Virus record (IMG/VR): IMGVR_UViG_3300005289_000003
Location: 1 to 64,000 of that record
DNA: 64,000 nt
Source of the DNA: a virus
Reading direction: 5' to 3' (one strand)
Shown: piece by piece, positions 1 to 64,000 of the stretch
Position numbering within the stretch: position 1 is the stretch's first letter
Layout of the letters: the number at the start of each line of letters is the position of its first letter
Notes under the pieces: generated by a model
What the model was told of the DNA's origin: nothing
Seen by the model: the letters and a program-made list of their open reading frames with translations, nothing else
The model's database searches: none
Translations under genes and position numbers: made by a program

Positions 1-133
1 GGAAATATCGGGATATGTCCTAGCTTGTCCTGAAATGTCCGATTCGGGACCTTCGTCCTAAGTAACTAAAAGTTATCGTTGACGAAGAAGAAGTTTCTTG
101 GGAGACTTGTCGTGGACCCTAAAAGGAGGAACT

Positions 134-340
134 GTGGCTAAGAGTATTCCAAAAACTAAAAGCTCCGTCCGGTGGCTTTCCAACAACCAGTCTTTTGCCT
201 GGTCAAAGGATGGCGCCGATTGGCTCTGCAAGGAGGCTGGACTCTTCCAGGGGAACTCTCGCTTCCTGAAGGTGGAAGACCCCCAGGGCAACATCACGGA
301 GCGTCTGTACAAGACAGCTACGGAGGTATGGATCTACTAG
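134..340 (+). CDS. small hypothetical protein, dispersed beta-barrel-like paralog family (ends VWIY)
   Basis: AAGGAGG SD before GTG at 134; followed by terminator hairpin. Confidence 0.75.
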   Translation: MAKSIPKTKSSVRWLSNNQSFAWSKDGADWLCKEAGLFQGNSRFLKVEDPQGNITERLYKTATEVWIY

Positions 341-349
341 GCAAGTAGG

Positions 350-382
350 AGAAGCCGGGGCATTTGCCCCGGCTTTCTCTTT
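350..382. terminator. intrinsic terminator between convergent genes
   Basis: GAAGCCGGGGC-ATTT-GCCCCGGCTTT hairpin with T-rich tail. Confidence 0.8.
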
Positions 383-390
383 GCCCTGAC

Positions 391-645
391 TTAGATCAGC
401 GTCATGTCCTCCGGCTTCAGAATCAAGTCTTCCCGGTAGTTGCTCACGCGGGTGGACCATGCCTCTGTCTCGGTCCCGAATCGGAAGACCTGACGAAACC
501 GCATGGCCTGCACTCGATAGCGGAGGATCCTTTCCCCATCGCAGATGAACCACTGAGCGCGGACCACACGACCCCGCACCACATAGGTGGTGTGGTTCCG
601 GTGGCTAAAGAACTGAACCTTCGTGCCGTTCTCAATCTTCGTCAT
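391..645 (-). CDS. hypothetical protein, probably leaderless
   Basis: ATG 6 nt downstream of a -10 box (CATAAT). Confidence 0.7.
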   Translation of the reverse strand: MTKIENGTKVQFFSHRNHTTYVVRGRVVRAQWFICDGERILRYRVQAMRFRQVFRFGTETEAWSTRVSNYREDLILKPEDMTLI

Positions 646-651
646 GTTTTA

Positions 652-680
652 ATTATGGAGCCCAGCCGAACCAGAGTCAA
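652..680 (-). promoter_or_regulatory. SigA/HrdB-type early promoter
   Basis: TTGACT-17-CATAAT on minus strand. Confidence 0.75.
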
Positions 681-1386
681 GAAAAACTTTATCTGGACAA
701 AACGGACATTGGGGATTTATACCCTGTCAGGGGAAATATCCGGATCTGGGCTAGATGTCCGGATTCACCCATAGGTCTGGATAGGGCTCATAGTCGGGAA
801 TGTCCGATTTGTCCCTATAGTCCGAAACATACGCTTCATCCCATTCGGTACCTTTATGCCAAATGCCTGGATAGTTCCAGTTGTCCACTTCGTCTGAACT
901 GTCCGGATGAACCCAATTGCGTAGCTTGTCCCATATGTTCCACATGTCCGTCTACTCCTCTTCGTCCCTAATGTCCGAATTGGGAAAGATCTCCCCTTCG
1001 TACCAATCGTCTTCTAAATCCTTTTGGTCCGCTTTGTCCCATGTGTCCATTTTGCCCTAGACCCTCCCAAGTCGTCCCAGACTCTCTCAACTTGTCCAGG
1101 ACTGTACCTCATGTCCTCCAAAGTCACCTATGTCCGATTTGCCCAGTTGCTCCCGAATATACAATCCACAAGATCTTATACATTTGCTTTAAAGGCCCCT
1201 AGGAGGGCCGTAGAGGCACGACTCTTCAAACCCATACTTCCTATAGGGCCTCTCACGATCTTGTTTGCTCTTTGCAAGGAAAATAGTTGGCCTCAAGGTA
1301 TTGACAGGCTGGGAGTGTCCGGAGTGTCCGATTTGCACCACTAAGTCAGGACATGTCCAGGACATAAAGAATCTTGAAAGAACTTC

Positions 1387-1415
1387 TTGACTTCTCCTGG
1401 TACGAAGAGGAAATT
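1387..1415 (+). promoter_or_regulatory. SigA/HrdB-type early promoter
   Basis: AAGAACTTC-TTGACT-17-GAAATT; same upstream context as the other early promoters. Confidence 0.65.
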
Positions 1416-1461
1416 AATAGTTGTCGCTCCCACCCAGGGAGCCAAACCCCTAGGAGGGGCC

Positions 1462-1686
1462 ATGACCAACACCACCACTTCCGACAAGCTTGTTCTTATC
1501 GTTGAGGTTTACTCGGAAGTGTGGGGTTGGGACATCGACAGCATTTTCTACTCGGGTACAACCGAGTACGCCCACAAGCTGACTTTCGGTGTGGTGGCCG
1601 ACCACATCGAAGAGGCCAAGGGCAAGGGCTACATGACGGAGGGCCAGCGGGACGGTAGCAAGCGCTACACCATCCGCCCCCTGTAA
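1462..1686 (+). CDS. hypothetical early protein
   Basis: AGGAGG SD before ATG 1462. Confidence 0.75.
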   Translation: MTNTTTSDKLVLIVEVYSEVWGWDIDSIFYSGTTEYAHKLTFGVVADHIEEAKGKGYMTEGQRDGSKRYTIRPL

Positions 1687-1760
1687 AGGGAACGGCCCAA
1701 TGCCCCAGGGGAAACCCTGGGGCTTAAGGCAGTAGAAGACCAGGTCAAGGAGGATTTCAA

Positions 1761-1979
1761 ATGCTCATCACCATGGACTCTCCCCCGGTTTGCTTCATGA
1801 TCCCTGCTGCTTCTATTCAGGAGGGTGACAAGATCCTGACCATTTGGGGTTGGGCCATCGTGGACAGCATCGGAGAGACCAGGGACGGAAACCCCCTGAT
1901 CTTCTTCACGTTCGTCTACCGGGCTGGTACGGGTGTCCTGCCGTACGGGCCGAGAGTGGAGATACCCACTCTCTTCTAA
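1761..1979 (+). CDS. small hypothetical protein (AxxIxxGD beta-barrel-like family)
   Basis: AAGGAGG SD; motif PAASIQEGDKI. Confidence 0.75.
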   Translation: MLITMDSPPVCFMIPAASIQEGDKILTIWGWAIVDSIGETRDGNPLIFFTFVYRAGTGVLPYGPRVEIPTLF

Positions 1980-2155
1980 ATACCCCTAGAAGGGCCTGAG
2001 AGCCAATCTCAGGCCCTTAGCTGTCTCTGGAGCCCTATCACCCCAGGAGCCTGCCCAGAGGCTTACAGGGCCTCTCAGCCAAATTCGGACAGTACGGACA
2101 TATCCGGATATTTCAGGACAAGGCAGGAGGGCTACAAGATTCTTTAAGAAAGTTC

Positions 2156-2184
2156 TTGACTCCTGGTGGTCAGAAGAGGATATT
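2156..2184 (+). promoter_or_regulatory. SigA/HrdB-type early promoter
   Basis: AGAAAGTTC-TTGACT-17-GATATT. Confidence 0.7.
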
Positions 2185-2221
2185 TAGAAGTGTCAGAGAA
2201 CGACCTAAAGGAGGAGCCGAA

Positions 2222-2506
2222 ATGACCACCACTCAGATCATCGAAGAGGCCAACGCGCTGGTTGCTCGCAACGTCACTCAGATTTGGGTGGCCGTGCTCA
2301 TCCTCATTCAGAAGGACGCGATCACGGTGGAGATCCTGGCGGACGGTACCAAGGTCTACACCCACACTGGCACTGGTCAGACGGTTGACCGCCGGTGGCT
2401 GGTGAACCTCAACAAGCGTGGCCTTGCCGAGATGTGGGCGGGACAGCCCCGACTCACCACCGATGGCAAGATCCGCTTCTTCCAGTGGGTTAACAAGAAG
2501 ATCTGA
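2222..2506 (+). CDS. hypothetical early protein
   Basis: AAGGAGG SD before ATG 2222; terminator at 2521-2550. Confidence 0.75.
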   Translation: MTTTQIIEEANALVARNVTQIWVAVLILIQKDAITVEILADGTKVYTHTGTGQTVDRRWLVNLNKRGLAEMWAGQPRLTTDGKIRFFQWVNKKI

Positions 2507-2684
2507 ACCTAGAGAGACCAGGGCCACCCGAAAGGGTGGCCCTCTCTTTTGCCCCAAAACGGACATTTCACCACATAGCGAGCAAAGCTCGCTTCTCGGC
2601 CAAAGGCCGACATGTCCGGATATATCTCCTGACGGGGTATATTTCCCCCTAACAAAAGAATCATGGAAGTTCCTCAGAAAGTTC

Positions 2685-2713
2685 TTGACTCAGGGCTTGT
2701 CGAAGAGGATATT
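2685..2713 (+). promoter_or_regulatory. SigA/HrdB-type early promoter
   Basis: AGAAAGTTC-TTGACT-17-GATATT, near-copy of the 2156 promoter. Confidence 0.7.
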
Positions 2714-2763
2714 TAGAGATGGCAAGACAAGCACTTACAGAACTCAACAGAGGAGACACCAAC

Positions 2764-3015
2764 ATGTCTGAGACCATCACCATGGACATGATTGCTCGCA
2801 CCGACGTTCGTGACGTCGTGGAGGGCATGGAGCTTGTCACCAAGCTGGGTGTGGCGGAGGTTACGCGGATTGGTTTCGCAAACCCCTACCACCGATGCGG
2901 CTGGAAGTTCTACATGTCGGATGGGGAAGTCATGGAGTTCGGTTTCCACAACGAGAAGGTAATCCGGATCCTGCCGGAGTTCGTGGAACTGACCCGGAAG
3001 GTTTGCTCCAAGTAA
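2764..3015 (+). CDS. small hypothetical protein (beta-barrel-like family)
   Basis: GAGGAG SD; motif VRDVVEGM; terminator at 3021-3047. Confidence 0.75.
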   Translation: MSETITMDMIARTDVRDVVEGMELVTKLGVAEVTRIGFANPYHRCGWKFYMSDGEVMEFGFHNEKVIRILPEFVELTRKVCSK

Positions 3016-3211
3016 GGAACAGGGAGGCTCTTCGGAGCCTCCCTTCCTTGTGTCGCCAGGGGGACAAATCGGACATAGCGGCCAAAGGCCGCTTCTGCAC
3101 CAAAGGTGCATATATACCCCAAAGTCACCTAAATCAGGATATGTCCGGAAATAAAGTATTTGCGAAGCAAAAGCTATTTGTCCCTGTGGCTAAAGAATCT
3201 TCAAGAACTTC

Positions 3212-3240
3212 TTGACTTCCCCCTAGCCAACCCCCATATT
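3212..3240 (+). promoter_or_regulatory. SigA/HrdB-type early promoter
   Basis: AAGAACTTC-TTGACT-17-CATATT; ATG 6 nt later. Confidence 0.7.
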
Positions 3241-3246
3241 TGAAAC

Positions 3247-3456
3247 ATGAGAACTTTCGCTTCCTGGGTTGTGGCGCTGAACCCCACCATCTTCCTTGCC
3301 CTGTTCCTGGTGGCGGAGGTTGTGGCCGGGTACTACTTCCGGACTGATCTTCTGAACGGACTGTCTCTCACCTGGAACTTCCTTTCCTTCGTCCTGGGGT
3401 CGGTCTGGAACTTCTTCGTGGCCCTCTGGTCTGATCTGGTTGGAGTGTTCGTCTGA
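3247..3456 (+). CDS. small membrane protein, leaderless
   Basis: hydrophobic helices; ATG at the predicted TSS. Confidence 0.7.
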   Translation: MRTFASWVVALNPTIFLALFLVAEVVAGYYFRTDLLNGLSLTWNFLSFVLGSVWNFFVALWSDLVGVFV

Positions 3457-3656
3457 TGGCCGGGGGAACAGGGGCACAACAAAAGATTGACCTTGGCTTC
3501 GTAGGACAAGGTGGCTGGTTCGCCATGTACCAAAGTGGCAAGAAGGTCTACCAGGTCACAGATATAGGAGAGTACCGGGGAAGGGTCATCGTCCTGTGGA
3601 GGAAGTCTGATGGCTCCACAGGCCAGAATGACTCTGACAAAGAAGTGTGGATCTAA
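3456..3656 (+). CDS. small hypothetical protein (family ending VWI)
   Basis: TGATG coupling to upstream gene. Confidence 0.7.
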   Translation: MAGGTGAQQKIDLGFVGQGGWFAMYQSGKKVYQVTDIGEYRGRVIVLWRKSDGSTGQNDSDKEVWI

Positions 3657-4147
3657 ACCTGAACCACCTAGAAGGCCCCTACGGGGGCCTTCTTCATTTG
3701 TCCTGAATCATTAGGAAAGCCTTGCCGGCCCTGAGAGCCACGTAGACAACATCAACAGGCTCCTAGGTGTGTTCTATCCAGGAGCCCTCTGTTAGGCCCT
3801 CAGGATTTGCTACAGCCCCTCGGTTAGGAGCCTTAGACCCCCAGGAAGTAGGTACCCCCCCGCCTTATATAAGTTTGGACTTATGTTCTATGCTTGGCCC
3901 GGATCCATCAGGTAGCCAGGGAAGATCCAGGATCATGGGGAACAAAGTTCCCGAAGACACCGAAGGTGTCTATGAGGGGCAAAACGGACATCTTGGTACA
4001 TGTCCCCATATATCCCGATATTTCTCCTGGTGACGGATATTTCCCCTCAAAACTTTCTTGAGAAACTTCTCAGAACTTCTTGCCTTATGTTCCGAACTCC
4101 TCCATACTTAGAAGTGCAGGGACGGGAGAGAATTCTAAGGAGGACAA

Positions 4148-4288
4148 GTGACTCAGGAAGAAGTTCTTCAGAAGATGGGGAAGCTTCGGAAGGCAGACCT
4201 ACTGCTACTCCTGGAAGCCCTCATGAAGTCCTCAGACCAGAAGCTCACGGACTCCCTGGGAAGCGCCGCAGAGCTTCTGAAGAAGTAA
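4148..4288 (+). CDS. 46-aa helical microprotein (not in ORF track)
   Basis: promoter TTGCCT-17-CATACT at 4080; AAGGAGG SD; MTQEEVLQKMGKLRKADLLLLLEALMK... Confidence 0.7.
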   Translation: MTQEEVLQKMGKLRKADLLLLLEALMKSSDQKLTDSLGSAAELLKK

Positions 4289-4334
4289 GAGAAAGAGAGA
4301 AGGCCCGGCCAGTAGGCCGGGCCTCTCTTCGTTC

Positions 4335-4526
4335 CTAGGTGTAGATCCAAACTATGGAGCCTGAGACGGAGAAGGTGTCTTCTCCTCCGGACTGAGGATC
4401 CTTGTACTTGATAGTCACCCCATCATTGGAGAGGACTTCATATTCCTTGGCATCCTCTCTACCGGAGAAGGCAAAGGATTGTCCCCTGGTGAGAGTGGAG
4501 GCTTGCCGGGATTGTCTTCTAGCCAT
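4335..4526 (-). CDS. small hypothetical protein (family ending VWIY)
   Basis: ASTLTRGQSFAF...IVWIYT; bidirectional terminator at 4298-4330. Confidence 0.7.
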   Translation of the reverse strand: MARRQSRQASTLTRGQSFAFSGREDAKEYEVLSNDGVTIKYKDPQSGGEDTFSVSGSIVWIYT

Positions 4527-4707
4527 AAACCCAGACCACCAACCGGCCCATGAAGTCTTCCCGGTACTCTTCTCCGTACTGCTTATAAGTGAGAGTGTGG
4601 GAAGCTCCCTTTCTCTTTCTAGAAACTACTTGGCAGTCAGTCACAGAATCTTCTGACCACCGGAAGAACTCTCCTTCTTCCAAGTCTTTAACTTGCTTCT
4701 TCTTCAA
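4519..4707 (-). CDS. small hypothetical protein (family ending VWVY)
   Basis: VKDLEEGEFF...VVWVYG; AAGGAGG SD. Confidence 0.75.
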   Translation of the reverse strand: MKKKQVKDLEEGEFFRWSEDSVTDCQVVSRKRKGASHTLTYKQYGEEYREDFMGRLVVWVYG

Positions 4708-4786
4708 ACTTCCTCCTTCAGTCCAGCCCCCAGGGAGGGAGAGAGCTAGAACAAGTCTCCCAGGAAGTTTCAGAACTTGTCAATGA

Positions 4787-4936
4787 TAACTTTCTGTTAG
4801 TGGTGACAGAAAGTAAGAAGGTACAAAACGGACATTCCGGACAAAGTAGGATATATCCAGAAATAAGAGGAAGTAACAGAAAGTTAGGAACTACGGAAAG
4901 TTACTTGTCACAGAAAGTTACCGTAACCCAAAGTTA
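4787..4936. repeat. iteron-like repeats ACAGAAAGTTA
   Basis: direct copies at 4876, 4893, 4910, 4926, partial at 4806, inverted at 4787. Confidence 0.7.
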
Positions 4937-5210
4937 TTTTAAAGAATCATGTCTGAGAGGTTGACTCTAGGATGTGGAGGAGGGCAAGACCCCATTCTCA
5001 CCCCCCTCCACTATCATCCCCAATAACTTCCTACAACTTCTTGACTCAAACTTTGTAATTTTTTGGAATTCTTCTTTTCTGGGAGAACTTCTCACTCCCT
5101 CTCTGGCTCTCTCTAGGGAGTTGGGGAGTACGTTTTCCCCCCGTCATTCGCTTCGCTCATGACACCCCCCAGGGGTTAAAACCGTGCAAAGAGTCCCACA
5201 ACTTATCAGG

Positions 5211-5501
5211 CTAGAAACTTTCCACAAAAGTAATTATTCCTCCAATCTGACAGTAATCTTCCAGAGCCTGACTAAGTTCTATAAGTTGTCCATCAGAAAG
5301 TTCTACAGGAAGTTCAACGTTATATCCACCAGGACCACTAGAAATAGCTTTCATTCCCTTCATAATTACTTGTCCATCACCAACCCACTTCACTTCTGGC
5401 CTTGGAAAGAATCTTCCGAATATGTTCTCTAGATCCCTAGTTATTTCTGGTTCATCTTCTGGAGTCCTATTCCAATTCCATGTATTGAAAGTTAGCTCCA
5501 T
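5211..5501 (-). CDS. hypothetical protein
   Basis: AAGGAG SD before ATG 5501 (MELTFN...). Confidence 0.6.
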   Translation of the reverse strand: MELTFNTWNWNRTPEDEPEITRDLENIFGRFFPRPEVKWVGDGQVIMKGMKAISSGPGGYNVELPVELSDGQLIELSQALEDYCQIGGIITFVESF

Positions 5502-5909
5502 CACTTCTCCTTCGCTCTTCACTCTTCCCCCTGAGGGCCTGAGAGACCTTCTACCGATCCCTTCCGACCTACCCTGCCCCTGACTAGGCCCTGAGGCTGA
5601 TGAGGGCTCCTGGGGCTTCTCAGGGCTTCTGGTAGCCACTCTGGTAGTTCCAGGTCCGGATGCCTTCTCAGGACTTCCTGAACCTTCTTGAGAGACAGAT
5701 CTCTCTTCGTCCGGATGTAGTCCCCAAGAGTCTTCTTCGGTCCCTGCCGGACATGCCTGGACTTGTTGGGACCTTCCCACGGGTCTTCTGGTTCTACCGA
5801 TCCATGGGGGTAGTCGTCCCGATCCCTACAGAACCAGACAACCTCTCCGTCTCCACAGATCCCTAGGTGGTTCTCTTCTTGCGTGCAGAAGTTTCCTTCA
5901 TGCTCACAG

Positions 5910-6536
5910 TCACACAGTGACAACTTCTTCCCCTTCCCATCCACATACAGGGCAAAGAATCTTTCCGGCTTCTGTCTTTCCTGTGAACGAAGGAATCCAG
6001 ACTTCATCTTCCGGGTGCTTGGGATCTTCCGACAACGTGTAGCAAACCGTCACCCAGACTCTTGCCCGTGGCTTACCGCCACTCCAGGAAGTCTCTAGGA
6101 AGTAAGACGTGTAGTTGCCACAGATCTTCTGGGGGTTGTGCTGAAAGGCATCTTTGATAACCGGTAGCAAAGACTGAACTTTCCGGTTGAGGTATCCCCT
6201 AGCTCCCTCAGTCAGTTCCTGGAAAGTAGAAGCTTCCTGAGCTTCCATAAGTTCTACCGCTTCTACTAGAACGGCATCAATCTTCCCAAGCAGAACTTTT
6301 GCCGTGAAGTCAATTCCTTTCGTAAAGAACAACTTTCTTGTTCTCATCTTGGGATTCTTCACTCTTCGATAGAGCAAAGCCTTATAGTTATCAAGTTCGG
6401 CTAGTCCTTCTTCCAGGTCCAAGGGGACTCCATGATCTGTGTCTTGTGCATTGGTAAGGGGCACACAAACGGTAGGGTCTGCCCCCGGTGTAAAGGTTCC
6501 AAGAAAGAACCAGACTTCCCGAGTGGCAGACCCCAA
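5910..6536 (-). CDS. hypothetical protein
   Basis: 208-aa ORF in leftward operon. Confidence 0.6.
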   Translation of the reverse strand: MGSATREVWFFLGTFTPGADPTVCVPLTNAQDTDHGVPLDLEEGLAELDNYKALLYRRVKNPKMRTRKLFFTKGIDFTAKVLLGKIDAVLVEAVELMEAQEASTFQELTEGARGYLNRKVQSLLPVIKDAFQHNPQKICGNYTSYFLETSWSGGKPRARVWVTVCYTLSEDPKHPEDEVWIPSFTGKTEAGKILCPVCGWEGEEVVTV

Positions 6537-6541
6537 CCCGC

Positions 6542-6880
6542 CTAAGGAATGAAACGGCTCAGAAGTTCATAGTCTTCATCCGGAATGTCAAAGTACAAGT
6601 TTCCTTCCATGTTCCTGTAGCCGTATACCGCTCCCCTACTCTGGAGAACTTTCCGGACTGTCCCAGGAAACATAGCCAAGTCACCCAAATAAACAAATGG
6701 CCTTTCCTGGCCGAGTACTTTGCTTTCCCAGTTACCCGGACCCATCCAATAGAACCTGAGATCATTCCGGTTCACCCCCAAAGAATCCAGGGTTCGGAAG
6801 TAACCACTAATAGTGCTATTGAACACCAGAATCTTCAAATTAGACACAAGTGTGATCCCTAAAGACAGATATTGAAACAA
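6542..6880 (-). CDS. hypothetical protein
   Basis: ORF in leftward operon; start uncertain. Confidence 0.55.
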   Translation of the reverse strand: MFQYLSLGITLVSNLKILVFNSTISGYFRTLDSLGVNRNDLRFYWMGPGNWESKVLGQERPFVYLGDLAMFPGTVRKVLQSRGAVYGYRNMEGNLYFDIPDEDYELLSRFIP

Positions 6881-6952
6881 AGTCTCGGTGGCACTTCTTG
6901 CAGTGGTTCACCAGTGGATCCCAAGCCTTGCCACAACTACAGGGCTTAGGTG

Positions 6953-7243
6953 TCACCAAGTTACTTTCCCGTTATAGACAACTTCTCCGCCCATGTGTTG
7001 CACCATGACTAGTACAACCTCTATGTCTTCCTTATTGAACCAATTCCAATCCAGCACTAGAAGTTTTAGTTCCTTCCCTCGGAACTTCTCCAGTCGGGAA
7101 TGCCAGTTCTCTACTCCTGGTCCTGGTCCCATCCAAAGAAGTTTCGGATCATACTTCCCCCGACCCTGTTGGGCTAGGAACTCCTCATAAGCCGTATTGC
7201 CTCCACAGACAATAAACCACTCTTCACCCGGTTGGATATTCAC
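6953..7243 (-). CDS. hypothetical protein
   Basis: coupled to HNH stop codon. Confidence 0.6.
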   Translation of the reverse strand: MNIQPGEEWFIVCGGNTAYEEFLAQQGRGKYDPKLLWMGPGPGVENWHSRLEKFRGKELKLLVLDWNWFNKEDIEVVLVMVQHMGGEVVYNGKVTW

Positions 7244-7686
7244 TAATACTCCTTGATGTATCTCACTGGGTTACGGTAATGACTTCTAATTCTGTGACAG
7301 TTAGAACAGACAACTTCGCATTTTGCTATTTCGGCAACTATCTTATGAAACGCCATTCTTCGTCTTCTCATATCAGAGATATTAAATTCTTTATCATTAT
7401 TGACATGGTCAAAATCCATTACAAATGGAGGAAACCTTTCTCGGCAATCCATGCATGGCACAGATTTATAACCAAGTATTAGCTCATCAAGTTCCGCATC
7501 TCTCTTCTTAGCATTAGCAAAATACCTTTCTTTATTTTGCTGATAGTTCAACTTTCCATATTCTCTATTGCATGGTTTGCAGATATATTGATATCTTCTT
7601 TTACCATATTTTCTATTTAGCTTAGTAAATTGACTAGTGTGCTTTAACTTAAGACACTTACTACATCTAAGGAGAACTATTTTCAA
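7243..7686 (-). CDS. HNH endonuclease
   Basis: CxxC...DFDH...CEVVCSNCHRIR; AT-rich relative to neighbours. Confidence 0.85.
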   Translation of the reverse strand: MKIVLLRCSKCLKLKHTSQFTKLNRKYGKRRYQYICKPCNREYGKLNYQQNKERYFANAKKRDAELDELILGYKSVPCMDCRERFPPFVMDFDHVNNDKEFNISDMRRRRMAFHKIVAEIAKCEVVCSNCHRIRSHYRNPVRYIKEY

Positions 7687-7687
7687 G

Positions 7688-8155
7688 CTAGAATTTTCCT
7701 TCCGCCACCTGGATACAAATAAGCCCTAGTTCTTCTCGCCACATCTTCACTACCTGATCTCTGTCATCAATAACCAAGAGAATGTTGAAGTCTTTCAGAT
7801 AGGTATCAAATATCTCTTTCTTGACAACAAAGTCAGGTCGGTTGTCTTCATCCTCTCGCATATAAAGATTGACTATCTGATAAGGAAAGATGTAATCGTG
7901 AATCCATCTGATAGTTTCTGCCCGACACTGCTCTTTCCGACCTGAGACAAAAACTATGTTGTAGCCCTCATTGCGGAGGGCACGGACAACATTGATGATC
8001 GGGTAGTTCGGAAAGTCAGTTCCGACAAGATGCCAATCAAAAGGACCACGGTTATCTTTTCTAAGAGCTACTGTCCCATCAACATCAACAATAACTACTT
8101 GTTGTTTAAGTCCTGTCGGATAGATCTTCTTATTCATCGTCTGGTCCCAACCCAC
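7688..8155 (-). CDS. HAD-family polynucleotide 3'-phosphatase (T4 PNK phosphatase-like domain, stand-alone)
   Basis: VIVDVDGT, VSGR, MR..D.RPD...K, IDDR motifs; no kinase P-loop. Confidence 0.85.
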   Translation of the reverse strand: MGWDQTMNKKIYPTGLKQQVVIVDVDGTVALRKDNRGPFDWHLVGTDFPNYPIINVVRALRNEGYNIVFVSGRKEQCRAETIRWIHDYIFPYQIVNLYMREDEDNRPDFVVKKEIFDTYLKDFNILLVIDDRDQVVKMWREELGLICIQVAEGKF

Positions 8156-8493
8156 ACATGACCCCGGATCCTGGCACCCCCGTAGAGGCCCCTAGGATTT
8201 CCGTAGGCAAATCAACAGGGCACGTCCGGTACCTCAGGACCCCCTGAAGCTCTCAGGCCATCTGAGCCCCTTCCAGCCCCGGCACTGGTCAGTGCATGCT
8301 AGCATCCTGGTTGTCGGACTGACCAGGGGTGGAGGCTCCCTATAAGAGATAACGCGCGCTTACCCCTATTACGCATACCCGTGCGCAGATCTTGTCGACT
8401 AAAGGCTGTTAAGCCTGTGTCGACAAGTCGACACGAGAAGACTATTACTAAGCCTTAGTTACTATTATTAATAGTACTTACTCTGGAGTTATC

Positions 8494-8787
8494 TTGTCTA
8501 TCTTCCATCGGTCTCTTTATCTTCCTTCTTTCGTGATTATCGGACAACACCACGAAGGAAAGGTTCTTCTCACAGCTACTGACTCAATTACTAATTACAC
8601 TCTAGAACGTTCTCTTCCCGACTATGAAAGTTTCAGTAGTATGGATACTCCTTACGAAAGAGTTCTTATGAGACAACCAACTACCAATCTAAGTATGTCT
8701 TTCGGAAAAGCTTCTGTTGGTCATGGAGATAACTTTCTAGAAGCCCTTAATGCCATTTACTCCTTCGTCAAACTAGATAAGGAATAG
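8494..8787 (+). CDS. hypothetical protein
   Basis: GGAG SD; ORF. Confidence 0.5.
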   Translation: MSIFHRSLYLPSFVIIGQHHEGKVLLTATDSITNYTLERSLPDYESFSSMDTPYERVLMRQPTTNLSMSFGKASVGHGDNFLEALNAIYSFVKLDKE

Positions 8788-8791
8788 CTTA

Positions 8792-9019
8792 ATGGATGAA
8801 GAAAACATCAAATGCCATATTTGTTCCCATGACCTAGACCCTCATATATTGATAGCTACCCGATTTGTAAAGATCCTCCCTAACCCCAAAGTACCTGTTC
8901 CCTTCGCTAATGTTCCATTTTCAGGTATTAGTACTTGTCCTGATTGTGATTGTTATATGACCTGGGAGACACAATTTCCTGAAGGTGTTGAATACCAGGT
9001 AATAGAAGATAGCAATTAA
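8792..9019 (+). CDS. small Zn-ribbon-like protein
   Basis: CHIC..H and CPDCDC. Confidence 0.55.
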   Translation: MDEENIKCHICSHDLDPHILIATRFVKILPNPKVPVPFANVPFSGISTCPDCDCYMTWETQFPEGVEYQVIEDSN

Positions 9020-9288
9020 CACGCGCGTATATAGGGGGCACACTTTTTGACAGGGGTCCAGACCTGAGGTAGTGTCCTGTCACGGCACTGACCAGTGCAA
9101 GAGTCGATCGGGACAACGTGATGGGGCCTGTCAACAGTTCGAACAAGGATTACCTAGTCAAAGTCAGAGACATATTTATAGCTTATTGGAGTGTCCTAAG
9201 TTCCAATAAGCTAATACTCTTGTCTGTGCTCTCTGTATGGGTAACAGTAATAGTAATACTTCTAGTAATCATTGTGGGAGTTTGACTA

Positions 9289-9864
9289 ATGATTGACATG
9301 GGTAAGGATGCTAAGACTGTTCTTAGCGTCAAGCGTCTTTACGTAGGCGTTGGTTGGAAGAGCACGGCCGGTGGCAAAAAGGGTGTGATGGGTGCCATCA
9401 AGCGCCGTCAGGGCACTGACCTTGACGCATGGGCCGTTGCTCTCGATGCCAATGGGGTTGCCCGTGCTATTGCCTGGTTCGACGATCAGGACCCATACGA
9501 GAATGGTTCTCTTCTCGTATCTGATGACGACAAGACGGGCCGTGGTCCTGGGGACGATGAATTCCTGACTGCTGACCTGGAGAGGATTAGCGGGCAGGTT
9601 CAATCCATCATCTTCGGAGTGTCCGCTTACAAGCCGGGTGTGACCTTCCAAAGCATCTCTTCGGTCTCTGCCCGAATCGTGGACCAGGGAGACAACAACC
9701 GGGAACTAGGTAACTTCATGCTTCCCGTGAACGCCAATGTGAATTCGGTAGCCCTCTGCAAGGTCGTGCGTCGTCCGGATAACACGTGGGAGTACACCAC
9801 CACGGAGTTGTTGGGCAATGCCCGCGACAAGGCACAAATCATCAACTTGGCTGCTTCAGCCTGA
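9289..9864 (+). CDS. terD: TerD-family stress protein
   Basis: VGVGW, DLDA, DDKTGRGPGDDE motifs. Confidence 0.85.
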   Translation: MIDMGKDAKTVLSVKRLYVGVGWKSTAGGKKGVMGAIKRRQGTDLDAWAVALDANGVARAIAWFDDQDPYENGSLLVSDDDKTGRGPGDDEFLTADLERISGQVQSIIFGVSAYKPGVTFQSISSVSARIVDQGDNNRELGNFMLPVNANVNSVALCKVVRRPDNTWEYTTTELLGNARDKAQIINLAASA

Positions 9865-10278
9865 GAAGCCCTCAGACAGCCGCAGAGCCCTAGCCTCTGC
9901 CTTGGGTACCCCTAGACGCTCTGCGGCTGTCCACGGCCCTCCTAGAGCCCTTCACGGGCCTTCCCTGTCGGGTGGTGGTCAGTGACAGATAACCCGTACG
10001 ACTATGACACTGGTCCCTTTAGGCACTACTCATCTTCTGAGAGAACGGGGCAGAATTTAGCCAACTCTGGTCACTTCGCTAGGAGACACCTAGGGGACTG
10101 TGACTTTAGGGTTATGAATGTCGTGGATGAGTGTTATTTCCGTAACCCATCCAAGGGCAACAGATGTGAATGTACTCAGGAAGATATTCGGTGCTGCACT
10201 CGGATTGACTTTGACGAACAATATTGTCTTGAATGCAAGATGTTCTGTCTGAAGCTCATCAAACCGGAGGTAAGAACC

Positions 10279-10446
10279 ATGGATATCAAGACCTGGGTTA
10301 AGGCACATGCAAAGTTCGTCACCGCGATCACTGGTGCTCTGGTTACGATCCTGGCCATGTTCCTAGCTCCTGACCAGGTTGCCGCAGTAACGGCACTTTT
10401 GACAGCACTAGGCGTTTACCAGGTTCCGAATAAGCCTTCGAATTGA
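10279..10446 (+). CDS. holin-like two-TM protein
   Basis: GGAGG SD; AKFVTA...LTALGVYQVPN, typical of actinophage holins. Confidence 0.7.
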   Translation: MDIKTWVKAHAKFVTAITGALVTILAMFLAPDQVAAVTALLTALGVYQVPNKPSN

Positions 10447-10453
10447 GGAAGTA

Positions 10454-10885
10454 ATGGATACTTCAAAGTTGCGTGATGAGGAATTGGCTAGGGCTGTTTG
10501 GGAAAAGATAAATGCCATTCCTTCCACCGAGGGTGAAGGATTCGATTCTGAATTCGTTGAGTTCCTGAAGGAAGAAGGTATTACCGAAGTTTGGCAGCAG
10601 GATGATTACGTGGAACAAATGTTGGACGAAGAAGAGAACGTCTGCGCCACTGCTGCCTGTTTTGCTGGTTGGGCTTGTATCCTTGTTGATGGTTATATGG
10701 CAATTCAATTGCATGAAAGTGGTAGTGACCGTTACTACATGTACAACCGTGCTAAGGAATTGCTAGGTTTGGATGATGCTCAGGCTAACCGGCTATTCCA
10801 CATGGACAATGACCTAGACAGAATCGGCAACCTACTTGAGGACTATTACGATGGAGCCGAATTCAGAACCACAGACGATAAGTAG
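10454..10885 (+). CDS. hypothetical protein (CxTxxCxAGW motif)
   Basis: WQQ...CATAACFAGWA...A.ELLGL....A.RLF. Confidence 0.7.
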   Translation: MDTSKLRDEELARAVWEKINAIPSTEGEGFDSEFVEFLKEEGITEVWQQDDYVEQMLDEEENVCATAACFAGWACILVDGYMAIQLHESGSDRYYMYNRAKELLGLDDAQANRLFHMDNDLDRIGNLLEDYYDGAEFRTTDDK

Positions 10886-11174
10886 GGAAGGGCAACTAAT
10901 AAACGGGCTGATGTGGATTAGGCATCTAGCCGCTTTGCATTTCATTGGAGACGCTTTCGATCCGGAACACATGAGGAGTCTTGCAAATATTGCTAGCGAC
11001 ACGGTAAATGGTAAGGAGTTTCCGGACTATTACCAGACGACCGTGAAGGCACGTGAACGAGCATTTGAAGAAGCCGCGCATTGGCATGAGATATTGAACA
11101 TAGAAGAGAGTGATGATGGGTCAGAGGCAATGGATAGTGGTAGTACCGGAGAGTCTGGGCAACCAGGCACTTAG
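10851..11174 (+). CDS. hypothetical protein
   Basis: ORF in operon. Confidence 0.55.
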   Translation: MEPNSEPQTISREGQLINGLMWIRHLAALHFIGDAFDPEHMRSLANIASDTVNGKEFPDYYQTTVKARERAFEEAAHWHEILNIEESDDGSEAMDSGSTGESGQPGT

Positions 11175-11481
11175 CCACTATGGCCCCTTTGAAGCTGAGA
11201 TGGCCCTACAGCTACAGGACCAACTGAGGCTTAGGGGTGCAACCGTCCACCGAATTTCACCAACGCACTTCAACCAGAAGGGCTACACGTCACCCAAGGA
11301 TTTGACTGAAGTGGTGCCGCTCCTGGATTGGGTGGTCGGCGTTACCCACGCTGACAATTTGGTGGATGAGGAGACGCTTAAGCCCATCAATCAGAGTGAT
11401 GCGGTGAAGATTCTGGAAGGCATCAACCGGGCTGTCATTGACTTCATGCAAAAGAACAAGTTGGGGAAGGTAAATGACTGA
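11110..11481 (+). CDS. hypothetical protein
   Basis: ORF in operon. Confidence 0.55.
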   Translation: MMMGQRQWIVVVPESLGNQALSHYGPFEAEMALQLQDQLRLRGATVHRISPTHFNQKGYTSPKDLTEVVPLLDWVVGVTHADNLVDEETLKPINQSDAVKILEGINRAVIDFMQKNKLGKVND

Positions 11482-11821
11482 CCAGGACATAGTGTTTCTT
11501 CTTCGTGAGAATGAAGAGCAACTAGCCCAATTGACTTCCATGGAGGAGCGTCTAAGGCTTGCCTATCGGGAACGGGCAATGATGGTTGCCAAGCAGACTG
11601 AGAAGCATTATTCGCACTGGACCATAGATCCGGAGTCACCAACCTGGAAGGTAATTTGTATTCACCTGAACACTCCGGAGGGGAGCTTCACCACGGTCAC
11701 ATGGCATATCTCGGCAGATGACCTAAATCTGTTCCCTGATGACCTGAGTACCTATACGGTTTCCGACTATGACGGGCACGACACCGAAGAGAAGTGGAGG
11801 AGGTTCAGGAAGTACGCATGA
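11474..11821 (+). CDS. hypothetical protein (WDGH-like motif)
   Basis: TWHI...YDGHDTEEKW. Confidence 0.65.
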   Translation: MTDQDIVFLLRENEEQLAQLTSMEERLRLAYRERAMMVAKQTEKHYSHWTIDPESPTWKVICIHLNTPEGSFTTVTWHISADDLNLFPDDLSTYTVSDYDGHDTEEKWRRFRKYA

Positions 11822-11928
11822 CATGTGGTAACTGCAATGGCAGTGGAAGAGTAACGGTAATATCCCCAGGGACCAATACACCTATTACAGTTAATTGCCC
11901 TAGGTGTCACGGTTCGGGGAATGTCTAG
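11818..11928 (+). CDS. 36-aa DnaJ-type zinc-finger microprotein
   Basis: CGNCNGSG...CPRCHGSG; ATGA coupling. Confidence 0.75.
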   Translation: MTCGNCNGSGRVTVISPGTNTPITVNCPRCHGSGNV

Positions 11929-12062
11929 TGGCCCTTATCGATTGCAAGTTTTGCAAAGGTAAAAGGACAGTCTCAGTAATCCTTGAAGGGCAGAACCGCG
12001 CCACTACTGTGATTTGTTCTGCTTGTGATGGGACAGGAAAACAATCGGACGGGAAGAAATAG
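11928..12062 (+). CDS. 44-aa DnaJ-type zinc-finger microprotein
   Basis: CKFCKGKR...CSACDGTG; TAGTG coupling. Confidence 0.75.
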   Translation: MALIDCKFCKGKRTVSVILEGQNRATTVICSACDGTGKQSDGKK

Positions 12063-12554
12063 ATGACAGCAATGGCGGATTATGAGATAGCCATCAAGAG
12101 ATGGGCCAAGAAGCATGGGGGTGTCGTGGCCGATAGTTGGAGCAATCCGGGATACTCAAAGGAGTACGCCCTAGAGCATCATGACGTGCTTCTTCCGGAA
12201 CCTGACTTCGGGGACTACGCGGAAAGTAACATCTTCCGTTCGGATAAAGCCTTCATGTTCAACCCAGATAAGCACGCTTACATCTGGGGTAGTGACAGGG
12301 TAAATGAACTGGCCTTGCACAGAGACCAGCACTTCATTACTTATGCGGAAGACTTTGTTGAGAACAAACTGAATAATCTGATTCAGGCTTCAGGTCAGAG
12401 CGTCCTAGTTCCCATCAGGTGGTGGTATTACTGGGCAATGGAAGGAGAGCACGTAAAGGTGCTCACCGTGGCTGGTTGCGTTATTGTGGCCAAGCCAGAG
12501 ATGCGACCGATCGATACTGACCACATCGTCAGTGAGCTACTGAAAGAGGACTGA
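12063..12554 (+). CDS. hypothetical protein
   Basis: abuts neighbouring genes. Confidence 0.65.
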   Translation: MTAMADYEIAIKRWAKKHGGVVADSWSNPGYSKEYALEHHDVLLPEPDFGDYAESNIFRSDKAFMFNPDKHAYIWGSDRVNELALHRDQHFITYAEDFVENKLNNLIQASGQSVLVPIRWWYYWAMEGEHVKVLTVAGCVIVAKPEMRPIDTDHIVSELLKED

Positions 12555-12812
12555 TTGCCTTTCTATTCACCTGAGTTCGTCATTGACGCAACAGTGGTAA
12601 CTCAGGAACACGGCATGTCAAAGCCAACCGGGATACAGACACCGGTATTCGTCAAGGTCTGCGAGCAATGCGGCTGTATCGTGGTTGTGGAAGACGTCCA
12701 TGACCGCTGGCACCTAAAGATAATTAGAACCGTGAGAGACAGCACCATAGCTGTCATTGAGAAAAATAGGGAGTTGAACAGCAATGCTGACTCAGGGGAG
12801 ACACCGGGCTAA
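12555..12812 (+). CDS. hypothetical protein (CxxC..H..WH)
   Basis: GAGGA SD. Confidence 0.6.
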   Translation: MPFYSPEFVIDATVVTQEHGMSKPTGIQTPVFVKVCEQCGCIVVVEDVHDRWHLKIIRTVRDSTIAVIEKNRELNSNADSGETPG

Positions 12813-13062
12813 GACGGAGTACCACTATTTCAACCGGTTTACCGGTAACAGGGAACTCTTCAACCCGATCTATATCATCATGACTTTCCTGGTGAATTAC
12901 TTCTACCAGGCACCCAAGGGAGTGCGGCCGGTCACGGTTCTTGAGATCCAGGTCTTCTCAAAGCAGACGTACGCCGCTACCTACTTTTGCATCATCTCGT
13001 TGACACTTGCCTTCTTTGCTGCCTTTCAGTCCTACTTGGTGGTGGCCACCGGGAGTGTCTAA
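12784..13062 (+). CDS. membrane protein
   Basis: C-terminal TM segment; directly before amidase. Confidence 0.55.
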   Translation: MLTQGRHRAKTEYHYFNRFTGNRELFNPIYIIMTFLVNYFYQAPKGVRPVTVLEIQVFSKQTYAATYFCIISLTLAFFAAFQSYLVVATGSV

Positions 13063-13776
13063 ATGGAACTGTGGTACCCAAATGCCGTAAAGAAGCCCTT
13101 GACAGGCCCCGCGTGGTCCGACCGTAAAGGCACCAGGATCATCGGGTTTGTTCCTCATGTGCAGGTAGGTCACAACTCTCTTCGTGACTACTTCAGTAAC
13201 ACTAAGAATGAAGCTTCGTCCCATCTATGGCTTTCATATACAGGAGTGTTTGAGCAATACATTCCTTTTGATCTGGCAGCCTGGACACAAGCAGCGGGTA
13301 ACAAAGCATGGGTTACCTGTGAGTGTGAAGGCTTCCCAAATGAGCCATACACAGACCAGCAACTAAATAGGCTAGCTGAGTTCTTCAAGTGGGGAGCAAC
13401 TAACTTCGGTTGGAAACTCCAGATTACTGATAATCCAAACGTGGGTGGTTTGGGTACACATGTGATGGGCGGAACGGCATGGGGTGGCCACTCATGCCCT
13501 GGGACAATCCGGGCCGGACAACGGCTAGAAGTTCTACGTAGAGCACAAGCAGGTGGGGTAACACCAACCGGAGGAGTGAGCATGCCGCTAAACCCAGATG
13601 ACAAGAAGTGGCTTCTCTCTCCTGAATTTATGTTCCCTGTTTATAACGGGGTTTGGAAATACCCCTCACCTGTGAACGACAAAGAGACCATGGAAAGCGT
13701 AATGAAGACCTTGGTAACCACATTGGTGTCTATTGACAAGAAGCTGAGTGAAATCCTTGACAACGTGCGGAAGTGA
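13063..13776 (+). CDS. N-acetylmuramoyl-L-alanine amidase (endolysin)
   Basis: H..., SSH, AW.Q.AGN, ECEG, GTH, HSCPG Zn-amidase motifs. Confidence 0.85.
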   Translation: MELWYPNAVKKPLTGPAWSDRKGTRIIGFVPHVQVGHNSLRDYFSNTKNEASSHLWLSYTGVFEQYIPFDLAAWTQAAGNKAWVTCECEGFPNEPYTDQQLNRLAEFFKWGATNFGWKLQITDNPNVGGLGTHVMGGTAWGGHSCPGTIRAGQRLEVLRRAQAGGVTPTGGVSMPLNPDDKKWLLSPEFMFPVYNGVWKYPSPVNDKETMESVMKTLVTTLVSIDKKLSEILDNVRK

Positions 13777-14057
13777 CTATGGCCGATATTCGACATGGAA
13801 CATCAAGCGGGTACGACAGATGTAGGCCACGGTGCGATGCCTGCAAGAAGTGGCGTAGGGACTATGTCAGGGATCACCGGGAGAAGAACCGTGAGACCGT
13901 ACGGGACTACAACCGCCGGTACGCAAAGGCCCTCCGGATCCTCCGATCCGAGTACCCAGAACGGTTCCTAAGGATCCTGCAAGAGGTACGCCAGGAAGAG
14001 GCCCTAGAAGCCCTCAGGGCCTCCCAGAGACTCCAGGGGTACCCAAACCAGCGGTAG
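13773..14057 (+). CDS. HGT..GY..C.C zinc-binding protein
   Basis: RHGTSSGYDRCRPRCDAC. Confidence 0.65.
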   Translation: MTMADIRHGTSSGYDRCRPRCDACKKWRRDYVRDHREKNRETVRDYNRRYAKALRILRSEYPERFLRILQEVRQEEALEALRASQRLQGYPNQR

Positions 14058-14147
14058 GCCCTGTCAGGGCTCCTACGTGGCTCTCAGGGGCCTTCACGGA
14101 GCTATGAGGTAGATAGGTGGTTCGGCATTAATACCGCTACTCCTTTA

Positions 14148-14819
14148 GTGACACTGATTGCCCTCACTGCTGTTGACTATGACGCTGCTTGGGAAGTGTC
14201 CAAGCAGAGATGGAAGTACAACCATGGTTTTGCTGCTGATGATCTGGCAGAGTTTGCGGGCAGGAATTGCTACCAGTCGTGGGATAACCCAGCAAACAGA
14301 ACAAATAAGGAATACATAGGCAACATCCTGGATAAGATGCATTTCTCTGTCTTGGAACATGCATGTGTGACGTTCCACATTGCTGGCATATCCCGAAGTC
14401 TGTCTCATGAGTTTGTGAGACATCGGCATTTCTCCTATAGCCAGTTGTCACAGAGGTATGTGGACGAGAAGGATTCTCCGATCATCCTGCCCCCGGCTAT
14501 AGCCAAGCTTGGTGATCCAGACTTGATGCTTCTTTATGATGATTCCGAGAAGCAAGCTAGGAACGCCTACCCACTTGCGGTAGAGATCCTGATGGAGAGG
14601 TACGGCTATAACCGGAAAGATGCTCGGTCGGCAGCTAGAGCCCTCTTTCCGAACATGTGGTCAACTCAGATTGTGGTGACTGGTAACCACCGGTCATGGC
14701 GAGAATTCTTGGATAAGCGTTTGTCACCAGCGGCAGATGATGAGATCAGAGAGCTTGCTCAGATCATTGTGAAGCAATTGAAGAAGGTAGCACCAAGCAC
14801 GTATCAAGACATGGCTTAG
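14148..14819 (+). CDS. thyX: flavin-dependent thymidylate synthase
   Basis: signature RHRHFSYSQLSQRY; H.SVLEH. Confidence 0.95.
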   Translation: MTLIALTAVDYDAAWEVSKQRWKYNHGFAADDLAEFAGRNCYQSWDNPANRTNKEYIGNILDKMHFSVLEHACVTFHIAGISRSLSHEFVRHRHFSYSQLSQRYVDEKDSPIILPPAIAKLGDPDLMLLYDDSEKQARNAYPLAVEILMERYGYNRKDARSAARALFPNMWSTQIVVTGNHRSWREFLDKRLSPAADDEIRELAQIIVKQLKKVAPSTYQDMA

Positions 14820-14839
14820 GGAAGTTAGGAGATAGCCAA

Positions 14840-15094
14840 GTGGTTGCCAAGACTCCTGATTGGTATATGCGATATATCGGTAACCAGGTAAGGCAATTGA
14901 GAGTGGCTAATGGTTTCTCTCAGAAGGATCTTTCTAGGGAGCTTAATTGCTCACACGATTACTTCTGGAGAATTGAGAACGGCACGACTGTTCCAACCAT
15001 TCACTTCTTGGTGGCTCTGGCGTATCGCTTCGAAGTAGACATTGCTTCTTTCTTTCCAGGACCAGCAACGAAGAAGGCAAATGACACCGTTTGA
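14840..15094 (+). CDS. XRE-family HTH regulator
   Basis: RQLRVANGFSQKDLS...IENG...P. Confidence 0.85.
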   Translation: MVAKTPDWYMRYIGNQVRQLRVANGFSQKDLSRELNCSHDYFWRIENGTTVPTIHFLVALAYRFEVDIASFFPGPATKKANDTV

Positions 15095-15350
15095 AACCCC
15101 TCTTGATTATCAGTTTCCTTCGGATGGTCTGAGGAAGATAGACGAACGAGTAAAGTACTATCGCAACTCTGGTAGCAAGGTAGTCCATAAGGAAGACTGT
15201 AAGAAGCTTGCTTCTGTAGAAAGAAATCAGTGGTTGTGGGCAACCGGTAAGGAACCAAATGCCGTAGTTCAAGAATGCAAAGTAAATAAGTTCGGTTTGA
15301 AACCATGTGTCCAATGCTTCAAAGAAGACATTAAGGAATCTGATGGCTAA
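15081..15350 (+). CDS. hypothetical protein (VHxxxC...CxxC)
   Basis: motif; coupled to neighbours. Confidence 0.6.
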   Translation: MTPFETPLDYQFPSDGLRKIDERVKYYRNSGSKVVHKEDCKKLASVERNQWLWATGKEPNAVVQECKVNKFGLKPCVQCFKEDIKESDG

Positions 15351-15669
15351 GATTGTTACCAATGCAATTTACTTCTCTCAAAAGGGCCGTGACGTCCGGA
15401 CCGTTGAGATTGAAGTAGTGGGAGACATGTTCTTCATCAAGTTGGGCCGGATGATGGCTTCGCTTCCGGTAGAGAAGATGCTCTCTCTGATTAACCAGGC
15501 AAAGGTCCTGTCTGCTGCTACTCCGGAAGAAGACCTAACCCCGAAGGTAGTAGAGGGTGAACCGCTCGTCTCTGAGTTTGTCCCTATGGGGTCAGTTGAG
15601 TCTGGAGTTCTTCCTAGCGGAGAGTCCGGAACCCTGTTTGAAATGCCAGCAACCGACACCGTTCATTGA
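15343..15669 (+). CDS. hypothetical protein
   Basis: AAGGA SD. Confidence 0.6.
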   Translation: MAKIVTNAIYFSQKGRDVRTVEIEVVGDMFFIKLGRMMASLPVEKMLSLINQAKVLSAATPEEDLTPKVVEGEPLVSEFVPMGSVESGVLPSGESGTLFEMPATDTVH

Positions 15670-15840
15670 GATTAGCTTTGAAGCCTTCCTCCATCCTGGT
15701 CTGTGTGCTAACCAGATGTGGGAAGAGTACTGGCGGGCTATCTACCAACACGGTCCGTTCCCCAAAGCTTTCTATGACAACATCTATCAGCCACACCTAA
15801 ACGGACCTACCAGGTTCCCGCATAGCAAGCTCAGGGCATG

Positions 15841-15877
15841 AAAAAGGGGCCACCCGCTTTCGGGTGGCCCCTTCTCT
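15841..15877. terminator. bidirectional terminator
   Basis: AAAAAGGGGCCACCCG-CTTT-CGGGTGGCCCCTT between convergent operons. Confidence 0.85.
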
Positions 15878-15881
15878 GTTT

Positions 15882-16307
15882 CTATTTATTGTCGCTGTAT
15901 GAATCCAACCTTGGGAGTGGCCCTAGTGGCTTACCATCTCTCCCTAGCTGTTCAGCGCAACCCTTGCCAATATACGAATCACGGGCATTGGTGGACAACT
16001 GGATAGTGACGTCACTCGGTGGCCTCTGAGCGCTGTAGTTCGGGAGCATGTACACGCTACGAAGGAAGGGGCAGTCTGCCCGTACCAAGTCCTTGAAATC
16101 GGTACTCAGCGTCTCAAACCGTTGCGCCAATATCACGTCATTCTTAGCGAACTTGTCATTGGTATGTGAGTTGTTTCGAACGATAAGAATAGTAAGGGTT
16201 ATGACAGCTAGCAAAAGAAAAATGACTACTGCACGGAATACTTTGAAGAAAGTCTCTGGACTTCTTTCATATGACATATCCTGCAATGCATTTTTTACTT
16301 TTCTCAC
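15882..16307 (-). CDS. membrane-anchored protein
   Basis: N-terminal TM; two Cys. Confidence 0.65.
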   Translation of the reverse strand: MRKVKNALQDMSYERSPETFFKVFRAVVIFLLLAVITLTILIVRNNSHTNDKFAKNDVILAQRFETLSTDFKDLVRADCPFLRSVYMLPNYSAQRPPSDVTIQLSTNARDSYIGKGCAEQLGRDGKPLGPLPRLDSYSDNK

Positions 16308-16594
16308 GCTGTGCCTCCCTCACCACTTCCATCTTGCGGTGACGTAGAGGAAGAGGAGGATTGAACAGGGGAATTTTCCAATGGCGGAGAAGGTGTAGAA
16401 GTACGTGAAGATAGCAAGTCTGACGCTCTGGCTTGCAGCACTCTTAGCGTAGCGTCCACAGGTACACCCATAAGAACGAATCCTATTACCACTGCTAGAT
16501 ATCTCGGTTCCGGCTGTCTTATCACTTCGTTGATTTCTATCAACAAGCCAATCAACGGTGACAGGATATTCTGTATTAGATTTTTCAGCCACAC
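16304..16594 (-). CDS. small membrane protein
   Basis: two hydrophobic segments; S/P-rich tail. Confidence 0.6.
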   Translation of the reverse strand: MWLKNLIQNILSPLIGLLIEINEVIRQPEPRYLAVVIGFVLMGVPVDATLRVLQARASDLLSSRTSTPSPPLENSPVQSSSSSTSPQDGSGEGGTA

Positions 16595-16630
16595 CTAACA
16601 CCCCACATTCTTTCTATGCCGGCATTCAGG

Positions 16631-17812
16631 TTAGGCCACACGATATAGTTCTTTGTATTTAGCGGCAGAGTTCGGGTTACCACTAAGCAAGTCTGAATCC
16701 ACATTTCCGCCACCCATTGGGTCTGCGAAATAGAATTCAGCGTAAAGGATTCCCTTCGCAAAGAGATCCTGATAAGTCTCAAAAGTGCATTGGATGAAGT
16801 CTGGGTTGTCGAAGCCACCGTTGGCACCAGCCCCGGAAGCTACTCCCCACTCTCCAACAATCAGTTGCTTACCGGCGGACTGTGCCTTACCGGCTAGCCA
16901 CTTGATGCCACCGACCGCGTTGGCCTGAGAGTTGTAGAGAGCCCTTGAGGCATTTATGTCTTTACCTCTTGATGGCGGGTACATGTCATAGGCGTCAATG
17001 CCCACAAAAGTAACCACGTCATTGCCAGGGTAGAGGTTCCATGGGTCGGTAGTGCCCACTGCGGCAGGAGTCCCGTGAGCGTTAATGATCCATGCTGTCT
17101 TCACATTCGGATAAGTCTTCCGAAGAGAAGTCACGATGGCCTTATAACCCTTGATGTACTGGTCTGGGTTGGCATAGTGGCTAGGACCAGAACCAGAGCC
17201 ACCACCCCAATACATGTAGGTGCCGTTCATCTCCCAGGCAATAGAGACGATAACCGGAACAAACCCGGCATCCTCACGTGCCTTCAAACCGGCCCCAATT
17301 TGCTGCCACCAACTGTCATACTTGTTATCTACAAGATCCTTGTAGTTACCACCTGACGGGAACGGGGCAGTCTGGATAAGTAGTTCTAGCTTCTTATCCG
17401 TGTGAGTGGAGATCTGACCGGCGGAGTAGTGGGAGCTAACAAAAGCATTCCACCCAGCATCACGGGTGGCGTACACAATCGAGAAGTCACAAGCACGGCC
17501 ACGGAAGTTGCCCCACTCCGTCACGGCCGAACCTAGGTTGGTATTCCGGCTACCACCACTCCGCCAGAAGGCCCGTACCGGCCCTGTAGGCCCCGTAGGC
17601 GTGCCAGTTGGGCCGCTAGGCCCTGAAGGGCCGGAAGGTCCCGTTGGGCCGGTAGGACCCTTCTCAAGGGCCTCAACACGGGCCACTAGTTCGTTGAAGT
17701 CTTCTAGGGTTGGAACTTCTACACCAGGCATAGAGAGAAGTACCTCTCTTACAGAAGGAACAAAGTGCGTTCCACCTGGGAACCATGCCGGTTGCCATCT
17801 AGGCAGACTCAT
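16631..17812 (-). CDS. GH26-like glycoside hydrolase with N-terminal coiled coil and Gly-Pro-Thr/Ser linker
   Basis: WEMNG, GIDAYD, GEWG clan GH-A motifs; true start may be ~17731. Confidence 0.75.
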   Translation of the reverse strand: MSLPRWQPAWFPGGTHFVPSVREVLLSMPGVEVPTLEDFNELVARVEALEKGPTGPTGPSGPSGPSGPTGTPTGPTGPVRAFWRSGGSRNTNLGSAVTEWGNFRGRACDFSIVYATRDAGWNAFVSSHYSAGQISTHTDKKLELLIQTAPFPSGGNYKDLVDNKYDSWWQQIGAGLKAREDAGFVPVIVSIAWEMNGTYMYWGGGSGSGPSHYANPDQYIKGYKAIVTSLRKTYPNVKTAWIINAHGTPAAVGTTDPWNLYPGNDVVTFVGIDAYDMYPPSRGKDINASRALYNSQANAVGGIKWLAGKAQSAGKQLIVGEWGVASGAGANGGFDNPDFIQCTFETYQDLFAKGILYAEFYFADPMGGGNVDSDLLSGNPNSAAKYKELYRVA

Positions 17813-18677
17813 AGAGTTCTCTTATGGTCTCTAGGGGAAGGCTGCCAGGATCGGCACCTTCCGGAAGATTTGCGTAGTCGACCGAAGAGATAAGCATGCC
17901 GTCAATGACTTCTTTAGTGGAGGCTAGAGCCTTTCTCCCACTGACGTCATTGTCATAAAAGCATACCACTCTTTTGATATTCAACTTGTGGAGAAGAATT
18001 AGATGATCATCTGAGAAGTATGATCCATAGATCCCTAGGGCCGGAACTCCCGCTTGCCATGCTCGGATCACATCTGTAGGGCCTTCCATCAGAGCCACGG
18101 TCTGTGCTCTGGGCTTCCGGACCTTCCAGGAACCGAACATGTTCTTCTTCTTGGGAAAGCTCTTTGGGTAGACGTATTTCCCATGCTTCGTCTTGTCCAG
18201 ACGACGGAACGCCACTCCCAGGAGCCTGCCGTAAAGGTCCCTCAGAGGCAGTGTGAGCCTGTCTGAGATGGGGTCGTACCCAAGGCCCCAGGAAGCCACG
18301 GTAGGGCCATCAAAGCCCCTCTGAGCCCATGCGTCGTGAGGGAAGGCAAAGCGCTGTAGGGAAGGTTCAGGTAGGAACTTCCGGCCGTATGGTGCCGGTT
18401 GGTTAACCTTCATCTCCATGAAAGCCACCTGAAGATTCAGGACTTCCAGGGATACCGGCGGTTCAATATAGACAGCACCAAAGTGCTTGAGGAACTTTCC
18501 AATACCACCCTTGGCACCACACGAGTAACAGATAAAAACCCCACGTCTCAGGTTGAACCGAAACGAAGGGTTGGAATCCTCATGGAACGGGCAAAGGGCT
18601 AGTGCCTCTTCACCCGAGATATTGAAGATGGTCAAACGTTTCTTGGCTATATCTTCATATCGATACATGACCACCAT
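17799..18677 (-). CDS. dnaG: DNA primase (CHC2 Zn finger + TOPRIM)
   Basis: CPFHED...CYSC; EG.TD; YDND..G. Confidence 0.9.
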   Translation of the reverse strand: MVVMYRYEDIAKKRLTIFNISGEEALALCPFHEDSNPSFRFNLRRGVFICYSCGAKGGIGKFLKHFGAVYIEPPVSLEVLNLQVAFMEMKVNQPAPYGRKFLPEPSLQRFAFPHDAWAQRGFDGPTVASWGLGYDPISDRLTLPLRDLYGRLLGVAFRRLDKTKHGKYVYPKSFPKKKNMFGSWKVRKPRAQTVALMEGPTDVIRAWQAGVPALGIYGSYFSDDHLILLHKLNIKRVVCFYDNDVSGRKALASTKEVIDGMLISSVDYANLPEGADPGSLPLETIRELYESA

Positions 18678-18722
18678 CCAAAGAAAAGGCCCGGCAAGCT
18701 CAGTGCCTACCGGGCCAATCCC

Positions 18723-19196
18723 TTACTCTTCCTCTGCCGCTACAGGCTCAGTATCCCCTGACGTGGCTTCCGTAGTCGGGTTGCTCACCCAGACGACTTT
18801 ACAAGGCTTCCCGACACGCCGGACGTAGCGCTCACACCAGCCAACGCCACCGGAGTTGGTGTCTTCCGTGCAGAGGATGACCACGTAATCGGACTTGTCG
18901 ATGATTTCAGCGTTAGTGTCCCTAAAGCCACCGACAGCATCCCACTTATAAACCTTGGTGGGGATGGTCTCGTAATTGACCCGAAGGTTGTGGGCAATGT
19001 CAGTGGCAATTGCCGGAACACCACTGCCGTTAGAGACATAGACGTTATCGTACTTAGCGTCTGCCCCTGAGCAATTGGTATTCATGAATTCAGTGACAAA
19101 CTCACGAACTCTGATTACTTCTTCAGGAGACAGGTCTTTGCTACCCAAAAAAGAAACGTTAGCCACTTGATTTCTCTTCCGCTTTGTCTTGGTCAC
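18723..19196 (-). CDS. SLOG/YspA-like nucleotide-binding protein
   Basis: FLGS..., W....GFRDTN.EII..SD.V, SGG...GKP pattern. Confidence 0.55.
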   Translation of the reverse strand: MTKTKRKRNQVANVSFLGSKDLSPEEVIRVREFVTEFMNTNCSGADAKYDNVYVSNGSGVPAIATDIAHNLRVNYETIPTKVYKWDAVGGFRDTNAEIIDKSDYVVILCTEDTNSGGVGWCERYVRRVGKPCKVVWVSNPTTEATSGDTEPVAAEEE

Positions 19197-20433
19197 GTAG
19201 GTCTAGATACTTGTCATAACTTATTTCTCTGATGATACCTGCTGTTGGTTCATAATGAAGGTGAATGGTGATTCCACCTTCACCATGCCTGTTTTTCACA
19301 TTCTTTAGAATCATTGTTCTTTTGCTGGTGAGCCTGTTAGCAAATACGGACGTGGCATCCTGCCCGATACTGTCACCACGGGCCAAGTGCTCAGGACCAC
19401 CCGGATCATCTCTCTTGGTGGCAGCATCACGGTTTAGCTGTGCTGCACAGATGATAGGAATTCCGTATTCATTCGCAAGGATAGTCAGGTCATTGGACAG
19501 TTTTACTACAGAGGACCAGTCTTCACCAGCCATCTTCATCAAGGTGATGTAGTCAATGTAGACAATATCTGGCTCATTGCGTTCTATTTGTCCCTGGACA
19601 TCCAAAACCCCCATCCGGCCCTTAGATGAATCCATGACGTGCATCCGGCTACGTAGGTTCTTCCTTAGCCCCTGAAGGAACTTACGGTATTCAGCCGGAT
19701 CGATGTTTTTGCCTTGTGCCAAACTGATATTGTCGAATACCTTATTCCCATATTGCTTGGATAGTAGGGCGTGGACTCTTCCGGATACCTGAGCACGGGG
19801 CATTTCCAGAGAGTCAAACTGAATGCTCTTGCCAGCGATAAGGGCCGTAACCGCCATGCTAAGAAGCAACCATGATTTACCTTGGCCTAGACGGGCAGAG
19901 ACGATGTGGAGCCCAGTAGTAAACCCGCCTATCCGTTCATCAAAGGTTGGGAAGCCAGTGGGGATACCGGCGAATCCTTCTTCCTCATATTTTTGTTTAC
20001 GAAGAAGAAATTCCTTATAGTCTGTTTCCCAATCCCCAATAATGTCGTTATCGTGCATAACGTTACAGACCGAAGCGACTTTGATAGCCCCGGTATGCAT
20101 CGTCTCTATTGCTTTTTGGACGTTCCCTAGAGACAGTTGGTCGGCAGCCTTGGAAATAACACCACTTGTCAGGATTTCGGAGTGACGTTTCCGGACAAGA
20201 TCGGAATAGTGTCCTACGTCGTCTACCGCGATAACCCGGAACTCTGGGAACTGTGCCTTGAAGGCAGGCTTACTAGGTGCCCTCTTATAGGTGTAGATGT
20301 AGTGAAGAAGCCATTTTCCTTCGTCCGGGAACCCATGGAAGAACTCTTCACTAATGCCCTGGTCCAAGAGGGTTTGATGGTCACCCTGCCGGACGACAGC
20401 AGAGATCAAACCCACTTCGGGAGTACTCGCCAA
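19159..20433 (-). CDS. dnaB: DnaB-like replicative helicase
   Basis: GIPTGF, ARLGQGKS, SLEM, IDY, AQLNR, IGQDA, KNRHG; TTG start with SD GAAAGG. Confidence 0.92.
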   Translation of the reverse strand: MASTPEVGLISAVVRQGDHQTLLDQGISEEFFHGFPDEGKWLLHYIYTYKRAPSKPAFKAQFPEFRVIAVDDVGHYSDLVRKRHSEILTSGVISKAADQLSLGNVQKAIETMHTGAIKVASVCNVMHDNDIIGDWETDYKEFLLRKQKYEEEGFAGIPTGFPTFDERIGGFTTGLHIVSARLGQGKSWLLLSMAVTALIAGKSIQFDSLEMPRAQVSGRVHALLSKQYGNKVFDNISLAQGKNIDPAEYRKFLQGLRKNLRSRMHVMDSSKGRMGVLDVQGQIERNEPDIVYIDYITLMKMAGEDWSSVVKLSNDLTILANEYGIPIICAAQLNRDAATKRDDPGGPEHLARGDSIGQDATSVFANRLTSKRTMILKNVKNRHGEGGITIHLHYEPTAGIIREISYDKYLDLRDQDKAEEKSSG

Positions 20434-20840
20434 AGGTGTTAACCGCCTTTCCAGAGCACAAAAAAAGGTGAGCGGTGGAGGGCCACCCAGGACCCGCCAC
20501 CATCTCACCCGTTCGCGCGGTAGTCGACTATGCGTAGGGCACATCACTTCACATAGCCCGTTGACCCGATGTCCTAGGACTACCGGCAACGGAATAGTAA
20601 CAAAACTTTCCGAAGTGCGCAATAGGTGAGCTATGTTTACTTTTGTCCGAACTGTACTCAACTGTCCTATATGCCCGGTTCGTGCTGTCCGGACACCTAC
20701 CCGATCATGGTTGCTCGGGAGCAAGAAAACCAGGCAGGAGAGTCAGCATAGCTCCCTGACCTGGAACGATGCTACTTCTTGACAGACTGACGGGTGGTCT
20801 GATATATGCGGGACGTTCCTAAAAAATCTTGGGAACGTCC

Positions 20841-20869
20841 TTGACACGTGACCACAGGTTCCGTAAGTT
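20841..20869 (+). promoter_or_regulatory. strong promoter heading the ncRNA/tRNA region
   Basis: TTGACA-17-TAAGTT; second TTGACA at 20779. Confidence 0.7.
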
Positions 20870-21117
20870 CGTTCCTGTCAGCCCGGCAGGATGGCACAGA
20901 CCACCTAGACCACTGACACACGTAAGACCCGCATGACGCACCAAATCAAGACAGTAAGGCACGTACGCACGAAGCAAGACAGCATCGCCGCACTACCTGT
21001 AAGGCACGGTACGACACGCACACGAGCGGCAGGAGCAAGGCCAGCGGATACCAACCGCATGGCTGCCAGAGGGCTTTACAGAGCCTCTGGGGCTATACGG
21101 GCTAGGTCCGTGCAACC

Positions 21118-21832
21118 TCTCACTAAGCAACCGGTGTGACCCAACAGAAAAGACATGGCTAGTAATAATAAGCTTGCCCTTTGGCAGGGGTAAGGCGAAG
21201 CATCCCGCGACCGGGAAGGGTACCCCGGTGGGAAACCATGTCCGCCTAGCAGTCTTAGGCATACTAAATAGTGAGTGACTGAATGACGATAACAGTCACG
21301 ACGTGGCACCTTTTAAGGTACACCTATGTAAGTAGTGGGTGCCACTGGATTGACTGTCAGAGTTACTGTGCTCCGTTATGTCATCAGAGGATTGGTTCCG
21401 AGACGTATAGCCGCCGGTAGGGAGTACCTATCGATACGGGTACGCGGTATAACGCTAGCCCTACTAGTAAGTTGAGTACGGCCATGTAGGGCATGGTCCT
21501 ATGCTCCGCCATTTTCTCTGGTGACGTATCGGAGCACAGTCACTCCTATAGATGTGGCTAGGCTCCATTCTAATGGCGTTTCCGGTGACACGTTTATGTC
21601 AAAAGGTGGGGCCTAGTCGCGTAGCTGCAATAACCCAGTTGATATAACTGGGGGTATCCCTTCTGAGTAATACAAAGTACGTCGGTAGATCTCCTGGTCT
21701 TGTATCCGTACTGTGGCAAGAATCTGGACCGAAGATAAAACTTCAATTCGGATTGGCGCTCACCACACTAGACCTTGGCTAAGGCGCGTCGGACGTCTAT
21801 AAGTAGGAGTATAAGAACACACCACATCCGAC
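21118..21832 (+). ncRNA. candidate large structured ncRNA (~700 nt)
   Basis: no credible ORF; many long helices with G-U pairs, e.g. 21360-21391 with 21513-21545. Confidence 0.65.
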
Positions 21833-21836
21833 ACAT

Positions 21837-21910
21837 GCCCCGGTAGCTCAATCCGGCAGAGCGCCACTCTTACAAAGTGGATGTTAGAGGTTCAACTCCT
21901 CTTCGGGGTA
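21837..21910 (+). tRNA. tRNA-Val(TAC)
   Basis: cloverleaf, loop CTTACAA. Confidence 0.92.
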
Positions 21911-21913
21911 CGG

Positions 21914-22040
21914 CACACATGGCGCTAAATCTCAAAATGGGGTATTGGCATTGCGCCATCAGATGTAGCGAAGGTTTGAATAGGCCGGAAACAGTTATGC
22001 CGCTGGGTTCTGTTCATTCCAAGTAACTACGCCATGTGTG
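21914..22040 (+). ncRNA. unassigned structured RNA
   Basis: 11-bp terminal stem CACACATGGCG/CGCCATGTGTG. Confidence 0.55.
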
Positions 22041-22051
22041 TAATTAAAACA

Positions 22052-22114
22052 GGGCAAGGGGTCCGGACTGTATAAACCGGCTTAAACGGCACTGTGGTGT
22101 GCCCTTGCCCACCA
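22052..22114 (+). ncRNA. mini RNA with acceptor-like stem and encoded ACCA
   Basis: GGGCAAGGG/CCCTTGCCC followed by ACCA. Confidence 0.45.
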
Positions 22115-22284
22115 TTAAGATATTGGGAGCGCTGATAGTAGGCAATTCAGGAAGAAGGTTGCGGAGTCCAAGGACTGTGAAACAACTCTTCTTAGGAACC
22201 CTGGATAGGGCCACTGGGTGATGGCAGCGTAACGGCCGATAGCGGGTGATTCGGCTACACACGTCTCTAAGAGGAAGTAGAAGC

Positions 22285-22500
22285 GTGTCTCCAGAAGAGC
22301 AAAAGGTAGTCAAGGCTTCTGCTGACTTGGAAGACCTAGCAGCAGAGCTACGGGACATCATCAACGAAATGCGTCAGCGTCCAACTGATACGGCTTACGC
22401 CTATGCCCTGACTTATAACTTCAGGACTGATCTAGGGCGTGTGGTGGCTTCCCTGGGGGCTGGTAAGCCGAGCATGAAGGTAATGAATGGAAAGCACTAG
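22285..22500 (+). CDS. hypothetical protein
   Basis: GAGGA SD before GTG. Confidence 0.55.
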   Translation: MSPEEQKVVKASADLEDLAAELRDIINEMRQRPTDTAYAYALTYNFRTDLGRVVASLGAGKPSMKVMNGKH

Positions 22501-22698
22501 ACGGGCAGTGGGCGCGATAGCTGCCAACCTAGTAAGTAAGCCGCCCCCCGGCTTTCACTGAACGGTGAACCAAAACGCGCTAAGGGAACCTAGTCCGTTT
22601 ACGGTATGGGAGCGGGCCACGTCCTAGGTGAGGGTTTAGAGGACATTCCCCGTGGGGTCTGTTTGCAGGCTTAAAACCACAAACCCACGGGGCTTCAT

Positions 22699-22770
22699 GC
22701 GGTCATAGCTCAATTGGCAGAGCGCCAGACTTCCAATCTGGTGACCGGGGTTCAATTCCCCGTGGCCGTT
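22699..22770 (+). tRNA. tRNA-Gly(TCC)
   Basis: cloverleaf, loop CTTCCAA. Confidence 0.92.
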
Positions 22771-23022
22771 CTGTTCCCCATAGGTCCGGCAGACTAAAGG
22801 GGAACCGTCTATCCACCTTAGACGTTAAATATGCGTGGTTTATCCCTGCCAATTGGTTAGGGGTACGTCTTTCTCCTCTGACGTTAAACGAGGATGACGG
22901 CCGATGGTACGGCGGTTTGCATTGCTGTCTGGGAGTGGGTACCCAGATGGAACCGACACGAGTTAAACCCATATAGGGAGTGGTCGGACCGTACCACCAT
23001 AAGCTTCAAAGGAGGAGTATAG

Positions 23023-23253
23023 ATGGTTACCATTTACTTCCCTGCCTACACAGCTAAGTTCAAGCTTCAGGATCGGGTTTACCTGACCAACAAGATTTCA
23101 TCAGGTCTGGGGACTGTAGTCGGCATCCACGCTCCATGGTCGATTGGCTTTGTAAGCGTTGGCGTTCGATACTCCGTCTCCTGGGATCGGAACAGGAAGA
23201 CTCTCAACGGTCCGGCCATGGAATCCGAAGAGGAATTGTCTAAGGTGATCTGA
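23023..23253 (+). CDS. small KOW/SH3-like hypothetical protein
   Basis: AAGGAGG SD; KFKLQDRV...GTVVG...YSVSW. Confidence 0.7.
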   Translation: MVTIYFPAYTAKFKLQDRVYLTNKISSGLGTVVGIHAPWSIGFVSVGVRYSVSWDRNRKTLNGPAMESEEELSKVI

Positions 23254-23474
23254 TGCCCAGAGCTAAGGCGACTCATCCTTTCCACCTGGTTCAGGTCGGT
23301 ATTCCTTCGTACAACCCGCTAGAAGAGAAGCCTGTCTTGCGCATCACTGCGATAGACGAAAAAGACGGCAGGTTATTGGAGGGAGACTTCACCCCAGAGG
23401 AATTTAGAGTCTGGGCAGCCTCCTTGAACAAGTGGGCTGATCTATACGACGATATGGTTAGTCGCAAGAAGTAA
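23253..23474 (+). CDS. hypothetical protein
   Basis: TGATG coupling. Confidence 0.65.
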   Translation: MPRAKATHPFHLVQVGIPSYNPLEEKPVLRITAIDEKDGRLLEGDFTPEEFRVWAASLNKWADLYDDMVSRKK

Positions 23475-23539
23475 TACTTGTGGTCCCGATGAAAATAGCC
23501 ACTAGTGCCACGGTCAAGGTTCGGGATAGCCGTTGGTAT

Positions 23540-23612
23540 GGGGTCATAGCTCAGATGGAAGAGCGGAGCACTGAAAATGCTCAGGTCCGTGGTTCGATTC
23601 CACGTGTCCCCA
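23540..23612 (+). tRNA. tRNA-Phe(GAA)
   Basis: cloverleaf, loop CTGAAAA. Confidence 0.92.
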
Positions 23613-23662
23613 CGGGAGGCCCTGAGAGGGCTCCTAACAAGATCACCTTTGAAGGGGGTGTC

Positions 23663-24073
23663 ATGGCAGCGTCAGCAACCCCTCGGGTCCGTACGGCCCG
23701 TTCAGGGGCTTCCAAGAAGGCAGCTACACCAGTAGCCGACCCCATGGTTGTGGAGATGGACTTCAAGCCAAGTTCCGGGGCACGCTTCGTCTACGATCCG
23801 GAAGACATTCCGAAGATTGTGATGGCCTTTGAGGGGCTACACGCGATCCTCTCGGCTGAATTCCTGGCAGAGGCCAAGACTCCGGATATCGTCAAGGTTC
23901 TGGTAGACAACGGCTATACCCTGTCGACCACCAGTGACCCGAAGTATGGGGCACTGTATGAAGGCCCGTTCATCACCTTGACCTACAAGAAGACTCTTCT
24001 TCGTCTGTCCGTGGTGGTTACCAAGGACAGCATCAAGGCAGACTTCCGGACCTATTACGAGACCAGAGGATAA
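23663..24073 (+). CDS. hypothetical protein with basic N-terminal tail
   Basis: GAAGGGGG SD before ATG 23663. Confidence 0.7.
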   Translation: MAASATPRVRTARSGASKKAATPVADPMVVEMDFKPSSGARFVYDPEDIPKIVMAFEGLHAILSAEFLAEAKTPDIVKVLVDNGYTLSTTSDPKYGALYEGPFITLTYKKTLLRLSVVVTKDSIKADFRTYYETRG

Positions 24074-24137
24074 GTTTCCTTCAGGGAATTGATGCCCCAG
24101 GATTTGCGCCATGCGTCCTGGGAGTCCCTGAAGGAGC

Positions 24138-24249
24138 GGCAGGGAAGGAAGCGCGGGCAATCCCCCACACGTGCCCGTGAGACTCTGGCTCCCCGTGGTT
24201 CCCTGATTGGACGACAGGGTTAATCTTCGTGGTAGCTTCCTTCCCTGTC
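24138..24249 (+). ncRNA. unassigned structured RNA
   Basis: 15-bp terminal stem GGCAGGGAAGGAAGC/GCTTCCTTCCCTGTC. Confidence 0.55.
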
Positions 24250-24255
24250 AGTTAG

Positions 24256-24331
24256 GCCCCTGTAGCCAAGTTCGGGGAAGGCATCCGTCTTATACGCGGA
24301 AGATACGTTGGTTCAAATCCAACCAGGGGTA
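24256..24331 (+). tRNA. tRNA-Ile(TAT)
   Basis: cloverleaf, loop CTTATAC. Confidence 0.85.
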
Positions 24332-24640
24332 CTGTTTTTGACCTATCCACTTACCCTAGGGAATCATTTAGTGAAGCACACGCACACGTGCCAGAATGCA
24401 GACTGTAAGAAAGTGTTCTACTGTACTGGCACGGGAGAACACCAGAGTGAATGCACGCATTGTGGAAACAAATATACCTTCACAAGCTAGGGGTTAATGG
24501 GTGGCTTCTCACTCGCACACATGTCAGAACACGTCATGTGGCAAGACGTTCCAATGCAATAAGGTAGGACCCCACACGTTGGCGTGTCCTGATTGTGGTT
24601 CCGATACATCAGGCCACACGCACGCTCACTAATTTCATAA

Positions 24641-24713
24641 TCCCCTGTGGTCTAATCTGGCAAGACATCGGATTTTGGTTCCGATCATCTAGGTTCAAAT
24701 CCTGGCAGGGGAG
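24641..24713 (+). tRNA. tRNA-Gln(TTG)
   Basis: cloverleaf, loop TTTTGGT. Confidence 0.9.
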
Positions 24714-24738
24714 CGGCATTGCGAAAGGAGGATTGCGA

Positions 24739-25335
24739 ATGCCGGGTTTCAACCCTGATGGCTCTTATAGAGTCTTTGATTCTGAAGCGGAAAGACTAGA
24801 AAACCAAGAGGCTGTAAGAAGAATCATTCAGGGTTTGCACACCAAGTATCCTGACCCGAGGGTAAGCCCACGTCCGGGTAATCCTGAAAAATGGGTTGGG
24901 AGTCTGAAGATGCCCAAAAAGATAGAGTTCAAAGATGGTGTGTTCCAATACGTGGGACCGCCAACCAAATCGGAAGGTACTGAAAACAAAATGGCGCGTG
25001 ACAGTGGTATGGACGTCAAGAGCTACAGCCCGTCGGACCCCAAGTTCGCCAGTGACGAGACTCCTTTCGAAGTCGGCCAGATCATCTCCATCGTGGGTCG
25101 CCACGGCGAGAGCGGTACCCACCTGCTGATCACGGACGTTCAGGCAGACACGGAGGTTCGTCACGAGGGTTCACCGGTCGGTGGCACCTACTACACCGGC
25201 TACGCTTCCAACGATTACGACCGTTCCACCCAGGTCATCAAGGTGGAGAACGGCACGGCCGTGACCGTGTGGACCGAGTACGACGTTCCGGTTACCCCGA
25301 AGGGTCTCCAGTCGCTTTCCTTCCCGAAGCGGTGA
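24739..25335 (+). CDS. hypothetical protein (possible second start at 24991)
   Basis: AAGGAGG SD at 24725. Confidence 0.65.
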   Translation: MPGFNPDGSYRVFDSEAERLENQEAVRRIIQGLHTKYPDPRVSPRPGNPEKWVGSLKMPKKIEFKDGVFQYVGPPTKSEGTENKMARDSGMDVKSYSPSDPKFASDETPFEVGQIISIVGRHGESGTHLLITDVQADTEVRHEGSPVGGTYYTGYASNDYDRSTQVIKVENGTAVTVWTEYDVPVTPKGLQSLSFPKR

Positions 25336-25424
25336 CCCTGACCTGATACCCAGGTCTAGATAAGCTCCTACCGGTCGACAGACGACATAAGCCCTGTTAC
25401 GGCAACGTCGGGCCGGTAGGTCTA

Positions 25425-25496
25425 GCCTCTATAGCTCAACGGATAGAGCACCGTGCTACGAACGCGGGTGTCCAGGTTCGATTCCTGGTAGAGGTA
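25425..25496 (+). tRNA. tRNA-Arg(ACG)
   Basis: cloverleaf, loop CTACGAA. Confidence 0.92.
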
Positions 25497-25662
25497 CGCA
25501 ATAAAACTTCCAGCAATGGCTATAGGGTCGATCCGGACGTCTCCCGGTAGGTTGCTGGTTGGCTTGTATGACACGGGTGAGCAATTGCTATTGTGGAACT
25601 TGCCTCCACAAAGAACCAACCCTCCCAAGGCATGGGCTCAGAATGGTTGGCCGTGTCATTAT

Positions 25663-25736
25663 TCCCCGTTAGCTCAACTAGGCAGAGCAACGCACTGTTA
25701 ATGCGTCGGTTGAATGTTCGAATCATTCACGGGGAG
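25663..25736 (+). tRNA. tRNA-Asn(GTT)
   Basis: cloverleaf, loop CTGTTAA. Confidence 0.92.
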
Positions 25737-25739
25737 CCT

Positions 25740-25886
25740 AGTCCCCAATGCGTCAAACTGATTGCCGATATTTGTAAGGTCGTGGTATCGCAGCATGAGG
25801 CAAGGTAGGTTGTAGCTATGTTTTCGCACCTTGGACATAGTTATACGGTGCTCCTAACCAATAGACCTTCCTGCGCATTGGGGACT
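25740..25886 (+). ncRNA. unassigned pseudoknotted RNA
   Basis: 13-bp perfect terminal stem; two potential loop pairings. Confidence 0.6.
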
Positions 25887-26185
25887 TCAAAGCATCCTGA
25901 CGTCAGTCAGGAGCGAAGCATCCTAGGGAGAGTGATACGCCAACACCACTAATACGTGTCCCGTGAGCCCTAGGTAAGTCGGGACGTTGGCAGATTGGGT
26001 AAAAGGGCAAGCTTCCGTTTAGGTGGTGACAGCCGAGAGAAGAAGCCTGGGCACCCTAGGGTTAGATGAGGCAATATAGCGTTGACCTGACCCGTAGGAC
26101 TGTCACCCTGTAGCGCGATGGAAGAATACGCATGCGCGATAGTCGTACTTCTAGGGTGCCACCCAATCGTTACATTGGAGACTAA

Positions 26186-26518
26186 ATGATAAAGTTTGGT
26201 GTCTTTGCTAAGACATTGGAAGAAGCCTGGTTCAAGGCTCACAACGAAGCAAAGCTCTTCTTCGGTGAGTCCAGGGTTCATAGCGTCAGGTTTCTGGGTG
26301 GCACCAAAGAAGATGATGACGCCTATTACTGCACCTTTGCCGCAGACTTGGTAAATGATGCGGATGCGGTTTCTGAGTACTACCCAACGGGTCGGCCATC
26401 TTCTCCGCCACCTTTCGAACCTCTGACTACTCCTCTGCCACTCTTGGAGGCCACGGCGATAATCGGGCCTACCACAGAGGAAAGAGAAGTCCTCAGAGTC
26501 AGCTATACAACCGAATAG
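26186..26518 (+). CDS. hypothetical protein
   Basis: GGAG SD. Confidence 0.6.
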   Translation: MIKFGVFAKTLEEAWFKAHNEAKLFFGESRVHSVRFLGGTKEDDDAYYCTFAADLVNDADAVSEYYPTGRPSSPPPFEPLTTPLPLLEATAIIGPTTEEREVLRVSYTTE

Positions 26519-26525
26519 ATGGCTT

Positions 26526-26610
26526 GCCATGGATGCACGCATGGGACGTGCGCCAGTCTGTAGAACTGGTGTCTAACAAGGCTAAGTAGGTTCGATTCCT
26601 ACCCGTGGCA
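26526..26610 (+). tRNA. atypical tRNA-Tyr(GTA)
   Basis: loop CTGTAGA; long variable arm; non-canonical D arm. Confidence 0.7.
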
Positions 26611-26612
26611 CT

Positions 26613-26719
26613 GGAGACAATGAGGATAGAGCAGAGTCCCTAACCCGTAAGGGTGGGACGGTTTCCATAGCTGGCCACCGGCGAAACTCTGCTTTCACGG
26701 TTCAATTCCGGAGTCTCCT
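26613..26719 (+). ncRNA. tRNA-like RNA, TLD-type (copy 1)
   Basis: acceptor GGAGAC/GTCTCC, T-loop TTCAATT, long helix replacing the anticodon arm. Confidence 0.6.
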
Positions 26720-26745
26720 CTATTCAAAAACTATAAGGAGTATTT

Positions 26746-26955
26746 GTGGGCAGAGCTACACACACGACAACCACGATTAGGCGAATCATTGTTGGTCAAG
26801 AGTTCTATCTCTCTATCGACGGAGTCACCGCTTACAAGCTCCTGACCAAGTCAGACATTGGTGGAGCAAGCTACAACGTCACCTTCAAGCGTGCAGACAA
26901 TGAAGGTGAAACCGAGCATGGAGACTGGCCGTACAACACCAAGGTCTACATCTGA
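26746..26955 (+). CDS. small hypothetical protein (family ending VYI)
   Basis: AAGGAG SD; IRRIIVGQEF...TKVYI. Confidence 0.75.
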   Translation: MGRATHTTTTIRRIIVGQEFYLSIDGVTAYKLLTKSDIGGASYNVTFKRADNEGETEHGDWPYNTKVYI

Positions 26956-27260
26956 CGGGGTCATGCCTGTTGGCCCGTTGCTGGTGAGCCTGTAGGCGAG
27001 CGGAGCACACCAGCCCAAAGAGGCTCACCTTTGCAGGGGTAGAGCCTCAATAGGTGGCCCCCGTGACGGTACCCAGAAGCCACGTGGTAGGGCTCTGGTG
27101 AGCTACCGGGGGCAGAGGCCCTAGGTTGTGTTCCAGCCCTTCCTAGGGCCTCTCAGACGTCTCTGTGGGAGCTTCCCTGTCCCCCCGTCAGGGCCACAGA
27201 GACAGGGGGAACCCTGGTGGGTTCCACTCCCCCCGGAATTCCTAGGGTTCCCCCGTTCAA

Positions 27261-27333
27261 GCGTCGTTAGCTTAATTGGTAGAGCTACGGTCTCCAAAAC
27301 CGTCAGGTGAGGGTTCGAATCCCTTGCGGCGTG
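27261..27333 (+). tRNA. tRNA-Trp(CCA)
   Basis: cloverleaf, loop CTCCAAA. Confidence 0.9.
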
Positions 27334-27479
27334 CTCCAAAGGAGGAAACTATATGAGCAAAAATATATCTGGTATGGAGTGTGGCTGCATGCTGGTTATT
27401 GAGTACGGTAAAGCGCCGTACATCATCAGGCACGCTAATTGCAAGAAGGCCCACGGCACACCAGAGAAGAAGAATTGAC

Positions 27480-27983
27480 ATGACCATGTCAGATGCCGAT
27501 CACATGCACCCGCATGTGGCTAGGGCTCTTCACGATGCTTTGAAGAGTGGGGACTACAAGCAAGGTCACAACTTCCTTCACAAGGTAATGAAGGACATAG
27601 GTGATCTTTACTGCTGCTTGGGTGTCCTTTGCCGGCTAGCCATTAACGCTGGCGTAGTGGTTCCTCAGGAAGAGTTCAATCTAGGGAACGGCAATCAGGT
27701 AGTCATCAAGTATGAAGGTGATGACGGGTGGCTTGGCCTGATAGTCAGTGAGTGGGCCGGAAAGCACGCTACTCCTTCTTATAGGCTTCCTCTCTGGTAC
27801 GACGAAGAGAAGAAGATTCCTTTTGCTGGGGACCTTGACGAAGAAATGGACCGTATTACTCTGGCCATCTTGAATGATGGAGATAGCAATAGGTTCCATG
27901 GTCTGACATTCTCTCAAATAGCCGACATCGTTTTGTTCATGTGGGGATACGGCGATGAAGACGAAGTATCGGCTAACGATTAG
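27480..27983 (+). CDS. hypothetical protein (CCLGV motif)
   Basis: ALKSGDYKQG...YCCLGVLC...LND...TFSQIAD. Confidence 0.75.
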   Translation: MTMSDADHMHPHVARALHDALKSGDYKQGHNFLHKVMKDIGDLYCCLGVLCRLAINAGVVVPQEEFNLGNGNQVVIKYEGDDGWLGLIVSEWAGKHATPSYRLPLWYDEEKKIPFAGDLDEEMDRITLAILNDGDSNRFHGLTFSQIADIVLFMWGYGDEDEVSAND

Positions 27984-28125
27984 ACGGAGTAACGGAAGAC
28001 TCGTTCGCGAATACGGCAACCTGAGCAAGTACGCGGCTAAAGTCCGTAGAGATGAACTAGAAGACAAATACGATTCCGGCTATTACGTCGAATTGACACC
28101 CGATAGGAAACCCAATGCTGAATAA
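27955..28125 (+). CDS. 56-aa hypothetical protein (not in ORF track)
   Basis: MKTKYRLTIRRSNGRLVREYGNLSKY...; overlaps both neighbours. Confidence 0.55.
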   Translation: MKTKYRLTIRRSNGRLVREYGNLSKYAAKVRRDELEDKYDSGYYVELTPDRKPNAE

Positions 28126-28402
28126 TCCAGGTCTCGTCTACGTCTGCTACATGGTCAGTGGGGACCAGGAGCCACGGCCCATCAAGGTGGGTCTGACGTA
28201 TGACGAAGCCTTGAAGGAAGTCAACGCGAATAAGAGGGCTGTCAAAACCGTACTCAGGTTCGCGTGGATCGCTGGCCTGTTCAGTAAGGAAGCGCGCAAG
28301 AACATGCAAACCCTGAAGGGTGTGAAGTACTACATCACGGGGTACCGGCCCACGGCGGTCAACAACCTTGCCACGGTGGATGAGGAGTGGGCAGAACAAT
28401 AA
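28115..28402 (+). CDS. hypothetical protein
   Basis: ORF in operon. Confidence 0.65.
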   Translation: MLNNPGLVYVCYMVSGDQEPRPIKVGLTYDEALKEVNANKRAVKTVLRFAWIAGLFSKEARKNMQTLKGVKYYITGYRPTAVNNLATVDEEWAEQ

Positions 28403-28410
28403 GGAAATAA

Positions 28411-28483
28411 GCCCCATTAGCTCAGTGGACAGAGCGACACCCTTCTAAGGTGAAGGCCGTAGGTTCGACTCCTACATGGGGTA
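28411..28483 (+). tRNA. tRNA-Arg(TCT)
   Basis: cloverleaf, loop CTTCTAA. Confidence 0.92.
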
Positions 28484-28485
28484 CG

Positions 28486-28584
28486 GGGGCACGATGTGGA
28501 AACGCGGGGAAGTAGGAAACAGTTTCTTCCTCCTTTATGTTTCCTATGATGACCGTTGTCACGGTTCGATTCCGGGGTGCCCCT
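28486..28584 (+). ncRNA. tRNA-like RNA, TLD-type (copy 2) with anti-SD loop
   Basis: GGGGCAC/GTGCCCC acceptor, TTCGATT T-loop, hairpin loop containing TTCCTCCTTT. Confidence 0.65.
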
Positions 28585-28960
28585 CTATTCACTCTGAAGA
28601 GTGACCTGTAAGCACACCTATAAGTAGACTCTCCCTTCTGTCTGGCAGGATAAGAGCCACGGCTAGCATGCTGTCTGTGGTGACTGAAACTGCCCCGTAC
28701 GCGGAGAATGGCAAAGGGAGCGCATGTCACGCCACTGTGGATGAGTCATAGCCCTACCGAGTGCGCCGGTTCTAAGGGGTTAGGCGTTCGTCCGGAAGAG
28801 CGCTGGAACGAATGAGGGCCTACTAGGTGGAGTCGATTGGACTACTCGGGTCAGGTTGTCTAGGGTCTTAGAGCTGACGCAACCTGATGCAAAAGGGACG
28901 GGTAGGAGACTGAGAAGCCGATAATGTAGGCCCTCATTTGTTTTGTCCAAAGGAGGAAAA

Positions 28961-29287
28961 ATGACAGATTTCATTATTGGCTGGATTCTTCCACCATTGA
29001 TGGTTATCGTGCTAGTAATCATGAATGTGTGTGGATACATGACAAAGAAGGGATACGATAAATACGTATGCCTGTCATGGGGAATAATGGCTATTTATTC
29101 TCTCGTCAAGGTTGATATCGGCGGGATAATCATCTACCTTACTTTTTCTCTTTATCACGGTTACAAGTGGTGGAAGAACCGCAAGGATGACGACTGGACC
29201 GACAAGGGTAACAAGCCAAAGCGGAAGCGTTCCCGTAACTGGGTTCCGAAGCTAAAGAACCCTGAACCAACAAAGTCGGTGGTGTAG
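28961..29287 (+). CDS. membrane protein
   Basis: AAAGGAGG SD; TM segments then WWKN..DDDW motif. Confidence 0.7.
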   Translation: MTDFIIGWILPPLMVIVLVIMNVCGYMTKKGYDKYVCLSWGIMAIYSLVKVDIGGIIIYLTFSLYHGYKWWKNRKDDDWTDKGNKPKRKRSRNWVPKLKNPEPTKSVV

Positions 29288-29388
29288 TGGCGACCGAGAA
29301 GCGTCCGCTAAGTTGCGGTTGTGTCCTGGTATTCGTGGATGGCAAGTTTTCACATCAGGACGTTAAGAACTGCAACAGAGGGCATTAG
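29287..29388 (+). CDS. 33-aa Cys/His microprotein
   Basis: TAGTG coupling; SCGC...C..GH. Confidence 0.5.
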   Translation: MATEKRPLSCGCVLVFVDGKFSHQDVKNCNRGH

Positions 29389-29482
29389 TTATTAATGGGT
29401 GGGCGAGGAAGACACCGCGCGTGGTCGGTGCTTGGAAACCGCCCTATGCCTCTGCACCAGATAGCCAGAGGTAGCCACGCAT

Positions 29483-29569
29483 GGGGAGTTGGCAGAGTGG
29501 CCGAATGCACTAGTCTTGAAAACTAGAGGGGCCTTAAAACCCCCAAGGGTTCAAATCCCTTACTCCCTT
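29483..29569 (+). tRNA. tRNA-Ser(TGA)
   Basis: loop CTTGAAA, long variable arm. Confidence 0.9.
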
Positions 29570-29570
29570 C

Positions 29571-29681
29571 GTGATACAAGAAGATGGTTGTACCTGCTGC
29601 GAGGATGGCGGGTTTACCGAGGGATATGGTAATAGCCATCGGTGCGGCAATTGTGGACACACTGAAGGAGCCCATAAGTAA
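29571..29681 (+). CDS. CxCC/CxxCxH..H microprotein 1 (36 aa)
   Basis: MIQEDGCTCCEDGGFTEGYGNSHRCGNCGHTEGAHK. Confidence 0.7.
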   Translation: MIQEDGCTCCEDGGFTEGYGNSHRCGNCGHTEGAHK

Positions 29682-29821
29682 TGGCCGAATGTACCTGTTG
29701 CACAAATGGTGCCTTTGTTGAAGGACTCAACCCGAACCTGTGTAACAACTGCTTTCACCTGAAGTCGCTTCACTCCATCGTGGTGAGCTTCTTCAAGTTC
29801 TGGAATAGGATTAGCTTCTGA
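29681..29821 (+). CDS. CxCC/CxxCxH..H microprotein 2 (46 aa)
   Basis: MAECTCCTNGAFVEGLNPNLCNNCFHLKSLH...; TAATG coupling. Confidence 0.8.
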   Translation: MAECTCCTNGAFVEGLNPNLCNNCFHLKSLHSIVVSFFKFWNRISF

Positions 29822-29934
29822 TGGGTGTCTGTATCTGCTGCCTCTTTGGTGACTTCAAGGGTGGTGGCGAAAAGGACATCAAGGATATATGCGGGTGTGG
29901 CCATCACAGGAAAGACCACCAGAAGAGGTTTTAA
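29821..29934 (+). CDS. CxCC/CxCxH..H microprotein 3 (37 aa)
   Basis: MGVCICCLFGDFKGGGEKDIKDICGCGHHRKDH...; TGATG coupling. Confidence 0.8.
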   Translation: MGVCICCLFGDFKGGGEKDIKDICGCGHHRKDHQKRF

Positions 29935-30047
29935 TGTTCTTCTTTCTCTTCGGAGCATGTAGTTGCTGCTTGGCAGGCTCCTTCTCTGAGGGTGGCAACG
30001 ACGGTAAGTGCTCCCTCTGCAATCACACGTACGGAGCACACACCTAG
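29934..30047 (+). CDS. CxCC/CxxCxH..H microprotein 4 (37 aa)
   Basis: MFFFLFGACSCCLAGSFSEGGNDGKCSLCNHTYGAHT; TAATG coupling. Confidence 0.8.
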   Translation: MFFFLFGACSCCLAGSFSEGGNDGKCSLCNHTYGAHT

Positions 30048-30052
30048 AAATA

Positions 30053-30141
30053 GGTAGGGTGGCAGAGTGGCCTATTGCGCGTCCCTGCTAAGGACGTAAG
30101 GGAACAACACACCTTCCAGGGTTCGAATCCCTGCCCTACCG
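30053..30141 (+). tRNA. tRNA-Ser(GCT)
   Basis: loop CTGCTAA, long variable arm. Confidence 0.92.
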
Positions 30142-30169
30142 CGCACCATTAAAAAGGAGGAAATAAAGG

Positions 30170-30286
30170 ATGCTTTGGTACCTATTTGCAGGTTGCTACT
30201 GTTGCTTCATCGGTGACTTCATCGAGAGTGATAGCGACCGGAAAACCTGCAAGAGATGTACGCATGTGAGGGGTGCTCATTCTTAA
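30170..30286 (+). CDS. CxCC/CxxCxH..H microprotein 5 (38 aa)
   Basis: AAGGAGG SD; MLWYLFAGCYCCFIGDFIESDSDRKTCKRCTHVRGAHS. Confidence 0.85.
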   Translation: MLWYLFAGCYCCFIGDFIESDSDRKTCKRCTHVRGAHS

Positions 30287-30432
30287 TGGGCTCTTGCTCA
30301 TGCTGTAACTCTGGTGGATTCGAAGCTAGCGCTACAGCCCTCATTTGCAAACATTGTCTTCATGTCAGGTCTGCTCACTCTGGCTACTTCCACTACATGG
30401 CTTCCTTCCTCCGCTACATGACAGGAAGGTAA
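30286..30432 (+). CDS. CxCC/CxxCxH..H microprotein 6 (48 aa)
   Basis: MGSCSCCNSGGFEASATALICKHCLHVRSAH...; TAATG coupling. Confidence 0.8.
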   Translation: MGSCSCCNSGGFEASATALICKHCLHVRSAHSGYFHYMASFLRYMTGR

Positions 30433-30509
30433 ATAGCGTGGAGTATGACGGGCCTCCACGGTGGTGAACGTGCGGCCGTAGGTAGCCACCGAAACAAATC
30501 CCGTCAAAT

Positions 30510-30585
30510 GCCCCCGTAGCTTAGCCGGGTTTAAAGCGCCACCCTGTCAAGGTGGAGACCGAGGGTTCAAATCCCTTCGGGGGCG
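30510..30585 (+). tRNA. tRNA-Asp(GTC)
   Basis: cloverleaf, loop CTGTCAA. Confidence 0.92.
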
Positions 30586-30732
30586 CGTGCTACGTAATGG
30601 CAATTGCGTAGAGTCTGTGGTCAGCAACCGCCAATTGCTCCGCGCGACAGACACGCATTACGTGTGGCCGAGTGACCGGCAATGCTTTGGTGGTGGAGAT
30701 GGTCACGCTGCCTACCAGAGAGCCACACGGAA

Positions 30733-30806
30733 CGGGTCATAGCTCAATTTGGTGGAGCGCTTGGTTTGGGACCAAGAGGTTACAGGTTCAAATCCTGTTG
30801 GCCCGA
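30733..30806 (+). tRNA. tRNA-Pro(TGG)
   Basis: cloverleaf, loop TTTGGGA. Confidence 0.92.
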
Positions 30807-30902
30807 CGCGAAAGGAGGAATGATGCGTAGATTCCTGGAAGAGCTTCTAGAGAGAATCGCGGACATGAACGACAACGACACGAGAGAGCTTGGCAAGGAT
30901 CG

Positions 30903-31091
30903 GTGAGTATAGCCACCTTTGGAATCTTTTGTTTCCTCTGGTTGGCCGCTGCTTACTCGCTCTGTATTTACTTGATAAAGACAGTTCGGGACGACACGTT
31001 TAACCTTAGGGTCACAATTGCTTGCTTCTCTGTCCTGATACCTGTGGGCATCCTGCTACTGGTGGTGTCCTTTGTGTCAGTGGTGACTTAG
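30903..31091 (+). CDS. small two-TM membrane protein
   Basis: AAGGA SD; hydrophobic. Confidence 0.6.
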   Translation: MSIATFGIFCFLWLAAAYSLCIYLIKTVRDDTFNLRVTIACFSVLIPVGILLLVVSFVSVVT

Positions 31092-31114
31092 CAAGATTTG
31101 AAGGAGGAATTGAG

Positions 31115-31282
31115 ATGGGTTTCGCGATAGCCATAGTCGTCATGCTCGTTGCCCTGGTGGTTGTGATGTCTGCTCTACTGGCGGTTGACCAGCACATCCG
31201 GAACAGGCCACCCTTGGCCCCCACCATCAAGCAAGACATTGCTGAAGCGGTGGAGCGTTACCGGACGGAGCTTTACCAGTGA
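31115..31282 (+). CDS. small membrane protein
   Basis: AAGGAGG SD. Confidence 0.65.
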   Translation: MGFAIAIVVMLVALVVVMSALLAVDQHIRNRPPLAPTIKQDIAEAVERYRTELYQ

Positions 31283-31924
31283 GCTTGGTTGAAGCGATAT
31301 ACGAAACCGCGCTACTAGACATCCTGGTTGCCCTGGAAGCGGGACACCCTGAAGAAGCCGCCAGGATGGCCCGTAAGGCTCTGGGAGTACCTGACCCATC
31401 CAAGGACACCCAGGACGGTTCAGAGGCTGTCAGCGTGGCTCCTGGGGGCCTTCATGGGCTCAGTGGGCTTGAGACCTTGCCGGTACTTGTCAGGGACTCA
31501 GGGGGTATGCCCGTCAGGGGTAACGGGCTACCTCCAATCAATTGGCGTCGTCCGTGGATGAGGAAACGGTGAGCTTCTTCCGCCGTAGATTTTGGATCCG
31601 AAGTCCAGAGCAAAAAGCTTTCGCCAGGATCGTTGCCCTTGGGTGTGAGCTTCTTCAGGAAGAGTTTCCTGAACTCTCAAAGAGGGAGTTCGACGTAATA
31701 GCGGTGACGATCCTGGAAGAGCTAATGGAGTCGGATCCGGATACTCTCATTAGTCCCTCTTCGCTCGTGTGGCGCGTGAGAGAACGGGTCAGGTCTTCTA
31801 GGCTCTGATTTCGTGTGGTCTGCCTGAGGGACACTGAAGAGGGCAGGGTAACGATGGACACATAAGAGCGTGGCTCTCTAAAAGCACGTCGCTGCCCAAC
31901 CATCGCCGCACCAATGGATAAGGT

Positions 31925-32254
31925 ATGGACGAAGTAGACACTGTTAAAAGAGAAGTGTCAATAAAAGGTCAGTGGGTTGACCGGATTGTTAAAGACCCAG
32001 ACTTGTCGGAAAGAGAGAAACTTCTCCTTCTGGTTATTAGTAACTTCATGAATAGATCAGGTATAGCTTTTGTCAATAGGATGAATGTTGCTGCCTATAG
32101 TGGCATTAGCTCTGCTAAGATCAAAAGCATGGTAGAAAGTCTAGCCGAAAGACATTACCTATCCGTTAGATTCACACTCCCTGGTACAAACACAAAGAAC
32201 AGTCCAAATTATAGGAAGTTTGAAGTTCACGGATTGATAGAAGCGGATGGGTGA
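31925..32254 (+). CDS. winged-HTH DNA-binding protein
   Basis: DPDLS..EKLLLL.I...A..SG.S...I...V.SL...YL pattern. Confidence 0.6.
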   Translation: MDEVDTVKREVSIKGQWVDRIVKDPDLSEREKLLLLVISNFMNRSGIAFVNRMNVAAYSGISSAKIKSMVESLAERHYLSVRFTLPGTNTKNSPNYRKFEVHGLIEADG

Positions 32255-32257
32255 AGC

Positions 32258-32437
32258 ATGAAGGCTGGACACATCAACGTAGGCAATGGCTTTAAGTGGA
32301 CACCAGACGATGATGATTGCGTCTGTGTGGGCAGAGAAGACGAACCAGATGAGACCAGGATTCGCATCATCTGGCGCTATAAGGACAGTCAGAGCAATTA
32401 CACCACTTCGGTATCAAGAGAAGACACGCTTTATTAA
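32258..32437 (+). CDS. 59-aa member of the small beta-barrel-like family (not in ORF track)
   Basis: MKAGHINVGNGFKW... Confidence 0.6.
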   Translation: MKAGHINVGNGFKWTPDDDDCVCVGREDEPDETRIRIIWRYKDSQSNYTTSVSREDTLY

Positions 32438-32446
32438 GGAATAACT

Positions 32447-32686
32447 ATGGGTTTCAAGTTGCGTACTTACTCCAGTGTCGCACTGTTGGTAGCGCTTATC
32501 CTGACTGCTGCTATCCTGGCGAGTTGCAAGCCTGCCGGTAGCCTTTCGGGGCCTCCCCTGGGTGTCTGCAAGTACAAGGCAAATGCCGTGGTCCTGAAGG
32601 ATGACGGTAAGTGGAAGTGCTACAGCACCAAGAAGCAGAATGGCGTCACGGTCCTGGTCCGTCAGAAGACTTGGGACAAGAAGTAA
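32447..32686 (+). CDS. putative lipoprotein
   Basis: signal peptide with LASC lipobox. Confidence 0.65.
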   Translation: MGFKLRTYSSVALLVALILTAAILASCKPAGSLSGPPLGVCKYKANAVVLKDDGKWKCYSTKKQNGVTVLVRQKTWDKK

Positions 32687-32899
32687 ATGGGGTTTTGGAG
32701 CAACGACGCTCCGAAGCAGAAGTATGGAACCCTAGGAGTGCGTTCGGAATTCAAGTTCAGCCCTAGTGGATATACCTGTATCGTCACTGGGGTATCCAAT
32801 GGTGCATACGGCAAACTAGTCATCACCTATAAGATAAAGGGTGGTGATGGTGGTACCGCCAGTATGGATGTCTACCCAACCGAGAGTTGTTACCTATGA
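32687..32899 (+). CDS. small hypothetical protein (beta-barrel-like family)
   Basis: YGTLGVRSEFKF... Confidence 0.65.
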   Translation: MGFWSNDAPKQKYGTLGVRSEFKFSPSGYTCIVTGVSNGAYGKLVITYKIKGGDGGTASMDVYPTESCYL

Positions 32900-33090
32900 C
32901 TCCTGATGAACTGGCGGAATTTGCCGGTAGGTTTATGTTCCTGCTAGACAAAGACTGGGTTTACCGCGCTCCTGAGACGTTCATCAAGCCTGCCCGTATC
33001 TGGTGGGCTCTAGCGAATAAGAATTGGGAGATGGCAAACCGGTTGCTATCGGAGCTTGAATCCGATAGCGTCTAAACAACTGAATACATG

Positions 33091-33162
33091 GTGTCTGTGG
33101 CAGAGTGGCTATGCACTGGATTGTGGGTCCAGACCACGTGGGTTCAAATCCCACCAGACACA
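33091..33162 (+). tRNA. tRNA-His(GTG)
   Basis: loop TTGTGGG; G at -1; A73 instead of the usual bacterial C73. Confidence 0.88.
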
Positions 33163-33163
33163 C

Positions 33164-33307
33164 GAGGTACCGAAGCGAAGAAGACGGATACTTCAATGGA
33201 TAAACCGTAGGTCGTTGGTTCAAATCCAACCCTCCCAACCATTGGGAGGTAGCTCAGTGGTTAGAGCAACGGTGAAAAGACTGTCTTCGATTATTTCTCG
33301 GTACCTC
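33164..33307 (+). ncRNA. Y RNA 1, YrlA-like (circularly permuted tRNA domain)
   Basis: terminal stem + GAAGCG-N8-GGATACTTC...TATTTCTC; T arm, acceptor, D arm order. Confidence 0.85.
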
Positions 33308-33313
33308 CCAGTT

Positions 33314-33453
33314 TGGCACTGAAGCGGAAGGTAAGGGTTACTCCTAATATGAATAGGGTAGACCAGGTTCGAATCCTGGCCGCTCCACAATAAGGGGCGG
33401 TAGTGTAATGGCAGCACACTAAAAATACCCAAACCTAATATTTCTCAGTGCCA
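33314..33453 (+). ncRNA. Y RNA 2, YrlA-like (circularly permuted tRNA domain)
   Basis: same conserved helix; CCAGG-TTCGAAT-CCTGG, then acceptor, then D arm. Confidence 0.85.
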
Positions 33454-33460
33454 CCCAGTT

Positions 33461-33585
33461 TGACCCGAAGCGTAGTAACTGGTTACTTCTCTCCGCCAGG
33501 GCCTAGCCCGGAGGGCACCTACTTCCAAGCTTTTAAACTTGGTTTCGTAGGAACCTGTGTGCCAATTACGATATTTCTCGGGTCG
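33461..33585 (+). ncRNA. Y RNA-like 3 (non-tRNA insert)
   Basis: GACCCGAAGCG-N8-GGTTACTTC...TATTTCTCGGGTC. Confidence 0.78.
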
Positions 33586-33592
33586 CCTAGAC

Positions 33593-33758
33593 GGCTTCAG
33601 AAGCGAAGAGAGAAGATACTTCTACAGAGAAAGAAAGTCCGTCCGACCAACGGCGCGCTACCTACTCCACACGTCATTGAGTAGGAGCAAGGGTGTAATT
33701 ACCAGATGTTGTGATTTGTTAATACCACCCGTCTTTTCTCAAGTATTACTCTGAAGTC
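33593..33758 (+). ncRNA. Y RNA-like 4 (non-tRNA insert)
   Basis: GGCTTCAGAAGCG-N8-AGATACTTC...TATTACTCTGAAGTC. Confidence 0.75.
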
Positions 33759-33765
33759 TCCTTGT

Positions 33766-33858
33766 TGGGTCAGAAGCGGACGGATAGGTTACTTCACAAA
33801 CACCACTATTAATGGTGTCTCTAAGAGACAAACTTATTCGAATTATTTCTCTGACCCA
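33766..33858 (+). ncRNA. Y RNA-like 5 (short insert)
   Basis: TGGGTCAGAAGCG-N8-GGTTACTTC...TATTTCTCTGACCCA. Confidence 0.78.
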
Positions 33859-33862
33859 CCCT

Positions 33863-33949
33863 AAAGCAAGAGGCACCGAAGCGGAGAATACGGTTACTTC
33901 TTTCGGCTGATAGATCCGTATTCGTTTATTACTCGGTGCTCCTTGCTTT
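33863..33949 (+). ncRNA. Y RNA-like 6 (minimal; just upstream of the Ro60 RBS)
   Basis: GGCACCGAAGCG-N8-GGTTACTTC...TATTACTCGGTGCT; extended stem ending in T run. Confidence 0.75.
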
Positions 33950-33976
33950 TATTACTCTCCCGAAAGGAGAAGCGGC

Positions 33977-35584
33977 ATGGGAAAGCTAGGTAAGCAAAGC
34001 GCAAAGCTTCAGGTGGAAAGTGCGAACAAGAAGGCTGGACTGATTCGCACCAGCGGGGGAAAGACCACCACTCATGAAGGTGGAACCGGGCACCTACGCG
34101 ATACCAAGTCGGAACTATTCCTTCTTGGTGTTACCAACATGGTGTCTGAGCAAACCTTCTATGAGCGCGGTTCGGATCGTGACAAGCGCTTTATGGGTCT
34201 GCTCATCACGGTGACCCATCAGGATGCCGATTGGGTATCTCGGTTCCTACCGTGGCTACGCGGACCAGGCAACATGAGAACCGCTTCTATCGTCGGTGCG
34301 GCTGTCTATGCCCGCACCGTCCTGTCCATGGCTCCTGAGGCACGTGAGGCTCTTTACAGGGCTTTCCCTGGGGCCACGGTCCGGAAGGTTGTGGCGTCCG
34401 TCCTACAGCGTCCCGACGAACCAGCAGAGTTCATCTCCTACTGGCTTCAGGGAAGTGACACCAAGACGCTTCCTGGTGGCGTGCAGCGTGGTCTAGCCGA
34501 CGCGGTAAAGCGTCTGTACACGGAACGGAACTCCCTGAAGTACGACGGACAGAACCAGCCATGGCGTATGTCTGACGTGATTCAGTTGGTTCACCCGGAC
34601 CCTGATACTGAGGTTCAGTCTCTTCTTTTCGATTACCTTGCCAAGAAGCGCTTCAGCGGAAGCGAAGCGGTAATCCCAGACGAACTCTTGATGCTTCAGG
34701 CAAACAGGAAGCTCTACGAAATCCCTCAGGAGCTACGTCGGGAGCGTCTGGCAGCAGACCCGAAGTCAATGGCTACCATTCTCCGGAGTGGTGGCATGAC
34801 CTGGGAATCACTAGCAACGTGGCTAGGTGGTCCTCTGGGTAAGGAAGGTTGGGAGGCAATTGCTCCTAGCCTGGGAATCTTCGCTCTGGTCCGGAACCTT
34901 CGGAACATCAGTGAAGCTGGAGTGAGCAACGAGGTTCAGGAAGCCCTAGCGGCAAAGATTTCTGACCCTCAGGTAATTGCCAACTCTCGTATGTTCCCTC
35001 TTCGCTTCTACACGGCGTATCGGGAAGCCACGAACGTCATATGGAGCTACCCCCTTGAGAAGGCCCTGATGGCTTCTCTGGGGAACATTCCGAAGTTGGA
35101 CGGCCGAACGCTGGTACTGATCGACCAATCAGGTTCGATGAATTTTTCTATGTCGAACAAGTCCACCGTGCGACTCTCGGAACAGGCTGCCTTGTTCGGT
35201 ATCGCTCTGGGCATGGCTGCCGACAATGCGGATGTCTACGTCTACGGGAATTCTCACAAGGAAATCCCGCTACCCAAGGGTGGTTCAATCCTGCCGCTTG
35301 TCGCTAAGTACGGTCAGGCTGATATGGGTGGAACCCAGACATGGACCACTGCCAGATCCCTTTACCGGGGTCATGACAGAATCGTTATCGTGACGGATGA
35401 GCAGAGCCACGATAGCGCGTACGGAATTCCGGATATCCCCATCGTGACCTTCAACGTTGAGGGCTACAAGGCTGCCCACACGGAATCCTCAAAGAAGAGA
35501 ATCACCGTGGGTGGTCTGTCGGATGGTGGGTTCAGCCTGATTCAGGCCATGGACTCCGCCGGTAAGGGTGAGTGGCCTTTCTGA
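33977..35584 (+). CDS. rsr: Ro60/Rsr TROVE-domain RNA-binding protein with vWA domain
   Basis: TTTHEGG.G, FYE, R.D, KY, H P, TWE, ALVRNLRN, SRMFP.RFY; vWA MIDAS DQSGSM, GGT, TDEQ. Confidence 0.93.
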   Translation: MGKLGKQSAKLQVESANKKAGLIRTSGGKTTTHEGGTGHLRDTKSELFLLGVTNMVSEQTFYERGSDRDKRFMGLLITVTHQDADWVSRFLPWLRGPGNMRTASIVGAAVYARTVLSMAPEAREALYRAFPGATVRKVVASVLQRPDEPAEFISYWLQGSDTKTLPGGVQRGLADAVKRLYTERNSLKYDGQNQPWRMSDVIQLVHPDPDTEVQSLLFDYLAKKRFSGSEAVIPDELLMLQANRKLYEIPQELRRERLAADPKSMATILRSGGMTWESLATWLGGPLGKEGWEAIAPSLGIFALVRNLRNISEAGVSNEVQEALAAKISDPQVIANSRMFPLRFYTAYREATNVIWSYPLEKALMASLGNIPKLDGRTLVLIDQSGSMNFSMSNKSTVRLSEQAALFGIALGMAADNADVYVYGNSHKEIPLPKGGSILPLVAKYGQADMGGTQTWTTARSLYRGHDRIVIVTDEQSHDSAYGIPDIPIVTFNVEGYKAAHTESSKKRITVGGLSDGGFSLIQAMDSAGKGEWPF

Positions 35585-35787
35585 TGAAAGTAACCATTGG
35601 GGAACTAATGGATACCATCAACAAGGTTCTAAATGACCCTGACAACCCATTCGACATGGGGCCTGATACGGAAGTGGTGGTGAGTCGCGGTATCTTTCAT
35701 CCGGACTCACCAGAAGGGAAATTCCAGGTACTAATGGTTGCCCCTTATCAGGGTAAACTTCATCTGGTAGTTTCCAAGCTTCACTGA
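35583..35787 (+). CDS. hypothetical protein coupled to Ro60 (ATG at 35584)
   Basis: TGATG overlap; MKVTIGELM... Confidence 0.6.
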
Positions 35788-35792
35788 ATGAT

Positions 35793-35873
35793 GTGGTCTA
35801 GCACCTAGGTAAGACTCTGTACTAAGGCGCCTTAGGTGTTTGCGTCGATAGATCGGGTAGTGCAGAGCACCAC
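35793..35873 (+). ncRNA. compact pseudoknotted RNA
   Basis: interleaved 9- and 10-bp helices inside a closing stem. Confidence 0.55.
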
Positions 35874-35876
35874 TAT

Positions 35877-35950
35877 GGATCGCTAGCTCAATTGGTCAGA
35901 GCAATGCGCTCTTAACGCATAGGTTCAGGGTTCGAGTCCCTGGCGATCCA
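35877..35950 (+). tRNA. tRNA-Lys(CTT)
   Basis: cloverleaf, loop CTCTTAA. Confidence 0.92.
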
Positions 35951-35978
35951 CTTAATAGTCCTGTGGTAGAGTGCAGTT

Positions 35979-36401
35979 ATGCCTATTTGCCATGTCTGCT
36001 CAAAAGAAGTCGATAGATACGCCAACAACAAGCGTTGCCGAGAATGCTATAACGAATATATGCGCGAATATATGAAAAAGCGCTTTCACCAAAAGCGTGC
36101 AGAAATGATAGCCATTCTTGGTGGCGTTTGTGTTCATTGTGGAACTACAGAAAAGCTGGAATTCGACCACATATTTGAGAATACCAAATCATGGGATATA
36201 GGTAAGATTTGGGGACACCGTAAAGTAATAGCTGAATTGAAGAAGATTCAGTTGCTATGCAATAGCTGCCACAAAAAGAAGTCAGCTAGATATATGAGTG
36301 TTGACCATGGTGGCGGTCTATCTGGTAAAGATGGTTGCAAATGTACAAAGTGCAAAGCACGCAAAGCAGAATATATGAAGAAATACAATAAGCCCCGTTA
36401 G
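35979..36401 (+). CDS. HNH endonuclease inserted in tRNA cluster
   Basis: CVHCG...LEFDHI...QLLCNSCHKKK; AT-rich. Confidence 0.88.
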   Translation: MPICHVCSKEVDRYANNKRCRECYNEYMREYMKKRFHQKRAEMIAILGGVCVHCGTTEKLEFDHIFENTKSWDIGKIWGHRKVIAELKKIQLLCNSCHKKKSARYMSVDHGGGLSGKDGCKCTKCKARKAEYMKKYNKPR

Positions 36402-36465
36402 CCCAACCTGGTAGGGCAATCGGCTTTTAACCGATAGATTGTAGGTTCAAATCCTACACGGGGCA
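36392..36465 (+). tRNA. tRNA-Lys(TTT)
   Basis: cloverleaf, loop CTTTTAA. Confidence 0.92.
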
Positions 36466-36466
36466 C

Positions 36467-36700
36467 ATGGACATTTACGACGTATTCAGGTCAGTAGCGG
36501 ATGCCATTCCCAATGGAGGTAATTCACGAAAGAGAATGAGGAGACGTGTCAAGGCTTACCGTATGGCTGACAGCATCATGGACCCGAAGTCATTCCTTCG
36601 TTCTCAGACCTACTGTCGGATGGGTAAGCACCAGCCTGTAGGCAAAATGTATTGCATCATCTGCGAGCATTGCCGCAAAGTCCTAGGAAACAACTATTAG
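36467..36700 (+). CDS. hypothetical protein (C..G.H...C.HC)
   Basis: ATG at tRNA position 75; stop codon overlaps next tRNA. Confidence 0.65.
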   Translation: MDIYDVFRSVADAIPNGGNSRKRMRRRVKAYRMADSIMDPKSFLRSQTYCRMGKHQPVGKMYCIICEHCRKVLGNNY

Positions 36701-36772
36701 GGGCCTTAGCTCAGTTGGTAGAGCACTTGCCTTGCAAGCAAGGGGTGGGGGGTTCGATTCCCCTAGGCTCCA
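36700..36772 (+). tRNA. tRNA-Ala(TGC)
   Basis: cloverleaf, G3-U70, loop CTTGCAA. Confidence 0.93.
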
Positions 36773-36773
36773 C

Positions 36774-36977
36774 ATGAACAATCAAAAGTTGGTAGTAGGT
36801 TTCTGTGATGGCAGCATGGAAATCCACGATTGGCAGCGTGGTTATAGCTTGACCACGGATGTCGGTACTGGAGAGATGCTTTGGATCTATAAGAAAGAAG
36901 GTGCCAAATATGTAAAGATTGGTAGCCTGGAAGATATCGACTGGTTTACCATCAGTGGCAAGATAACAATCAAGTAA
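36774..36977 (+). CDS. hypothetical protein
   Basis: ATG at tRNA position 75. Confidence 0.65.
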   Translation: MNNQKLVVGFCDGSMEIHDWQRGYSLTTDVGTGEMLWIYKKEGAKYVKIGSLEDIDWFTISGKITIK

Positions 36978-36985
36978 TGGTTTAA

Positions 36986-37059
36986 GGGTGTGTAGCTCAG
37001 TTGGTTAGAGCATTCGGCCGATAACCGAAAGGTCGGGGGTTCAATTCCTCCCACACCTA
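36986..37059 (+). tRNA. tRNA-Ile(GAT)
   Basis: cloverleaf, loop CCGATAA (C33). Confidence 0.88.
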
Positions 37060-37060
37060 C

Positions 37061-37205
37061 GCTGTCATTCCGGGGTTTCCTCAGCCGGAATATTAAGTCA
37101 CATGTACTCTTCCGGAAATGGTTTTGGCTTAGCACCATACTAGACCGGAACGGTTGGGCAAAGGCAGAGAGCTAAGCCGATCGCCTTTCAAGCATGTGAG
37201 ACAGT
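37061..37205 (+). ncRNA. structured RNA with kissing loops
   Basis: loop GGCTTAGC complementary to loop GCTAAGCC; closing stems. Confidence 0.6.
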
Positions 37206-37208
37206 TAA

Positions 37209-37280
37209 GGCCCTATCTTCCAGCGGTTAGGAAGCGAGGTTTTCACCCTCGTAACCGGGGTTCGACTCCCCGTAGGGTCA
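37209..37280 (+). tRNA. tRNA-Glu(TTC)
   Basis: cloverleaf, loop TTTTCAC. Confidence 0.9.
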
Positions 37281-37281
37281 C

Positions 37282-37366
37282 GAGTCGCAAAGAGGCATGA
37301 TGCCTAGAGAGATTCTAGGATGGGTTCGATGGTGTCTTACCTTGTGAAACAAACTCTTTGTGGCTC
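37282..37366 (+). ncRNA. unassigned structured RNA
   Basis: 13-bp terminal stem with G-U pairs. Confidence 0.5.
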
Positions 37367-37452
37367 TCTTCTAGATGGTGACTAGAAGAAGCGGCACCTT
37401 CGGGTCTGGCTAGGGGTGCAAGAAGCCCCAGGGGTTGCCGCCCCTGGGGTGA

Positions 37453-37526
37453 GCCCACATATCCCAATTGGTAGAGGAGACGGATTCAAACTCCGTATGT
37501 TGTCAGTTCAAATCTGACTGTGGGTA
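37453..37526 (+). tRNA. tRNA-Leu(CAA), short variable loop
   Basis: ACGGA-TTCAAAC-TCCGT. Confidence 0.8.
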
Positions 37527-37554
37527 CGTCGTCTCTGACTGTGGGTACGTCGTC
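37513..37554 (+). repeat. 21-bp tandem duplication of tRNA 3' end
   Basis: TCTGACTGTGGGTACGTCGTC twice. Confidence 0.9.
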
Positions 37555-37670
37555 ATGGTGGCCATACTGCTTCACCCGAATAACCAGCGCTGGTGTCGCT
37601 TGTCGGTACCGGCTGGACTTGTCCAGTTCACAAGCGGCAGGGTGTGTAAGGCGGAGCAACCACCATGACG
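37551..37670 (+). ncRNA. unassigned structured RNA
   Basis: GTCATGGTGG/CCACCATGAC closing stem; TGTCGCTTGT/ACAAGCGGCA inner stem. Confidence 0.55.
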
Positions 37671-37676
37671 TCTTAT

Positions 37677-37747
37677 GGCTACGTACGCAATTGGTTAGCG
37701 AGACGTCTGCAAAACGTCGTAAGCCGGTTCGATTCCGGCCGTAGCTT
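37677..37747 (+). tRNA. tRNA-Cys(GCA)
   Basis: cloverleaf, loop CTGCAAA, U73. Confidence 0.9.
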
Positions 37748-37914
37748 CGTGGGGTATAGCTTAAGTAATTGACATTGCCTGCCAGCAATCGAGATGAAAT
37801 GGCTAGACGTTGGCAGACGTTCCGATGCCTCAGAAACATCGGTGCCCCGTTAAACTCCTGTTGGACCCAGGAGAGCAAGAAGCCCCATAGGAGTTCCAGC
37901 CCCTATGGGGTCAC

Positions 37915-37997
37915 GCCCGTGTGGTGGAATTTGGTATACACGCTAGCCTTAGGAGCTAGTGCCGAAAGGTTTGCAGGTTCGAATCCTGTCACGGGTA
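37915..37997 (+). tRNA. tRNA-Leu(TAG)
   Basis: loop CTTAGGA, long variable arm. Confidence 0.92.
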
Positions 37998-38048
37998 CTT
38001 CCGCCAGAGTGCGGATATAGGGAACTAGATAAGAAAGGAGGAAAAAAT

Positions 38049-38318
38049 ATGGGTGCCAAGAAGCGCATCAACAAGTCACACCCTTCGCATGATCGCAGGT
38101 CCCGAAGCATCGCCCGTGGGCTGGTTCGGAAGAAGGCCCGTAGTGAGGCTCAGAAGGCCGCAGAGCGACGCAACAGGGCACGTGGCTACTCGGCATGGGA
38201 TGTGGCCAAGGCACGGCGTACGGCCCGTCTAGGGCGCATCCTGACACCAGAGCAACGGAAGATGCTCACAGACCAGGGTTACAGCGCAGAGACAGGCAAG
38301 AAGACAACTTCAAAGTAA
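38049..38318 (+). CDS. very basic hypothetical protein
   Basis: AAGGAGG SD; R/K-rich; terminator at 38329-38368. Confidence 0.7.
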   Translation: MGAKKRINKSHPSHDRRSRSIARGLVRKKARSEAQKAAERRNRARGYSAWDVAKARRTARLGRILTPEQRKMLTDQGYSAETGKKTTSK

Positions 38319-38397
38319 GGACCACACGAAGAAGCCGGTAGCCCATGGGGAGCTACCGGCTTTCTTTGTTCTTTGAGAATTGAGGAATTGAAAAAGA

Positions 38398-39402
38398 ATG
38401 ATTAGCAAGGTTGAGTTCAAGACAGGGGATATGGGCCGCCCGGTGTTCCCCGTACCCATCTTCGGAGAGTACGACGAAGACAACGTGCGGACCATCAAGA
38501 TGGAGATCACACCTTCCATCGCTCGTATCCTGCTGACAAAGAACATCGGCAACAGGAACGTTTCGGAAGACTACATCAACGAGTACGCCGGACGTATCTC
38601 GCGTGGTGAGTGGTGGTTGAACGGTGCAGCCATCAAGATTGCTTGGAATGGCAGATTGTTGGACGGGCAGACCCGTCTAGAGGCTGTCATCAAGGCTGGT
38701 CTTCCCATCACCACCATGGTTACCTACGGACTCCACCCGGAATCCCAGATGACCATGGACATGGGCAAGAAGCGTTCTCAGGCAGACGTCCTGAGGATGC
38801 ACGGTTTCACGGACACCATTCGGTTGGCCGCTCTCATCAACATTGTCATGCGGTACAAGGATGGCAAGTTGATTCCGGGGCACCGTGCCGCGCGGTACTC
38901 GGAAGGTCAGATCCTGGACTTTGCCAACCAGAACAAGACCCTTCTGTACAACGCGCTTTCCCACTCATGGACCTTCAACAGTAAGGTTCCCATGGCCATC
39001 GTTTCCGCTGCTGCTGCGGCGTGGTACATCATGGCCGAGAAGAACATGCAAGACCTGGATTCCTTCTGGACCAGACTCATCACAGGTGAACACCAGATTG
39101 ACCGTGATCCGGTTTGGGTCCTACGGGAGCGGATTGCCAAGGGTGCCAAGCTTGCGGGTGGAGGCAAGGGAAAGCTCCCCTCCTACCTTCAGGTGGCGCT
39201 CACCCTCAAGGCTTTCAGGTATCACATCATCGGCCGTCCGATTTCCTACCTCAGGTGGGATCCGGAAACGGAACCCTTCCCCGAAGTCACCGTGTCCGTG
39301 GGAGATGACGACGGTTTCGACAGTGCGGAAGACCAGACGAACGCGGTCATTCTGAACGAGACTGACGAATTCGACATTCCCGACGACACACCTAGGGACT
39401 AA
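38398..39402 (+). CDS. ParB/Srx-like N-terminal domain protein
   Basis: N.GNR......YA..I..GEW..NG..I....GRLLDGQ.RL.A. Confidence 0.75.
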   Translation: MISKVEFKTGDMGRPVFPVPIFGEYDEDNVRTIKMEITPSIARILLTKNIGNRNVSEDYINEYAGRISRGEWWLNGAAIKIAWNGRLLDGQTRLEAVIKAGLPITTMVTYGLHPESQMTMDMGKKRSQADVLRMHGFTDTIRLAALINIVMRYKDGKLIPGHRAARYSEGQILDFANQNKTLLYNALSHSWTFNSKVPMAIVSAAAAAWYIMAEKNMQDLDSFWTRLITGEHQIDRDPVWVLRERIAKGAKLAGGGKGKLPSYLQVALTLKAFRYHIIGRPISYLRWDPETEPFPEVTVSVGDDDGFDSAEDQTNAVILNETDEFDIPDDTPRD

Positions 39403-40427
39403 TACATGCCACAACACCAATACGTTATTGACCCACGTACCGGTGAAGTGGACATGGCTGCATACGAAGCAGAAGGCCACAAAGGCTCACTCTGCTTCGT
39501 GTGTGGCGCCCACGTCTGTGCAGCCTCCTGCACGTCTCACAGAGGCAGGCTGATACCGCTAGACGTAGCCCAGTGTCGTGGGGCGGAAACTACCTTCTTT
39601 GTCGTCTACGAAGCTTCTACCTACACGTCTCTTTCTTTCCACCTTTCGAAGGTAGGGGCGCAGAGCTACGTTTCAAAGCGGCTAGAGAAGGATCGTTCTA
39701 GCGGTAAGGTTCACCAATACGTAGACCCCTACCCGATCGTAGAGGAGCCGCTATGTCTCTAGGTTCGACAGGGGTCGGTTATAAGATCCTGTTGTTTGTT
39801 GTCAGGGCTAACTTCCTGATGACTGATCTATATGACAACATTATGCGTATCCTCTTCGGTACAGAAGCTTTTGATGACGCGCAAATGAGGGTTTACAATG
39901 AGCGCGTCAAGAGAGAGCAAGAGGAAGAAGGGGAGGATGCCACGGGGTAAGGGCAAGCAGGGTCGGGAGGGCCGTAGGCTTAAAGCTGAGAGCCTGAGAG
40001 TCCTTAGGGAGTCCCGTAGCCTAGGTGAGCAACTGGATTTGCTAGACGCTCGCCTAGGGCCTAACAGAGGGGCATCACGGGAGCGCCAGCGTCTCCTATA
40101 TGAGTCGGCAGCTAGGAACAATGACCGTGCTCAACAAGAGGCAAAGGACTTTTCGATGATTGGCCGGAAGAGACGAAAGTAGGTTCTCGATGGATAGAGA
40201 GCAGGTTTCATTTTTTCTGGATTCGCAAGCATTGAGAAATTATGAACCGCTCTCTATCCAGAGAGTAGTAACTGATATTCTTTGTGGCGACTTTGACAAT
40301 CAACTAGATCTAATAACGGCCACCATTGCGAGACGCAAACACATTCTTTTGATTGCACCTAAAATGCGCCGTATCGTCCTACGGCGGGCAGTTGTACTGA
40401 AGAGAACCGGTAGGAAGGTTAACGGGG

Positions 40428-40892
40428 TTGAGGCTGGTAAGAACCCAGAAGGCACAACAGCGGCAACAAATCGCACTAGAACTTTCACAAATACGTGACC
40501 AAATTGCAGACCTGAAGAAGCAAGAAGCAGAGCTTCAAGCTTCATTGTTGTCAATGACGGGGCCTGAGGAAGTCATTGCCCTAAGCCCTACCCGTTCTCT
40601 TCTTCGTGTGGATCCTGAAGCCAAAGACGAAATTGATGACTCAACCCTTAAGCACTTGGTAGATGATAAGACTTGGGAAGCTATCACTATCAGGGTGCTT
40701 GACCACAAAGCGCTTTCCCTTGCAATCCGGACAGGGGTTGTACAACCGGGTATAGTCGCGGAAGCCACGGTCAAAAAGGAACCGAAGGCTTCCCACTTCC
40801 GGGCGGTACGACATGATGAAACTAAGGATTCAGGGGAAGGTAAAGAGGGAAAGACAACACAGAGAAAAAGAACTAGAGCGCTATCTAATTGA
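40428..40892 (+). CDS. hypothetical coiled-coil protein
   Basis: ORF with SD-like AGGAAGG. Confidence 0.6.
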   Translation: MRLVRTQKAQQRQQIALELSQIRDQIADLKKQEAELQASLLSMTGPEEVIALSPTRSLLRVDPEAKDEIDDSTLKHLVDDKTWEAITIRVLDHKALSLAIRTGVVQPGIVAEATVKKEPKASHFRAVRHDETKDSGEGKEGKTTQRKRTRALSN

Positions 40893-41236
40893 GCGGTTTC
40901 CGGGTTATACTCTTGAAACAATTCATATTGTGATGAGGAAAGCTAGGGAGACGTATGCGCTTGGACTATAGTTACACAGCGGAAAAAGGCTTCACGGTTG
41001 CCGAACTAAGGGAATTCGTGAACGCTCTTGATGGGCTCCCTGGTGACTACATTATCCGTGGGGAAAAGGAACTCAAGTTCGATTTCAATGCGGCGGGTGG
41101 CCGTATAGTTAGATTGACTGCTGTTCCACCACCCAAGCCTGTATGATATGCCTTTGCTATTGTTGCCTCTTTGACATTGCCAAGCCAAAGAGACGTGTGA
41201 TTAGACCTAAAGTCAAGCAAAGGAAGAAGTGACTGA

Positions 41237-41905
41237 GTGGCAATCAGGGCCGGTATCCTTGGGTCAAAACAAGCCGTAAAGAAAGCTGCCGCAAAAGGCG
41301 GTGGTGGGGATTTCGCGCAAATCCTTAAAGGCGATGGCGACACTTGGAAGGTTCGATTCCTGATCGAACCTGAAAATTGGCTTGAATACTTTGAGCACTA
41401 CTACGATGGCAAATACGTTGTGTGTGATGATGAAGTCTGCCCGGCTTGTGACGATGGCGTACGGCGTAGCCAACGCTTCCTAGTCCCTGTCTTGATGGTG
41501 GACGACAGTAAGGTTGCTTGCATCAAGCTTGCCAAGACTGCCTATTCAGCCTTGGAGCGCAAGTACCAGCGATACGACACCATGACCGATCGGGATTATG
41601 AAATCACCCGACACGGCACGGGACAGAATGACACAGAATACGAAGTAGAACCGGGTGACCCCATTAAGGTCAACCTCTCTCGGTTCAAGCCTCCTTCTCC
41701 TCACAAGACGTGGGAGGCTTACGTATTCTCCTTTATCAAGGCCATGGTTGATTCAGCGGCCAATGCGGACATTGATGATGACGATGATGAAGAAGATGAG
41801 GAAACACCAGCAGTAAAGAAGCGGCCGGTTGCTGCCAAGGCCACAGTAAAAAAGACGATTGCAGCAAAGAAGCCAAGCACCAACGTCATTCGTCGCTCAC
41901 GCTGA
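41237..41905 (+). CDS. single-stranded DNA-binding protein (gp32-like)
   Basis: VRFL...EHY...C....CPAC...RDYEITR.GTG...TEY; acidic tail. Confidence 0.75.
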   Translation: MAIRAGILGSKQAVKKAAAKGGGGDFAQILKGDGDTWKVRFLIEPENWLEYFEHYYDGKYVVCDDEVCPACDDGVRRSQRFLVPVLMVDDSKVACIKLAKTAYSALERKYQRYDTMTDRDYEITRHGTGQNDTEYEVEPGDPIKVNLSRFKPPSPHKTWEAYVFSFIKAMVDSAANADIDDDDDEEDEETPAVKKRPVAAKATVKKTIAAKKPSTNVIRRSR

Positions 41906-41917
41906 AAGGCTCTCTGA

Positions 41918-42652
41918 ATGCCTAAGGGTCCGAAGTCAGAAGTTTCTAGTACTGGTGCGGTTCTTCTAGAGGCTTTGAGAGCCTATATTGAAGAGGAGTT
42001 CGGAGAGGAAAGCGACGAAACCGGTAAGGTCATTGACGGGGTTTCTTCGGAGAAGCTTGGCTTTGAACAACTCAAGGCGCTTTCTCTGGTAGAGCTACGG
42101 GCATGGGCCAAGGAAGCCGGATTCACCGCTAGTAATAAGAAAGCGGATATCCTCAACTGGGCACAGCAACAGGAGACTTCTTCTGATGAGGAAGAGTCTG
42201 ATGAGGATGTAGACGAAGACGAGGATGACGAGGAAGACACCGAAGAAGACGACTCTGACGACGAAGACGAAACTTCGGAGGAAGAGACCGAACTACGGGA
42301 AGAGCTAGAAGAGCTTGGCCCGGTAGACCTACGCAAGCGGGCACGGGAGAACGACAAGTCTCTCAAGCTTGCAGAGCTAAAGGAAAAGAGCAATGAAGAG
42401 CTAATCGAACTGATTGTCAGTCAGGAGATTAGTTCTGAAGAAGAAGACGAAGATGACGAAGAGTCGGACGATGAAGACGACGACGATTCAGGCATCGATC
42501 CCAAGGAAATGATGGACAAGAAGATTTGGCCGATGCCACGTCTTCACAAGTTCGCAGAAGAGAACGGTGTAGCGATTCCGGCCAAGGTGAAAAACAACCG
42601 GTCGGCAATCGTAGAGCTTCTGACTGAAGCTCTAGGGGAAGATGACGAGTAG
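41918..42652 (+). CDS. highly acidic protein with three Rho-N/SAP-like helix-extension-helix repeats
   Basis: L..LSLVELR..AKE.G...KADI-type repeats separated by D/E tracts. Confidence 0.6.
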   Translation: MPKGPKSEVSSTGAVLLEALRAYIEEEFGEESDETGKVIDGVSSEKLGFEQLKALSLVELRAWAKEAGFTASNKKADILNWAQQQETSSDEEESDEDVDEDEDDEEDTEEDDSDDEDETSEEETELREELEELGPVDLRKRARENDKSLKLAELKEKSNEELIELIVSQEISSEEEDEDDEESDDEDDDDSGIDPKEMMDKKIWPMPRLHKFAEENGVAIPAKVKNNRSAIVELLTEALGEDDE

Positions 42653-42664
42653 CCAGACATAGAG

Positions 42665-42697
42665 AAGGGGCCACGGTTCTTTGCCGTGGCCCCTTTT
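42665..42697 (+). terminator. intrinsic terminator
   Basis: AAGGGGCCACGG...CCGTGGCCCCTTTT. Confidence 0.8.
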
Positions 42698-42715
42698 CGT
42701 GTTTGTGGAGAACCT

Positions 42716-45484
42716 ATGACCAACTCCTATTTCTCAGTCCACACACATTCTTCCTTTTCGTGTCTTGACGGCATGTCCGAAGTCAGGCACTTGGTAACCA
42801 AAGCGGCCAAACTTGGTCACCCTGCCATGGCCCTTACCGACCATGGCCACATGGCTGGAACCGTGCAGCTATATAAAGCCTGTAAAGACCAAGGGATCCT
42901 TCCCTACCCTGCCGTAGAGGCTTACCTAGTCCCAGAGCATGAGGAGTGGGACGGTAAGGCTTCTCGGTACCACCTGGGGCTTATCGCGCTAAGCCTGAAG
43001 GGCTACAGGGCTCTTATCAAGCTTGTGTCACGGAGCTACACCCGACCACAGTTCAACCGGTTTCCTCGGATCGACTGGAACGATCTAGCCCTGTTGTCCC
43101 AGGAAGCGCGAGACGATATAGCCCTGACTACCGGTTGCTATTTCGGTCTGCCTATTCAAACGCTGGTAACCGAAACAGTGGATCCGGTCAAGGGCCTGAA
43201 CTTTGGGAAGCTGAGTAACCGGAACAAGGCAAGGTCTGTTGTCCAGACCTACGCCCGACTCTTCCCCAATACCTATGTGGAACTCCAGAACCACTACACC
43301 CCGCACCCAGACAACTGGACTGACGAGCAAATCTGTACGGAAATGTTCGGTATAGCTCAGGAGCTAGGGCTACCTGTGGTGGTCACCCAGGACACCCACT
43401 ATTTGGATGTCCGGCACTCATCAGCCCACACGCTGATGAAGAGATCCACCTACGGCGGTATGGAAGATGGATTCCCTGGGGACTCCTACCACTTCGCTTC
43501 CACCAGATTCATCAAGAACCACCACCAGGCAGAACACTGGGAAGCGGCGCAAGAAGGTTTCACAGATCTACTGGACCGACACCGGGTGTCCCTCCCTGCC
43601 CTGGACACCTTCCGCGCGCACATCCCAGAAGTCACCACAGACCCGCTGAAGGGTGTCACCCAGCTAGTTACCCGCCGACTCCAGGATCTTGCCTCTACGG
43701 GCCTCCTAGCCCCCTCTAAGGGCCGATCAGGGAAGCCAGCAGAGACGCTAGCCCGGTACCAGGAGCGGCTAGACCACGAACTAGAAGTCATCGAGTATCT
43801 AAACATTGCGGGTTATTTTGCACTTGTTAGACAGATCGTTCTGTGGTGTCAGCGTAACGGTGTCTTTGTGGAAGCGAGAGGTTCGGCCAACGGTTCCCTT
43901 GTCTGCTTTCTTCTTGGTATCACGCAAGTCGATCCGCTTAGATGGGGAACTTCCTTTGAGCGGTTTTTGTCTAAAGATAGAAAGAAGCCACCGGACGTAG
44001 ACCTAGACGTTTCCTATACCGAACGCAAGCGTCTATTGGAATACATCTCCTCACACTTCCCGACTCAACAAATTGGGACCTTCCAGCAACTAGGTACCAA
44101 TGATGAGGGTCAAGGCTCTGTCATGGTCACCTATAAGGCTGGAATTAGGAAACAACTAGGTGACGACACCAAGGCCCTGAACGACGTCAAGACGGTAGAA
44201 GACGTTAAGTGGTTTCGACCCCAGGATTACCAGGCTCTCAAATACCTTTCAGAAATGGAAGTCAAGAGATCCTATGGCGTCCATGCCGCTGGACTTCTTA
44301 TCAGCGCTCCATCTCTCAAGATGGAAGATTATGTTCCGACCATGCTGGTTGCTTCGTCCAACACGAAGGTAACTCAGTTCGTCGGTAATGACCTGGAAGA
44401 GTTCGGCTTCTGCAAGATTGACATCCTTGGCCAGATCACGCTAACCGCGATGATGAAGTGTCAAGAACTAATCGGTGGCGAGCATGCCGAGAAGACAGAC
44501 GACTTCTCTTGGATTCCTTTTGATGACAAGAAGACCATGGCCACGATTGGGCAGGGTCGGCTAGACACGGGGATCTTCCACTTCGATAAGTTCACCAAGG
44601 CCCGTGGTGCCCGTGACATGCAACCCAGGAACACGATGGAGCTATGTCTAGCTCAGGGCCTGTTCCTACCAGGGGCCATGGATACTGGGCAGACTGCGGC
44701 CTACCTGAAGCGTCGGAAGATGACCAGGGAAGAGCGGCAAGCCGATATTGAGTACATACACCCTGCCTGGGAGCACGCCCTAGCCAAGACGTACGGGACT
44801 GTCATTTTTCAGGAACAAGTTATTGACATCCTCCGTGAACTTGGTATGAGCATTGAGGCCATCAACATCTTCTTCAAGTTGGTGAAGGACTCCGCTTCAG
44901 GTTCCCTCGGTCGTAACGCGGAACGTATGAAGGTAGTCAAGGCAGAGTTCGATAAGGCTTGCCACCGGAACGGTATTGAAGATGCTGATGCCGCTTACCA
45001 CTCCTTTGCCGGTTTGATTGCCTATGCCTTCAACTTCAATCACGCGGTTGGTTATGGCATCAGGGCTTATCGGACGGCGTACCTAAAGACTCACTATCCG
45101 CTTGAATATATGACTGCACTTCTGAACTATGCTGGTAGTGAGATGGAACCCAAGTACGTGGTGGAGTGCCGACGTATCGGTATCCGGATCCTTCCCCCAG
45201 ACATCAACTTGTCTGGTGCGTCCTGGTCCATGGATAAGGGCCGTAACGCCATCCGTAGGGGCCTAGGAGCGGTCAAGGGCATTGGACCCAAGGCAGCTAC
45301 CGACCTGGTCAGCAACCAGCCCTTCAAGTCCGTCAAGGACGTCTATCTGAGATGTGGCCGATCAGTGACCGGTGGAGACGAATACATGAAGACAAAGAAT
45401 CCACAAGACCTGATCGGCACCATGAAGGTTCTGTTGGATTCAGGAGCCTTTGAGTCTTCCTTCGGTATCTCCCGTTATAGCTAA
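42716..45484 (+). CDS. dnaE: DNA polymerase III alpha subunit (family C)
   Basis: PHP HTHS.FS.LDG, ALTDHG; RGSA, FERF, PDVDLD, HAAG, YAFN..HA. Confidence 0.95.
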   Translation: MTNSYFSVHTHSSFSCLDGMSEVRHLVTKAAKLGHPAMALTDHGHMAGTVQLYKACKDQGILPYPAVEAYLVPEHEEWDGKASRYHLGLIALSLKGYRALIKLVSRSYTRPQFNRFPRIDWNDLALLSQEARDDIALTTGCYFGLPIQTLVTETVDPVKGLNFGKLSNRNKARSVVQTYARLFPNTYVELQNHYTPHPDNWTDEQICTEMFGIAQELGLPVVVTQDTHYLDVRHSSAHTLMKRSTYGGMEDGFPGDSYHFASTRFIKNHHQAEHWEAAQEGFTDLLDRHRVSLPALDTFRAHIPEVTTDPLKGVTQLVTRRLQDLASTGLLAPSKGRSGKPAETLARYQERLDHELEVIEYLNIAGYFALVRQIVLWCQRNGVFVEARGSANGSLVCFLLGITQVDPLRWGTSFERFLSKDRKKPPDVDLDVSYTERKRLLEYISSHFPTQQIGTFQQLGTNDEGQGSVMVTYKAGIRKQLGDDTKALNDVKTVEDVKWFRPQDYQALKYLSEMEVKRSYGVHAAGLLISAPSLKMEDYVPTMLVASSNTKVTQFVGNDLEEFGFCKIDILGQITLTAMMKCQELIGGEHAEKTDDFSWIPFDDKKTMATIGQGRLDTGIFHFDKFTKARGARDMQPRNTMELCLAQGLFLPGAMDTGQTAAYLKRRKMTREERQADIEYIHPAWEHALAKTYGTVIFQEQVIDILRELGMSIEAINIFFKLVKDSASGSLGRNAERMKVVKAEFDKACHRNGIEDADAAYHSFAGLIAYAFNFNHAVGYGIRAYRTAYLKTHYPLEYMTALLNYAGSEMEPKYVVECRRIGIRILPPDINLSGASWSMDKGRNAIRRGLGAVKGIGPKAATDLVSNQPFKSVKDVYLRCGRSVTGGDEYMKTKNPQDLIGTMKVLLDSGAFESSFGISRYS

Positions 45485-45492
45485 GGACAATT

Positions 45493-46029
45493 ATGAATCT
45501 GGTTAGCCCAGAAGAAGTCATCAAGGTCTATCGTCAGTGTGTGGAAGAGGTAATCCGCAAGTACGGCATGCAGCCTGAGAGCTACCAAACCGATTTTGCG
45601 GATGAAGCGGAAGTCTCTCCGGTCATGACTTCGGTTATGGCTACCTGGGACATTGCCGGTAGACGAGCATTCATCATGGTCTACTACCAGTCAATCTCTG
45701 GGAACTACACACTGAACTTCCACGGGTTTGGTGATGGTCGGTTGTTGTCCCTGACAGAGATAGTCACCAAGGACAACATCTCTGACAATGACTTCTACTT
45801 CCCCATGACACTGGTTGGTCTGGGAGATATGAACTACCTACTCCCAGAGCTAGCAGAGTTGCCAGAGGTTCCGGAAGGTAGCGGAATCTTTATGGGTGAG
45901 ATAGTCGGGGCATCCTACGATGATTTCAAGAAGCTTCTAGACGTAGCCGGTCAAGAAGGCTTCACGATCATTGGCCCGGATTTCGTGGCGACTGTTGGGC
46001 ACGAAGAGGAAGAGCCTACCCAGGAGTAA
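45493..46029 (+). CDS. hypothetical acidic protein
   Basis: AAGGA SD. Confidence 0.65.
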   Translation: MNLVSPEEVIKVYRQCVEEVIRKYGMQPESYQTDFADEAEVSPVMTSVMATWDIAGRRAFIMVYYQSISGNYTLNFHGFGDGRLLSLTEIVTKDNISDNDFYFPMTLVGLGDMNYLLPELAELPEVPEGSGIFMGEIVGASYDDFKKLLDVAGQEGFTIIGPDFVATVGHEEEEPTQE

Positions 46030-46050
46030 CCCTTTACTCATGGAGTAAAG

Positions 46051-46458
46051 ATGACTTCAGATTGGACGGTAGAAACTCTCCGCGAACATTACAATGAAGT
46101 CCTACAACAGATGGACCTTAGGTACCAACAGAGATATGACGCACAAAACAAAGCTCTAGACGCTGCACTTCTTGCCGCTAAAGAAGCCGTACAGACTGCC
46201 CTGTTGGCGGCCAAGGAAGCGGTCATCAAGGCAGAGGTAGCCACCGAGAATCGGCTAACTCTTCTGAACGAACTACGCGCGGGTGTTGCTACCAGGGAAC
46301 AGATAGACGGACTGACGGAAAGACAGAGTGACCTGAAGGAACGGCTAGACCGAATAGAAGGCAAAAATTCTGGCATCGGTTCGTCCTGGTCAATACTGAT
46401 TGGTGCTATTAGTGTTATTGCCACAGTAATTATAGTAATCGTCACTCTGACATCATGA
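46051..46458 (+). CDS. coiled-coil protein with C-terminal TM anchor
   Basis: A-rich coiled coil; hydrophobic C-terminus. Confidence 0.7.
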   Translation: MTSDWTVETLREHYNEVLQQMDLRYQQRYDAQNKALDAALLAAKEAVQTALLAAKEAVIKAEVATENRLTLLNELRAGVATREQIDGLTERQSDLKERLDRIEGKNSGIGSSWSILIGAISVIATVIIVIVTLTS

Positions 46459-46461
46459 AGA

Positions 46462-47628
46462 TTGGCGTCTGTGTCGACTGCTCAGGACTTGATGCGGCAT
46501 GTGAATCAGTTCATGGGTTCACAAGTCGTGTCATTGGGAGATGACCCCAAATACAAAGTTAAGAACTTGCCCAGTGGAATAGTTCCCATTGACTATCTGA
46601 TGCACGGTGGCTTTCCGCGCGGACGATGCACGGAGCTATACGGAACGTTCTCGTCTCTGAAGACTTTCATTGGTTTGAACGCCATTGCCCAGACGCAACG
46701 TGATGGGGGCACAGCGGCACTTATCGATACTGAACGGGTCTATGACTCCGATTGGGCGCAGAGGCTAGGCGTAGACACCAGCGCGCTTATCCTGCTCCAA
46801 CCTGAGAACGGAGAAACCGCGATCGATGCAGCGGAGGTACTTGTCAGGAAAAATCTGGACATTCTAGTCTTTGACTCCGTGGCAGCCACCCTGCCCAAAG
46901 CGGAACAAGAGACGAAAATTTCGGACAAAGTACCCCAGATGGCGAGACTTGCCGCTTTGATGTCATTGGGACTCCGGAAGCTCACGGCAGCCAATGACCA
47001 CACGGCAATCATCTGGATTAACCAGACCAGACAGAACGTGGGCATTACCTTCGGGAACCCAGAGAATCCGACCGGAGGTAAGGCACTCGGTTACTACGCT
47101 TCGTGGCGCATCAACGTACGGCGGGCAGGACAAGTCACCAAGGAAAAGAAGATATTTGATGGTGAGAAGTTCCGTTCCGCTAAGTCCGTTGAGAAGGTCC
47201 GTATCTGCGCCACGGTAGAAAAGTCGAAACTAGCCAAACCCTTTGAGGTTATCTACTTCGACTATGACCTAGCTTCCGCCACAGTTGATGACGTTGGCTT
47301 CCTGATCTCACTTGGCCTTGAGTCCGGAGTCATCAAACAGGATGGTCAAATGTGGACACTCCAAAATGGAAGCAAGGTAAGGGGCAAGGACAAGTTCCGG
47401 GAAACAGTGGACGTGGAAGCCCTCAGAGCCCTTCTGAGCCTTCCTGGCGGGCACGTACCCCCCAAGACACCGGCCGCGCGGTTGAGGCTGCCAGCGTCCA
47501 AGCTAGGGGCCTCCACGGGCACCCCAGGTCCGGGGCAGGGAAAATCAAGTACGACGCTTCGGACCAAGAAGCTATCTACGAAATCAAGTCTGCCCAACGA
47601 TCCTTCAGACTGGGATACATACTTGTAA
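46462..47628 (+). CDS. recA: RecA-like recombinase
   Basis: GGFPRGR..ELYG..SS.KT, IDTE, FDSVAA, INQ.R, TGGKAL.YYAS.R. Confidence 0.93.
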   Translation: MASVSTAQDLMRHVNQFMGSQVVSLGDDPKYKVKNLPSGIVPIDYLMHGGFPRGRCTELYGTFSSLKTFIGLNAIAQTQRDGGTAALIDTERVYDSDWAQRLGVDTSALILLQPENGETAIDAAEVLVRKNLDILVFDSVAATLPKAEQETKISDKVPQMARLAALMSLGLRKLTAANDHTAIIWINQTRQNVGITFGNPENPTGGKALGYYASWRINVRRAGQVTKEKKIFDGEKFRSAKSVEKVRICATVEKSKLAKPFEVIYFDYDLASATVDDVGFLISLGLESGVIKQDGQMWTLQNGSKVRGKDKFRETVDVEALRALLSLPGGHVPPKTPAARLRLPASKLGASTGTPGPGQGKSSTTLRTKKLSTKSSLPNDPSDWDTYL

Positions 47629-47726
47629 GAGATCTCTTCAGGTATGCAACCAGGCAAGGGAAGAAACCAGTAATACTAATTTACTTTCCAGAATATGTGG
47701 TGGAATGTGAGATTAAGAGAAGGTAA
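47352..47726 (+). CDS. PD-(D/E)xK Holliday-junction resolvase-like nuclease overlapping recA
   Basis: G...E.......G...HP.SGAG..K.D.......EIK...KKPV. Confidence 0.6.
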   Translation: MDTPKWKQGKGQGQVPGNSGRGSPQSPSEPSWRARTPQDTGRAVEAASVQARGLHGHPRSGAGKIKYDASDQEAIYEIKSAQRSFRLGYILVRDLFRYATRQGKKPVILIYFPEYVVECEIKRR

Positions 47727-47729
47727 AAG

Positions 47730-48092
47730 TTGGCTTTTTATGATGACATAGACAGAGAGAAAAGGGCAACTAGATCTGTATACATTGAATCTGAAGAGCA
47801 TCGTTATAAACTAGATCTTTGTGAAGAAAACTATACCACTATAATTTTCCCGCTTTTGAAAGCAGCTACGAAAGTAGCGCAGCCCAAAAGCACAAATATT
47901 AAAGTTAAACCAAATAAGGATGATCAACCTAAGAGTCCAACTTACCCATGGAGCACAAATGAAGTCAGAATAGCAAAAATCTATTTTAGAAATAAAGGTG
48001 AAAAGGTTCCGCAAGCTTTGTTGAAAAAAGAAAAAATGCAAGAATGGGAACGTGCCGGTAGACCTCATGAAATACTAAAAGAAGGAATGTGA
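47730..48092 (+). CDS. divergent Lsr2-like protein
   Basis: DDID...V.....Y.LDL...N dimerisation motif; C-terminal domain lacks RGR. Confidence 0.55.
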   Translation: MAFYDDIDREKRATRSVYIESEEHRYKLDLCEENYTTIIFPLLKAATKVAQPKSTNIKVKPNKDDQPKSPTYPWSTNEVRIAKIYFRNKGEKVPQALLKKEKMQEWERAGRPHEILKEGM

Positions 48093-48379
48093 GGTAAAAA
48101 GAAGGTAATGGCAGAGTTCGGAAGTAAGCTTGGAGATAATGAACCACCCAACTTTTGCACGATAGAAGAGTGCGAAAACGACTCAGAGACTGCTATAGAA
48201 CTAGTAATATTTCAAACTCCAACCACACATATGGTTACTACCATTATGGTTTGCTACGAATGCAAACACAAGTATGAAGACTATAAGAATATGCAAGGTA
48301 ACCAAATAGACAGTACCAAAAGATACGAAGAAAACACTAGACATATTGAGCAAGGCTACGAAGAAGGTTCAATAACCTA

Positions 48380-48754
48380 GTGATTAGTCGTCGTGCCAAA
48401 TATATATTGGTGGGCTCTGCTGGAATAATCCTGTTTGCCAGTTGTGTTGCTGCTCTTAGCTCACCATCAGCAGACACGAGGAAGGACAGGATCACACCAG
48501 TAGTAACCACAACGACAGCTAGCCCGGTAACATCAACAAGTTCTATTACAGAACCTATTGAGACTACAGAACCTCCGGTACAAACCACGCAAGCGCCGGA
48601 ACCTGTAGTCATAGAAACTACAAATAAGCCAAGTCAAATTTATTACGGTAGTTGCTCCGAAGTCAGGCAAGCGGGTGCCGCTCCACTCAGTCAGGGTGAA
48701 CCTGGTTACCGCGCTGGTCTGGACAGAGATAGCGACGGAATGGCATGTGAATAA
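48380..48754 (+). CDS. excalibur Ca-binding domain lipoprotein
   Basis: Y.SC.EVR.AGAAPL..GEPGY...LDRD.DG.ACE; T/P-rich linker. Confidence 0.85.
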   Translation: MISRRAKYILVGSAGIILFASCVAALSSPSADTRKDRITPVVTTTTASPVTSTSSITEPIETTEPPVQTTQAPEPVVIETTNKPSQIYYGSCSEVRQAGAAPLSQGEPGYRAGLDRDSDGMACE

Positions 48755-48756
48755 CA

Positions 48757-49170
48757 ATGAGTAAGTTTTTGAAGGTCCTTCTTGGAATCATCGTCGTGAT
48801 CGTCCTGATTCTGGTCATAGCCGCATCTTGTGGGACAAATTCGGACAAGTCCGGACATGCCCCGGATCGGCAGAAGCCAGGGACAGAAGATGTTACAATC
48901 AGTAATTGCAATCTTTCGGAAGACTTGCCAGGAACCTTCAAACTGTCAGTAGACGTCAGCATTGAGAACCACTCAAGCAAGCCGAGCAACTACCTAGTTA
49001 CCACCGGTTTTGAGAACGAAGAAGGGGACCAACTAGGTACCGGTACCGCTGCTGTAGTTCACCTGAACCCAGGTCAGAAGTCCAAGCAACCGGCTATTAG
49101 TTTGCTTCAGGCTACTAAGCCAAAGGAACTTCACTGCACGATAGCGGACATTACCCGGTACGCCGCTTGA
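48757..49170 (+). CDS. FxLYD-like lipoprotein
   Basis: AASC lipobox; N.S.K.S.Y......G.QLG......L.PGQ. Confidence 0.65.
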   Translation: MSKFLKVLLGIIVVIVLILVIAASCGTNSDKSGHAPDRQKPGTEDVTISNCNLSEDLPGTFKLSVDVSIENHSSKPSNYLVTTGFENEEGDQLGTGTAAVVHLNPGQKSKQPAISLLQATKPKELHCTIADITRYAA

Positions 49171-49270
49171 GAAAAGGCGATTGGTTCGTACTGATTGGCG
49201 GAGTGCTGGGAACTCTCGCGCTCCTATGGTTTCTTTCTAATGTGGTTTGGGCCTAGAAAGGGTCTGAGCA

Positions 49271-49804
49271 ATGGAAGTAGAAATAGGTAAGGACGAGACC
49301 GAGGATGGTCCGTCCGGCCCGGACAAGTCCGTAAAGGGACGTCGCGTCAACCGTCCTGGTGTACGGGGTCGGTTCACCCGTCGGCGTGTGGCCGTCCTGG
49401 TGGCTCTCATGGGCCTTGCCGGAACGTTGTTCGGAGTTGGTGTAGCTCAGGCTGATCTACCTACAGCCTGGACACAGACCATTACGACTCCTGCCAATGG
49501 GTCGGCTAATGGTCTTCTTATCACTGGTCCGACTTCTGGCCTGGTCAACCTCTTTGAAATCAAGGACGGTTTCGATCAGCCCATTGCGGCAGTTGGTAAT
49601 GATGGTGGCCTGAAGGTCTTTGGTGATGACCTGGGGGTTTACGGTGCCCGTGGTGGAGTCTTCCTCCCTGAGGTTTACTTCACCCCTGACACCATCACAG
49701 CGGGTGCAGCCTGCCCGCTAGCGAACCAAGTAGCCATCTCTGGTCAAGACGGTAGCTTCTGGCGTTGCCACGCAACGCTTCTGAAGTGGAACAGAATTCT
49801 GTAA
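49271..49804 (+). CDS. secreted protein
   Basis: RRR plus hydrophobic stretch ending in AQA. Confidence 0.55.
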   Translation: MEVEIGKDETEDGPSGPDKSVKGRRVNRPGVRGRFTRRRVAVLVALMGLAGTLFGVGVAQADLPTAWTQTITTPANGSANGLLITGPTSGLVNLFEIKDGFDQPIAAVGNDGGLKVFGDDLGVYGARGGVFLPEVYFTPDTITAGAACPLANQVAISGQDGSFWRCHATLLKWNRIL

Positions 49805-50038
49805 GTGGCATGGCAGATTTCCAGGAATCACCCCTGGGGAGATGTAATAGTCTGGCTTCCCACTGAATATGGTTGGGGGTTCTCTCCTGACTATCAGGAC
49901 AGGGAAGCCAGACTAGAAGCTGTGTTGAATGCTTATGCGGAATACCATCAGCAACAGGAAAGGGGCACCACTGGATAACTCCGGTGTGTGCCCCTTTTTT
50001 AGTCTAAGGAGATTGATACGAAACTTCCGAAAGATCTA

Positions 50039-50878
50039 ATGGAAGAATTGAGGAACATAAAGAACGCGAACTTGATAGTCACGCCATACTTTGAGAACTG
50101 GCTTTTGACCCACCTTGATGATTCCCTTTCGGAAGAAATAATCTCCATCATTGTTCAGGAGTTCCGCAAGCCTCCCTATGATGACAAGCGACGTCTAGGG
50201 GGAAGCTCTGCCGGAACCTGCCTACGTAAGCAAGTCTTGTCTTATCTCGGGACCACTCCCACCAGTCTGCCCAACAACCACCTACGCCGAATCTTCCACG
50301 ATGGAAACTGGCGGCATCTCCGGTGGCAAGCTGCACTTCTCTCCGCTGGAATAGTTAGCGAAATAGAAGTCACTGTTGAGGATCCGGAAACGAAGGTAAG
50401 AGGGAAGATTGACGCGGTTGGTTTCGTACATGAAGACCACCCGAACAAGCTCTTCCGTGGCAAAAAGTTTGCTTTTGAATTGAAAGGCGCACACGACTAC
50501 GCTTACCGTTCTTACGGTAAGGAGGGTTGGCGCCAATACGGCGACCAAATGGTTAGGTATTTGAATGCCGACCCGACTATTGAGCTTTATGTCTTGGTGG
50601 TAGAGAACAAGAACACCAACGACTACAAAGAGTGGGTCATCCGGCGGGAAGACCTGGGGGCAGCCATTGCGCGGGAGCACTCGGAACTAGAGGCCCTGAA
50701 CCAGGCCATAGACACGCGGACGCTACCGCCCATGCTCACCCAGTGCGCGGCCGGTAAGGGCACCCTATGGACGCGCTGTAAGTTCGGTGGAGATACTGGC
50801 CAATGTGTGCAGCTAACCGAATGGCCAGTCAAGAAGCGAGTGATTAGGCCAAAGAATGGCGCCACGAATAAGGGTTAA
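50039..50878 (+). CDS. Cas4-like PD-(D/E)xK exonuclease
   Basis: SSAG.C.RK, G...H, GKID, ELK, Q..RY, C-terminal Cys cluster. Confidence 0.8.
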   Translation: MEELRNIKNANLIVTPYFENWLLTHLDDSLSEEIISIIVQEFRKPPYDDKRRLGGSSAGTCLRKQVLSYLGTTPTSLPNNHLRRIFHDGNWRHLRWQAALLSAGIVSEIEVTVEDPETKVRGKIDAVGFVHEDHPNKLFRGKKFAFELKGAHDYAYRSYGKEGWRQYGDQMVRYLNADPTIELYVLVVENKNTNDYKEWVIRREDLGAAIAREHSELEALNQAIDTRTLPPMLTQCAAGKGTLWTRCKFGGDTGQCVQLTEWPVKKRVIRPKNGATNKG

Positions 50879-51257
50879 CTCCCTAGCCCGTAAGACTCTG
50901 GCAATCAAAGTCCCCTATGGTCTCCTCTCGGTTAAAGACCTTGAGAAGGAAATAGACGAAATGGCTAGCGTCCTTCTCGGCCACACGCCACCACCCATCG
51001 ATACCGGTATATCCACCATGATGGAAGTGGCAGAAGGCTACTACGCCCGATGTGCAGAGCTAACCCGTCTTATCCTTCGGGAAGAGAGCAATGGGACGAT
51101 AGTCAAGGGAAGCCCCTACTACAAGCTTCGTACCGGTGAGCTACGGCTAATGCTGGAACTTTGTTCCCGACTAGCTAACCTTGGCAGCAGACGAATAACA
51201 GCCGATGAATTGAGATTTAAGAAGACAACCTATGGCCGAGAATCCTACCGTTCGTAA
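50856..51257 (+). CDS. hypothetical protein
   Basis: overlapping operon gene. Confidence 0.6.
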   Translation: MAPRIRVNSLARKTLAIKVPYGLLSVKDLEKEIDEMASVLLGHTPPPIDTGISTMMEVAEGYYARCAELTRLILREESNGTIVKGSPYYKLRTGELRLMLELCSRLANLGSRRITADELRFKKTTYGRESYRS

Positions 51258-51478
51258 GCTAGCCTTTGCTGGTGCTGGTGCGTCTTGGTTGTCTCATGCT
51301 GGCGTACCGGTAAAGGCAATTGTCTGCCTTGAGTGCGGAACAGTAATAGACATCACCATTGCTCCGCCAAATGTCCAACCTGACTTTTACTTGGACCAAC
51401 ACCAATTCAGAACAGCACGTGATTTGATTGTGGACTTTTGGAGGCTTAACAGAACCTTCCGAGGGAAGCTAGATACCG

Positions 51479-52003
51479 GTGTCGAAAAGGTACAAGCATA
51501 CGACGATTGCCATTGACCCTAGCTCCGTCCGGTTGGCATTCGCGGTGACGGGGCCACGTGGCGAGAAGTTCTATCTTTTTGACCTACCTAAAGATAAGGT
51601 CGAAGCATGTGGCTACGCCTACCGGTACACCAGAGACGTAATTTCTGAATTCTCTTTCTTCGGGTGTCGTCCGGTCGTCTTCTGTGAGCGTCAGGTAGGA
51701 AGCCCCAGAGGGGGCTACAACGCGCTCATACCTCAGGCCCATGTCTCGGGTGCCATCATGGCCGCTACGGTCACTGCGGCCACCCCAGCACCCTTCGTGC
51801 CCGTGCAGGTGGGCACATGGAAGAAGACAGTGATAGGGGTCGGGAGTGCCGGCAAGGATCTGGTAGCCGCACGCATCAAAGTCATGTGGCCGTCCGCATG
51901 GGAAGTTGCCCAACAACACCCAAAGACTAAGGGACGGCAAGACATCATTGATGCTGCGGCTATGAACCTCTGGGGTCGCATGTACCAGAATGGCAAAATT
52001 TAA
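51479..52003 (+). CDS. ruvC: RuvC-like resolvase
   Basis: IAIDPS, FCE, WKK.VIG.G.A.K, D..DAAA. Confidence 0.8.
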   Translation: MSKRYKHTTIAIDPSSVRLAFAVTGPRGEKFYLFDLPKDKVEACGYAYRYTRDVISEFSFFGCRPVVFCERQVGSPRGGYNALIPQAHVSGAIMAATVTAATPAPFVPVQVGTWKKTVIGVGSAGKDLVAARIKVMWPSAWEVAQQHPKTKGRQDIIDAAAMNLWGRMYQNGKI

Positions 52004-52378
52004 ATGACATTTGAAGAGGCTAAGCACATACTTAGTCAGATAACGTATAAGCCTGGTTGGAAATTCATTTTAAGTCCAGCCTATATGGATAATACGGCAG
52101 TCATTCATATTGATTATGAAGCCGATGAAGCAAGACTTCATCGAGCAAGATATATGCCAAAGACACACATAGTTTCCAGCCACATGATTTCTTTGGGATC
52201 TTTGGAGACTTCATACTTCCTTAGTCAAGTGTGGCGAGCAATCCTGGAAGCAGAGACTCACGAAATGCTAGAGTTCTTCAAAGTAAACGGTGAGATCTAT
52301 TGTGATCCACACGAGCGAGAGAACTACCGATACGGTAGCCCACCGAAGATGCCAGACTTCACTAAGTCCATAAACTAG
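52004..52378 (+). CDS. hypothetical protein (paralog of 54298-54684)
   Basis: I.YKPGW.F...E.HE..E.F...PH. Confidence 0.7.
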   Translation: MTFEEAKHILSQITYKPGWKFILSPAYMDNTAVIHIDYEADEARLHRARYMPKTHIVSSHMISLGSLETSYFLSQVWRAILEAETHEMLEFFKVNGEIYCDPHERENYRYGSPPKMPDFTKSIN

Positions 52379-52412
52379 AGAAGGGCCGTGGCTTTTGCCA
52401 CGGCCCTTTCTC
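52378..52412. terminator. bidirectional terminator
   Basis: GAGAAGGGCCGTGGC-TTTT-GCCACGGCCCTTTCTC. Confidence 0.85.
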
Positions 52413-52422
52413 ACGTCCTGGG

Positions 52423-52692
52423 TTAGTTCTTGTCTAGCTGTTCTGCCCTGAGATAGATATCTACCCCGTCTAGCCGAACATGAATGTTGGGGTAGTTCAC
52501 TCTGGTGTATTGCAGGAGTGACGAGTAGAGGCTACGAACGGTCGTCGTCCTGCCTCTCCAGTTGAGAAAGCTCTGTGGAACTCTCCAGGGCTTCTCACCA
52601 CCAGCACGCTTGAACTCCGTGATGACTTCGCTAGACCTGGATACCTGGATCTTACGGGGTGATCCGTCCCTATTAGTTGTAGTCACGTTCAT
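52423..52692 (-). CDS. hypothetical protein
   Basis: leftward operon ORF. Confidence 0.6.
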   Translation of the reverse strand: MNVTTTNRDGSPRKIQVSRSSEVITEFKRAGGEKPWRVPQSFLNWRGRTTTVRSLYSSLLQYTRVNYPNIHVRLDGVDIYLRAEQLDKN

Positions 52693-53170
52693 TGCCTTCT
52701 ACTCGTTGCGGTCCGAATGCTGACGTAAGTTGCTCTTTTACTGCGGCGACGAAATCAGGGTTCTCTAGGGGAAGGTCTGTTCCTTCTCCATTAGTCAGCA
52801 TCTCTATCTCGGCGTAAGCCTTCAGAACTTTACTGGCTTCCAGAGACAAAGTGCTGACTTCTACATCAGGCCAAAGCCTGAGCATCTTCCACATGAACTC
52901 AGTTGCGTTGACGGCATTAGGAATGCTCGCCGCATTTCTCGGTATTCCGAACTCTTCCATCATTGCTTTATAAAGCAGAGTCCGAAGCTTGAACCGAACC
53001 TCTACAGCCGTCAGTATTTCTCCGTCATCCCAGTCACCAACTATTTGGTTGATGATGTTGGCTGGTTCGGTACCGGGCCACAGGTTCACTATCTCCTGAT
53101 AGACCATGTAGGCGTAATTCCTAATGTTGCCTAGCAGGAATTCCATGTCTTCTATATCTTTTTGTTCCAC
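52673..53170 (-). CDS. hypothetical protein
   Basis: leftward operon ORF. Confidence 0.6.
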   Translation of the reverse strand: MEQKDIEDMEFLLGNIRNYAYMVYQEIVNLWPGTEPANIINQIVGDWDDGEILTAVEVRFKLRTLLYKAMMEEFGIPRNAASIPNAVNATEFMWKMLRLWPDVEVSTLSLEASKVLKAYAEIEMLTNGEGTDLPLENPDFVAAVKEQLTSAFGPQRVEGNERDYN

Positions 53171-53973
53171 TCCTAAAGCCTCTCAAACTGCCGTAGGGGA
53201 CCTGAGGCAGCCTCCCGGGGTGTTCGTACCGGGCAGACGTTCTCAGGTCCCCTACGGGGCTTCTAGGCCCCTTCCTGGGGCCTCACTGAACCAGGGTGGT
53301 CACTACGTCCCTGATCACTTGCTTGCGATTCCAGTGCTTGCCCGTACCCGTCTTCAGGTCCATGGACATCAGGCCCAATTGCACGGACAGATCGTGCAGC
53401 GCTTGAGCAAGCTCTAGGTCTTCATCCGTTGGCTTCCGGCTACCCATTCAGACCAGCCCTTCCAGTTCCTGAGGCTTCCCGAAGTGAGAGAACAGCATCG
53501 GACGTAGCTTCCGCCATTCCTCTATCGGGTCATGCTGGGTGTCGTCCGGTGCATCGTCGTCAAGTATTTCATTCAACCACTGAACGATGATGCCGCGTAC
53601 GTGCATCGCGTGCTCATGCCAGACGACGAAGGAAGCGATTTGGATTACCTCGAAGAATTCCATTGGGTCCATACTCACGGCCCAAAAGTCGGTGGCCAGC
53701 AGAGCCAGCGAACCGGTACGCGGTTCCTCGTTGTTCCGATCGGGAAGCAGAGCTTCCAGGATCCTCCGATCGTTCTGGAGAACTACCTCGTACCGTTCGG
53801 CCCACTCCTCCGGAATATCTCCGGTCGACATCTTGTCAAAAAGATCCCATACAGCACTCACGTTAATTACCTCCCTATAGTTGCCTCTTCCGATGAAGAG
53901 GCTACGTGCCTTTCCCTGGTTTCGCACCATAAGCCGCTTTCCGAAGAAAGCACTTGGGTAAGGCCACCTTGGT

Positions 53974-54285
53974 TTAACCGTTAGTGAACTTGACCACCGG
54001 GGCATCTCCCCAGTCTGGATCCTTTTCCATTAGGTCCCAACGGTAATCAGACCTTCTGGGGAGATCCACTTCAAAACCGGTAGGGACGCGAGTAACCAGC
54101 ATCTCTACGGTTCCGCCAGGAATCTTGTTCGGGGTGTGGCTGGTCTTTACCCACATGTCCCTATTGGCATCAGCCCACATGGCCCATGGGACCACATAGG
54201 CGGATTGACCAATCTTTAGGTCTGCCAATGTGCGCCGTTCCAACCGCTTCGGAAGTTTGGGCCGCTTCCAGAAACTCACTGCCAT
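53974..54285 (-). CDS. hypothetical protein
   Basis: AGGAG SD. Confidence 0.65.
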   Translation of the reverse strand: MAVSFWKRPKLPKRLERRTLADLKIGQSAYVVPWAMWADANRDMWVKTSHTPNKIPGGTVEMLVTRVPTGFEVDLPRRSDYRWDLMEKDPDWGDAPVVKFTNG

Positions 54286-54297
54286 TTCCCACTTCTC

Positions 54298-54684
54298 CTA
54301 GACGATGCCGAACTTCAGGTCATCCACCATCGTTCCGAATCGCTTCATGCCCGCGATCGTGTGGGGGTGGAATGGCGCGTCCATGTCCGGTGAGGTACGG
54401 AAGTACTCGCGTGCCTCATGCATCTCGATATCAAAGATGACTTCCAGGACACGACGGAGAAGGCTGTAGTGGTCGCAATCGGCCACCACCAGGGGGAAGG
54501 AAGCGTAGGTCTTGATTTCCTCCGGATACTCGGGAGCCTGGTCCTGATTGGTGTTCCGGGCCGGATAGTCAATCCGGACCTTGATAGCTCCCTCAAACCG
54601 GTTGGTGTGCTCCTCCGCCGTGAAGGTCCAACCAGGCTTGTAGATGATGGCGTTCACCAGATTGACAGCCTCAACCGGTCGCAT
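54298..54684 (-). CDS. hypothetical protein (paralog of 52004-52378)
   Basis: AAGGAGG SD; YKPGW...HEAREYF...HPH. Confidence 0.75.
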   Translation of the reverse strand: MRPVEAVNLVNAIIYKPGWTFTAEEHTNRFEGAIKVRIDYPARNTNQDQAPEYPEEIKTYASFPLVVADCDHYSLLRRVLEVIFDIEMHEAREYFRTSPDMDAPFHPHTIAGMKRFGTMVDDLKFGIV

Positions 54685-54713
54685 TTCATTTCCTCCTTTT
54701 GTTTGATGAAGCC

Positions 54714-54953
54714 TTAGCGGACAGGGTTGGGAAGTTCGTTGATGACCACGCGACCGTAACCGAACTTGTCGGTAAGCCGCGCGTAGTACTCATCCGGGGT
54801 CTGGCCATTGTGTACGTACTCGCCATCAATGGCCGTGATGTGGCCCTTGAAGACTTCCAGGATGCCGGCCAGGGACCAAGGAACCTCACTGATGTCTGTG
54901 TCCTGGTAGACCATGACGGCGAGGTTGGTCCGCTTTGGCTTGATACCCAACAT
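54714..54953 (-). CDS. hypothetical protein
   Basis: AAGGAGG SD. Confidence 0.7.
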   Translation of the reverse strand: MLGIKPKRTNLAVMVYQDTDISEVPWSLAGILEVFKGHITAIDGEYVHNGQTPDEYYARLTDKFGYGRVVINELPNPVR

Positions 54954-54993
54954 TTCCCTTTTCCTCCTTCTATTGGTTGTCGTGCTTACTGCG

Positions 54994-55041
54994 CTCCCCT
55001 ACCTGGGATCAAACCCGCAAGCTCTAAGGCTAGGAAGGGGA
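54994..55041 (-). ncRNA. anticodon-less mini-tRNA-like element D
   Basis: TCCCCT../..AGGGGA stem, short hairpin, GGG-TTTGAT-CCC T-like arm. Confidence 0.5.
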
Positions 55042-55048
55042 TCCGGCC

Positions 55049-55291
55049 CTAAAGCCGGGATAGGTCTTCCTTGACGTCGTGGCCGATGTGCTGGACATCA
55101 ACGCTGACGTGGTGAATGTAGTGGCCGAAACCGTGAAGACCACCCATGGTGGTAATGCTGGCGTGGACGGCAGGTTCCGCGTGAATCACCAGGGCCATGA
55201 ACTCCACCGCCAGGATGAAGAGGAAGAACAGCAGAGACGATCCACTGTCGATCCGGTAGAAGGCAAGCTTGTCACGGGTGGCCTGAACCAT
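55049..55291 (-). CDS. small membrane protein
   Basis: AAGGAGG SD; TM segment. Confidence 0.65.
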   Translation of the reverse strand: MVQATRDKLAFYRIDSGSSLLFFLFILAVEFMALVIHAEPAVHASITTMGGLHGFGHYIHHVSVDVQHIGHDVKEDLSRL

Positions 55292-55326
55292 TTTCTTTCC
55301 TCCTTGTTTGTTGAACTTGCATTGCG

Positions 55327-55375
55327 CGCCCTATTCGCCATCAAAGGCCACGGTGTCACTGCTGACCCGTAGGGC
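55327..55375 (-). ncRNA. anticodon-less mini-tRNA-like element C
   Basis: GCCCTA/TAGGGC stem, hairpin, GCC-TTTGAT-GGC arm. Confidence 0.45.
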
Positions 55376-55545
55376 TTGTGTTCACTCCTTCTCGGTGAAC
55401 TTAAACGCTGGTGGGAAATCTACTATCTGCCCGTCAGGAAGTTCCAACTTGGTCCACATGACCCACTGAGTTGGTATTACTATCCTTCCGACTATTTCGA
55501 AAGCAGAAGTCCCATACACGGTTTCCACTGAAACTTTGTAGGTCA

Positions 55546-55767
55546 TCACGGTATGTTCCCTCTTACTACATTGAACTTCTCGTCTCTAGCTGTAACCCAG
55601 AGACGTTCCGTTAGCGTGCTGGTGTCTATTGCCGTGAAGCCAACATCATCGATAAACAACCCTGGGGTTATCTCTATCTGAGTGTCAGTGTCTATCTCCT
55701 TAACTACCCAGTAGGTTTTATCAGAGAGGAAGACATCACCTTTCATCAACTGGTGAGCCTCTTTCAC
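55546..55767 (-). CDS. small hypothetical protein (AxxLxxGD family)
   Basis: EAHQLMKGDVF...YWVV. Confidence 0.65.
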   Translation of the reverse strand: MKEAHQLMKGDVFLSDKTYWVVKEIDTDTQIEITPGLFIDDVGFTAIDTSTLTERLWVTARDEKFNVVRGNIP

Positions 55768-55976
55768 TGCTCCTCCACGATCTTCCAGAACGACGCGCGG
55801 TAGTTTCCGGAGGGAAGGTCACCGGAGTGGACCTTCACACGGAGTTCATAGAACCCCTTGACCGTGTTGTAACCGTAGCCGTTGATGGTTCCGAAGATGG
55901 GCACATTCCCCATCTGGAAGGTGAATCGAACCTTCTTGCCGATTGCGTATTCAACCGGCTTGATTACCTTTGGCAT
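55764..55976 (-). CDS. small KOW/SH3-like hypothetical protein
   Basis: AAGGAGG SD; YAIGKKVRF. Confidence 0.7.
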   Translation of the reverse strand: MPKVIKPVEYAIGKKVRFTFQMGNVPIFGTINGYGYNTVKGFYELRVKVHSGDLPSGNYRASFWKIVEEQ

Positions 55977-56007
55977 TTCCTTCCCTCCTTTGTTTTGCCT
56001 TGTTACG

Positions 56008-56057
56008 TGGGTTTGCTGGATTCGAACCAGGCCATCCGCTCCATCTAGCGCTAACCC
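56008..56057 (-). ncRNA. anticodon-less mini-tRNA-like element B
   Basis: GGGTTAG-CGCTAGATGGAGCG-..-CTGGTTCGAATCCAG-CAAACCC-A. Confidence 0.7.
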
Positions 56058-56403
56058 TGGGGCTTACCAGCCCCTTGCCTTCTTGTACTCTCGTTGACTC
56101 TTGCGGCTACTGAAGTAACGCCCGACCTTTTCGAACTGGTTACCGACCATGATGATCAGAATATGCAGCCAAAAAACAATGGCAATCAATGCCAAGACTG
56201 CAAGGACTGCACAAATTGGCGCAAAGAAACCGATTAGGAAAGCGTTCGCTGATTGGTCCATGGTCAGTCCATTTCCGCAAGCTTGCCGATCAGGCTAAAG
56301 ATGAAGTAGAACAAAGCGAAAGCGCCTAGTCCCCCGAAGATTCCAAGGATTGGCGCCAGGATCTCCATCATTTGACTTCCTCCTTTTAGTTGATTTCCTT
56401 ACG

Positions 56404-56452
56404 TGGGTGCCGCCGGATTTGAACCGGTTAACGCTCCATCTAGCGCGGTCCC
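56404..56452 (-). ncRNA. anticodon-less mini-tRNA-like element A
   Basis: GGGACCG-CGCTAGATGGAGCG-TTAA-CCGGTTCAAATCCGG-CGGCACCC-A. Confidence 0.7.
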
Positions 56453-56462
56453 TGCCTGTTAC

Positions 56463-57509
56463 TTAGAACGCCCGTGCCACGTCCCATGCCTTGTCCAGCG
56501 CGCTGGTAAGCGCGGGAACCGACTCCAGGACACGGCGCGCGTTGGCCTCTGCCCTGGTCTCGCCAGAGCGCGTCTGCACGCGCCCCGGAAGGTGCTGGGT
56601 GACTTCCACCGTGGCGTTCAACCACCCTGCCGCCGTGCCGCTAATGTCCGCCGTAGTGGCCGAACGGAGGGCACCGAAAAGGGCCTCCCGCTGCTTCTCC
56701 ATCACGGTCTGGCCACGCTTGGAGTCCTTCTCTCCCCACCCGTAAAGGTCGGTCCACGCGGCCAAAGCCTGATCGGCCGTGACCCGAGTGTTGAGAAGTT
56801 CCCGATAGTCCGCGATCCACTTCTCAAGGTCAGCGTCACCCTTGGCAAGGATCTTCTGAACCGTCGCGTCAATCTTCGACGGAGCTAGGGCACTGTGCTT
56901 GATGCTCACAGCACCCATGACCTTGGAAGAAGTCATCAGGTTCGCGCACACCCGCCGGATCCCCCGAAGAGAAACCCTCAGGGCCGTCTTGCCGTTGTTG
57001 CCAAGGTCCAGTTGCCACCGGAAAGCGATAACCTCCCGGCTTTCAACCTGACGCTTGGCCACATCCGAATACGCCGTAGTCGTGAAGTCCGCTGACTTGT
57101 GTTCGAACACCAACCGGGTAACCGGCCCTGGAACGATGCTCATCAGTGGGTGACCCGTGGCGGTAATAGCGTCCACCAGGGGAACAACCTCTTCCGGAAG
57201 GATGAAGTTGAAGCCCTCCGAAGCCTGCCCGAACCGAACCGATTCCCGATCCGGCCCGAAGTTGTGGACGATGATTGCCGCTTCGGACGCTGGCGCCATG
57301 TGGATGTTTCCGCGTGAGTCCATCGCGCTCTGGGGAGCGGTTTCCGCTTCCCACCCGAAAAGACCCGCGTCGTTCATGGCCTGGTTCGCGTTCTCCATGT
57401 TGCCCTGAACCGTCGACAGAAGCTCAAACGGGTCAAGAACCCCGTTAGCAGCAACGGCGAATTCCTGGCGGTCCAGACCAGCGGAGAAGATTTCCATTTC
57501 GCGAGACAT
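56463..57509 (-). CDS. DUF932/DUF945-like protein
   Basis: R.VC.N motif, I.H, GT..G.LNA..E; AAGGAGG SD. Confidence 0.7.
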   Translation of the reverse strand: MSREMEIFSAGLDRQEFAVAANGVLDPFELLSTVQGNMENANQAMNDAGLFGWEAETAPQSAMDSRGNIHMAPASEAAIIVHNFGPDRESVRFGQASEGFNFILPEEVVPLVDAITATGHPLMSIVPGPVTRLVFEHKSADFTTTAYSDVAKRQVESREVIAFRWQLDLGNNGKTALRVSLRGIRRVCANLMTSSKVMGAVSIKHSALAPSKIDATVQKILAKGDADLEKWIADYRELLNTRVTADQALAAWTDLYGWGEKDSKRGQTVMEKQREALFGALRSATTADISGTAAGWLNATVEVTQHLPGRVQTRSGETRAEANARRVLESVPALTSALDKAWDVARAF

Positions 57510-57544
57510 TCCATTTCCTCCTTATAGTGTTGCATTACCTTGCG

Positions 57545-57617
57545 CGCTCCAAAGGGGAATCCAACCCCTGTCTTCTGGTTGAGAGCCAGAGATCCTAAGC
57601 AATTGAACGATTGGAGC
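57545..57617 (-). tRNA. atypical tRNA-Glu(CTC)
   Basis: GCTCCAA/TTGGAGC acceptor, loop CTCTCAA; T-loop TTGGATT; D-loop lacks GG. Confidence 0.65.
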
Positions 57618-57790
57618 TAGGAGGATTTAGTCACTCACTATTTAGTTAGCGGATTGGGGTCACTGCCCGTCCGTCCGGAATTCCGGCTTCCACCCGCCCC
57701 GTAGCACCCGCGCGTCCTGGTTCGAACCTTCGGGCTATTGCGTCCGGCCGTTGGTGGCTTTTTTGTTTTCGTGTTCCCCGTGCAACACCA

Positions 57791-57820
57791 ACTATGGGGG
57801 ACGGACACCCCGCCAGTCAA
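57791..57820 (-). promoter_or_regulatory. early promoter of the leftward operon
   Basis: AGAAAGTTC-TTGACT-18-CATAGT. Confidence 0.7.
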
Positions 57821-58051
57821 GAACTTTCTTCAAGATTTTTTATAAACCTGTGACCTGGGGTTTTTGGTAATCAGCAACCAGGACGGGCAACCGGACGGCC
57901 CGGAACCTGCCTCCCAGGTGGAGGGACGCGCGCCTACGCGCGTACGTGCGTGCGCGTACGTGGGAGGGCCTGAGAGCCACCAGGAGCACTGAACCTGCCC
58001 CCGGACATGCCAAAGGCCCGGACCGTTGGGGTCCGGGCCTCTCTGTGGCTC

Positions 58052-58495
58052 TCAGGCTGATCGGAGTGGCATGTATTGGGACAGATCCCCCGGATAGGGG
58101 AAGAACACCCCGACGTCTGCCCTGTCATAGAAGTAGGCGCCGATGAAGTCGGGAGACCTACCGGCGGACATCATGGTTTCCCCGTTTACCGTGCTGTAGG
58201 CGTGACGAATAGTCCGGCCGCTGGAAATGAAATCATCGACAAAAAGCCACGTCTCGCCTATTTCTCCTTCAATGATGTTTCCACTGTTCCGGCTTTCACC
58301 CTCCTTGCGAACGATCGCCCATTTCTTGCCGAGAATTTCAGCGGCACGGGGAATGACCAGGGCACCAGAGAGACCAACGCCAACCATGGTGTCGAACTCT
58401 TCGGTTACCTTTTCCGCTATGTCATCCGCGAACCACTGGCCGGAACGATTGAAAGCCTTACGCAACCAGATAGCGTGATCCGAATAGGTGTTCAT
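58052..58495 (-). CDS. type I phosphoribosyltransferase
   Basis: PRPP-binding FVDDFISSGRT; VRKE; AAGGAGG SD. Confidence 0.85.
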   Translation of the reverse strand: MNTYSDHAIWLRKAFNRSGQWFADDIAEKVTEEFDTMVGVGLSGALVIPRAAEILGKKWAIVRKEGESRNSGNIIEGEIGETWLFVDDFISSGRTIRHAYSTVNGETMMSAGRSPDFIGAYFYDRADVGVFFPYPGDLSQYMPLRSA

Positions 58496-58524
58496 CTTAA
58501 GGCCCTCCTTATAAGACTTACCAA

Positions 58525-58941
58525 TTAGAGCAAGAAGCCGTACTTCTCGGCCAACCGGGAGACTCCCACGTGGTAGCAGACATCTACCTTCGGTGTTCCG
58601 TCGACCTTGACACCAGGCACGGCCCGAAAGCGGAAGACACCATGAGGGCACGTGCATTGACCCTTGATGGAGGCCAGATAGTTTCTGTCCCCCTTCTTGG
58701 AACGCACCTTGTAGATACCAGGGAAGACAGTCTTCTGTATCGCTCCATCTTCAATAACGTCTATGGCATTATCCAGTTGACCGACGTACATACTGTGAGG
58801 GTTGTTACTGATAAGTTTTTCCAGATAGGAGACAGCCTTATCCCTACGTTCGGCTATCTCTTTTACGGCGCACTCACGACCGTAACCACGGGCTATAGAC
58901 GGACCAGCCTTTAGGAGATGGCCGCAACGCTTGCACTTCAT
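58525..58941 (-). CDS. DUF6011-like + SWIM zinc-finger protein
   Basis: CKRCG..L....SI.RGYG.EC; CTC...CYH. Confidence 0.75.
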   Translation of the reverse strand: MKCKRCGHLLKAGPSIARGYGRECAVKEIAERRDKAVSYLEKLISNNPHSMYVGQLDNAIDVIEDGAIQKTVFPGIYKVRSKKGDRNYLASIKGQCTCPHGVFRFRAVPGVKVDGTPKVDVCYHVGVSRLAEKYGFLL

Positions 58942-58984
58942 ATAGGTGTCTCCCGGTTTGGAGCTTGACGGACGTGGGGGCCAC

Positions 58985-59014
58985 AGTCTTACCTACCTCC
59001 CGTCAGTCTGTCAA
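58985..59014 (-). promoter_or_regulatory. early promoter
   Basis: AAGAAGTTC-TTGACA-18-AAGACT. Confidence 0.6.
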
Positions 59015-59247
59015 GAACTTCTTACCAAGATTTTTTCTCCCTCGGTTGCCTACCTGACATCTCCCCCGATGTCCCCATATATCCGGGCGATTGGGGCAAA
59101 TCGGACAAACCGTTGACGATCGGGCAAATAGGCTGGTAAGCTCCGAACACCGGACAAGACGGGCCTTTTTGCCGAATCGGGTCATAGCGTGTAATGTCCG
59201 ATAGGTACAACCACAAATAGTTTTCACATTGGGAGCAAAAAACAACT

Positions 59248-59844
59248 ATGGCAGTATCAGCAGCAAAGCTACGTAAGCTTGACAGTGAGAACGTTAAGAG
59301 TCTGAATGGCGAGAGCCTATGGGTTACTATCATTCTGGAAGATTCCACTGAGCTACAAGGATTCTTCCGTCACGATGCTGTAGCCGACACGGTGTCTGTT
59401 AAGGTTCCCGGACGTCGCGGACGCTTGAAGGCTTACCCGTTGACCGATGTTAATGACATCGAGATCACGGAAGCTCCTAAGGACGTAGTTTCCAACCTGC
59501 AAGCGGTACGGACTGTCAACACCCCTACTCGCCAGGGACGTCGGACCGTTACCAGCATTCCGGACGACGGTAGGGCAGAGAAGCTAGGCGCGGCAGCCAA
59601 GCAATTGGTAGCTCCCGCTGGTGTTCTTTGCTACCTAACCGGCCAGAAGACAGATCCCCGTAAGGATGTTGCTGTCTGGTACGAAGGAAACAAGTACTTC
59701 ATCACTAAGGAAGCTTTCGCTCCTGTCCTGAAGGCTTTGGGCCTGATGGAAGAGGATGCGACAGAGGAAGCCCCGGTAGCCAAGCGTCGTCCGGGCCGTC
59801 CGGCTGGATCAAAGAACACCACGGTACGGCGTGCCAAGAAGTGA
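59248..59844 (+). CDS. hypothetical protein with C-terminal AT-hook-like RPGRP motif
   Basis: GGAG SD; KRRPGRPAGSKN; terminator at 59853-59886. Confidence 0.7.
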   Translation: MAVSAAKLRKLDSENVKSLNGESLWVTIILEDSTELQGFFRHDAVADTVSVKVPGRRGRLKAYPLTDVNDIEITEAPKDVVSNLQAVRTVNTPTRQGRRTVTSIPDDGRAEKLGAAAKQLVAPAGVLCYLTGQKTDPRKDVAVWYEGNKYFITKEAFAPVLKALGLMEEDATEEAPVAKRRPGRPAGSKNTTVRRAKK

Positions 59845-59891
59845 ATGATCGGAAGGGGCCACGGTGAAGATTACCGTGGCCCTTTTCGTTT

Positions 59892-59964
59892 GCCTCCTTA
59901 GTTCAGTGGCCTAGAACCTCTGCCTTGTAAGCAGATAACGAGAGTTCAAATCTCTCAGGAGGCT
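59892..59964 (+). tRNA. tRNA-Thr(TGT)
   Basis: cloverleaf, loop CTTGTAA. Confidence 0.92.
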
Positions 59965-59998
59965 CTTTCCCTAACCGGAAACTTGATTATGAGGAAGT

Positions 59999-60493
59999 AT
60001 GCCTAAGCCACCTACAGCAAAAGCAGTTCATATCATCTTCGCAATTGGTCCGGATGATGAATCCACAATAGACCAATTTGTGGAAGGCATAAAACTAGCT
60101 GTCAGTCACGCCTATATGGGTAAAGTGCTGGCAACCATGCTTTATGGTGAATACCAGCATGACGGTAAAAGATATAAGCAACTGGATTGGGAACGTTGGG
60201 ATGGTGATCCAAGTAAGAAACCACAGGATCGCTACACCAATGAACCACGCGCCGTGGCTATCCACCAGACAGTCAGGGATAAGCCCCTAACTTCTGCCGA
60301 CGTCAAGAAGGCCCTTGACGTCCACAGAGAGGCCCTAGGACTACCACCCCGCCCATTGCCCCCAGAGGCTCATGACAGGCCCGTAGAATCGCTCTCAGGC
60401 CCTCTGGCGGGGTGGCCCCGTCTAGAGGGTTGGGAACCAGACCCTTGGCCACGTGTAAGCCACAAGAAAAGATTGATACGTCGCAATAAGTAG
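59999..60493 (+). CDS. hypothetical protein
   Basis: GAGGA SD. Confidence 0.6.
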   Translation: MPKPPTAKAVHIIFAIGPDDESTIDQFVEGIKLAVSHAYMGKVLATMLYGEYQHDGKRYKQLDWERWDGDPSKKPQDRYTNEPRAVAIHQTVRDKPLTSADVKKALDVHREALGLPPRPLPPEAHDRPVESLSGPLAGWPRLEGWEPDPWPRVSHKKRLIRRNK

Positions 60494-60500
60494 GTTCTAA

Positions 60501-60812
60501 ATGAATATGCCCTTGGTGGATCCACACGAATGGATAAATGATAAGAATCATCAAATACATATAGGTGACATGGTTGACCGAAATACCATCGCTACTCGTC
60601 TGAAAGTCTCCAGGCAAGCCATAGGAAATTGGGCTATCCAGAGAAGTAGGACAGGATTTCCCGAACCTATCTTTGGGAATGACGGAGTACGCGGAAGATC
60701 CAGAGGCAACGCAACATGTATTTATTATTGGCCGGATGTTTCCTCTTGGTTTGAGAAGTGGCAAAAGGTCAAGCCTCTAGGCGGTATCAAATACCATAAG
60801 GATCGGTCATGA
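60501..60812 (+). CDS. HTH (AlpA/excisionase-like) DNA-binding protein
   Basis: IA.RL.VSRQAIGNW..R....GFPEP...YYW.DV..W. Confidence 0.7.
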   Translation: MNMPLVDPHEWINDKNHQIHIGDMVDRNTIATRLKVSRQAIGNWAIQRSRTGFPEPIFGNDGVRGRSRGNATCIYYWPDVSSWFEKWQKVKPLGGIKYHKDRS

Positions 60813-61396
60813 AAATTATAAATAAGGCCAAGGTTCTTGCAGACACAAGAGCAGAGTACGAAGAAGTTCCAGTTCTCCAGTTCTTGAAGAATAAAGCTAA
60901 GCAATACGTTCCGGGCAACGGTCCCTTTAACGCTTCTGTGGCCATCCTGGGGGAAGCTCCCGGGGGCACAGAGGATGACCTAGGCCAACCCTTTGTTGGT
61001 CCGGCCGGACGTGTTCTGAACAAACTTCTCAAAGAGAACGATGTTGACCGAGACTCCATCTGGGTGACAAACATCGTGAAGTACCGGCCACCACAGAACA
61101 GGCCACCCACTCCGGAGGAGATAGAGGCTTCACGGCCCTTCCTTCTGAGAGAGCTATCTACCCTGAAGATTAAGAACGTAATTGTTCTGGGGCGGTCCGC
61201 CATGTCGGCTATGGGCATTGCCAACCCGGTGGTAAGTCAGCTACACGGAACAAGCAAGGTAAGAGAGTTCGACGGTAGGGAAATCAGACTGTTTATGACC
61301 TACCATCCTGCTGCCGCTCTCAGAGATCCAACCAATATGGTGACACTTCGGGAAGACTTTGGTGCCATCTTTAAGGAGATAAACCGTGGCAGTTGA
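60809..61396 (+). CDS. uracil-DNA glycosylase, family 4
   Basis: GEAPG, PFVG.AG, TN.VK.RPP.NR.P, YHPAA. Confidence 0.92.
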   Translation: MKIINKAKVLADTRAEYEEVPVLQFLKNKAKQYVPGNGPFNASVAILGEAPGGTEDDLGQPFVGPAGRVLNKLLKENDVDRDSIWVTNIVKYRPPQNRPPTPEEIEASRPFLLRELSTLKIKNVIVLGRSAMSAMGIANPVVSQLHGTSKVREFDGREIRLFMTYHPAAALRDPTNMVTLREDFGAIFKEINRGS

Positions 61397-61534
61397 ACAG
61401 GATCTTGACGCGCTAACTGAACGTGTAGCCCAGCTAGAGAACCTAGTTATTGCGATCATTTCTTTCATGGGTATCTCACGGCAAATCCTCACACAAAACT
61501 ACGGCGTAGTAATCCCAAGTAGGAATGAATAAAA

Positions 61535-61568
61535 GAAAGGCCCCCAGGAAGAATCCTGGGGGCCTTTC
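61535..61568. terminator. bidirectional terminator
   Basis: GAAAGGCCCCCAGGA..TCCTGGGGGCCTTTC. Confidence 0.85.
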
Positions 61569-61577
61569 GCATGCCCA

Positions 61578-62678
61578 CTATCGGGCAACGAATCTTTCTA
61601 TTGGGCGTTGCTGGTAGAAGCCATCTTCATACAGGGTGAACAAGTGATCAAAATAATCCTGATACTGCCATTGAATCGTGTTCATGGAGAACCGCTTAAT
61701 GGCGTAGTCCCTGATTGCCTGTCTGTCTAGAGAGGGAGCACGCTTGGCACCCTCCACAAATTCAGCCATGCTGCGACATCTGAAACCAGTAACGCCGTGA
61801 ATGTTGACTTCCGGGCAGGAACCCCAATCTGTTGTCAGTACTGGAGTTCCACAGAACATGGCTTCAATCTGGACAGCGCCAAAAGGTTCTAGATATAGGG
61901 AAGGCATGAAGCTAAATTGAGCCTTAGAGAAAAGTTCCGCTCTCTCTTCAGGTCCAACGACACCGACGTACTCACCATATATCGGGGGGGCACCCTCACC
62001 AGCGACGATAAGACGTATTCCCAACATTTTGCAAACATCAGCCGCAATGTGGTAACCCTTGCGGTCTATAAGTCTGCCCATGAAGAGCGCATAGTCAGAG
62101 CGCTGGTCACTTGGGACGAAGGGGAAATAATCATCTTCGAAGAAGTTAGGGATTACGCAATCGTAGAAGTTACCGTTAGCGTTGTTTGCACCCTGTTGTT
62201 GTCCGTAAAGGGTATGCATCCACGCATACGATTCGAATACCCGGAATCTTGAGTACGTACCTTCGTACCCAACTCCCCATTCGACAACAATGTTTTCCGG
62301 GAATTCATCTGTTACCGGCTTCTGACAGGCCCCGGCAATGACACAGATGATGTCCCGTGGCTGGATTCTCTTTCTGATCTCTGCGATGCAGTTGTCATTA
62401 AAGAGTTTCCAGTAGGGCATTTCCGTGTTGTACGCACCCTTGAGAATATCCTTGGGTCCGTTTAGTCCGTACTCCGCTTGTTGTGCTCTGGTGATGCAAG
62501 GAATGTTTTCGGTGTACTCCGCGTCTTCGCTCTCGTCACCGTGGTAAAGGTAAACCTCATTCCCTACCGCCATCATCATCTTAGTGAATTTGGCAACCTT
62601 CATGGTGTACGCGCACATACTGTACTGATAAGAGCATTGAGTGTGCGGAAGACCTAGCACATGCAAGCGGTACTTCAT
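61578..62678 (-). CDS. GT-B (GT4-like) glycosyltransferase
   Basis: MGRL..RKG, EPFG...IEAM.CGTPV...D.G...E. Confidence 0.85.
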   Translation of the reverse strand: MKYRLHVLGLPHTQCSYQYSMCAYTMKVAKFTKMMMAVGNEVYLYHGDESEDAEYTENIPCITRAQQAEYGLNGPKDILKGAYNTEMPYWKLFNDNCIAEIRKRIQPRDIICVIAGACQKPVTDEFPENIVVEWGVGYEGTYSRFRVFESYAWMHTLYGQQQGANNANGNFYDCVIPNFFEDDYFPFVPSDQRSDYALFMGRLIDRKGYHIAADVCKMLGIRLIVAGEGAPPIYGEYVGVVGPEERAELFSKAQFSFMPSLYLEPFGAVQIEAMFCGTPVLTTDWGSCPEVNIHGVTGFRCRSMAEFVEGAKRAPSLDRQAIRDYAIKRFSMNTIQWQYQDYFDHLFTLYEDGFYQQRPIERFVAR

Positions 62679-63055
62679 TTTTCTAGTCCGTCCATTCTGA
62701 ACTTTAGCTCTTTGTATTCTTCGAAAATCCTTAGGACCGTATCGGCTGTTCTTTCCTCATGCCGATAGAAGCTAGGGAAATCCGCTTTGATGACACGTCG
62801 TACTTGCTTTACTTGCTCATACCAAGATGGATCCGTGATTGGTTTTGTCATTAGGCAAATCCAAACTTCTTCCGGAAGACCAGGTATTCCCCGCTAGGCA
62901 GGAAGATACCTGGTTCCTCCGTCTCTTCGTCACTGACCATGTAGTGCGTACCAGAGTGAGGCATTGGTTCATCTTCTTCAGATGAGCTTGAAAGCTCTAT
63001 GCAGTAATTAGGCTCATCTGGCCAAAGCAATGGAGCGTACAGACTCATCTTTACC

Positions 63056-63706
63056 TCACGTGATGATAATCCTAGGACGGAAGGAAGTGATAGCCGCCCC
63101 GTCGTTCACGGTTAGGTCATCCCACGTGAAGGTACACGTGGAGTTAACCCCTGGCAATCCTGCCAATCCGACATAGCCTGCCGCAGTGACATCAGAGTCA
63201 GTTACTTCTGAATCCCATGAGGCAGGCTCACCCGAACCATCATTCCAAATCTTAGCCTTGATAGCTGTGCCTACAGCTACCAGCCTGATTTGAATAGCGG
63301 TACCAGCGGTAAAAGTCTTACTGATGGTGTCCATAAGAGTGTAAGCCTGAGCTACACCTTTACGAAAAGTATAAGAGTTGTTGTTCAAATCGATATCAAG
63401 AAAATAGCCAGTGTCCGGGTAGAAACCAGTACCAGTAAAAGTGTTACACCGAACGGCAGCCAAACAATATTCGGTCTTCTTCGGGTTATCAAATGCACAC
63501 TTAACAGTTATGTCGTAATCAACTACTGGTGTCTCTCCTGATGCCCTTGCCTCCACGTCTGTAGTGAAGGCAGTAACACCCGTCCGCATTCTTCCCGCGT
63601 TGCTCTGAATATCTGTACTGGAACCAGTACCACCAGTTTTCACCCATCGTGCGTTCCAGGCTGCACCGTTGGTACCCGTGAAGTTGTCAGACCACAAGAC
63701 AGTCAT
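63056..63706 (-). CDS. probable minor virion/tail protein (concanavalin-like beta sandwich)
   Basis: T/G/W-rich beta pattern: SDNF, I.AKIW..G..EP..W, WDD. Confidence 0.55.
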   Translation of the reverse strand: MTVLWSDNFTGTNGAAWNARWVKTGGTGSSTDIQSNAGRMRTGVTAFTTDVEARASGETPVVDYDITVKCAFDNPKKTEYCLAAVRCNTFTGTGFYPDTGYFLDIDLNNNSYTFRKGVAQAYTLMDTISKTFTAGTAIQIRLVAVGTAIKAKIWNDGSGEPASWDSEVTDSDVTAAGYVGLAGLPGVNSTCTFTWDDLTVNDGAAITSFRPRIIIT

Positions 63707-63712
63707 TAATTA

Positions 63713-64000
63713 TCACCCGAACCTGAGAACAACGCCTAGACCCTTGGTTCCCGTTCCGGCCACGTCGACGTCAATTGCGATACGGTCACCGGTCGCCACG
63801 TCATCTGTAGATGTGTTGATGACCGGAGGAGTAGCCGCACTGTAGGACGTGAACTCAGAGGCATCAATCGTGATGGCTGTTGAGAGCATGTCTACAGCGT
63901 CAGTCACATTCCTAATCATGACCGTAGGCAGACCCGAAGAAGAAACCGTAGTCACATAAGCGTCAGCGTCAATAAGGTTGAGAGTGTCGAAGTCAGACGA
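63713..64000 (-). CDS. 3' part of probable virion structural protein (runs off window)
   Basis: GD.I.IDVD.AGTG.KGL.V motif; frame stays open to the edge. Confidence 0.55.
   Translation of the reverse strand, partial: SSDFDTLNLIDADAYVTTVSSSGLPTVMIRNVTDAVDMLSTAITIDASEFTSYSAATPPVINTSTDDVATGDRIAIDVDVAGTGTKGLGVVLRFG

What the first reader, a model, noticed from the sequence alone, without database searches (positions are those of the whole stretch)
33164..35584. Six-member modular Y-RNA array upstream of a phage Ro60: one docking helix, different inserted domains
Seen: six tandem 87-166 nt units fill the space between tRNA-His and the TROVE/vWA gene. Each has a self-complementary terminal stem whose sequence differs between units but always pairs. 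Each also has conserved boxes 5' GAAGCG-N8-(G/A)G(T/A)TACT(T/C)C (N9 in unit 2) and 3' TATT(T/A)CTC, with the inner helix also covarying. The middles are unrelated: units 1 and 2 are permuted tRNAs, 3 and 4 are multi-hairpin, 5 is short, 6 is minimal. The spacers after units 1 and 2 both contain CCAGTT. Established: bacterial Ro60 (Rsr) genes neighbour Y RNAs (Deinococcus Yrn1 tethers PNPase; Salmonella YrlA/YrlB), usually one or two, built as a Ro-binding module plus an effector module. Inference: this phage encodes a set of interchangeable adaptors that redirect one Ro ring to several effectors or act as decoys, e.g. against tRNA-targeting anti-phage nucleases. I do not know of a six-unit array with such divergent inserts.
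Basis: partly seen in the sequence, partly recalled or inferred. Interest (0 to 1): 0.95.

Follow-up and report, generated by a model that had tools for sequence, protein, structure and literature searches.

The report
Six-gene Y RNA array beside phage Ro60
An uncultured 86-kb actinobacterial phage carries six back-to-back small-RNA genes that share one docking scaffold for its Ro60 ring protein but carry different outer domains; such arrays turn out to be common next to phage Ro60 genes, though I found no paper describing them.

Summary
Six tandem units (33164-33948) fill the gap between tRNA-His and a TROVE/vWA (Ro60) gene. Each unit has a terminal stem, a 5' loop GA|AGCGNA, a covarying inner helix, the box RGWUACUYC and a 3' loop UAUUWC|UC. 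The box pattern occurs six times in the 86,444-bp genome, all here, with 0 expected by chance.

A covariance model built from minimal units of 12 loci finds exactly these six in the window, with my borders. Across 76 units from 21 loci, 92% of cells pair (58% when shuffled) and 15 of 16 pairs show compensatory changes.

The same scaffold lies upstream of, and on the strand of, Ro60 genes in Frankia, Streptomyces and related genomes, and next to them in cultured actinophages and IMG/VR phages. U1 and U2 are YrlA-type tRNA mimics; U3-U6 are not.

So these are Y RNA genes, a known kind. The claim of uniqueness fails. Related phages carry 3-6 units, and IMG/VR contigs carry 8 and 9-10. Cellular loci mostly carry 1 (maximum 3).

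Expression, Ro binding and the proposed adaptor or decoy role remain untested. No held paper describes such arrays. I rate it a new variant of a known kind, of moderate interest.

The parts
33091..33163 (+). tRNA-His(gtg). Its 3' end abuts U1 with no spacer.
   Evidence: ARAGORN; Rfam tRNA 60.2 bits.
33164..33307 (+). Y unit 1, 144 nt. It has a 10-bp terminal stem and a YrlA-type tRNA-like module: T arm, a 7-bp acceptor-like stem closed by the loop ACCAU, and a D arm.
   Evidence: Fold -54.4 kcal/mol, z -4.46. Rfam YrlA 38.3 bits, E 1.2e-6, below the gathering score of 69. CM R1 48.1 bits, E 4.7e-10.
33314..33453 (+). Y unit 2, 140 nt. Its tRNA-like module has the acceptor stem GGGGCGG/CCGCUCC (G3.U70, then A) and the D arm UAGUGUAAUGGCAGCAC. 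The inner helix is interrupted (N9).
   Evidence: Fold z -4.27. Rfam YrlA 21.8 bits; permuted-tmRNA and cyano_tmRNA T-arm/acceptor matches. CM R1 26.6 bits, E 3e-4. The same module occurs in L060.
33461..33585 (+). Y unit 3, 125 nt. The distal module is two hairpins and is not tRNA-like.
   Evidence: Fold z -2.17. CM R1 31.8 bits, E 1.2e-5. No Rfam match.
33593..33758 (+). Y unit 4, 166 nt. The distal module is a multi-hairpin domain of about 108 nt.
   Evidence: Fold -53.9 kcal/mol, z -4.45. CM R1 36.5 bits, E 6.4e-7.
33766..33858 (+). Y unit 5, 93 nt. It has a long inner helix and one small hairpin.
   Evidence: Fold z -4.58. CM R1 53.0 bits; this unit is a seed member of the model.
33864..33948 (+). 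Y unit 6, minimal (core 33872-33940, 69 nt). The scaffold carries a 22-nt apical loop. The outer stem is extended to 14 positions and is followed by UUUUAUU.
   Evidence: Fold z -4.40. CM R1 63.0 bits; this unit is a seed member of the model.
33950..33972 (+). Hairpin TATTACTC-TCC-cgaaa-GGA-GAAGCG. It presents the 3' box and then the 5' box in reverse order and contains the Ro60 Shine-Dalgarno sequence.
   Evidence: Read from the sequence. A lineage-matched box (GAGGCG) also sits at the Shine-Dalgarno sequence of L058. It is absent from L155, L164, L161 and L158 and from BRock and VanLee.
33977..35584 (+). Ro60 ortholog, 535 aa: TROVE ring plus a vWA domain with an intact MIDAS motif (DQSGS).
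   Evidence: Pfam TROVE, E 6.8e-12. PDB 9KOP (phiLo Ro60), E 2.9e-29. Full-length homologs in Frankia at 50-52% and Streptomyces at about 46% identity. MIDAS residues are invariant in alignment A2.

Best explanation
The stretch holds six paralogous Y RNA genes, the non-coding partners of the phage's Ro60 ring protein. Each RNA closes on itself through a terminal stem. Next to that stem lies a conserved asymmetric internal loop (5' AGCGNA, 3' NNUUAUUWC), then a second helix and the box GGWUACUUC. Together these are the inferred docking site for Ro60. The 5' box is the local form of the published Ro-binding motif GNCGAAN0-1G. Beyond this scaffold each unit carries a different module: two tRNA mimics of the YrlA kind (U1, U2), two multi-hairpin domains (U3, U4), one short hairpin (U5) and a bare loop (U6). 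The array lies inside a same-strand cluster of 23 tRNA genes (24 of the window's 25 tRNA genes are on this strand). It starts at the last base of tRNA-His and has 5-8-nt spacers. It is therefore most likely transcribed with the tRNAs and cut out by tRNA-processing and other host RNases. By analogy with Deinococcus Yrn1, Salmonella YrlA and phage phiLo Yrl1/2, the RNAs would gate the Ro60 cavity and tether Ro60 to host factors such as PNPase. Different modules would give different partners or specificities during infection. Shown here: the anatomy, the covariation, the exclusive linkage to Ro60 genes, and homology to cellular YrlA loci. Inferred: expression, processing, Ro binding and the role of the modules.
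For: The box pattern matches six times with 0 expected, and nowhere else in the genome. Stable folds share one architecture. Own partners pair far better than non-own partners. CM R1 finds only these six units in the 64-kb window, with exact borders, including U1-U4, which were not in its seed. On 76 units, 92.0% of cells pair against 58.4% when shuffled (0 of 500 shuffles as high) and 39-54% when the partners are slid. There are 437 double-change cells against 128, and 15 of 16 pairs show compensatory changes. Whole-genome scans of five phage genomes hit only the Ro loci. The 5' module sits on the Ro strand only: it matches the opposite strand in 0 of 160 loci. All 58 cellular hits lie within 1.5 kb upstream of Ro. 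In Pseudofrankia, Rfam YrlA aligns its first helix and its CGA-AUGC to the terminal stem and 5' box of the same scaffold. U1 scores 38.3 bits on YrlA, comparable to the cellular actinobacterial loci tested, which score 38-52 bits. Y units abut tRNA genes within 0-4 nt here and in BRock, GiJojo, Alone3 and Atuin. The Ro60 gene is full length with an intact MIDAS motif. Published precedent: YrlA next to Ro60 in 22 phages (PMC4201824); phiLo Ro60 binds two upstream Yrl RNAs and host PNPase (PMC12135203).
Against: There is no evidence of transcription, discrete ends or Ro binding. No RNA run is on record for this phage. The Rfam YrlA gathering score is not reached. Only 3 of 6 units keep the C of CGAA. 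The modules of U3-U6 have no recognisable relatives in any fetched locus, so selection on them is unshown. Because all units share GGWUACUUC, they may equally share one partner rather than several.
Confidence: 0.82

Rival explanations
1. The units act mainly in cis or as a sponge. As a structured leader they would bind Ro60, of phage or host, to set the level of free Ro60 and the translation of the downstream Ro60 gene. They would not act as adaptors to other proteins.
For: The array lies directly upstream of the Ro60 gene on the same strand. A permuted copy of the two boxes forms a hairpin over the Shine-Dalgarno sequence at 33950-33972. L058 has its own lineage's box (GAGGCG) at its Shine-Dalgarno sequence. 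Host-type Ro60 loci (Frankia, Streptomyces) use the same scaffold, so cross-binding is conceivable.
Against: In Atuin and L117 most units lie downstream of Ro60. BRock and VanLee have a terminator-like hairpin between the array and Ro60. Kela has an RNA ligase gene in between. The Shine-Dalgarno hairpin is absent in L155, L164, L161 and L158. Units abut tRNA genes, as expected for excised RNAs.
Confidence: 0.1
2. The units are decayed or permuted tRNA genes and generic structured spacers of the tRNA cluster. They would serve as processing punctuation with no specific link to Ro60.
For: The array sits inside a cluster of 23 same-strand tRNA genes. U1 and U2 contain T and D arms. GenBank annotators called tRNAs on such units in GiJojo, Alone3 and VanLee.
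Against: The scaffold occurs only next to Ro60 genes, in genomes of 86-224 kb. It also occurs in cellular genomes where few tRNA genes lie in the locus (mean at most 0.44 per locus). Four of the six units have no tRNA-like part. ARAGORN calls none of them.
Confidence: 0.04
3. The repeated boxes are DNA signals, a series of promoters in which GWTACT is the -10 element and TTGGCA or TTGACC in the CCAGTTTG spacers is the -35 element. Under this reading they are not RNA structure.
For: BRock Y1 reads TTGACA-17 nt-GATACT. The spacers before U2 and U3 contain TTGGCA and TTGACC.
Against: The promoter scan finds no + strand site in 32800-36000. Transcripts starting after the -10 element would lack the 5' strands. 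Yet those strands covary with 3' partners 60-160 nt away, which only selection on RNA explains.
Confidence: 0.02

Closest known systems
YrlA/YrlB of Mycobacterium smegmatis and Salmonella Typhimurium (Chen et al. 2014, PMC4201824; Rfam RF02553)
   Same: They are encoded beside the Ro60 ortholog on its strand. They have a terminal stem with a conserved 5'-strand motif (GNCGAAN0-1G; here NGAAGCG). The YrlA module is a tRNA mimic with T arm, acceptor-like stem and D arm in permuted order, as in U1 and U2. M. smegmatis YrlA, which has a 7-bp acceptor stem like U1, is cut by RNase P and receives CCA. The complement of the published M. smegmatis YrlA-5' probe reads TTACCACTTCTAATGG, close to the GGTTACTTC box.
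   Different: Two RNAs per species were reported there; here there are six in tandem, four without any tRNA-like part. The Rfam gathering score is not reached (38.3 and 21.8 bits against 69). The 3' loop UAUUWC is specific to this lineage.
Yrl1/Yrl2 and Ro60 of Thermus phage phiLo (PMC12135203; PDB 9KOP, 9L5Y)
   Same: Phage-encoded Ro60 (E 2.9e-29 to this protein) with Y-like RNAs just upstream. [quoted passage not shown] Binding to phage Ro60 and to host PNPase was shown in vitro.
   Different: There are two RNAs there, not six, and no tRNA-like module is reported. Protein identity is only about 27%.
Deinococcus radiodurans Yrn1/Yrn2 and the Ro60-Y RNA-PNPase (RYPER) machine (as summarised in PMC4201824 and bioRxiv 10.1101/312249)
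   Same: The modular logic is the same: one module docks Ro60 and the other tethers an effector (the KH/S1 domains of PNPase) and gates the cavity. Several small RNAs are encoded upstream of rsr.
   Different: Both strands of the Ro-binding helix resemble those of metazoan Y RNAs. It is a separate lineage of sequences, and no array of many paralogs is known.
Human Y1, Y3, Y4 and Y5 RNAs (from my own knowledge, not checked here)
   Same: Several clustered paralogs share the Ro60-binding stem and differ in the loop that binds other proteins.
   Different: They are Pol III genes of animals with no sequence relation. They have four members, separate promoters and no tRNA mimicry.

Membership tests
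Bacterial/phage Y RNA (Ro60-associated ncRNA) | Encoded next to a Ro60 (TROVE + vWA) gene, on the same strand | tested here: met
   The array at 33164-33948 ends 28 nt before the Ro60 start. The scaffold is found only on the Ro strand in all loci tested.
Bacterial/phage Y RNA (Ro60-associated ncRNA) | Long stem formed by pairing of the RNA's 5' and 3' ends | tested here: met
   Terminal stems are 8-10 bp in all six units. Helix 1 is 94.9% paired, with 7 of 8 pairs showing compensatory changes.
Bacterial/phage Y RNA (Ro60-associated ncRNA) | Conserved 5'-strand motif GNCGAAN0-1G at the Ro-binding site | tested here: inconclusive
   CCGAAG is present in U1, U3 and U6; UGAAG or AGAAG in U2, U4 and U5. 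GAAG(CG) is invariant. Pseudofrankia has GCCGAAG in the same place.
Bacterial/phage Y RNA (Ro60-associated ncRNA) | Second, variable module distal to the Ro-binding stem | tested here: met
   The inserts measure 13-108 nt and are unrelated in sequence.
Bacterial/phage Y RNA (Ro60-associated ncRNA) | Expressed as a discrete small RNA and bound by Ro60 | not testable with these tools
   No RNA holder is on record. Wastewater 'cDNA' contigs are of uncertain library type.
YrlA (Rfam RF02553) | Score at or above the gathering threshold (69 bits) | tested here: not met
   U1 scores 38.3 bits and U2 21.8 bits. The three cellular actinobacterial Ro loci tested also do not reach the threshold: two score 38.4 and 51.8 bits and the third (L218) gave no match.
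YrlA (Rfam RF02553) | tRNA-like domain: T arm, acceptor-like stem and D arm in that order, joined to the Ro stem where the anticodon arm would be | tested here: met
   Met for U1 and U2 (alignments; folds). Not met for U3-U6, which therefore are Y RNAs but not YrlA.
tRNA genes | Contiguous cloverleaf with an anticodon arm | tested here: not met
   ARAGORN calls no tRNA between 33164 and 33976. Rfam tRNA gives only 17 bits on U1.

The most novel reading that the evidence does not exclude
Phage Ro60 loci hold expandable libraries of 3-10 Y RNA adaptors on one docking scaffold, expanded relative to the 1-3 of cellular loci. The non-tRNA modules (U3-U6) would each recruit or trap a different host factor during infection. 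One recurrent tRNA-like class (U2 type; acceptor GGGGCGG/CCGCUCC with G3.U70 and A73, shared with a distant phage) would be nicked by RNase P and charged with alanine, like a two-piece tmRNA tRNA-like domain. That would link Ro60 to translation or to tRNA-directed defence.
Probability: 0.2. Interest if true: 0.8.

Novelty: new variant of a known kind. Interest (0 to 1): 0.55.

Why it matters
Y RNAs are thought to be modular adaptors: one end docks Ro60 and the other chooses the partner. That idea rests on a handful of RNAs. Phage arrays offer natural sets of 3-10 RNAs with one docking scaffold and many different outer modules, several of them in cultured SEA-PHAGES phages with laboratory hosts. 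This makes the adaptor hypothesis directly testable by pull-downs per module and by deletions. It also suggests that phages invest in Ro60-based RNA surveillance or repair alongside their tRNA sets. On the practical side, the scaffold model shows that several annotated 'tRNAs' and small CDSs in GenBank phage records are Y RNA units. It also shows that Rfam YrlA misses the actinobacterial and phage branch.

Tried and rejected
- **Phage database search.** Megablast of the array against 50,697 phage records found no match. blastn found only tRNA-like pieces.
- **Close relatives in IMG/VR.** A search for close Ro60 relatives by single protein found nothing.
- **Pattern scan.** The accepted scan gave mostly chance single hits; only clusters were used.
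- **MAFFT alignments.** Alignments of whole units were out of register at the 3' ends. I solved this by trimming minimal units to equal anchors.
- **The look-up of encoding contigs.** The contigs of the closest Ro60 proteins (71% and 67% identity) could therefore not be fetched, and conservation of the U3-U6 modules stays untested.
- **Expression.** No RNA holder is listed. Laying reads showed near-identical short contigs in wastewater libraries labelled RNA-Seq cDNA, for example 33547-33761 with 1 difference. The tool marks these libraries as probably DNA or a guess, so I do not count them as evidence of transcription.
- **Module relatives.** blastn of the U3-U6 inserts against all fetched loci found no relatives. 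Rfam at E up to 10 found nothing credible on U3-U6.
- **Downstream ORF.** The small ORF after Ro60 is not related to BRock gp190.
- **Promoter and terminator reading.** Rejected.
- **Exact GAAGCG box.** It is lineage-specific, with 2 hits in 160 other loci, so a generalised motif and the covariance model were used instead.
- **Array size and tRNA density.** They do not correlate.
Full report
**What is there.** The window belongs to a complete 86,444-bp IMG/VR virus record with direct terminal repeats. It encodes phage replication and lysis genes: DNA polymerase III alpha, RecA, DnaB, primase, ThyX and an amidase. It also carries 25 tRNA genes. A 535-aa ORF runs from 33977 to 35584. It has a TROVE domain, a DQSGS MIDAS motif and full-length similarity to Ro60 orthologs. 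Its best solved relative is the Ro60 of Thermus phage phiLo (9KOP, E 2.9e-29). Its closest named relatives are Frankia and Parafrankia (50-52%) and Streptomyces (about 46%). These are closer than the cultured actinophages, which reach at most 40.5%.

**The observation.** The pattern GAAGCG-N8/9-RGWTACTYC occurs six times, all between tRNA-His and the Ro60 gene on the + strand, with none expected by chance. It occurs nowhere else in the genome. TATTWCTC follows each 5' box.

Folding gives one architecture for all six units:
- a terminal stem of 8-10 bp that includes the GA of the 5' box paired to the TC of the 3' box;
- an asymmetric internal loop, 5' AGCGNA and 3' 8-9 nt ending in UAUUWC;
- a second helix made from the 'N8' letters;
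- the box GGWUACUUC at the base of a variable module.

The fold z-scores are -4.3 to -4.6, except U3 at -2.2. The unit borders are 33164-33307, 33314-33453, 33461-33585, 33593-33758, 33766-33858 and 33864-33948. The spacers are 5-8 nt, and those after U1 and U2 read CCAGTT and CCCAGTT.

The terminal 5' strands differ between units, sharing on average 3 of 6 positions. Each pairs 6/6 with its own 3' strand against 3.33/6 with the others. The inner helix gives -9.0 kcal/mol with its own partner against -3.7 with the others.

**Relatives.** Ro60 loci of cultured actinophages hold the same kind of unit on the Ro strand:
- BRock 4, VanLee 4, Neville 4;
- GiJojo 5, Alone3 5;
- Quantum 3;
- Kela 3, followed by an RNA ligase gene and then Ro60;
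- Atuin 6, two upstream and four downstream, interleaved with tRNA genes.

The 5' box varies by lineage (GAAGCG, GATGCG, GGTGCG, GGAGCG, GAGGCG, GCTGCC), and so does the 3' loop (UUAUUWC-UC, CUUUUWC-UA, UGGUUAA-CC, YUUGWUC-UC). GGWUACUUC is nearly constant.

In IMG/VR, L058 comes from a complete 224-kb phage. It has nine units, or ten by the covariance model, directly upstream of a TROVE+vWA gene. L304 and L350 have eight by motif, of which the model confirms seven in L304 but only one in L350 (plus one hit outside the motif-defined units); L352 has six by the model. L117 has seven.

Counts with a strict motif:
- 80 IMG/VR Ro60 loci: 0-8 units, with 15 loci at 4 or more. On the opposite strand, 76 loci have zero.
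- 80 metagenome loci: 0-6 units.
- 80 cellular actinobacterial genomes: mostly 1 unit (56 of 80), maximum 3.

The metagenome and IMG/VR sets share some contigs.

A profile of the 5' module alone hits the opposite strand in 0 of 160 loci. In cellular genomes all 58 hits lie within 1.5 kb upstream of Ro60.

**Covariance model.** I built R1 (70 positions, 16 pairs) from 17 minimal units of 12 loci. In the 64-kb window it finds exactly the six units with my borders. This includes U1 (48.1 bits), U4 (36.5), U3 (31.8) and U2 (26.6), none of which was in the seed.

I then counted pairs on the 76 matches with E at most 0.001:
- 92.0% of cells pair, against 58.4% in shuffles (0 of 500 as high) and 39-54% when the partners are slid.
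- 437 cells change on both sides, against 128 in shuffles.
- 15 of 16 pairs show compensatory changes.

The alignment was fitted to the model, which favours the structure. The slid controls and the registered own-versus-other test do not depend on that fit. Whole-genome scans of this phage, BRock, Atuin, Quantum and the 224-kb phage hit only the Ro60 loci.

**Identity.** Rfam YrlA matches U1 (38.3 bits, E 1.2e-6) and U2 (21.8 bits), below the gathering score of 69. Of the three cellular actinobacterial loci tested, two score no better (Pseudofrankia 38.4, Actinomadura 51.8) and the third, a Streptomyces locus, gave no match at all. The model is therefore weak for this branch.

In Pseudofrankia, the first helix of the YrlA model and its conserved CGA-AUGC align to the terminal stem and 5' box (GCCGAAGUG) of the same scaffold. 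GCUUACUUC and UGGUUCUC sit in the expected places. The 5' box therefore corresponds to the published Ro-binding motif GNCGAAN0-1G (PMC4201824).

U1 and U2 have the YrlA module: T arm, acceptor-like stem and D arm. U3-U6 have none. Mixed arrays are the rule: of the 76 units, 50 have no tRNA-like part, 12 are YrlA-type, 11 have only a T arm and 3 are of the U2 type.

**How it probably works.** Y units abut tRNA genes within 0-4 nt here and in BRock, GiJojo, Alone3 and Atuin. No + strand promoter or terminator is predicted inside the array. Co-transcription with the tRNA cluster, followed by excision by tRNA-processing enzymes, is the simplest reading. This is an inference.

U1 has a 7-bp acceptor-like stem closed by ACCAU, the feature that lets RNase P cut M. 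smegmatis YrlA (PMC4201824). By analogy with Deinococcus, Salmonella and phiLo (PMC4201824, PMC12135203, bioRxiv 10.1101/312249), the scaffold docks Ro60 and the outer module binds a partner such as PNPase or gates the ring. Whether the six modules select six partners is unknown. The shared GGWUACUUC box could equally mean one common partner.

YrlA-type modules lack an anticodon arm, so acting as decoys for anticodon nucleases is unlikely. Mimicry directed at the acceptor end remains possible.

**Novelty.** Y RNAs beside phage Ro60 genes are known: 22 phages in PMC4201824 and two Yrls in phiLo. In three full-text searches I found no paper that describes arrays of more than two phage Y RNAs, or the non-tRNA-like units that share the scaffold. 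The window's array is thus a real, well-supported example of an under-described but widespread variant. It is not a singular oddity.

Noticed in passing
window 33950-33972: A hairpin places the 3' box (TATTACTC) and the 5' box (GAAGCG) in reverse order around a TCC/GGA stem that contains the Ro60 Shine-Dalgarno sequence. L058, whose units use GAGGCG, has AAGGAGGCG at its own Ro60 start. L155, L164, L161, L158, BRock and VanLee show nothing similar, so autoregulation is possible but not general.
   Followed up: partly
window 33363-33420; L060:4980-5120 (-); L002:4292-4435: The tRNA-like module of U2 (acceptor GGGGCGG/CCGCUCC with G3.U70 followed by A; D arm UAGUGUAAUGGCAGCAC) recurs almost letter for letter in a distant IMG/VR phage, and in looser form in Atuin. 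Rfam matches it to the tRNA-like domain of permuted and cyanobacterial tmRNA. G3.U70 is the alanine identity pair.
   Followed up: partly
window 33307-33313 and 33453-33460: The terminal stems of U1 and U2 are each followed by C-CCA-GUU, like a tRNA 3' end with an encoded CCA and trailer. The phage's tRNA-His does not encode CCA. This is not seen after units of related phages.
   Followed up: no
L004:2167-2241, L007:2175-2248, L003:2105-2176, L005:1849-2259: GenBank annotations overlap Y units: tRNA-Arg(cct) in GiJojo, tRNA-Ser(gct) in Alone3, tRNA-Arg(tct) in VanLee, and three small hypothetical CDSs (gp88-90) in Neville. These are probably misannotations of Y RNA modules.
   Followed up: partly
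L008:1630-2382: In Streptomyces phage Kela an annotated RNA ligase gene sits between the three-unit array and Ro60. This echoes the rsr-Y RNA-rtcB link of enterobacteria.
   Followed up: no
L001:2308-2395; L003:2340-2400; window 33864-33957: BRock and VanLee have a GC-rich hairpin plus a T run between the last unit and the Ro60 Shine-Dalgarno sequence. In the window the extended outer stem of U6 is itself followed by TTTTATT. The array may end its own transcript, with read-through into Ro60.
   Followed up: no
L001:4474-4637: Rfam manA RNA matches at 49.7 bits (gathering score 55.2) between two tRNA-Lys genes of BRock, just downstream of its Ro60 locus.
   Followed up: no
window 35582-35787: The Ro60 stop overlaps the start of a 67-aa ORF (TGATG). 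The ORF has no Pfam match and is unrelated to the small ORF after BRock Ro60.
   Followed up: partly
window 33091-34100: Wastewater libraries of 2024-2025 hold short contigs identical or nearly identical to parts of the array (for example 33547-33761 and 33891-34035). This phage or a very close relative therefore occurs outside the 2012 soil sample.
   Followed up: partly
L215:2820-2891: Pseudofrankia has a further unit that Rfam scores as a weak tRNA (30.6 bits). It begins GGUACCGAAGUG and uses GUUCCUUC in place of GUUACUUC. My strict motif therefore undercounts cellular units.
   Followed up: no

Follow-up and report, generated by a model that had tools for sequence, protein, structure and literature searches.

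Putative tRNA-like processing signals, including two elements without an anticodon arm, in the intergenic spacers of a phage operon

The uncultured phage studied here has a genome of 86,444 bp with terminal repeats, in which 25 tRNA genes are interleaved with ORFs and a Ro60/TROVE gene and Y-RNA-like units are also found (the YrlA-like units adjoin Ro60; 38.3 bits at 33181-33290 with the RF02553 model). Neither a CCA-adding enzyme (PF01743) nor RtcB (PF01139) was found among the phage-encoded proteins. Within the window (the whole 64,000-nucleotide stretch that was analysed, whose numbering is used throughout), an operon of ~5.4 kb lies on the minus strand. At its head is a sigma-70-like promoter (TTGACT-18-CATAGT, positions 57791-57820, minus strand) with a terminator-like hairpin upstream (58012-58042), and it ends at a strong intrinsic terminator (52381-52408, minus strand); we propose that a host promoter drives it. 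The operon opens with tRNA-Glu(CUC) (57544-57617, minus strand), followed by its first gene, which encodes a DUF932 protein of 348 aa (56463-57509, minus strand). Five elements, designated E1-E5, occupy the long intergenic spacers, while the last long spacer (53171-53285, minus strand) contains two hairpins, one of ~22 bp (z = -5.6), and is not tRNA-like.

The tRNA-Glu(CUC) gene has a T loop of UUGGAUU and a D loop (AAUUGCUUA) without GG, and it is possible that the 19:56 pair between these loops has been swapped. Its 3' flank reads G73-C-G-C-A and then an SD, with an ATG 35 nt downstream. The earlier note, made from the letters of the window, had presented it as a degenerate tRNA heading the operon in the same context as the smaller elements; its position and context were borne out, but a score of 54 bits indicates a tRNA that is unusual rather than degenerate.

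Four of the five elements had been listed in that note and were found at the same minus-strand positions. E1 (56404-56452, minus strand) comprises an acceptor-like stem GGG.CCG/CGG..CCC (3+3 bp around an internal loop), a D-like hairpin (CGCT-AGATGG-AGCG), a TTAA linker, and a T arm (CCGG-TTCAAAT-CCGG), and is followed by A73 and CGTAA; it begins 10 nt past the DUF932 stop codon, and an ATG lies 32 nt downstream of it. Its paralog E2 (56008-56057, minus strand) has the same overall arrangement, with a 7-bp acceptor-like stem (GGGTTAG/CAAACCC, one A.A mismatch), the E1-identical D-like hairpin, a GATGGC linker, a T arm (CTGG-TTCGAAT-CCAG), and again A73 followed by CGTAA; it begins 6 nt past a stop codon, and the next ATG is 31 nt downstream. 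The identical hairpin and canonical TTCRAAT loops that had been ascribed to two of the elements are those of E1 and E2, which are alike in 37 of 51 alignment columns, including the CGCTAGATGGAGCG hairpin. The 14-nt D-like hairpin with its GG is unchanged between them (14/14) and the T loop nearly so, and the linker sequences are scrambled. In the stems, one pair of the T arm and one of the acceptor have changed on both sides from C-G to T-A, as seen in these two paralogs only. Both loops sit within GGTTCRAATCC, a T-arm motif that elsewhere in the 86-kb genome is confined to tRNAs and two Y-RNA units. Since the genes flanking E1 and E2 are not paralogous, the duplication involved a unit of ~55 nt by itself. 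When a model built from both elements (R1) was searched against the genome, E1 and E2 scored 72 bits and everything else 21 bits or less, the next-best matches being true tRNAs. On these sequence features we regard E1 and E2 as real paralogous tRNA-derived elements that have no anticodon arm, that is, 'top-half' mimics composed of an acceptor-like stem, a GG-containing D-like hairpin, and a canonical T arm.

Both elements lack the U8/A9 linker, and their acceptor stems are imperfect (bulge or mismatch). The Rfam tRNA model (RF00005) gave 12.8 bits (E=0.55) on E2 and no match to E1, E3, or E4; none of these four elements forms a canonical tRNA (a four-arm cloverleaf with at least 29 bits for RF00005), and ARAGORN called no tRNA at any of them. 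Folding z-scores of E1 and E2 are ~0 and their energies are no better than those of shuffled sequences. RNAalifold favours one long hairpin in which the D region pairs with the T region, and the tRNA-like fold of E2 lies 4 kcal/mol above its minimum-energy fold. The exact pattern of D hairpin plus T loop was not found in IMG/VR, and blastn of E2 against phage records returned chance or T-arm matches only.

E3 (55327-55375, minus strand; 6 nt past a stop codon) has a 6-bp closing stem (GCCCTA/TAGGGC), a 7-bp hairpin, and a 3-bp hairpin (GCC-TTTGAT-GGC), and E4 (54994-55041, minus strand; 7 nt past a stop codon) has a 10-bp closing stem with one mismatch and two hairpins (AGC-CTTAGA-GCT and GGG-TTTGAT-CCC), its proposed fold being the minimum-energy fold (-18.0 kcal/mol). 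Each ends in G73 followed by CGCA. Both have a TTTGAT loop on 3-bp stems, with TAGGG and GCGCA after it, and they form a separate related pair, distinct from E1/E2. The tRNA-like reading that had been given to all four elements holds for E1 and E2 (72 bits with R1), whereas R1 gave no match to E3 and E4 and the tRNA-likeness of E3 is weak. A loose acceptor plus T-like descriptor that catches E3 had 9 matches in the genome versus 9.45 in shuffled sequences, so that the tRNA-likeness of E3/E4 alone is not above chance, and the descriptor was dropped as evidence. Among E1-E4, only E1 and E2 are demonstrably tRNA-derived. E3 also shares a repeat with coding sequence (54817-54841), which we took to be no more than chance. 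E5, which was absent from the earlier list (53907-53964, minus strand), begins 9 nt past a stop codon and ends 45 nt before a start codon that is likewise preceded by a strong SD; it has a closing stem (GCCTTAC/GAAAGGC), a UUCG-looped long hairpin, a T-like arm (TGG-TGCGAAA-CCA), and A73 followed by CGTA, and its whole spacer folds with z = -3.6. E3, E4, and E5 probably represent the E1/E2 type of top-half mimic in a more degenerate form.

The surroundings of the elements are more uniform than their interiors. All five start 6-10 nt past a stop codon; at least three of the first four had been thought to begin within ~10 nt of one, and in fact all four do. E1-E4 end 31-40 nt before a start codon that is preceded by a strong SD, and the trailer already noted, NCG(C/T)A followed by an A-rich spacer and an AAGGAGG SD, is seen in four of four. 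Shared by E1-E5 and tRNA-Glu is a flank with A at -1 and then N73-C74-G75-Y-A, with a single-stranded, A-rich tract behind each element. In the phage tRNAs (n=25), the corresponding positions are A or T at -1 in 22, C74 in all 25, and G75 in 15, and CCA is encoded in none. Elsewhere in the genome, tRNAs Gln, Trp, Ser-GCT, Pro, and Leu-TAG lie directly upstream of an SD and ATG. Within the tRNA cluster, the ATG of a 77-aa ORF directly follows C74 of tRNA-Lys(UUU) (this ORF has no homologues other than itself) and the ATG of a 67-aa ORF follows C74 of tRNA-Ala, suggesting that tRNA 3' cleavage may define mRNA 5' ends; by analogy, these junctions look like mitochondrion-style punctuation. The two ORFs lie at 36467 and 36774. 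The G of one stop codon also doubles as G1 of the next tRNA.

Megablast and tblastn searches of 50,697 phage records with the region and the DUF932 protein gave no match; the closest DUF932 homologues are P0002 (84% identical, encoded on a contig of 84,276 bp) and P0003 (75%, on a contig of 14,294 bp). A single-protein search of IMG/VR with DUF932 returned no relatives, and an alignment-based search returned relatives at 44-52% identity only. In the relatives at ~47% identity the small ORFs are unrelated to those of the phage, and no orthologous spacers were found. Among distant relatives, L001 has a degenerate tRNA-like element of 69 nt immediately upstream of an SD and ATG, and L002 has a perfect minihelix of a 7-bp acceptor and T arm followed by A-C-ATG (its best Rfam match, RF01684, is not significant; 26.2 bits, E=0.1). 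No comparable tRNA-like element was found in L003, one of the relatives at ~47% identity.

Anticodon-arm-less tRNA-like elements with intact acceptor stems are present in unrelated IMG/VR phages, at L026:143-193, L039:12856-12913, L041:12860-12917, L047:1383-1441, and L053:3641-3699 (minus strand) and at L042:7165-7223, L049:1574-1631, and L051:4011-4068 (plus strand). The L026 element matches the E1/E2 model at 31.9 bits; within the phage genome itself, that model found only E1 and E2. Like E1/E2, these elements consist of an acceptor, a D arm, a short linker, and a T arm; unlike E1/E2, most have a canonical U8-A9, a full D arm, and perfect stems, and they are found next to true tRNAs or by themselves with terminators. 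A second model (R2), derived from seven clean representatives in other phages (U8-A9, 4-bp D stem with 8-nt loop, 8-9-nt linker, 5-bp T stem, and 7-bp acceptor), gave local T-arm matches only at E2 (13.4 bits) and E1 (11.6 bits), with all true tRNAs at 16.6-39.6 bits, and E1/E2 do not belong to this clean anticodon-less class. Weak R2 matches at L010:1389-1436 and at 39559-39610 of the window were dismissed on inspection.

Considering these observations together, we suggest that E1-E5 are putative t-element-like signals for RNase P/Z processing, a reading to which we give an even chance. The presence of one promoter and one terminator implies that the whole operon would be transcribed as one RNA. 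Going by the known substrate rules of both enzymes, each closing stem would then be cut at its 5' side by host RNase P, and a second cut, after N73 or C74, would be made by RNase Z or a comparable activity; an acceptor/T-stem stack of ~11-13 bp is sufficient for RNase P and RNase Z. The cuts would yield separately stable mRNA units, each starting ~30 nt before a strong SD, and would also release RNAs of ~50 nt. The earlier proposal of tRNA punctuation is supported in part, by the tRNA-like flanks, the tRNA-Glu in an equivalent slot, the ORFs whose ATG follows C74, the tRNA-like elements that immediately precede ORFs in distant relatives, and the agreement of E1/E2 with the definition of plant-mitochondrial t-elements, but it extends beyond the two elements that are demonstrably tRNA-derived. 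A broader version, which we consider rather unlikely, would have mitochondrion-like punctuation operate genome-wide, with full tRNAs, reduced mimics, and minihelices all serving as RNase P/Z cut marks (including for leaderless mRNAs with AUG after C74), and with the released mini-tRNAs CCA-tailed and persisting as elbow/acceptor decoys or Ro60/Y-RNA clients.

The elements might instead be decaying, functionless tRNA pseudogenes whose anticodon arm disappeared through a hairpin deletion and whose flanks were inherited from ancestral tRNA slots. In favour of this, the phage has a great many tRNAs interspersed with ORFs, E1/E2 have imperfect stems and poor tRNA-model scores, E3/E4 are scarcely tRNA-like, and the clean anticodon-less tRNAs of other phages, which often adjoin true tRNAs, could be recent deletions. 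However, the E1/E2 module was duplicated into two spacers at the same distance from stop codon and SD, its D hairpin and T loop were kept after duplication, whereas the linker drifted apart and two stem pairs were altered on each side, and five successive spacers bear elements with the same trailer, and we consider decay unlikely. To a similar degree we doubt that the elements are structured intergenic RNAs without any RNase P/Z role, acting as 5'/3' stabilisers, targets of RNase E/J/III, or insulators that uncouple translation of adjacent cistrons, with a tRNA resemblance that is historical. This would accord with the fact that all long spacers of the operon are structured, two of them not or only loosely tRNA-like (z = -3.6 and -5.6), with the A-rich single-stranded tract after each element, and with a long-hairpin fold of E1/E2 as good as the tRNA-like one, but it leaves unexplained why E1/E2 retain a canonical T loop and a GG D-loop sequence and why the N73-C74-G75 pattern of real tRNAs recurs in the trailer.

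It is also conceivable, if improbable, that the released ~50-nt RNAs are themselves the functional product, serving as tRNA-elbow/acceptor decoys that counter tRNA-directed defences or tRNA-binding factors of the host, as Ro60/Y-RNA clients, or as anticodon-independent amino-acid carriers. Ro60/TROVE and YrlA-like units are encoded in the genome, the elbow parts (D-loop GG and T loop) are the best-conserved parts of E1/E2, and in other phages anticodon-less tRNA-like genes occur singly, each equipped with a terminator. Nevertheless, E3, E4, and E5 have no convincing elbow, and no element matches YrlA or another Rfam family. The suggestion in the earlier note that the elements could act as elbow decoys or Ro60 ligands finds support only in the TROVE gene and the Y-RNA-like units elsewhere in the genome; at the elements themselves there is no YrlA or other Rfam match.

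If the elements are cut marks, as in the RNase P/Z reading, a bacteriophage would organise the processing of an operon by stripped-down tRNA mimics, a principle already established for tRNA-like marks in mitochondria and a few eukaryotic long RNAs; a literature search found no description of tRNA-mimic processing marks in phage mRNAs. Such marks would provide a reason why tRNA-rich phages intersperse tRNAs among small ORFs and why all 25 phage tRNAs have C74 without an encoded CCA, as well as a route to leaderless translation of ORFs that abut tRNAs, and annotators would gain a new class of intergenic feature.

Several known systems resemble this arrangement to different degrees. The mascRNA/MEN-beta tRNA-like folds in long transcripts are substrates of RNase P and RNase Z; unlike the phage elements, they are eukaryotic and nuclear and form a cloverleaf with a small anticodon arm, and the corresponding model (RF01684) had no match at E1-E4. 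In mitochondrial tRNA punctuation, reportedly described by Ojala et al. in 1981, tRNAs abutting ORFs mark the cuts in polycistronic RNA. The phage is similar in that two ORFs start directly after a tRNA C74 and a stop codon overlaps a tRNA G1, whereas in the operon reduced mimics replace full tRNAs and the ORFs retain SD leaders. Bacterial Y RNAs of the YrlA type (RF02553; PMC4201824) mimic tRNAs in having D and T arms but do not decode. Their tRNA-like module has a closed acceptor end, and it is at the anticodon position that it opens, leading into the helix that binds Ro (PMC4201824). E1/E2 share the D and T arms without decoding, but in them it is the acceptor end that is open, and a Ro-binding helix is missing; the YrlA model had no match at 52-64 kb (E up to 10), and E1-E4 are without a long terminal helix. 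In plant mitochondria, t-elements (Forner et al. 2007, PMC1920247) are degenerate folds of the tRNA type within polycistronic RNAs, recognised by two features, the T-arm motif GGTTCRANYCC and an acceptor-like stem that closes the element; their ends coincide with mRNA 5'/3' termini generated by RNase P and RNase Z, and once released they bear a non-encoded 3' C (PMC1920247). The motif is present in E1 (GGTTCAAATCC) and E2 (GGTTCGAATCC) and absent from E3/E4 (TTTGAT loop, 3-bp stems) and E5 (TGCGAAA loop), and a closing stem is present in all of E1-E4 (3+3, 7, 6, and 10 bp, respectively, imperfect in E1/E2). E1/E2 are thus like t-elements in T-arm motif, closing stem, and position between cistrons, while the phage elements differ in their bacterial-virus setting, their arrangement in series at a fixed distance from stop codon and SD, and the D-like hairpin kept in E1/E2. 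By analogy, the proposed scheme would work like mitochondrial tRNA punctuation and like plant-mitochondrial t-elements.

The 86,444-bp IMG/VR record, whose first 64 kb make up the window, has direct terminal repeats and codes for DnaB, a DnaE-type polymerase, RecA, a TROVE/Ro60 protein and 25 tRNA genes, 23 of which are dispersed among small ORFs on the plus strand (21.8-38 kb). DNA-level and protein-level searches found no cultured phages resembling the operon region. The operon is headed by a sigma-70-like promoter (TTGACT-18-CATAGT, 57820-57791, minus strand), with a terminator-like hairpin upstream (58012-58042), and ends at a strong terminator (52408-52381, minus strand). Between promoter and terminator, all on the minus strand, are tRNA-Glu(CUC), a 348-aa DUF932 gene and about 12 small ORFs. 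Most ORF junctions are overlapping or short, and each of the six long spacers contains a structured element.

The earlier note had described four anticodon-arm-less intergenic elements on the minus strand (E1, 56404-56452; E2, 56008-56057; E3, 55327-55375; E4, 54994-55041) as mini-tRNAs, a description that holds for E1 and E2 but is weakly supported for E3 and E4. E1 and E2 are identical in 37 of 51 alignment columns and, as had been noticed, share an identical 14-nt hairpin (CGCT-AGATGG-AGCG) and the T loop TTC(A/G)AAT, set in a T arm of the form C(C/T)GG-TTC(A/G)AAT-CC(G/A)G. By motif scan, the only carriers of GGTTCRAATCC in this genome are E1, E2, tRNAs and two Y-RNA-like units. R1, a covariance model of E1 and E2, scored both at 72 bits and everything else in the 86.6 kb searched at 21 bits or less; the runners-up were true tRNAs whose anticodon arm was handled as inserted sequence (20.9 bits and E=0.007 for tRNA-His). 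These results mark E1 and E2 as specific elements of tRNA origin. The Rfam tRNA model gave 12.8 bits for E2 and no match for E1. Genes flanking E1 and E2 are unrelated to each other, so the ~55-nt unit, trailer CGTAA included, was duplicated independently of them.

Neither E3 nor E4 matched R1. They resemble each other in a 3-bp stem (GCC/GGC vs GGG/CCC) around a TTTGAT loop, which agrees with the minimal T-loop rule U-N-N-R-A, followed by TAGGG and GCGCA, and the proposed three-way fold of E4 is its minimum-energy fold. A descriptor loose enough for E3 found 9 matches in the genome and a mean of 9.45 in dinucleotide shuffles, and structure alone is therefore insufficient to call E3 and E4 tRNA-like. 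The next long spacer contains a fifth element (E5, 53907-53964, minus strand) with a 7-bp closing stem (one mismatch), a long UUCG-capped hairpin, a T-like arm (TGG-TGCGAAA-CCA) and the trailer also seen after E1 and E2 (A-CGTA).

The flanks of the elements are those of real tRNAs of this phage. In all 25 tRNAs the discriminator is followed by C, position 75 is G in 15, CCA is present in none, and position -1 is A or T in 22. Neither a CCA-adding enzyme (PF01743) nor RtcB is encoded by the phage. E1-E4 have A at -1, and N73-C-G-(T/C)-A follows E1-E5 as well as tRNA-Glu(CUC). All five elements begin 6-10 nt past a stop codon and end 31-40 nt (E1-E4) or 45 nt (E5) before a start codon preceded by a strong SD (AAGGAGG for E1-E4, AGGGAGG for E5), and tRNAs Gln, Trp, Ser-GCT, Pro, Leu-TAG and Glu-CUC occupy the equivalent position relative to the SD. 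The stop codon proximity, the trailer and SD, and the shared context of tRNA-Glu, all claimed in the earlier note, were thus recovered. In tRNA-Glu(CUC) itself (57544-57617, minus strand), the T loop, UUGGAUU, has G at the place of C56, and the D loop, AAUUGCUUA, has GC at that of G18G19; a possible exchange of bases within the 19:56 elbow pair (C19:G56) would preserve the tertiary contact.

Reduced tRNA-like elements in unrelated phages were also returned by IMG/VR pattern scans for a D arm followed 2-18 nt later by a T arm. One, located among the clustered tRNAs of a 408-kb phage (L026:143-193, minus strand), scored 31.9 bits with R1 (E=2e-5). Seven others (L039:12856-12913(-), L041:12860-12917(-), L042:7165-7223(+), L047:1383-1441(-), L049:1574-1631(+), L051:4011-4068(+) and L053:3641-3699(-)) have canonical D and T arms 8-9 nt apart, and in their 7-bp acceptor stems, which lay outside the search pattern, 98% of stem cells pair vs 72% in shuffles. 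These elements, L026 included, have perfect acceptor, D and T arms with 6-9 nt in place of the anticodon arm; some lie inside tRNA arrays and some alone before a terminator, and the acceptor stems of L051 and L053 run on into a helix 7-9 bp longer. Such matches indicate that anticodon-arm-less tRNA-like elements are recurrent in phages. A model of the seven (R2) finds all true tRNAs of this genome but matches E1 and E2 in the T arm alone; these two are a more reduced form.

The DUF932 protein has database homologues of 84% and 75% identity; the three relatives compared at the locus level were drawn from a set 44-52% identical. In the first (L001), a degenerate 69-nt tRNA-like element lies three small ORFs past DUF932, immediately ahead of an SD and ATG, and a YrlA-like unit (7447-7509, minus strand, 42.3 bits) adjoins tRNA-Met, so that Y-RNA-like modules could be characteristic of these phages as a group. 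The second (L002) has a 43-nt minihelix (56-98, plus strand) with a perfect 7-bp acceptor stem, a 12-nt connector and a perfect canonical T arm. Next to it comes A-C-ATG of a 36-aa membrane ORF that lacks an SD. The top Rfam match of the minihelix, mascRNA-menRNA (26.2 bits), was not significant. No such tRNA-like element was found in the third (L003).

Within the window, ORFs are butt-joined to tRNAs at 36392-36986 (plus strand). A 140-aa ORF (35979-36401) overlaps tRNA-Lys(UUU) by 10 nt, the ATG (36467) of a 77-aa ORF immediately follows C74 of this tRNA, the G of its TAG stop is G1 of tRNA-Ala (36700), and the ATG (36774) of a 67-aa ORF immediately follows C74 of tRNA-Ala. This packing leaves no space for a leader, and its simplest explanation would be that the mRNA 5' end is produced by tRNA 3' cleavage. 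The arrangement suggests leaderless mRNAs derived from tRNA processing and, after the cut, possibly mRNAs without a complete stop codon.

Several accounts of the operon elements may be weighed. That they are inert tRNA remnants seems unlikely. E1 and E2 do have weak points: they lack U8-A9, their acceptor stems are flawed (an A.A mismatch in E2, an internal loop in E1) and their fold energies are the same as those of shuffles. Against the remnant account, their differences are concentrated in the linker (TTAA vs GATGGC) and acceptor positions 4-6, the D hairpin and T loop hardly vary, and a single pair in the T stem and another in the acceptor stem are altered on both sides (C-G to T-A). We regard as similarly doubtful that they are structured spacers working via other RNases or on translation. 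In favor of this account, RNAalifold prefers one long hairpin for E1/E2, with the D region paired with the T region, and relative to the minimum-energy fold the tRNA-like fold costs 1.3 kcal/mol in E1 and 4.0 kcal/mol in E2; the spacer holding E5 has a folding z of -3.6, and the last long spacer (53171-53285, minus strand; z = -5.6) forms a ~22-bp hairpin and a second small hairpin that are not tRNA-like. That released small RNAs, for instance as Ro60 ligands, are the functional product is quite improbable. The TROVE/Ro60 gene (33977-35584, plus strand) has just upstream two circularly permuted tRNA-like units (33164-33460, plus strand), read directly from the sequence, each in the order T arm, 3' acceptor strand, 6-nt loop, 5' acceptor strand and D arm; the first is a sub-threshold YrlA match (38.3 bits, 33181-33290).

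RNase P and RNase Z act on reduced substrates consisting of the acceptor/T-stem stack. The anatomy and context of the elements fit mRNA end formation by these enzymes best, a reading to which we give about an even chance; of the two proposals in the earlier note, processing signals are thus favored, and released RNAs are retained only as a rival. Our literature search found no paper on such elements in phage operons. In plant mitochondria, tRNA-like t-elements direct mRNA end formation (PMC1920247), and they were identified via a T-arm motif, GGTTCRANYCC (PMC1920247), which is the same as that in E1 and E2.
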